This document shows, piece after piece, positions 1-23,210 of a DNA stretch of 23,210 bases; positions within the stretch are counted from its first letter, which is position 1, and the number at the start of each line of letters is the position of its first letter. A model generated the notes under the pieces. The model made no database searches and was not told where the DNA came from. It saw only the letters and a list, made by a program, of their open reading frames with translations. This stretch comes from a virus (Duplodnaviria; Heunggongvirae; Uroviricota; Caudoviricetes). The stretch lies in the IMG/VR virus record IMGVR_UViG_2861069343_000008. The stretch is one strand, 5' to 3'. Made by a program: the position numbers and the translations under genes.

Positions 1-8429: not shown

Positions 8430-8552
8430 TCATACTCCTGCTCCTGTCAGGGTTTTGGCGTAATTCTTCAGTATTCGGTAATCGGTCAAAACAGAACCGG
8501 GGAAACGATATAAGCGCAGATGCCCCCAGCGGTGGCGAAGAAGTTCTGCCAT
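8430..8552 (-). CDS. Small ORF between rusA and Q (YlcG-like position)
   Basis: Hand translation of the minus strand gives a 40-aa ORF, MAELLRHRWGHLRLYRFPGSVLTDYRILKNYAKTLTGAGV. It is below the ORF-track cutoff, and the assignment rests on position only. Confidence 0.3.
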   Translation of the reverse strand: MAELLRHRWGHLRLYRFPGSVLTDYRILKNYAKTLTGAGV

Positions 8553-8566
8553 ATAAAACTCAAACA

Positions 8567-8929
8567 TCATTCATTCCCCATTTCGGTGATGGTCAGTTCC
8601 AGCCTCCCACCTTTGGTAACAGGCATCTTCACAACGCGGTAATCAACGACCTGAGCATCATCCAGCCAGAAACCTGCTTTAGTGAGTGCGTCAAAAGCGG
8701 CTTTTTGCAGATTATCCAGGTCACGGCGACGGCGATCCGGCATGTGGCACTCAATGCGGATTTTCACAGGCATAGCCAGGCCGATATCCAGCATTGCGTT
8801 TTTAATGATTCGGGCGACGTTATCGCGGTATGCCTGCCCCTCTGCGCTGACGTGCGTGCGCCCGCGATTATGGCGGTAATAGCGATTATTGCTCGGAGGC
8901 CAGGGTAATGTGATGTTGTAGGTATTCAC
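8567..8929 (-). CDS. rusA: Holliday-junction resolvase RusA
   Basis: 120-aa product (V)[37 protein letters not shown]…[13 protein letters not shown] resembles E. coli RusA. A GTG start at 8927-8929 overlaps the ybcO stop. The longer track ORF is an upstream in-frame extension. Confidence 0.9.
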
Positions 8930-9216
8930 GCCTTGATTACCCCCTCTTTCATCCAGATAACCTGCGTTCTCGCCATACCTTCCAGCGCGCATTCTTTTGC
9001 ATATGCGGCATCGACAAAATGTGTGCGGCGGTCGATTTCGTCGTGGCAGGCAGAACATGCAATGGTGGCAATCAGGTCTGGCGGTTTGGTACCGGTGCCG
9101 CACAATCCAGTCAGCCGGATATGTGCCAGTACAGACGTTTCAGGGTTGCCATTACATACGCCAGGGGTTCTTACCTGGCATTCCCGACCACGCGCTGCTT
9201 TTCTCAAATCAGCCAT
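8926..9216 (-). CDS. ybcO: YbcO-family protein (DUF1364, Cys-rich putative nuclease)
   Basis: [37 protein letters not shown]… resembles DLP12 YbcO. Start is the internal Met of the 109-aa track ORF and overlaps the ninE stop. Confidence 0.8.
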
Positions 9217-9379
9217 GATTCCTCCTTGCTGCCAGTCGCAACCATTTTTTATCAACCAGGCTGGCGGTATATCCGAGCAGTGTTGGTATTTCGGATGGCT
9301 TCAGCTCAGGTTTACGCTTACGACGATTTGGTACTCTGTAGATGTGTCCGTTCATGACACGAATAAGCGGTGTAGCCAT
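9209..9379 (-). CDS. ninE: NinE-like small protein
   Basis: Hand-translated 56-aa ORF ([56 protein letters not shown]), below the track cutoff. Its start overlaps the ybcN stop (TAATG) and its stop overlaps the ybcO start, a typical nin-region coupling. Confidence 0.65.
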   Translation of the reverse strand: MATPLIRVMNGHIYRVPNRRKRKPELKPSEIPTLLGYTASLVDKKWLRLAARRNHG

Positions 9380-9834
9380 TACGCCTCCTGCTTGTCGCGC
9401 AGCAGCTGGAACTCGCAGCTCTGCGGAATAGTCAGGTGGCAGCCAATATTCATCGCCCAGGCTTCAACCTTACACAGGAAGACATACATCTCTCCGGCAT
9501 CAAGATCGGAGGTATGGCGTAACGACTGGATAGTGGTGATTTCACCGGTTACGACATCAACCAGTTCTTTGGTTTCATAACCGAGGTATGTGTGTTTGAG
9601 AGCTTCTTTTACCCATGCTGCGGTAGCGAACGATTTCCCCCTGCTGATAAGGTATTCACTGATTTCGCTGTACCACATGTGGCTGAGTGCATTCTGGGAA
9701 AGACTGCGTTTCTCACGCCACGGTTTAAGCACCATGCGAAAGCATTTTCCGTCCTCCAGATAAGGCTGGATCTGCTGGCCGATAGCGGTGAAGTTGCCGC
9801 GATGTAATTTGATGCCATCTTGTGGTAGGTTCAC
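9379..9834 (-). CDS. ybcN: YbcN-family nin-region protein (DLP12 YbcN-like)
   Basis: 151 aa, [58 protein letters not shown]… resembles K-12 YbcN as recalled. Confidence 0.8.
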
Positions 9835-10024
9835 GCTTCACCTCCGCAGAGGTCAAACGCAGGATGCAAAAAATCGCAGGTGCATTTCTGCATCTGTGAA
9901 GGGAGAAGAGAGTTTGGATTGTATGTGCGCATAAACGTCCCCGTTTAGCGCAGAAGTCACCGGAGTTGTTCAAGCTCCGATGACTTTATTATTACGAATT
10001 GATTTTACAAAATCAAAAGGTATG

Positions 10025-10477
10025 TTAGTGACGCGGGTCTGTTATTATGCGAGAAGGGTTTCCGTATAAAACAAGGACCTTACTTCCTTGAGTAAATAAC
10101 GGATCTTTGCCTTGAACAATGGTCATTAAATTCCCATTCTCAGTTTCGACAACATATTCCATGCCTGTTTGTTTTGTTGCTGAAGATTCGATTGCTGCCC
10201 CGGCAATACCACCAATGACTGCACCACCAACGGCACCAACGATATTAGAACGAACTCCCCCACCAAGCGCAGAACCAGCGGTTGCCCCCACGGCAGCCCC
10301 AGCAGTCCCGCCTAACGCGGAAGTCCCACTGATATCAACCCCCCTGGCACTAATAACTGTACCAGCGATAGTTCGATTAACCATGCCCACAGAGCCAACA
10401 GAATAACTATTTGGCGATATATTTTGTGCGCATCCAACCAACACTAAGAGTGGAGCAATTACGAATAATCGCTTCAT
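10025..10477 (-). CDS. Glycine-zipper lipoprotein (Pcp/SlyB-like)
   Basis: 150 aa. Lipoprotein signal MKRLFVIAPLLVLVGC, then a Gly/Ala-rich glycine-zipper segment (GTSALGGTAGAAVGATAGSALGGGV…GAVGGAVIGGIAGAAI). Start overlaps the stop of the upstream lipoprotein gene. Confidence 0.6.
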   Translation of the reverse strand: MKRLFVIAPLLVLVGCAQNISPNSYSVGSVGMVNRTIAGTVISARGVDISGTSALGGTAGAAVGATAGSALGGGVRSNIVGAVGGAVIGGIAGAAIESSATKQTGMEYVVETENGNLMTIVQGKDPLFTQGSKVLVLYGNPSRIITDPRH

Positions 10478-11034
10478 TTAGCTACCCTAACAGGAAACAT
10501 TGGACGAGAAAGATCAACACTTTCTAATGCTTGCAAGAACTGCGTTATGTTGTTTTGCACCGCGCGATTAACAGATTCGCGTGCTCGAACAATACCGTAG
10601 AATGCGTAACTGGCTGGAACAGTACCGGTAGACTCAATATCCTGCGTATATATAATATCACCATTCGCACGGTTGATTATTTCATACCTTGCAATTGCTT
10701 TAGTTGTCATTGAAACACCAAAAGCAGGAACGTCAAGAGCCAACACTTTAACATTTAAGCTAACCGTATTTGGTGAACTATCACGAAAAATAGTCATTCG
10801 GTCGAGTGCTTCCTGCAAAGATTCACGCCAAATTGGAGTTATAGCCTCCATACCAGCAGTGATATCCCCTTTCTGCTCATCTGGACGAGCAAGTGATACC
10901 GTTAATGACTTAATTTCAGCATCTATTTTTTTCTGGCTAACTCCCACGTTAGGTGTTGAAAAATTCAATGGTGGCACACTAGCGCAACCTGTTAAAGAAC
11001 CAATAATCATGGCTAATAATATTATCTTCTTCAT
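10474..11034 (-). CDS. Lipoprotein of unknown function
   Basis: 186 aa. Signal peptide with lipobox (MKKIILLAMIIGSLTGC). No family recognised by eye. Translationally coupled to the glycine-zipper lipoprotein. Confidence 0.6.
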   Translation of the reverse strand: MKKIILLAMIIGSLTGCASVPPLNFSTPNVGVSQKKIDAEIKSLTVSLARPDEQKGDITAGMEAITPIWRESLQEALDRMTIFRDSSPNTVSLNVKVLALDVPAFGVSMTTKAIARYEIINRANGDIIYTQDIESTGTVPASYAFYGIVRARESVNRAVQNNITQFLQALESVDLSRPMFPVRVAK

Positions 11035-11275
11035 AAATTTACCTTATTGTTATAACCAAAGGAATTATAAAGTAAAAAAGTTCACTATCACTAGCCATTA
11101 ACGACATCAATTTCAGAGAAACATGGTACTCATTTCCACAAATTTGACACAAGTCATTTTCATCTACATATTCCATCATACTTGATGCATATGTTATTGA
11201 AGCCTCTATCCTATCCGTTCATAATAGCAATAGTTACCCGGGTGATAGTACCTCTATGATTACTCGTCTTTCTGA

Positions 11276-11482
11276 TTGATTGGATTAAATATGCGCGCCA
11301 AAATTTATCAACTTTCGTTATGGATATTTATTTCGTTTCTAGCGATCTATGCCTTTATTATCTATAAAGGTTCTTATATTGGAGTAGCATTGCATCAAAT
11401 TGCTTGGATCATCATTATTGCCTCTGGCTTGATTGCTAGGCTAACTAAACCAAAGCAAAAACCAATTTCGTCCAATAATTAG
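11276..11482 (+). CDS. Small hydrophobic protein (two predicted TM helices), hypothetical
   Basis: 68-aa ORF in an AT-rich intergenic region on the opposite strand to neighbouring genes. Hydrophobic stretches LSLWIFISFLAIYAFIIY and IAWIIIIASGLIARL. Start codon uncertain. Confidence 0.3.
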   Translation: MIGLNMRAKIYQLSLWIFISFLAIYAFIIYKGSYIGVALHQIAWIIIIASGLIARLTKPKQKPISSNN

Positions 11483-11518
11483 ACATGTATTAAAAAATGA
11501 TATTTTTATGTACATAGT

Positions 11519-11812
11519 CTATTGAAAATTGCCGCGATAAAATGCCAACACCCGCTTCATCGCGGCACTCTGGCGACACTCCTTGAAAATCAGATTCGTG
11601 CTCACCTTTCCTTCCCGTTCTTCCCTGGTAGCGAACCGGTAATACACCGTTCGCCAGACCTTACCATCAATAACTAAGATTCCTGTCCGCGCCATTTTAG
11701 CCGCAGCCTGGTTTATGCTGGTTACTGTTGCGCCTGTTACCGCAGCAACGTCCTGCGCACAGAAGCTCTTATGCGTCCCCAGGTAATGAATAATTGCTTC
11801 TTTTCCCGTCAT
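11519..11812 (-). CDS. ren: Ren (rex exclusion-escape protein)
   Basis: 97 aa, MTGKEAIIHYLGTHKSFCAQDVAAVTGATVTSINQAAAKMARTGILVIDGKVWRTVYYRFATREEREGK… matches lambda Ren as recalled. Confidence 0.8.
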   Translation of the reverse strand: MTGKEAIIHYLGTHKSFCAQDVAAVTGATVTSINQAAAKMARTGILVIDGKVWRTVYYRFATREEREGKVSTNLIFKECRQSAAMKRVLAFYRGNFQ

Positions 11813-11887
11813 ACACTGGCTCCTTTCAGTCCGAACTTAGCTTTGATTTCTGCAATCTTCGCCAGAGCCTGTGCACGATTTAGAGGT

Positions 11888-12337
11888 CTAAGTGCCTTTA
11901 CCTGATTTGGGTAAACTTTTCTTACCTGATTCAGGTAAATTTACCTCTTTCAGGTAAACTTTATTTTTCTTACCTGATTCGGGTAATGTTGACCATTCAC
12001 TGACCACATTATTAATGCCTATATTCCGCCCGCTCTGAATAAAAATCCCACGCTTTACCAGAACACTTTTTGCAGCAGAACACTTGTGCGGCAATATCCC
12101 GGTCAACTCGGAAAGTTGCTCGTTGCTCACCCAATCCAGTTTTTTATTAAAGCCATATGTTTTGCGCATGACAGCCAGGAAGACCAGAAGCTGGTGCTGT
12201 GTTAATCCGGCCAGCATTACAGCTTCCAGCAACTCATTTGCAATGCGCGTATAACCATCATCGAGATCTGCCACGCGCGGCTCCTTTTGTGCCGCATCCG
12301 GCACTGGAAAATTGAATATCTCAGCAGTGTTTGCCAT
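11888..12337 (-). CDS. O: Replication initiator O, N-terminal iteron-binding domain only (gene truncated just after the iterons)
   Basis: MANTAEIFNFPVPDAAQKEPRVADLDDGYTRIANELLEA…LLVFLAVMRKTYGFNKK… aligns with the lambda O N-terminal domain. GGGAGG Shine-Dalgarno 7 nt upstream. The ORF ends 10 nt past the last iteron and only 76 bp from ren. No O C-terminal domain and no P gene follow. Confidence 0.7.
   Translation of the reverse strand: MANTAEIFNFPVPDAAQKEPRVADLDDGYTRIANELLEAVMLAGLTQHQLLVFLAVMRKTYGFNKKLDWVSNEQLSELTGILPHKCSAAKSVLVKRGIFIQSGRNIGINNVVSEWSTLPESGKKNKVYLKEVNLPESGKKSLPKSGKGT
11898..11986. repeat. Origin iterons: four 17-bp near-palindromic direct repeats inside the O reading frame
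   Basis: TTACCTGATTTGGGTAA (11898-11914), TTACCTGATTCAGGTAA (11922-11938, perfect palindrome), TTACCTCTTTCAGGTAA (11941-11957) and TTACCTGATTCGGGTAA (11970-11986). They encode the LPESGKK repeats at the end of the ORF. Confidence 0.75.
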
Positions 12338-12423
12338 AATTCCTCCCGCAATGAGTGTGTTACGATTTGCACCTGAAAGTCGGTTCTGTTCCAGCAGACC
12401 GGCTTTCGCCATTTCTGAACCTG

Positions 12424-12963
12424 TCATATCGCCCCCAGCATGGTAGTAACCATCGCCATCAATGGACCAGCCAGATCTGGGTCCACACGAAACATCGACA
12501 CAATACCTTCACTAATTTCCTTCAGTTTCTGGTGGCGTGGTGCGTTGAGAATGACAGCCTGTTTTGCCTCACTGAGTTCCTTTTCCATTTCAGCCAACCT
12601 AGCCATGAAGCTATCCTGCTCAACCAGGTAACCGCGATATTCCAGCGGTAGTACCGCCAGAATTGCCGGGGTCAGTTCACGCACGTTATTTCGGTATTTT
12701 TCAGAATCGAATTTGTTATCGAGGAAGCGGAACAGCTTCTGGCGTGCACGGCTGACATCATCAGGGAAATCGATGGTGCCGCCGCCCTGCTCCCGATACT
12801 CATTCACAATGAGTGTGGCAACGACATCCTGATTATCTTCAGCCGACCAAGCGCGGACGGCATCACGGATTTTTTCGTGGCCTGGCACCTGTTTTGTTTG
12901 AGAACGATTTATCACCGCAGTCGGGCTAAATCCGCTAGTCTGTTGGTATGTAAGTGGTTGCAT
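12424..12963 (-). CDS. YdaT-like protein (occupies the cII position downstream of cro)
   Basis: 179-aa ORF directly downstream of the cro-like gene and upstream of O. Family assignment is a tentative recollection of Rac YdaT-type proteins. Confidence 0.45.
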   Translation of the reverse strand: MQPLTYQQTSGFSPTAVINRSQTKQVPGHEKIRDAVRAWSAEDNQDVVATLIVNEYREQGGGTIDFPDDVSRARQKLFRFLDNKFDSEKYRNNVRELTPAILAVLPLEYRGYLVEQDSFMARLAEMEKELSEAKQAVILNAPRHQKLKEISEGIVSMFRVDPDLAGPLMAMVTTMLGAI

Positions 12964-13032
12964 AATTGACTCCTTTAGTTTGAATTGACTGTTAAGTTGA
13001 TTGCTTATTGTTAAAGAGCGTGAAATGGAAAT

Positions 13033-13263
13033 TTAAGCTGCGTTCTTTTCGGTGTGTGGAAACAACTTCGGAAGATCCGGGCGAATCTGGTATGCCTTCA
13101 CTACTCCACCAGTAGCCGTAACAATGCTGCCGACATGTTCAGGGGATACCTTTGCTTTGTTGTGAAGCCACTTATAGACGGCCTGCTGTGAAACTTCGCA
13201 AGCAGCGCCCAGTTTCTTTTGTGAACCAACGATATTGATCGCTGTTTTGATAGCTGGGTTCAT
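13033..13263 (-). CDS. cro: Cro-like HTH repressor (YdaS/Cro family)
   Basis: 76 aa with an HTH (QKKLGAACEVSQQAVYKWLHNK), divergent from cI across an operator-rich spacer. GGAGG Shine-Dalgarno upstream. Confidence 0.7.
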   Translation of the reverse strand: MNPAIKTAINIVGSQKKLGAACEVSQQAVYKWLHNKAKVSPEHVGSIVTATGGVVKAYQIRPDLPKLFPHTEKNAA

Positions 13264-13290
13264 AACAACCTCCGTGGTTAATTTGAATCA

Positions 13291-13362
13291 AGATTAAAAC
13301 TATGGTTGTTTTTAGTCAACAACCATTTTCGTTTGATGGAATAAAACCTTGGTTGTACATTT
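13291..13362. promoter_or_regulatory. OR-like region: divergent pR / pRM with three operator repeats
   Basis: Three related sites: AAAACTATGGTTGTTTT (13297-13313), AACAACCATTTT (about 13318-13331) and AAAACCTTGGTTGTACA (13345-13361). For cro: -35 TTGACT and -10-like TAATCT on the minus strand, with an operator in the spacer. For cI: a -10-like TACATT ending about 7 nt before the ATG. Confidence 0.55.
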
Positions 13363-13367
13363 GGACT

Positions 13368-14057
13368 ATGAAAACAACACTCTCAGAAAGACTTAAAGAA
13401 GCCAGATTAGCGCGAGGCCTTACACAAAAGGCGCTTGGGGATTTGGTCGGGGTTAGCCAAGCTGCTATTCAGAAAATCGAAACAGGGAAAGCTAATCAAA
13501 CAACTAAAATCGTGGAGATCGCGAACGCTTTGGGTGTGCGCGCAGAATGGTTATCTTCTGGCGTTGGAAATATGTCAGACAGTACAGTGCAACCAATACA
13601 ATCAACTGTCAGCCATTCCAAATACTTCAAGATTGACGTTCTTGATATAGAAGTCAGTGCTGGGCCGGGAGTCATCAACCGTGAGTTTGTAGAAGTTCTA
13701 CGCTCGGTTGAGTACTCGTTTGACGATGCTCGTCACATGTTCGATGGTAGGAAGGCGGAAAATATCCGCATCATTAACGTGCGTGGTGACAGCATGTCAG
13801 GAACGATCGAACCAGGTGATCTGCTGTTCGTTGATATCACAGTTAAATCTTTCGACGGTGATGGTATCTATGCGTTTCTGTACGACGACACAGCCCATGT
13901 AAAGCGCCTGCAAATGATGAAGGATAAGCTGCTGGTCATCTCTGATAACAAAAGCTACTCACCGTGGGACCCGATCGAGAAAGACGAGATGAACCGGGTG
14001 TTCATCTTCGGTAAGGTTATTGGGAGCATGCCGCAGACATATAGGAAGCATGGTTAA
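13368..14057 (+). CDS. cI: CI-type prophage repressor (HTH-XRE N-domain plus S24 LexA-like autopeptidase C-domain)
   Basis: MKTTLSERLKEARLARGLTQKALGDLVGVSQAAIQKIETGK… HTH. Ala-Gly cleavage site (VSAGPG), Ser nucleophile in RGDSMSG and Lys in HVKRL. The track ORF starts at 13302 inside the operator, so I prefer 13368. Confidence 0.85.
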   Translation: MKTTLSERLKEARLARGLTQKALGDLVGVSQAAIQKIETGKANQTTKIVEIANALGVRAEWLSSGVGNMSDSTVQPIQSTVSHSKYFKIDVLDIEVSAGPGVINREFVEVLRSVEYSFDDARHMFDGRKAENIRIINVRGDSMSGTIEPGDLLFVDITVKSFDGDGIYAFLYDDTAHVKRLQMMKDKLLVISDNKSYSPWDPIEKDEMNRVFIFGKVIGSMPQTYRKHG

Positions 14058-14179
14058 AGTGAGGCTAAAAAACAGTTACAGCAATAGGCCTGTTGTTTTT
14101 CTTTAAACACGCAGTGTTAAACCGCTCTTTGAGATGCGGAGTAATGAGATGGAAGACTTGAATCACATAAGGGTTAGTG

Positions 14180-14929
14180 ATGGAGTGCGTAGCGAGCAGC
14201 AATAGTGCAATACCTAATGTCGTTGAAGTAATACGTCGCATCAATGAAGGTTCCACTCAGCCATTTCTTTGCAAATGTGATGATGGGCAGTTGTATGTTT
14301 TGAAGTCAAAACCATCAATGCCCCCGAAAAATCTCTTAGCTGAGTTCATTTCGGCGTGTTTGGCTAATGATATCGGCCTTCCTTTACCTGACTTTAAAAT
14401 CGTATTTGTGCCAGAGGAACTTATAGAGTACTCACCTGATCTGCAGCAACAAATTTGTACAGGATATGCCTTTGCTTCATTGTTCATTGACGGTGCAATA
14501 GCGTTAACGTTTACGCAGTCAAGAAACGAAACGATCATCCCAGTCGAACAGCAAAAATTAATCTATGTTTTTGATAAATGGATATTAAATGCAGACAGAA
14601 CGCTTACTGACAAAGGTGGAAACGTTAACATCCTTTATGACATCAGTAACGATAAGTATTATCTGATTGACCATAATCTCTCATTTGATCAGAATGCTGG
14701 ACCTGAAGATTTTTCTGTGCACGTGTACGGCCCTGGTAACCGCAAATGGCAATATGATTTAGTGGATCGCGTAGAGTACCGCCAGAGGGTCGTTAACAGT
14801 TTACACAAGCTTCCTGCTATCCTTGACGAAATTCCAGAAGAGTGGATAGTAGATGAGGAGTTTTTACCTTTTGTCTGCACTACGCTAGACAAAGGTGATT
14901 GTGATGAATTTTGGAGCGCAATAGAATGA
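14180..14929 (+). CDS. Putative kinase-fold protein (HipA / PI3-4-kinase-like motifs) in the rexA position; function unknown
   Basis: About 249 aa, first gene downstream of cI on the same strand. AAGGG Shine-Dalgarno 7 nt upstream. By-eye motifs: VLKSKP (possible ATP-binding Lys), FDKWILNADRTLTDKGGNVNIL (catalytic-loop-like) and YLIDHNLSF (DFG-like). Lower GC than flanking phage genes. Confidence 0.55.
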   Translation: MECVASSNSAIPNVVEVIRRINEGSTQPFLCKCDDGQLYVLKSKPSMPPKNLLAEFISACLANDIGLPLPDFKIVFVPEELIEYSPDLQQQICTGYAFASLFIDGAIALTFTQSRNETIIPVEQQKLIYVFDKWILNADRTLTDKGGNVNILYDISNDKYYLIDHNLSFDQNAGPEDFSVHVYGPGNRKWQYDLVDRVEYRQRVVNSLHKLPAILDEIPEEWIVDEEFLPFVCTTLDKGDCDEFWSAIE

Positions 14930-15753
14930 CAACTCCATGCCTATATAGCATCGTTCGCTATGCGCCTTATGCGGAGACTGAAGAATTCGCAAACATAGGC
15001 GTACTTCTGTGCGCGCCAAAAGAAAATTACTTTGATTTCCAGCTCACAAAGCGAAATGACTCTCGTGTAAAGAATTTTTTCCATGATGATTGTATTTTCC
15101 CTGTAGCAAAAGACTCAATACAAAGAGAACTACAGTTCGCAAAAATGCATGCGACCCAGATTGTTGGACATCAACAACTTGCACAATTCTTCAGATATTT
15201 TACAAACAAAAAAGAATCAATTTTTCAGTTCAGTTCTACGAGAGTGATTCTCAGCGAAAACCCAAAAGAAGAGCTGGCCCGCATTTACAATAAATATGTA
15301 AACCACTCTGACTACACAAAAGAGCGCCGTGAAGATGTTCTAGCCAGAGAGCTAAAACGAAGTATCGATAGAATAGATGGATTGAAGAACGTCTTCAAAC
15401 AAGCAACCATTGATGGGTATTTCGCAAAGTTCTCAATGCCATTGGTCGCCAAGAAGCATGACAGGATCCAATGTGCCATCAAACCTCTGGCATTCACTCA
15501 AGCTGAACCAGGAAAAATGATGGAGCATAGTGATACTTGGGTGATGAGAATAACTCGAGCAGCAGAAGAAAACCTGCTTTCACTTGATGACATTTTATTC
15601 ACAATTGAAACTCCTGAATCACCAAACTCAGGCCAAAGCAAAGTTATTGACATCATAAAGAGAACTATGGATGCTAAGAAAATAAATCATATACCTGCAT
15701 CCAACCACAAAGAAACTATTGATTTTGCAAAAAAAATACTTCCCCAAGTTTAA
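14926..15753 (+). CDS. DUF3037-like protein in the rexB position; function unknown
   Basis: 275 aa. The start ATG overlaps the upstream stop (ATGA), with GGAG 9 nt upstream. The N-terminus (LYSIVRYAPYAETEEFANIGVLL) matches the DUF3037 signature as I recall it. Followed by a strong terminator. Confidence 0.55.
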   Translation: MTTPCLYSIVRYAPYAETEEFANIGVLLCAPKENYFDFQLTKRNDSRVKNFFHDDCIFPVAKDSIQRELQFAKMHATQIVGHQQLAQFFRYFTNKKESIFQFSSTRVILSENPKEELARIYNKYVNHSDYTKERREDVLARELKRSIDRIDGLKNVFKQATIDGYFAKFSMPLVAKKHDRIQCAIKPLAFTQAEPGKMMEHSDTWVMRITRAAEENLLSLDDILFTIETPESPNSGQSKVIDIIKRTMDAKKINHIPASNHKETIDFAKKILPQV

Positions 15754-15787
15754 AATTTATTTTTGTATGTGATATTCCTTATTAATA

Positions 15788-15815
15788 ACCCGGCCACCGT
15801 GCCGGGTTTTCTTTT
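15788..15815 (+). terminator. Rho-independent terminator ending the cI-distal operon
   Basis: ACCCGGC-CACCGT-GCCGGGT hairpin followed by TTTTCTTTTG, 35 bp after the DUF3037-like stop. Confidence 0.65.
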
Positions 15816-15926
15816 GCCTCCCCTCATCACACAAACCGCTCAAAAAACCACCATAACCTCGCTTCAGTTATCGCTATGCGATTCAAGTCACAAAATAAAT
15901 CCATCCTAAATACAACCAGTTATATC

Positions 15927-15985
15927 TAAAACAACCAATAAAACAACTTTTGTTGTTGACGGTAAAACAACTATAGTTTTAAATA
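15927..15985 (+). promoter_or_regulatory. OL / pL-like region: three operator repeats overlapping a rightward promoter
   Basis: Repeats AAAACAACCAAT, AAAACAACTTTTGTTGTT and AAAACAACTATAGTTTT share the OR core. -35 TTGACG (15956-15961), 17-nt spacer containing an operator, -10 TTAAAT (15979-15984). Same architecture as the cro promoter. Confidence 0.5.
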
Positions 15986-16177
15986 GGTTCATCGCAACAA
16001 CACAACGATACGGCAACCACCTGATTCACCGTTGCGATGACCGCTTAGATCCGCAGTTTGAATTTCAGCAGGCTTCGGGGAGTGCGAGGGGTGAAACGGA
16101 CGCGTGAACGTCGGTGTGACCAGCTGAAATCAACTCAACATTTCATACCTTAGTCGCTTCAACGAGGCGGCTTAGTT

Positions 16178-16468
16178 ATGACAACCGGCGGCCATCCACC
16201 GCCTGAATACGCGCAGAAGTCTCTATATGTTCAGCAGCCCAGCTTACGGGCAGGAGTTTTTATGGTTCATCAACATTACGGAACGCAGACCGTTAATCGC
16301 GGCGCGGTCATGCCAGGAATGCTGGTCAAACACAAAGATGGTACCTGGACTGCATCAGCTAATTTACGCGGACGGCTTTATCTGCATCGCGGCATCGAGC
16401 GCACTTATACCCGTGATTTGCTCGTGGAAGTTTTTCTCGACGGACGCGGTAACGGCCTGAATCACTAA
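16178..16468 (+). CDS. Hypothetical protein immediately upstream of gam (kil position)
   Basis: 96-aa ORF with GAGG about 10 nt upstream. Not recognisably lambda N, cIII or Kil. Its stop lies in the sequence where lambda would encode the N-terminal extension of full-length Gam. Confidence 0.45.

Positions 16469-23210: not shown

What the first reader, a model, noticed from the sequence alone, without database searches (positions are those of the whole stretch)
10025..11482. Translationally coupled lipoprotein pair plus a small membrane ORF inserted between the nin module and ren
Two lipoprotein genes with clear lipoboxes (186 aa, then 150 aa with a glycine-zipper region) overlap by ATGA and sit on the early-right strand where lambda has ninA and neighbouring non-essential genes. 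A 68-aa two-TM ORF lies on the opposite strand in the adjacent AT-rich spacer. Envelope-targeted prophage morons at such positions often mediate superinfection exclusion by blocking DNA injection or receptor function, or alter membrane stress responses. I do not recognise the 186-aa protein family.
Basis: partly seen in the sequence, partly recalled or inferred. Interest (0 to 1): 0.5.

Follow-up and report, generated by a model that had tools for sequence, protein, structure and literature searches.

The report
Prophage-borne SlyB-like outer-membrane lipoprotein pair
A defective lambda-like prophage of E. coli carries a small mobile two-gene cassette: a diverged copy of the outer-membrane stress protein SlyB, coupled to a partner lipoprotein from a family nobody has described, which probably work together to reinforce or remodel the host's outer membrane.

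Summary
The two lipoprotein genes are real. The 186-aa gene (11034..10474) and the 150-aa gene (10477..10025) lie on the minus strand, overlap by ATGA, and have valid lipoboxes and outer-membrane sorting residues. They sit between ren and the orf33/ninB module of a ~23-kb defective prophage at attλ.

The pair is a conserved, self-contained cassette under purifying selection, with a recurrent 4-nt overlap. It is rare (65 of ~185,000 species) and occupies 46 different contexts with no recurrent third gene. A C-terminal KPMFP tail is present in 78/78 paired and 0/7 solo copies, which suggests direct interaction.

The 68-aa opposite-strand ORF is not beyond chance and has no homologues elsewhere.

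Most likely function (inferred): a SlyB-type membrane scaffold plus accessory lipoprotein that stabilises the outer membrane, carried as a lysogenic-conversion moron. Superinfection exclusion remains possible but untested.

The parts
10474..11034 (-). Gene A: 186-aa outer-membrane lipoprotein (mature 170 aa, about 18.6 kDa) from a family with no Pfam model, with an LptE/PelC/PqiC-like alpha/beta fold. It has a conserved N-terminal tether (PPLNFSxPNVG) and a conserved C-terminal tail ([KR]PMFP).
10025..10477 (-). Gene B: 150-aa SlyB-family glycine-zipper outer-membrane lipoprotein (mature 135 aa, about 13.2 kDa).
   Evidence: phmmer against PDB: SlyB 7ojf/7ojg, E=1.3e-14, residues 2-149 against 3-155. 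BLASTP 33% identity end to end. Foldseek: 7ojf_A is the only significant hit, E=5.9e-8, TM 0.60/0.64. Many homologues are named 'outer membrane lipoprotein SlyB' or carry PF13488/PF05433.
10474..10477 (-). ATGA stop/start overlap, implying translational coupling of A and B.
   Evidence: Sequence. The same 4-nt overlap occurs in Klebsiella oxytoca, Luteimonas, Stenotrophomonas (two contexts), Edaphovirga and an Alcaligenaceae genome. In Bordetella the genes abut.
11064..11091 (-). Candidate sigma-70 promoter of the cassette: GTGATA, 16 nt, TATAAT, ending 30 nt upstream of the gene A start.
   Evidence: Consensus scan, 10 of 12 matches; the number of such sites in the region is no greater than chance. 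A similar TGATAG(G/T), about 17 nt, TA-rich hexamer arrangement is seen upstream of the cassette in Edaphovirga and in diverged viral contigs. Activity was not tested.
11035..11518 (.). AT-rich (31.8% GC) spacer between ren and gene A. It belongs to the inserted cassette.
   Evidence: Composition. No match in other lambdoid phages.
11276..11482 (+). 68-aa hydrophobic ORF (63 aa from the ATG at 11291). Doubtful, and probably not a gene of the system.
   Evidence: 11% of shuffles give an ORF at least as long. Found only in E. coli copies of the cassette. Not annotated in RefSeq.
10022..11543 (.). Approximate extent of the inserted moron cassette relative to other lambdoid phages. The left junction lies in the last codons of ren and the right junction at the stop codon of gene B.
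   Evidence: Other phages match only window 9900-10021 and 11544-11600. The downstream flank is the phage 82/DLP12 orf33-orf151-ninE-rus-Q module.

Best explanation
This is a self-contained, horizontally mobile two-gene cassette encoding two outer-membrane lipoproteins that act together. Gene B is a diverged SlyB: a lipid-anchored protein whose glycine-zipper helical hairpin inserts into the outer membrane. In E. coli SlyB, that hairpin oligomerises into rings that enclose lipid nanodomains and outer-membrane proteins when the LPS layer is damaged. Gene A is made just before B from the same mRNA. It is an inner-leaflet-anchored periplasmic alpha/beta module of the LptE/PelC/PqiC class, and those proteins dock onto outer-membrane assemblies or handle LPS and lipid. 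The proposed mechanism is that A binds the periplasmic face of the B scaffold through its invariant N-terminal tether and C-terminal KPMFP tail. A would then give a SlyB-type ring an accessory or specificity subunit. The complex would reinforce or compartmentalise the outer membrane under envelope stress such as chelators, detergents/bile, cationic peptides or complement. In the lambdoid prophage it would be a lysogenic-conversion moron benefiting the host, expressed from its own promoter in the lysogen and by pR read-through during lytic growth. Shown here: gene reality, lipoprotein signals, SlyB homology and fold, the fold class of A, conservation of the pair and its overlap, the tail/partner correlation, mobility, and the absence of a third conserved gene. 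Inferred: physical A-B complex, ring formation, the stress-protection phenotype, and expression from the repressed prophage.
For: B is SlyB-like by sequence and by fold. [quoted passage not shown] A has a confident LptE/PelC/PqiC-like fold. B lies immediately downstream of A in 61 of 65 species loci and 34 of 40 viral contigs, with a 4-nt overlap in 7 loci inspected. The [KR]P[ML]FP tail of A is present in 78/78 paired and 0/7 solo copies, Fisher p=2e-10 without phylogenetic correction. Conservation is unusually high: mean column identity 69% for A and 65% for B across Alpha-, Beta- and Gammaproteobacteria, with low dN and saturated dS. There is no recurrent neighbour: 130 Pfam families among 148 flanking ORFs. 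Flank contexts number 46 among 65 species. Most occurrences are chromosomal in free-living bacteria, which favours a cell-autonomous envelope role. SlyB homologues carried and highly expressed by other mobile elements (megaplasmids) give a precedent. A promoter-like element upstream of A is shared across hosts.
Against: B is only 33% identical to SlyB, and its model is moderate (pLDDT 69). Ring formation may therefore not be conserved, and Yersinia SlyB paralogues already show uncertain functional equivalence. No PhoP box or other stress-regulon signal was found upstream, and the promoter match is not statistically distinguishable from chance. E. coli already has chromosomal slyB, so a plain stress-protection benefit from a second, diverged copy is not obvious. 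An IS5 insertion in gene A in one strain shows it is dispensable. Some family members exist without B, so A can have a B-independent role.
Confidence: 0.45

Rival explanations
1. Superinfection exclusion. The SlyB-like ring, directed by A, encloses or masks an outer-membrane phage receptor or the DNA-entry route (LamB, FhuA, OmpC, TolC, BamA or LptD). This would block adsorption or genome injection by competing phages, and perhaps conjugation, in the manner of Llp, Cor or TraT.
Against: No PADLOC match, and no match to any PHROG family annotated as exclusion. Only 1 of 50,697 sequenced phages carries it. Most loci are ordinary chromosomal sites, including a fixed site across the S. maltophilia complex. 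The TraT matches are no better than generic matches to the same fold, such as ribosome hibernation factors. The very high sequence conservation across classes is unlike the rapid diversification usual for receptor-specific exclusion proteins.
Confidence: 0.2
2. A is the outer-membrane accessory lipoprotein of a transport machine, as LptE is for LptD, PelC for PelB and PqiC for PqiAB. The pair would take part in LPS, phospholipid or exopolysaccharide export rather than forming a stand-alone complex.
Against: No transporter, barrel or MCE gene recurs beside the pair in about 40 independent contexts. No member hits the Pfam models of these families. The cassette moves as two genes only.
Confidence: 0.1
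3. The cassette is a three-part system in which the 68-aa (63-aa) two-helix membrane ORF on the opposite strand is a regulator or inner-membrane partner of the lipoproteins.
For: The ORF exists, is hydrophobic (mean Kyte-Doolittle hydropathy 0.74), and has sigma-70-like hexamers upstream on its strand (TTGACA-17-CATATT at 11144-11172). One phage record annotates it.
Against: An ORF of that length arises in 11% of shuffles of the spacer. It is absent from every diverged cassette. It has no homologues beyond near-identical E. coli copies, no family hits, and is not called by PGAP.
Confidence: 0.07
4. The database label is right and the 186-aa protein is a UDP-N-acetylglucosamine acyltransferase (LpxA-like enzyme).
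For: Only the propagated name in NCBI, UniRef and RAST-style records.
Against: It is a secreted lipoprotein with a small alpha/beta fold, not a cytoplasmic left-handed beta-helix. No hexapeptide-repeat or acyltransferase Pfam or NCBIfam hit.
Confidence: 0.01

Closest known systems
SlyB (E. coli outer-membrane lipoprotein; PDB 7ojf/7ojg; Janssens et al., Nature 2024, as cited)
   Same: Gene B shares the full architecture: lipobox, N-terminal beta-hairpin, glycine-zipper helical hairpin and C-terminal beta-domain. It aligns end to end at 33% identity (E=1.3e-14), and SlyB is the only significant fold match.
   Different: It is much more diverged than known SlyB paralogues (67-80% identity in Yersinia). 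It is not next to slyA, and no PhoP box is evident. It is carried by a prophage or mobile cassette, and it is always translationally coupled to a dedicated upstream partner lipoprotein, which canonical slyB lacks.
LptE / PelC / PqiC (DUF330) / CsgG-N class of outer-membrane accessory lipoproteins
   Same: Gene A has the same two-layer beta-alpha-beta-beta-beta-alpha lipoprotein fold and the same inner-leaflet anchoring.
   Different: No detectable sequence membership in any of these families (7-15% identity; no Pfam hits). None of their partner machines is encoded nearby. The partner here is instead a SlyB-like protein.
YajG (PF03923, uncharacterised E. coli lipoprotein; the name now given to gene A by some RefSeq records)
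   Same: Similar length, lipoprotein signal and a similar first strand. hhalign gives probability 76% over the first 52 columns.
   Different: The match does not extend over the domain. None of 40 family members hits PF03923, whereas YajG itself hits it at E=3e-52. YajG has no known function, so the name carries no mechanism.
TraT (IncF plasmid surface-exclusion and serum-resistance lipoprotein; PMC11733297)
   Same: TraT is a mobile-element-encoded outer-membrane lipoprotein in which an alpha-helical membrane ring is joined to a ring of alpha/beta domains. The A+B pair would offer the same two elements on two polypeptides, and both give weak TraT matches.
Lambdoid lipoprotein morons and exclusion lipoproteins (Bor, Cor, T5 Llp)
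   Same: Small outer-membrane lipoproteins encoded by phages at non-essential positions and acting on the host envelope (my own knowledge of these systems; T5 Llp abstract).
   Different: No homology. PHROG assigns both proteins to families of unknown function. Those systems are single small proteins, whereas this is a conserved two-protein unit found mainly outside phages.

Membership tests
SlyB family (glycine-zipper 2TM outer-membrane lipoprotein) | Lipoprotein signal peptide with outer-membrane sorting | tested here: met
   PS51257 match, Cys16, +2 Ala. The Cys is invariant in 35 homologues.
SlyB family (glycine-zipper 2TM outer-membrane lipoprotein) | Full-length sequence homology to SlyB | tested here: met
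   phmmer against PDB 7ojf: E=1.3e-14, residues 2-149 against 3-155. 33% identity.
SlyB family (glycine-zipper 2TM outer-membrane lipoprotein) | Glycine-zipper helical hairpin (Pfam PF05433/PF13488) | tested here: inconclusive
   PF05433 scores 21.1 bits against a cut-off of 24.2 for the window protein. Many close homologues carry PF13488 or PF05433. The model has helices 55-71 and 75-101 with repeated small-xxx-small motifs.
SlyB family (glycine-zipper 2TM outer-membrane lipoprotein) | SlyB fold | tested here: met
   Foldseek: 7ojf_A E=5.9e-8, TM 0.60/0.64 over 138 columns, the only hit with E<=0.001. Model pLDDT is 69.
SlyB family (glycine-zipper 2TM outer-membrane lipoprotein) | Oligomeric rings enclosing lipid and OMPs | not testable with these tools
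   Needs multimer prediction or cryo-EM.
SlyB family (glycine-zipper 2TM outer-membrane lipoprotein) | PhoPQ-regulated and adjacent to slyA (canonical locus) | tested here: not met
   The locus is in a prophage between ren and ninB. No PhoP-box match near the promoter region, and weak matches in the window are within chance.
LptE / PelC / PqiC(DUF330) accessory lipoproteins | Fold | tested here: met
LptE / PelC / PqiC(DUF330) accessory lipoproteins | Sequence-family membership | tested here: not met
   No Pfam hit for the window protein or for any of 40 homologues, even at E<=5. No hit to solved structures by profile.
LptE / PelC / PqiC(DUF330) accessory lipoproteins | Encoded with, or dependent on, the cognate machine (LptD, PelB, PqiAB) | tested here: not met
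   No such family among 148 flanking ORFs from about 40 contexts.
YajG family (PF03923) | Match to the family model over the domain | tested here: not met
   0 of 40 members hit PF03923, whereas YajG hits at E=3e-52. hhalign aligns only 52 N-terminal columns, probability 76%. A more distant relationship is not excluded.
UDP-N-acetylglucosamine acyltransferase (LpxA) | Cytoplasmic hexapeptide-repeat left-handed beta-helix | tested here: not met
   Lipoprotein signal peptide, alpha/beta fold, and no hexapeptide or acyltransferase family hit.
Phage moron (extra gene unit inserted between conserved genes of related phages) | Present in some and absent from other closely related phages, at a sharp junction | tested here: met
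   Other lambdoid phages match only the flanks, 9900-10021 and 11544-11600. 279 of 5,426 E. coli genomes carry it.
Phage moron (extra gene unit inserted between conserved genes of related phages) | Deviant base composition | tested here: met
   GC 40.5% (gene A) and 31.8% (spacer), against 50% for ren and ninB.
Phage moron (extra gene unit inserted between conserved genes of related phages) | Own promoter and terminator, with expression from the repressed prophage | tested here: inconclusive
   A promoter-like site lies at 11091-11064 and a similar element occurs in other hosts. No convincing terminator after gene B. Expression is not testable here.
Known anti-phage defence or exclusion proteins | Match to a PADLOC model or to a PHROG family annotated as exclusion | tested here: not met
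   No PADLOC hits at E<=1. phrog_12521 and phrog_13877 are of unknown function.
TraT surface-exclusion lipoprotein | Homology or a clear fold match | tested here: not met

The most novel reading that the evidence does not exclude
A and B assemble into a hetero-oligomeric outer-membrane 'cage plus adaptor', a two-polypeptide analogue of the TraT cork. The SlyB-like ring would be targeted by A to particular outer-membrane proteins, sequestering phage receptors or DNA-entry machinery. That would be a previously unknown, transferable mechanism of superinfection or surface exclusion based on OMP encapsulation.
Probability: 0.12. Interest if true: 0.8.

Novelty: new variant of a known kind. Interest (0 to 1): 0.5.

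Why it matters
SlyB was only recently shown to build protective rings around lipids and proteins of the outer membrane, and how such rings are targeted or regulated is still open. This locus shows a diverged SlyB that is always made together with a dedicated partner lipoprotein from an undescribed family of about 1,000 sequence clusters with no Pfam model. The unit moves between bacteria and into phages. If the two proteins form a complex, it would be the first SlyB-type scaffold with an accessory subunit, and a compact two-gene system for studying how nanodomain scaffolds are specified. It would also add a new class of envelope-modifying lysogenic-conversion genes, carried by about 5% of complete E. 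coli genomes, many of them clinical isolates. On the practical side, the propagated annotation 'UDP-N-acetylglucosamine acyltransferase' is wrong and should be corrected.

Tried and rejected
- Pfam, NCBIfam and PADLOC scans of the 186-aa protein gave nothing meaningful. The only NCBIfam hit was IglE at E=0.039, over the signal peptide and tether only.
- A profile search against PDB sequences gave nothing.
- The Foldseek viral library gave only low-TM matches.
- The afdb50 fold library was unavailable.
- A literature search by accession or phage name found nothing. No paper describing a SlyB-like gene with a partner lipoprotein was found.
- A search for a conserved third gene found none.
- A PhoP-box scan was negative.
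- dN/dS could be computed for only two comparisons, because dS is saturated in the rest.
- Spanin (Rz/Rz1) reading rejected: both proteins are outer-membrane lipoproteins in separate frames, the locus is far from the lysis cassette, and the prophage has its own lysis genes.
- LpxA reading rejected (see the membership test).
- The 68-aa ORF and a 46-aa ORF (11039-11179) in the spacer were considered and set aside for lack of conservation.
Full report
**Observation**

The minus strand carries an ORF of 186 aa (11034..10474) and one of 150 aa (10477..10025). The stop of the first overlaps the start of the second in ATGA.
- Both proteins satisfy the PROSITE lipoprotein rule, with LTGC (Cys17) and LVGC (Cys16).
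- Both have a basic n-region and Ala at +2. By the established +2 sorting rule this means outer-membrane rather than inner-membrane localisation.
- Upstream lies ren (phrog_142). Downstream lie orf33 and NinB/YbcN, followed by ninE, ybcO, rusA, ylcG and Q. All are on the same strand.
- Both genes are under strong purifying selection. Against Klebsiella, Edaphovirga and a diverged viral copy, dN is 0.11-0.29 while dS is saturated. dN/dS is 0.08-0.09 in the two comparisons where it could be computed.

The third element of the finding is the 68-aa ORF at 11276..11482 (+). It exists but is not convincing as a gene.
- 11% of dinucleotide-preserving shuffles of the 484-nt, 32% GC spacer yield an ORF at least that long.
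- It is missing from all diverged copies of the cassette.
- Its only database relatives are near-identical E. coli copies of this same locus.
- RefSeq does not call it.

**Genomic setting**

The window is a ~23-kb defective lambdoid prophage at the ybhC/attλ site of E. coli. The two genes occur in 279 of 5,426 complete E. coli genomes. They are always chromosomal and at least 99% identical. They are in only one of 50,697 sequenced phages, Escherichia phage PhiR30_1, and essentially never on plasmids.

Other lambdoid phages match only window 9900-10021 and 11544-11600, so the inserted unit spans about 10022-11543. It is AT-richer than its flanks: 40.5% GC for gene A and 31.8% for the spacer, against about 50% for ren and ninB. 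This fits the definition of a moron, except that no terminator of its own was found.

**Identity of the 150-aa protein**

- phmmer against all PDB sequences finds E. coli SlyB (7ojf/7ojg) at E=1.3e-14, aligned over residues 2-149 against 3-155. Identity is 33%.
- An AlphaFold model (pLDDT 69) shows a beta-hairpin, two long helices (55-71 and 75-101) rich in small-xxx-small motifs, and a C-terminal beta-domain.
- Foldseek against the PDB returns SlyB as the only significant hit (E=5.9e-8, TM 0.60/0.64).

It is therefore a diverged SlyB-family protein. It is far more distant than the SlyB paralogues described in Yersinia, which are 67-80% identical.

**Identity of the 186-aa protein**

- No Pfam model matches it or any of 40 homologues.
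- NCBIfam and PADLOC give nothing meaningful.
- PHROGs places it in phrog_12521, of unknown function.
- The model is confident (pLDDT 84.5, pTM 0.78), with topology beta-alpha-beta-beta-beta-alpha.

Two database names do not hold up.
- 'UDP-N-acetylglucosamine acyltransferase' is incompatible with the signal peptide and the fold.
- The newer RefSeq name 'YajG family lipoprotein' is not supported at the family-model level. PF03923 is hit by YajG at E=3e-52 but by none of the 40 members, and hhalign aligns only the first 52 columns.

An exhaustive profile search finds 997 cluster representatives at 50% identity with E<=0.001. This is a real, moderately sized, unnamed family.

**The pair is a unit**

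- Family-A loci were recovered from 65 species: Gamma-, Beta- and Alphaproteobacteria, plus a few Verrucomicrobia and Desulfobulbaceae. They were also recovered from 40 viral contigs.
- A SlyB-like gene lies immediately downstream in 61 of the 65 species loci and 34 of the 40 viral contigs.
- In seven loci inspected at gene level the 4-nt overlap is conserved.
- Flanks fall into 46 unrelated groups among the 65 species. One shared site is confined to the S. maltophilia complex, where it is a normal chromosomal position.
- The 148 flanking ORFs from about 40 contexts fall into 130 different Pfam families. The commonest are S24 peptidase/HTH repressor-like proteins, integrases and SRAP. No transporter or barrel recurs.

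So the cassette is self-contained, accessory and mobile, and it is not specifically a phage gene.

**Evidence for direct cooperation**

Family A is unusually conserved, with mean column identity of 69% across classes. That includes its N-terminal tether (PPLNFSxPNVG) and its C-terminal tail. The tail motif [KR]P[ML]FP is present in all 78 distinct copies that have the SlyB-like partner. It is absent from all 7 distinct solo copies (Photorhabdus, Lampropedia and several viral contigs). Fisher p is 2e-10, not corrected for phylogeny. This is the pattern expected if the tail is the interface with the partner. A co-fold test could not be run.

**Mechanism**

According to the literature read here, SlyB oligomerises into rings that enclose phospholipid/LPS nanodomains and OMPs when the outer membrane is stressed.
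- It interacts with BamA, LptD, OmpF/C/A and TolC-type proteins.
- On TolC it may compete with a lateral partner lipoprotein.
- SlyB homologues are also carried and highly expressed by megaplasmids.

The fold class of A comprises lipoproteins that dock under outer-membrane assemblies or bind LPS or lipid. My best-supported reading is therefore a two-subunit outer-membrane complex. B would be the membrane-inserted scaffold, and A a periplasmic accessory or specificity subunit bound through its tail and tether. The complex would reinforce or compartmentalise the outer membrane. In the prophage it would act as a lysogenic-conversion moron.

A sigma-70-like promoter (GTGATA-16-TATAAT, 11091-11064) lies 30 nt upstream of gene A. 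A similar TGATAG element with a TA-rich -10 is seen upstream of the cassette in other hosts. Activity is untested, and no PhoP box is present. Complex formation, ring formation and the phenotype are all inferences.

**Rivals**

- Superinfection exclusion by receptor encapsulation is attractive but unsupported. The points in its favour are the position next to ren, SlyB's ability to enclose receptors, and weak TraT-like matches for both proteins. Against it, there is no defence or exclusion family match, the distribution is predominantly non-phage, and the conservation is atypical of receptor-specific exclusion factors.
- A role as accessory of a transport machine is disfavoured by the absence of any conserved neighbour.
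- The three-gene version with the 68-aa ORF, and the acyltransferase label, are rejected for the reasons above.

**Novelty and verdict**

I found no paper or database entry describing this cassette. One member belongs to a known family (SlyB), and the other to an undescribed family with a known fold class. The new feature is their obligate, translationally coupled pairing and mobility. I rate it a new variant of a known kind and of moderate interest. The finding is real, and its interpretation is half right: the moron and envelope-targeting parts hold, and the stress-response option is favoured. The small ORF should be dropped.

Noticed in passing
window 11889-11890 (ORF 11888-12427): This is the junction of a 1,097-bp deletion relative to intact copies of the prophage (L001 13992-15088). 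The deletion removes the C-terminal part of replication gene O and most of P, leaving an O'-'P fusion ORF of 179 aa. This copy of the prophage should be replication-defective.
   Followed up: partly
whole window; L001 1764-24992: The prophage is a ~23-kb remnant at ybhC/attλ. It retains int, xis, the exo-bet-gam-kil region, the immunity region, nin, Q, the lysis genes and nohD. It has only fragments of tail-fibre genes and no head or tail genes.
   Followed up: partly
window ~14180-15753 (L001 17380-18953): A HipA-family kinase gene overlaps a DUF3037 gene, between the cI-like S24 repressor and kil. It looks like a toxin or defence-type moron in the immunity region.
   Followed up: no
window 12424-12963: A YdaT_toxin-domain protein (PF06254, E=1e-29) occupies the cII position and overlaps the truncated O gene by ATGA.
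   Followed up: no
window ~6135-7811 (L001 8236-9912): YbgA-family and lipocalin-family genes sit between Q and the lysis cassette, another moron position. In phage PhiR30_1 the same slot holds an OmpD-type porin gene.
   Followed up: no
NZ_CP098858.1 (hits H1 and H60), about window 10763: An IS5 element is inserted inside the 186-aa gene in strain CUVET20-1573, showing the gene is dispensable in at least one lineage.
   Followed up: partly
window 11064-11091; L010 ~5950-5990; L094 ~7950-7990: A shared upstream element (TGATAG(G/T), about 17 nt, then a TA-rich hexamer) lies 40-50 nt before the start of gene A in E. coli, Edaphovirga and diverged viral contigs. This suggests the cassette travels with its own promoter.
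   Followed up: partly
L047 7268-8049 (Photorhabdus caribbeanensis): Next to a solo homologue of the 186-aa gene is a DNA repeat array, seen as ORFs with repeated FLSCLYGSE / VHCRTGSLE peptides. It may be a CRISPR-like array.
   Followed up: no
L108 8611-9042 (viral contig, solo homologue): Where the SlyB-like partner is missing, a different 143-aa secreted protein follows the 186-aa homologue, and the homologue's C-terminal tail has lost the KPMFP motif.
   Followed up: partly
window 11039-11179 (-): A 46-aa ORF with a CxxC motif lies immediately upstream of gene A in the AT-rich spacer. It has no family hits, and its conservation was not examined separately.
   Followed up: no

Follow-up and report, generated by a model that had tools for sequence, protein, structure and literature searches.

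A truncated O gene and a P remnant as the very probable scar of a single deletion in the replication module of a cryptic lambda-like prophage

Is the short O-like gene of this lambda-like Escherichia coli prophage, which ends just past an array of iterons, a functional element in its own right or the residue of a larger replication module? The question is addressed here for a window of 23,210 nucleotides, the term denoting the whole stretch of DNA that was analysed. A preceding sequence-only reading described a module reduced to the N-terminal domain of O and four palindromic iterons, and proposed that this residue might exclude superinfecting phages at the level of replication. Our analysis indicates that the feature is very probably the scar of one illegitimate 1,099-bp deletion in the replication module of an already defective lambda-like prophage. 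It represents ordinary prophage decay in one sequence, a replication-dead scar, and no new system. The structural part of the sequence-only reading is right yet incomplete, as the lesion is a single deletion, a fifth iteron was lost, the tail of P was kept and the prophage was already defective.

The truncated initiator gene and its prophage setting

The truncated O gene (11888..12337, minus strand) was delineated from the open reading frame list, the Pfam family PF04492 and its identity to the intact O gene of E. coli WCHEC020031. It extends from the ATG at 12337 to a TAG at 11890-11888 and comprises 149 codons. A Pfam search placed a complete Phage_rep_O domain (PF04492) on residues 21-115 (E=1.7e-34), with a score of 118.6 bits against a gathering cut-off of 28.7 and coverage of profile positions 1-95 of 95; the earlier statement that the O-like gene keeps its iteron-binding N-terminal domain is thereby borne out on the 149-residue product. 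A PDB sequence search with the same product as query returned no match. All 149 residues are identical to residues 1-149 of the 309-residue O of WCHEC020031. Alignment with full-length O proteins, which the sequence-only reading had proposed and which was run with lambda O, the intact O and the O of phage 4A7, places the end of the stub in the O linker, past the iteron-encoded repeat. Residues 150-309 of O, including the whole conserved C-terminal half, are gone.

The ATG at 12337 is preceded by a GGGAGGA ribosome-binding site, aligns with the start of lambda O and is the start given by RefSeq. An in-frame alternative ATG lies at 12427 (window 12337-12427, minus strand), where it overlaps the stop codon of the YdaT-domain gene and would add 30 residues to O; this start is used in some annotations, namely those of phage 4A7 and E. 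coli E89.

Four 17-bp palindromic iterons lie within the O coding sequence just past the N-terminal domain, at 11898-11986, where the sequence-only reading had located them. In gene order, and as written on the minus strand, they are TTACCCGAATCAGGTAA (11970..11986), TTACCTGAAAGAGGTAA (11941..11957), TTACCTGAATCAGGTAA (11922..11938) and TTACCCAAATCAGGTAA (11898..11914), the last being the final complete iteron that remains. A search of the 23 kb with the pattern TTACCTGATTCAGGTAA, allowing <=3 mismatches, gave eight strand-matches, all at the four iteron sites, compared with a mean of 0.05 matches in shuffles of the window. In a single frame, three of the four translate as LPESGKK, LPESGKK and LPKSGKG, and to that extent the claim that the array encodes an LPESGKK repeat stands; it fails for the second iteron, which is translated in another frame as YLKEVN. 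The stop codon of the stub ends 10 nt past the last iteron and the ATG of ren (11812) follows 76 nt beyond, both distances agreeing with those reported before. In the 40 nt past the last iteron, A+T content is 47% in the window, compared with 75% in the intact allele and 78% in lambda, in agreement with the earlier claim that the A+T-rich segment of the origin is missing.

The flanking genes retain a lambdoid early arrangement. Downstream of the stub, an intact ren (11519..11812, minus strand) encodes a product identical to the RefSeq 'protein ren' WP_000145917.1. Directly upstream of O, in the same operon and at the position of cII, lies a YdaT-domain gene (12424..12963, minus strand; Pfam YdaT_toxin, E=9.5e-30), and YdaT is treated as a CII equivalent in a passage of PMC9986795. 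The first gene of the rightward early operon that holds the stub is cro-like (13033..13263, minus strand; Pfam YdaS_toxin and P22_Cro). Divergent from it lies an intact gene for a CI-like repressor (13368..14057, plus strand; Pfam HTH_3 and Peptidase_S24), and RefSeq has WP_000858975.1 at the corresponding position. Between the cro-like and CI-like genes, a gap of 104 bp contains a perfect palindrome with 9-bp arms, ATGGTTGTT-TTTAGTC-AACAACCAT (13302-13326), which is likely an operator. In a promoter scan of 11400-13400, the interval from the cro-like gene to the stub gave nothing promoter-like on the minus strand, a weak negative given that a simple consensus match was used.

The prophage occupies the lambda attachment site of E. 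coli, between ybhC and ybhB/bioA, and contains int, xis, exo, bet, gam, kil, the immunity region, the replication module, nin-region genes, Q and a lysis cassette. A small packaging gene follows the lysis cassette and borders directly on tail-fibre fragments (YD786; window 1-3200; L002 5660-8110), and a gene for a SAM-dependent methyltransferase is found at the edge of the late region. No head or tail genes are listed in the annotation of the YD786 prophage, and relatives that keep O and P are for this reason already non-viable.

Several additional genes were observed at other positions of the prophage. Adjoining the CI-like repressor gene are genes for a HipA-family kinase and a DUF3037 protein (14177-15753, plus strand), with a few bases of overlap between them. 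They correspond to both components, A (E=5.8e-15) and B (E=4e-16), of PDC-M66, a candidate defence system in PADLOC; the related E89 prophage lacks this pair, which identifies it as an inserted accessory gene pair ('moron'). Between ren and ybcN/ninB lie two overlapping genes with lipoprotein-type signals (…LVGC and …LTGC; 10025-11034, minus strand), which are hypothetical in RefSeq, gave no PADLOC match and are probably also inserted accessory genes. Between the Q antiterminator gene and the lysis cassette (5053-7811), a YbgA-family gene, a divergent lipocalin-family gene and a frameshifted HTH-domain gene constitute accessory cargo at the place where other lambdoid phages have toxin or porin genes.

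The deletion junction and the intact allele

The whole window matches many complete E. coli genomes without mismatch, save for one 1,099-bp gap at 11889/11890. When WCHEC020031 (L001) and YD786 (L002) were compared with the window by blastn, two blocks were obtained that are 100% identical, lie 1,099 bp apart in the reference and overlap by 2 nt. The region 11400-13300 likewise aligns at 100% identity with hundreds of complete E. coli genomes; the alignment is split in two and covers 3,000 bases there versus 1,901 in the window. At the junction (11889..11890), the dinucleotide 'TA' is common to both parental sides, namely the start of iteron 5 in O and codon 207 in P, so that the deletion extends from 2-3 nt inside iteron 5 to P codon 207. 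The intact gene reads ...GGC ACT TAC CCG... at the break, versus ...GGC ACT TAG ACC... in the window. The TAG stop was therefore created by the deletion junction, and the product is O(1-149) with zero extra residues.

Two full-length products are annotated in the intact allele: an O of 309 aa ('replication protein') and a 'replication protein P' of 233 aa, the latter with the entire Phage_lambda_P domain (PF06992) at residues 38-198. What survives of P in the window (11809..11888, minus strand) is codons 208-233 and the stop codon, outside that domain and out of frame with the O stub; tblastn detects it, its translation in the P frame being RPLNRAQALAKIAEIKAKFGLKGASV followed by the stop, and the match of intact P over this remnant is padded at its upstream end by iteron sequence. 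The P stop codon overlaps the ATG of ren in the window, as in the intact phage. The 76-nt 'spacer' before ren is accordingly the last 26 codons of P and not intergenic DNA. The claim that the O C-terminus and P are missing thus holds for O residues 150-309 and P residues 1-207, and P is not wholly missing, as its last 26 codons remain. No other helicase-loader gene (P or DnaC-like) was detected, since tblastn with intact P found the tail alone and the annotation of the identical YD786 prophage lists none other; on this point the sequence-only reading is upheld.

Sequence reading and a scan of the intact locus showed that the intact allele has five iterons, spaced at 29, 19, 24 and 23 bp (prophage L001 4575-4686; phage 4A7 L004 2696-2807), followed by ACACAAAAGACAAACTAACAAAAGACAATATAAAACC, a 40-mer of 75% A+T. 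The array of four described earlier is therefore what remains in the window; the ancestral array had five, the fifth being the one that the break enters by 2-3 nt. At 97.6% identity, the intact O-P-ren segment is also found in the isolated phages 4A7, Lambda_4C10, 1W, 3W and Perceval, among which the five iterons were read in 4A7 only. Because isolated phages carry it at this identity, the ancestral module is taken to have been a working one. In the intact relative, only the C-terminal half of O and P match lambda and phage 21, being nearly identical to them, which indicates that the N-terminal domain and the iterons form a distinct specificity type.

Comparable lesions occur in related prophages. 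In E. coli E89, an independent deletion begins within iteron 3 and ends near P codon 160, the two sides overlapping by 3 nt (L003 4200-4360); it leaves a similar stub of the same O type, and the locus is annotated as two partial pseudogenes. In E. coli FCI54, the P gene of this same prophage carries an IS2 insertion in its 3' end that shortens the product to 218 aa (L011 774-2002), and in DLP12 of K-12 the tail of P (peaD) alone is kept beside renD. Such loss of replication genes is well known from decaying prophages. E. coli 042 also carries an IS2 somewhere in the same prophage. The idea that iterons are a deletion hot spot was considered, as the window and E89 both break within the array, but was rejected because the query that found E89 required iteron-proximal O.

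The expected consequences can be framed by the lambda model, as set out in the relevant sections of PMC6022878: dimers of O attach to the iterons by way of the N-terminal domain and put strain on the neighbouring A+T-rich DNA, and recruitment of the P-DnaB complex falls to the C-terminal domain. A single illegitimate deletion would have removed iteron 5, the A+T-rich segment, the linker and C-terminal domain of O and P codons 1-207; in lambda, the A+T-rich segment is the one that unwinds and the O C-terminal domain is the one that binds P. With these elements gone, theta replication should not start under the lambda model. There is thus strong reason to think that origin firing is impossible in this prophage, and the earlier conclusion that it cannot replicate as a phage finds support on the same model.

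The remnant would then be a pseudogene from which the rightward, repressor-controlled promoter would yield O(1-149). To judge from its sequence, this product should still bind the four iterons and would be unable to recruit P or DnaB. As the stub lies behind the cro-like gene, with no minus-strand promoter-like site detected in between, it should be silent while the intact CI-like repressor is made, and the repressor would be expected to keep it off except after SOS induction. The retained int, xis and lysis cassette presumably leave the prophage able to excise and lyse, and induction may kill the cell anyway. For the host, the loss would probably be neutral or mildly useful, in that the toxicity of P and the replication of a particle-less prophage would both be removed.

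Frequency of the allele and alternative readings

Among 5,426 complete E. coli genomes searched with a 301-bp query centred on the junction, none carries it, and E89 alone has both query halves close together. Neither GTDB representative genomes nor JGI metagenomes contain the 30-mer that spans the junction. An 18-mer gave three matches in IMG/VR and one in a Bacillota MAG; all four were rejected as junction carriers because their flanks are unrelated and the matches are due to chance, leaving no true carrier in IMG/VR by this search. The N-terminal type of O is carried by 2,288 of the 5,426 complete genomes, and the intact segment spanning the breakpoint is present in 2,372 of them. With about 2,300 genomes intact across the breakpoint and the junction found in none, the truncation is an exception and not a recurring form.

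Exact-protein look-ups with the 149-aa and 179-aa readings of the stub retrieved five contigs (L006-L010) from independent draft or metagenome assemblies, in all of which the gene is cut by the contig end. They end in GGCACT, GGCACTT or GGCACTTA, at most 2 nt from the breakpoint and the first base of iteron 5, and stop 0-2 nt short of the first junction-specific base, so they are uninformative on the deletion. An exact-protein look-up retrieves only contigs ending in that codon, and the coincidence is largely a product of this method of selection. The same allele was not observed in independent genomes, where a conserved (selected) variant would be expected to occur.

Positive selection for the deletion is a tentative possibility that adds to the single-deletion explanation and does not compete with it. 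According to this proposal, the loss removed a toxic P, which sequesters DnaB, together with in-situ or abortive replication, and the prophage would be the natural counterpart of the RK- survivors described for lambda. The lambda literature provides the basis, as expression of lambda P is reported in PMC3640518 to be lethal and, in the part of PMC6022878 concerned with replicative killing, survivors of the induction of a non-excisable prophage carry lesions in O, P or ori. The independent lesions in the same module of E89, FCI54 and DLP12 point in the same direction. Against it, the module is unbroken at this point in about 2,300 genomes, and any selection to remove it must therefore be weak; one private allele cannot demonstrate selection; and the presence of int, xis and an intact lysis cassette sets this prophage apart from the laboratory situation, which is non-excisable and non-lysing.

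An assembly error or sequence edit in a genome that is truly intact appears improbable. The perfect agreement of the rest of the window with many genomes and the absence of the junction from every other public sequence searched would fit such an artefact, as would the fact that the exact-protein look-ups yielded contig-end fragments and never a contig with the window. The junction homology is only 2 nt, however, and the join connects no two iterons or other repeats, unlike a repeat collapse, and a comparable natural deletion is present in the complete genome of E89.

The interference proposed in the sequence-only reading, in which the stub domain and the iterons act as a decoy that occupies the origin or titrates the initiator of a phage with the same origin, is in our judgement very unlikely. 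In its favour, the whole Phage_rep_O domain and four iterons are retained, phages and prophages with the same origin are very common (2,288/5,426 E. coli genomes and several isolated phages), and laboratory precedents exist, so that replication-level exclusion is already known as a concept from nonimmune exclusion (NIE) and from the titration of O by iterons. As described in passages of PMC3349717, derepressed, P-defective cryptic lambda prophages cause NIE of rep-lambda phages, and plasmids with ITN3-4 and transcribed oop block such phages, titration of O being discussed as a cause. The same passages state that the plasmid inhibition phenotype needs multicopy iterons and oop transcription. 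In the window, iterons are present, but no oop homologue was detected and there is one copy per chromosome: blastn-short with the lambda oop region gave 9-13 nt chance matches alone, and an Rfam scan of the whole window gave no match. The stub furthermore lies behind a repressible promoter and should be off while the CI-like repressor is made, and the allele is private, without recurrence or conservation. The proposal of replication-level exclusion is therefore left unsupported, the allele being private, single-copy, repressed and without oop.

Lambda itself offers two further arguments against interference by the stub. Amber alleles of lambda O leave similar N-terminal fragments, that of Oam317 being 160 aa long, and a classical report cited in PMC6022878 describes complementation between O-defective and P-defective phages upon co-infection. 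If ambers that leave a fragment, such as Oam317, also complement, O fragments would not be expected to be strongly dominant. The second argument concerns protein stability. Lambda O is quickly degraded by ClpXP through an N-terminal signal, and the stub retains the N-terminal end that bears this signal. A related idea, which we consider highly improbable, is that after SOS induction O(1-149) might occupy the iterons of other lambdoids with the same origin without delivering P-DnaB, lowering their replication and burst, and so act between prophages as a dominant-negative initiator of natural origin.

There is practically no chance that the gene is a complete initiator of a naturally short family consisting of the N-terminal domain only: its reading frame does end tidily, exactly at residue 149 and without foreign residues, but its 149 of 149 residues match the first part of a 309-aa protein at 100%, the flanks match on either side of a 1,099-bp gap and the stop codon itself was made by the junction, so that this reading is refuted and, as the sequence-only reading had held, O is truncated.

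The single-deletion scar has its main consequence for annotation, where the open reading frame is best described as an O pseudogene (residues 1-149) with an adjoining P remnant in a replication-dead cryptic prophage; beyond correct annotation its importance is small. Should the stub interfere with phages of the same origin, it would be a natural instance of a type of interference already seen with lambda constructs in the laboratory, and with the origin type present in about 42% of complete E. coli genomes an ecological reach would be possible. A single private allele gives no reason to expect an ecological effect.

Comparison with known replication modules and lesions

The closest known system is lambda O/ori-lambda/P (PF04492, PF06992). 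The layout is the same, with a cro-like gene, a gene in the cII position, O with the origin inside it, P and ren. The start of lambda O, MTNTAKILNF, aligns with MANTAEIFNF of the window O, and the A-rich segment past the lambda iterons resembles that of the intact relative. What sets the prophage module apart from lambda is the specificity type of its N-terminal domain and iterons (TTACCYNNNNNRGGTAA), an ancestral array of five iterons versus four, YdaT in place of CII and an oop that is undetectable in the window. A further difference is the deletion in the window, which took the A+T-rich segment together with the C-terminal domain of O and residues 1-207 of P.

The RK- ilr mutants of cryptic lambda prophages from the Hayes laboratory provide the nearest functional parallel, as presented in sections of PMC6022878. 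There, lesions in O, P or ori abolish initiation and the immunity region remains intact, likewise the arrangement found here. The RK- mutants stem from laboratory selection on non-excisable cI[Ts] fragments, and most of the sequenced ones are small deletions, insertions or a stop codon, whereas the lesion in the window is a natural 1.1-kb deletion from O to P without sign of selection. NIE and the plasmid inhibition phenotype (IP), for which we draw on passages of PMC3349717, share the mechanism that was proposed for the stub, namely origin-specific interference by a P-defective prophage or by iteron-bearing DNA. NIE needs a derepressed prophage, and IP needs a multicopy plasmid, ITN3-4 and oop transcription; the window element, by comparison, is single-copy, lies behind a repressible promoter and has no oop.

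Lambda Oam317, with its amber at codon 161, yields an N-terminal O fragment of similar length (160 aa versus 149 aa), but it is a point mutation, the phage retains its origin and P intact, and the allele acts as a plain O-null. The peaD-renD segment of DLP12 in K-12 is likewise part of a cryptic lambdoid prophage in which a deletion leaves a C-terminal piece of P directly upstream of ren. The DLP12 deletion also took O, the origin and the immunity region, whereas the prophage in the window keeps its immunity region, the N-terminal domain of O and four iterons.

What the first reader, a model, noticed from the sequence alone, without database searches (positions are those of the whole stretch)
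14058..15815. Uncharacterised two-gene operon (kinase-fold protein plus DUF3037-like partner) in the rexAB slot downstream of cI
Lambda carries the RexA/RexB exclusion system between cI and OL, co-transcribed with the repressor in the lysogen. Here that slot holds two different genes (14180-14929 and 14926-15753). They are translationally coupled by an ATGA overlap, are more AT-rich than the flanking phage genes, and end at a strong terminator just before OL/pL. Gene 1 has motifs that look like a HipA/PI3-4-kinase-fold active site (Lys in VLKSKP, catalytic-loop-like NADRTLTDKGGN, DFG-like IDHN). Gene 2 opens with the DUF3037 signature as I remember it. HipA-like kinases arrest growth by phosphorylating translation factors. 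A lysogen-expressed kinase with a tightly coupled partner is therefore a plausible abortive-infection, superinfection-exclusion or toxin-antitoxin-like module. I do not recognise this pair as a characterised defence system.
Basis: partly seen in the sequence, partly recalled or inferred. Interest (0 to 1): 0.85.

Follow-up and report, generated by a model that had tools for sequence, protein, structure and literature searches.

The report
HipAD kinase phage-defence cassette, already known

Summary
Two overlapping genes (14180-14929 and 14926-15753) lie between the cI repressor and a terminator in front of OL/pL. Gene 1 is a HipA_2-family kinase (Pfam E 9.7e-77) and gene 2 is a DUF3037 protein (E 7.6e-24).

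The pair is not uncharacterised. Both proteins are 100% identical to DS-6A (WP_000389051.1) and DS-6B (WP_000210934.1) of the DefensePredictor study (Science 2026), since renamed HipAD. That paper credits an independent discovery to Brenes & Laub 2025.

Published data for these exact proteins show about a 10^5-fold drop in phage Bas1 plating.

PADLOC lists the pair as candidate PDC-M66. GenBank phage PhiR5_1 annotates it as "HipA toxin / HipD antitoxin". It occurs at >=99% identity in about 5% of complete E. coli genomes.

My additions are small:
- Structure search confirms the atypical kinase fold.
- HipD's C-terminal half has a degenerate restriction-endonuclease-like fold.
- The cassette boundaries are exact, and the terminator belongs to the phage backbone.
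- The same slot holds the pair in Proteus and Klebsiella phages.

The kinase substrate, the trigger and an abortive-infection outcome were not established in anything I could read.

The parts
13033..13263 (-). cro-like repressor gene, divergent from cI
   Evidence: Pfam YdaS_toxin E 4.1e-17 and P22_Cro E 8e-5. Annotated as Cro in PhiR5_1.
13294..13337 (.). OR operator-like repeats in the cro/cI divergent promoter region
   Evidence: Inverted and direct matches to 15938-15982, up to 95% complementary over 19 nt (I2/I3/I12).
13302..14057 (+). cI-type repressor (HTH_3 plus Peptidase_S24). The true start is probably the ATG at 13368.
   Evidence: Pfam Peptidase_S24 E 1.5e-18 and HTH_3 E 6.5e-13. 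PGAP and the sister phages start the gene at the position equal to 13368. The longer ORF overlaps the operator repeats.
14054..15782 (+). Exchangeable cargo cassette: leader, hipA and hipD
   Evidence: Homology to sister phages PhiR34_1, PhiR47_2 and PhiR26_1 stops at 14053-14057 and resumes at 15783. In those phages the slot is empty (118 bp), holds GevT/GevA, or holds a lipoprotein gene.
14058..14179 (+). Cassette 5' leader between cI and hipA. No terminator and no good sigma-70 site.
   Evidence: No stable RNA structure (z = +1.4). No promoter-like site reaches 9 of 12. An AAGGG Shine-Dalgarno-like motif lies 6 nt before the ATG. No palindrome is shared with the leaders of homologous cassettes.
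14180..14929 (+). hipA (DS-6A, WP_000389051.1): HipA_2-family atypical Ser/Thr kinase, the toxin/effector
14926..15753 (+). hipD (DS-6B, WP_000210934.1): N-terminal DUF3037 domain plus C-terminal degenerate PD-(D/E)XK-like domain, the putative antitoxin/regulator
15787..15816 (+). Intrinsic terminator that ends the immunity transcript. It belongs to the phage backbone.
   Evidence: 8-bp stem with 6 G-C pairs, 6-nt loop and a T-run. dG -14.2 kcal/mol, z = -3.73. It lies inside the sequence shared with the sister phages, from 15783 onward.
15938..15982 (.). OL operator-like repeats and probable pL region
   Evidence: Two 16-nt direct repeats 24 nt apart (D2), and matches to the OR repeats (I2, I3, I12). 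Followed by kil, gam, bet and exo on the + strand.

Best explanation
This is the HipAD (DS-6) anti-phage system. It is carried as an exchangeable cargo cassette in the slot between the cI repressor and OL/pL of a lambdoid prophage, the position that rexAB occupies in lambda.

Shown:
- The two proteins are residue-for-residue the published DS-6A and DS-6B.
- DS-6 on a low-copy plasmid cuts plating of phage Bas1 by about 10^4 to 10^5.
- Mutating the conserved Asp139 of the kinase removes that protection.
- In a homologous pair next to Retron-Sda1, deleting the kinase abolishes defence and deleting the DUF3037 gene is toxic.

Inferred:
- HipA is a small atypical Ser/Thr kinase with a PI3/4-kinase/HipA-like fold. 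HipD binds it and keeps it inactive.
- Infection by a sensitive phage frees or activates the kinase. The kinase then phosphorylates an essential target, by analogy with HipA and HipT most likely a component of translation. Growth and phage production stop, which would be abortive infection.
- In the lysogen the cassette is probably read through from cI, because no terminator lies between them, and transcription stops at the backbone terminator.
For: Identity: both ORFs equal DS-6A and DS-6B exactly (using the sequences printed in Table S8 of PMC13092281).

Published phenotype: on Bas1 the empty vector gave 3e6 pfu/ml, wild type gave 20 (-log EOP 5.18) and D139A gave 4e5 (0.88). The screen row gave 3.9 logs. 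The paper states that the system is defensive, that it was renamed HipAD, that AlphaFold3 predicts HipA-HipD contact (ipTM 0.76-0.79) and HipD-DNA contact (0.67), and it hypothesises a toxin-antitoxin/abortive-infection mode.

Homologous system: in PMC12548924, deletion of HipA loses defence and deletion of DUF3037 is toxic.

Annotation: 'HipA toxin' and 'HipD antitoxin' in the 99.9% identical PhiR5_1 record.

My tests:
- Family matches.
- The pair is conserved with the same order and overlap from Enterobacterales to Sphingomonas.
- The same repressor-adjacent slot is used in Proteus prophages and a Klebsiella phage.
- No terminator lies in the cI-hipA spacer, and a strong one follows hipD.
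Against: I could not read the primary HipAD paper (Brenes & Laub 2025), so anything it shows about target, trigger or phage range is missing here.

In what I read, the kinase substrate, the trigger, a physical HipA-HipD complex and an abortive-infection outcome are hypotheses and not results.

Toxicity on removing the partner was shown for a homologue, not for this pair.

The protein is not a canonical HipA at the sequence level, so transferring the aminoacyl-tRNA-synthetase target from HipA or HipT is only an analogy.

Expression from pRM in a lysogen is untested. The published clone used a 'predicted native promoter region', yet I find no good sigma-70 site in the leader.
Confidence: 0.85

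Rival explanations
1. Direct, non-abortive immunity. On infection HipA phosphorylates a phage protein (or a host factor the phage needs) and blocks the phage without killing or arresting the cell. HipD would act as a specificity or sensor subunit rather than an antitoxin.
For: Kinase activity is required for defence, but no substrate is reported in what I read. The carrier phage PhiR5_1 is deposited as a complete phage genome with E. coli C named as host. This suggests the system does not abort every lambdoid lytic cycle, although I have no experimental detail on how that phage was isolated.
Against: Deleting the DUF3037 partner in a homologous system is toxic to uninfected cells, so the kinase has a host target. 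The depositors annotate the pair as toxin and antitoxin.
Confidence: 0.2
2. HipD is the effector. Its C-terminal restriction-endonuclease-like domain cuts phage DNA, and HipA only regulates it by phosphorylation.
Against: The canonical acidic positions are not conserved. The residue after invariant P172 is L or F in all 46 sequences, and the position two before invariant K186 is Ala in 41 of 46. Only E136 and K186 remain of the usual motif. Loss of the partner is toxic rather than harmless in the homologous system.
Confidence: 0.05
3. The pair is mainly an addiction or stabilisation module for the prophage, or a lysogenic-conversion gene pair, and phage defence is incidental.
For: It has a toxin-antitoxin-like architecture. 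It persists at >=99% identity in about 5% of complete E. coli genomes, including this prophage, which has lost part of O and most of P.
Against: A 10^4 to 10^5-fold, kinase-dependent loss of plating is a strong defence phenotype. The pair sits in known defence hotspots: the rexAB slot of lambdoid phages and a P4-like satellite. In sister phages the same slot holds another toxin-antitoxin pair.
Confidence: 0.05

Closest known systems
HipAD, also called DS-6 (DeWeirdt et al., DefensePredictor, Science 2026, PMC13092281; that paper credits Brenes & Laub, Cell Host Microbe 2025, with independent discovery)
   Same: Both proteins are 100% identical. Same gene order and overlap.
   Different: Nothing at the protein level. 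Here the module is seen in its native prophage context, downstream of cI, in a prophage that carries an O-P deletion.
PADLOC candidate system PDC-M66 (A and B)
   Same: Both proteins hit the two models, at E 6e-15 and 3.8e-16. The literature equates HipA-like plus DUF3037 with PDC-M66.
   Different: The scores are moderate and the A hit covers only residues 12-170, so the window's pair is a divergent branch relative to the PADLOC seed.
HipA-like/DUF3037 pair next to Retron-Sda1 (PMC12548924)
   Same: Same two domains. It works as a standalone defence, needs the kinase, and is toxic when the partner is deleted.
   Different: Different host lineage and target phage (Bas51). It sits beside a retron RT/ncRNA that is not needed for defence.
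Canonical HipBA and HipBST toxin-antitoxin kinases
   Different: No HipA_C or N-terminal HipA domains are detected, and the protein is 249 aa, which by my recollection is much shorter than canonical HipA (about 440 aa). No sequence-level match to any solved HipA, even with a profile. The partner lies downstream, has no HTH and is unrelated to HipB or HipS. The substrate is unknown.
Lambda RexAB
   Same: Same genomic slot between cI and OL, ending at the immunity terminator. RexAB's lysogen-expressed exclusion role comes from established knowledge of lambda.
   Different: No Pfam match other than HipA_2 and DUF3037, and no membrane protein is evident. The biochemistry is different: a kinase rather than an ion channel.
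CtkA (H. pylori) and type II PI4-kinases
   Different: Only 15% identity. Unrelated biology and no partner protein of this kind.

Membership tests
HipAD / DS-6 defence system | Kinase subunit is DS-6A (HipA_2 family) | tested here: met
   249 of 249 residues identical to WP_000389051.1. Pfam HipA_2 E 9.7e-77.
HipAD / DS-6 defence system | Partner is DS-6B (DUF3037 plus a DUF1829-like C-terminal domain) | tested here: met
HipAD / DS-6 defence system | Two adjacent co-oriented genes, kinase first, with overlapping stop and start codons | tested here: met
   ATGA at 14926-14929. The same arrangement occurs in distant homologues.
HipAD / DS-6 defence system | Catalytic Asp139 present | tested here: met
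   D139 lies in NADRTLTDKGGN and is invariant in 39 homologues.
HipAD / DS-6 defence system | Confers kinase-dependent phage resistance | not testable with these tools
   Published for the identical proteins: Bas1 -log EOP 5.18 for wild type against 0.88 for D139A. Not re-tested here.
PADLOC PDC-M66 | Both component HMMs match neighbouring genes | tested here: met
   PDC-M66A E 6e-15 and PDC-M66B E 3.8e-16.
Canonical HipBA type II toxin-antitoxin | HipA_C kinase domain with HipA N-terminal domains | tested here: not met
   Only HipA_2 matches in Pfam at E <= 1. No NCBIfam HipA model matches. No PDB HipA is found by sequence or by profile.
Canonical HipBA type II toxin-antitoxin | Upstream HTH antitoxin HipB | tested here: not met
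   The partner lies downstream and has no HTH match. The 122-nt leader has no ORF on the + strand.
Canonical HipBA type II toxin-antitoxin | HipA/PI3-4-kinase-like fold | tested here: met
Canonical HipBA type II toxin-antitoxin | Phosphorylates an aminoacyl-tRNA synthetase (GltX or TrpS) | not testable with these tools
   No substrate is reported in the papers I could read.
Lambda RexAB exclusion system | RexA and RexB homologues | tested here: not met
   Pfam gives only HipA_2 and DUF3037. PADLOC gives only PDC-M66 and a weak PtuA hit.
Lambda RexAB exclusion system | Located between cI and OL, ending at the immunity terminator | tested here: met
PD-(D/E)XK nucleases (HipD C-terminal domain) | Conserved acidic metal-binding residues (D ... 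D/E-x-K) | tested here: not met
   P172 is followed by L or F in all 46 sequences. The motif reads A-I-K186 rather than E/D-x-K. Only E136 and K186 are invariant.

The most novel reading that the evidence does not exclude
HipD may be more than an antitoxin. Its DUF3037 domain, which has no solved analogue, together with its catalytically degenerate restriction-endonuclease-like domain, could be the infection sensor. It would recognise phage DNA or a phage protein and release a HipA_2 kinase whose substrate differs from the aminoacyl-tRNA synthetases hit by canonical HipA and HipT. Because the cassette sits in the cI transcript of an inducible phage, activation could not depend simply on antitoxin decay after transcription shut-off, or the carrier phage would abort its own induction.
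Probability: 0.3. Interest if true: 0.45.

Novelty: already known. Interest (0 to 1): 0.12.

Why it matters
As a discovery it does not matter. The system is named, cloned, mutated and catalogued.

It does have some value as context. This window shows HipAD in its native setting, as one of several interchangeable cargoes between cI and the immunity terminator of lambdoid prophages. Sister phages carry GevT/GevA, a lipoprotein gene or nothing in the same place. The pair occupies the same slot in Proteus and Klebsiella phages and also rides on a P4-like satellite.

In the papers I could read, the open questions are the kinase substrate, the trigger, the roles of the two HipD domains, and how the carrier phage escapes its own system.

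Tried and rejected
- Sequence and profile searches of both proteins against all PDB chains found nothing meaningful. "HipA-like" therefore rests on the Pfam family and on fold comparison.
- NCBIfam has no model for either protein.
- Foldseek of the HipD model against the PDB gave no significant hit (best E 0.038).
- I looked for a promoter in the 122-nt leader and found only an 8-of-12 match.
- I looked for an autoregulatory palindrome shared by the leaders of six homologous cassettes and found none. The leaders are unrelated.
- I tried to read Brenes & Laub 2025 by PubMed id and by DOI, but it is not held. Searches for 'HipD', 'HipAD' and the PhiR phage names found no further paper.
- The active-nuclease reading of HipD was rejected as the main model because the acidic catalytic positions are not conserved.
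- I tested whether the N-less pL leader holds a structured RNA. The fold z-score is -1.1 and no Rfam family matches.

Full report
**1.
The + strand carries two ORFs, 14180-14929 (249 aa, with an in-frame GTG at 14177) and 14926-15753 (275 aa). They overlap in ATGA at 14926-14929.

Upstream is a cI-type repressor (HTH_3 plus Peptidase_S24), with a divergent cro-like gene. Downstream is an intrinsic terminator at 15787-15808 followed by a T-run. It has an 8-bp stem with 6 G-C pairs, dG -14.2 kcal/mol and z = -3.7 against shuffles.

Operator-like repeats at 13294-13337 recur at 15938-15982, up to 95% complementary over 19 nt. So the two genes sit between cI and OL/pL, where lambda has rexAB.

The module has 40.0% GC, against 45.4% for cI and 47.8% for the right flank. 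That is a real but modest AT bias.

**2. The recalled domain assignments are correct.**
Gene 1 matches Pfam HipA_2 (PF20613) end to end at E 9.7e-77. Gene 2 matches DUF3037 (PF11236) over residues 7-125 at E 7.6e-24. Both belong to PHROG families of unknown function, and NCBIfam has no model for either.

In an alignment of 39 homologues, K42, N137, D139, R140, G146, G147, N148, N150, D164, H165 and N166 are invariant.

**3. The pair is already a named and tested defence system.**
Both proteins hit the PADLOC candidate PDC-M66A/B (E 6e-15 and 3.8e-16).

A 3.2-kb stretch around the module is 99.9% identical to Escherichia phage PhiR5_1 (PV340545.1). The depositors of that record label the genes 'HipA toxin' and 'HipD antitoxin'.

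The DefensePredictor paper (Science 2026, PMC13092281) describes DS-6 as a HipA-family kinase plus a DUF3037/DUF1829 protein. It reports that DS-6 protects against phage and that a catalytic mutant loses protection. It also states that the system was found independently by Brenes & Laub (Cell Host Microbe 2025) and renamed HipAD.

The supplementary tables print the two protein sequences. A direct comparison shows that the window's proteins are identical to them at every residue, 249/249 and 275/275.

The plating table gives these values for Bas1:

| Construct | pfu/ml | -log EOP |
|---|---|---|
| Empty vector | 3e6 | - |
| DS-6 wild type | 20 | 5.18 |
| DS-6 D139A | 4e5 | 0.88 |

The screen row gave 3.9 logs. 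[quoted passage not shown]

A second paper (PLoS Biol 2025, PMC12548924) studied a homologous HipA-like/DUF3037 pair beside Retron-Sda1. Defence against Bas51 needed the kinase and did not need the retron. Deleting the DUF3037 gene was toxic.

**4. How common it is.**
The 1,758-bp finding region occurs at >=99% identity in 306 of 5,426 complete E. coli genomes. Coverage is full in 284 of them, and every copy is chromosomal. PGAP names the genes 'HipA family kinase' and 'DUF3037 domain-containing protein'.

**5. What I tested independently: the kinase.**
Neither the single sequence nor a 39-member profile finds any solved structure by sequence, canonical HipA included. Membership in the HipA world therefore had to be tested by fold.

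- Fam20 and CotH kinases

The kinase fold is confirmed. The protein is nonetheless a short, stand-alone catalytic domain and not a canonical HipA. No HipA_C or N-terminal HipA domains are detected.

**6. What I tested independently: HipD.**
The model is confident per domain (pLDDT 91.5). The pTM of 0.56 and a low-confidence stretch at 128-130 indicate two domains on a flexible linker.

The catalytic signature is degenerate, however. Invariant P172 is followed by L or F in all 46 sequences, not by D. The strand motif reads A-I-K186-P rather than E/D-x-K. Only E136 and K186 survive from the usual site. I therefore read this domain as a binding module and not an active nuclease. That is an inference.

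The DUF3037 domain has no solved analogue that I could find.

**7. Anatomy of the slot.**
Pairwise alignment with three sister phages that share the same cI and cro shows that homology ends at 14053-14057, the cI stop codon. It resumes at 15783, four bases before the terminator stem. The cassette is thus about 1.73 kb. It brings its own 122-nt leader, and the terminator belongs to the phage backbone.

The same slot varies between sister phages:

| Phage | Slot content |
|---|---|
| PhiR34_1 | Empty (118 bp) |
| PhiR47_2 | GevT/GevA toxin-antitoxin pair |
| PhiR26_1 | Putative lipoprotein gene |

The leader has no stable structure (z = +1.4) and no terminator. It also has no sigma-70-like site better than 8 of 12. 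Read-through from cI is therefore plausible but unproven.

**8. Conservation of the pair and its contexts.**
The order HipA_2 then DUF3037, with a 4-nt overlap, is kept in several distant lineages:
- Pseudomonas (36% identity to HipD), among ordinary chromosomal genes.
- Sphingomonas (29%), in an integrase-bearing island.
- Yersinia (55%), in a P4-like satellite with Phage_ASH, a D5-type primase and DinI.
- Proteus mirabilis prophages (48%), with the layout cro-like gene, S24 repressor, HipA_2, DUF3037, N-peptide gene. The gap after the repressor is only 40 nt.
- Klebsiella phage Kp4864-1, where an S24 repressor lies directly upstream of the pair.

The repressor-adjacent placement has therefore arisen or spread across unrelated immunity regions.

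**9. Mechanism.**
Shown, in the literature and for these exact proteins: kinase-dependent defence.

Shown for a homologue: the kinase is required and loss of the partner is toxic.

Inferred: HipD binds and silences HipA, infection relieves this, and phosphorylation of an essential target arrests the cell. The substrate, the trigger and the abortive outcome are hypotheses in the papers I could read. I could not obtain the primary HipAD paper.

PhiR5_1 is deposited as a complete phage genome with E. coli C as host. This suggests the system does not abort every lambdoid lytic cycle, its carrier's included. That argues against activation by simple antitoxin decay once cI-operon transcription stops. 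This too is inference.

**10. Verdict.**
The functional interpretation is essentially right, and the claim that the pair is uncharacterised is wrong. The feature is already known as HipAD / DS-6 / PDC-M66, and interest is low. The remaining questions concern mechanism and need experiments.

Noticed in passing
window 11889-11890 (junction); O' ORF 11888-12427: The window's prophage is 100% identical on both sides to the prophage of E. coli WCHEC020031 at the ybhC/att-lambda site, except for a clean 1,097-bp deletion. The deletion removes the 3' part of replication gene O and most of P. The remaining ORF keeps only the Phage_rep_O N-terminal domain. The prophage looks replication-defective but keeps cI and HipAD.
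   Followed up: yes
window 13302-13370: The longest cI ORF starts at 13302 and overlaps the operator-like repeats at 13294-13337. PGAP and two sister-phage records start cI at the ATG equal to 13368 (229 aa), which is the more likely start.
   Followed up: partly
window 15990-16262: No N-like ORF lies between the probable pL and kil, whereas the Proteus relatives have an N-peptide gene there. The roughly 190-nt leader is conserved among sister phages, and a 60-nt piece (about 16141-16203) is shared with HK225 and phi80. Its predicted fold is not better than shuffles (z = -1.1) and no Rfam family matches. Whether it holds a put-like antitermination RNA is open.
   Followed up: partly
sister phages L002 (PhiR47_2), L003 (PhiR26_1), L004 (PhiR34_1), same slot as window 14054-15782: The cI-to-terminator slot is a cargo hotspot with exact boundaries. 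It holds the GevT/GevA toxin-antitoxin pair, a putative lipoprotein gene, or nothing (118 bp) in phages that share the same cI and cro.
   Followed up: yes
window 10025-11500: A very AT-rich patch (GC 0.32-0.36) between the nin region and ren. It holds a lipoprotein-like ORF (10474-11034, signal peptide with a Cys, no Pfam match), a glycine-zipper 2TM ORF (10025-10477) and a small hydrophobic ORF (11276-11482). It looks like another cargo insertion of unknown role.
   Followed up: partly
window 5053-7811: Non-phage-like cargo lies between the Q antiterminator and the lysis genes: an AraC-type HTH gene (5053-5640; frameshifted in the WCHEC020031 annotation), a YbgA-family gene (DUF1722 plus 2-thiouracil desulfurase, 6135-7094) and a lipocalin gene (7287-7811).
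   Followed up: no
window 19474-20076 (- strand): A 200-aa ORF on the opposite strand, between the TraR-like gene and excisionase, with no Pfam match. It may be another cargo gene.
   Followed up: no
L012 7571-8698 and L013 7607-8698 (Proteus mirabilis prophages): In the Proteus prophages that carry HipA_2/DUF3037 after the repressor, the pL operon also holds a RelA_SpoT-domain gene just after N. A third relative (L011) has a Clp-protease-family gene there instead. This may be a second variable defence slot.
   Followed up: no
L014-L016 5264-6819 (Yersinia enterocolitica): The HipA_2/DUF3037 pair also rides on a P4-like satellite (Phage_ASH, D5-type primase, DinI) next to an IS110 transposase. 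So it moves between phage and satellite hotspots.
   Followed up: partly
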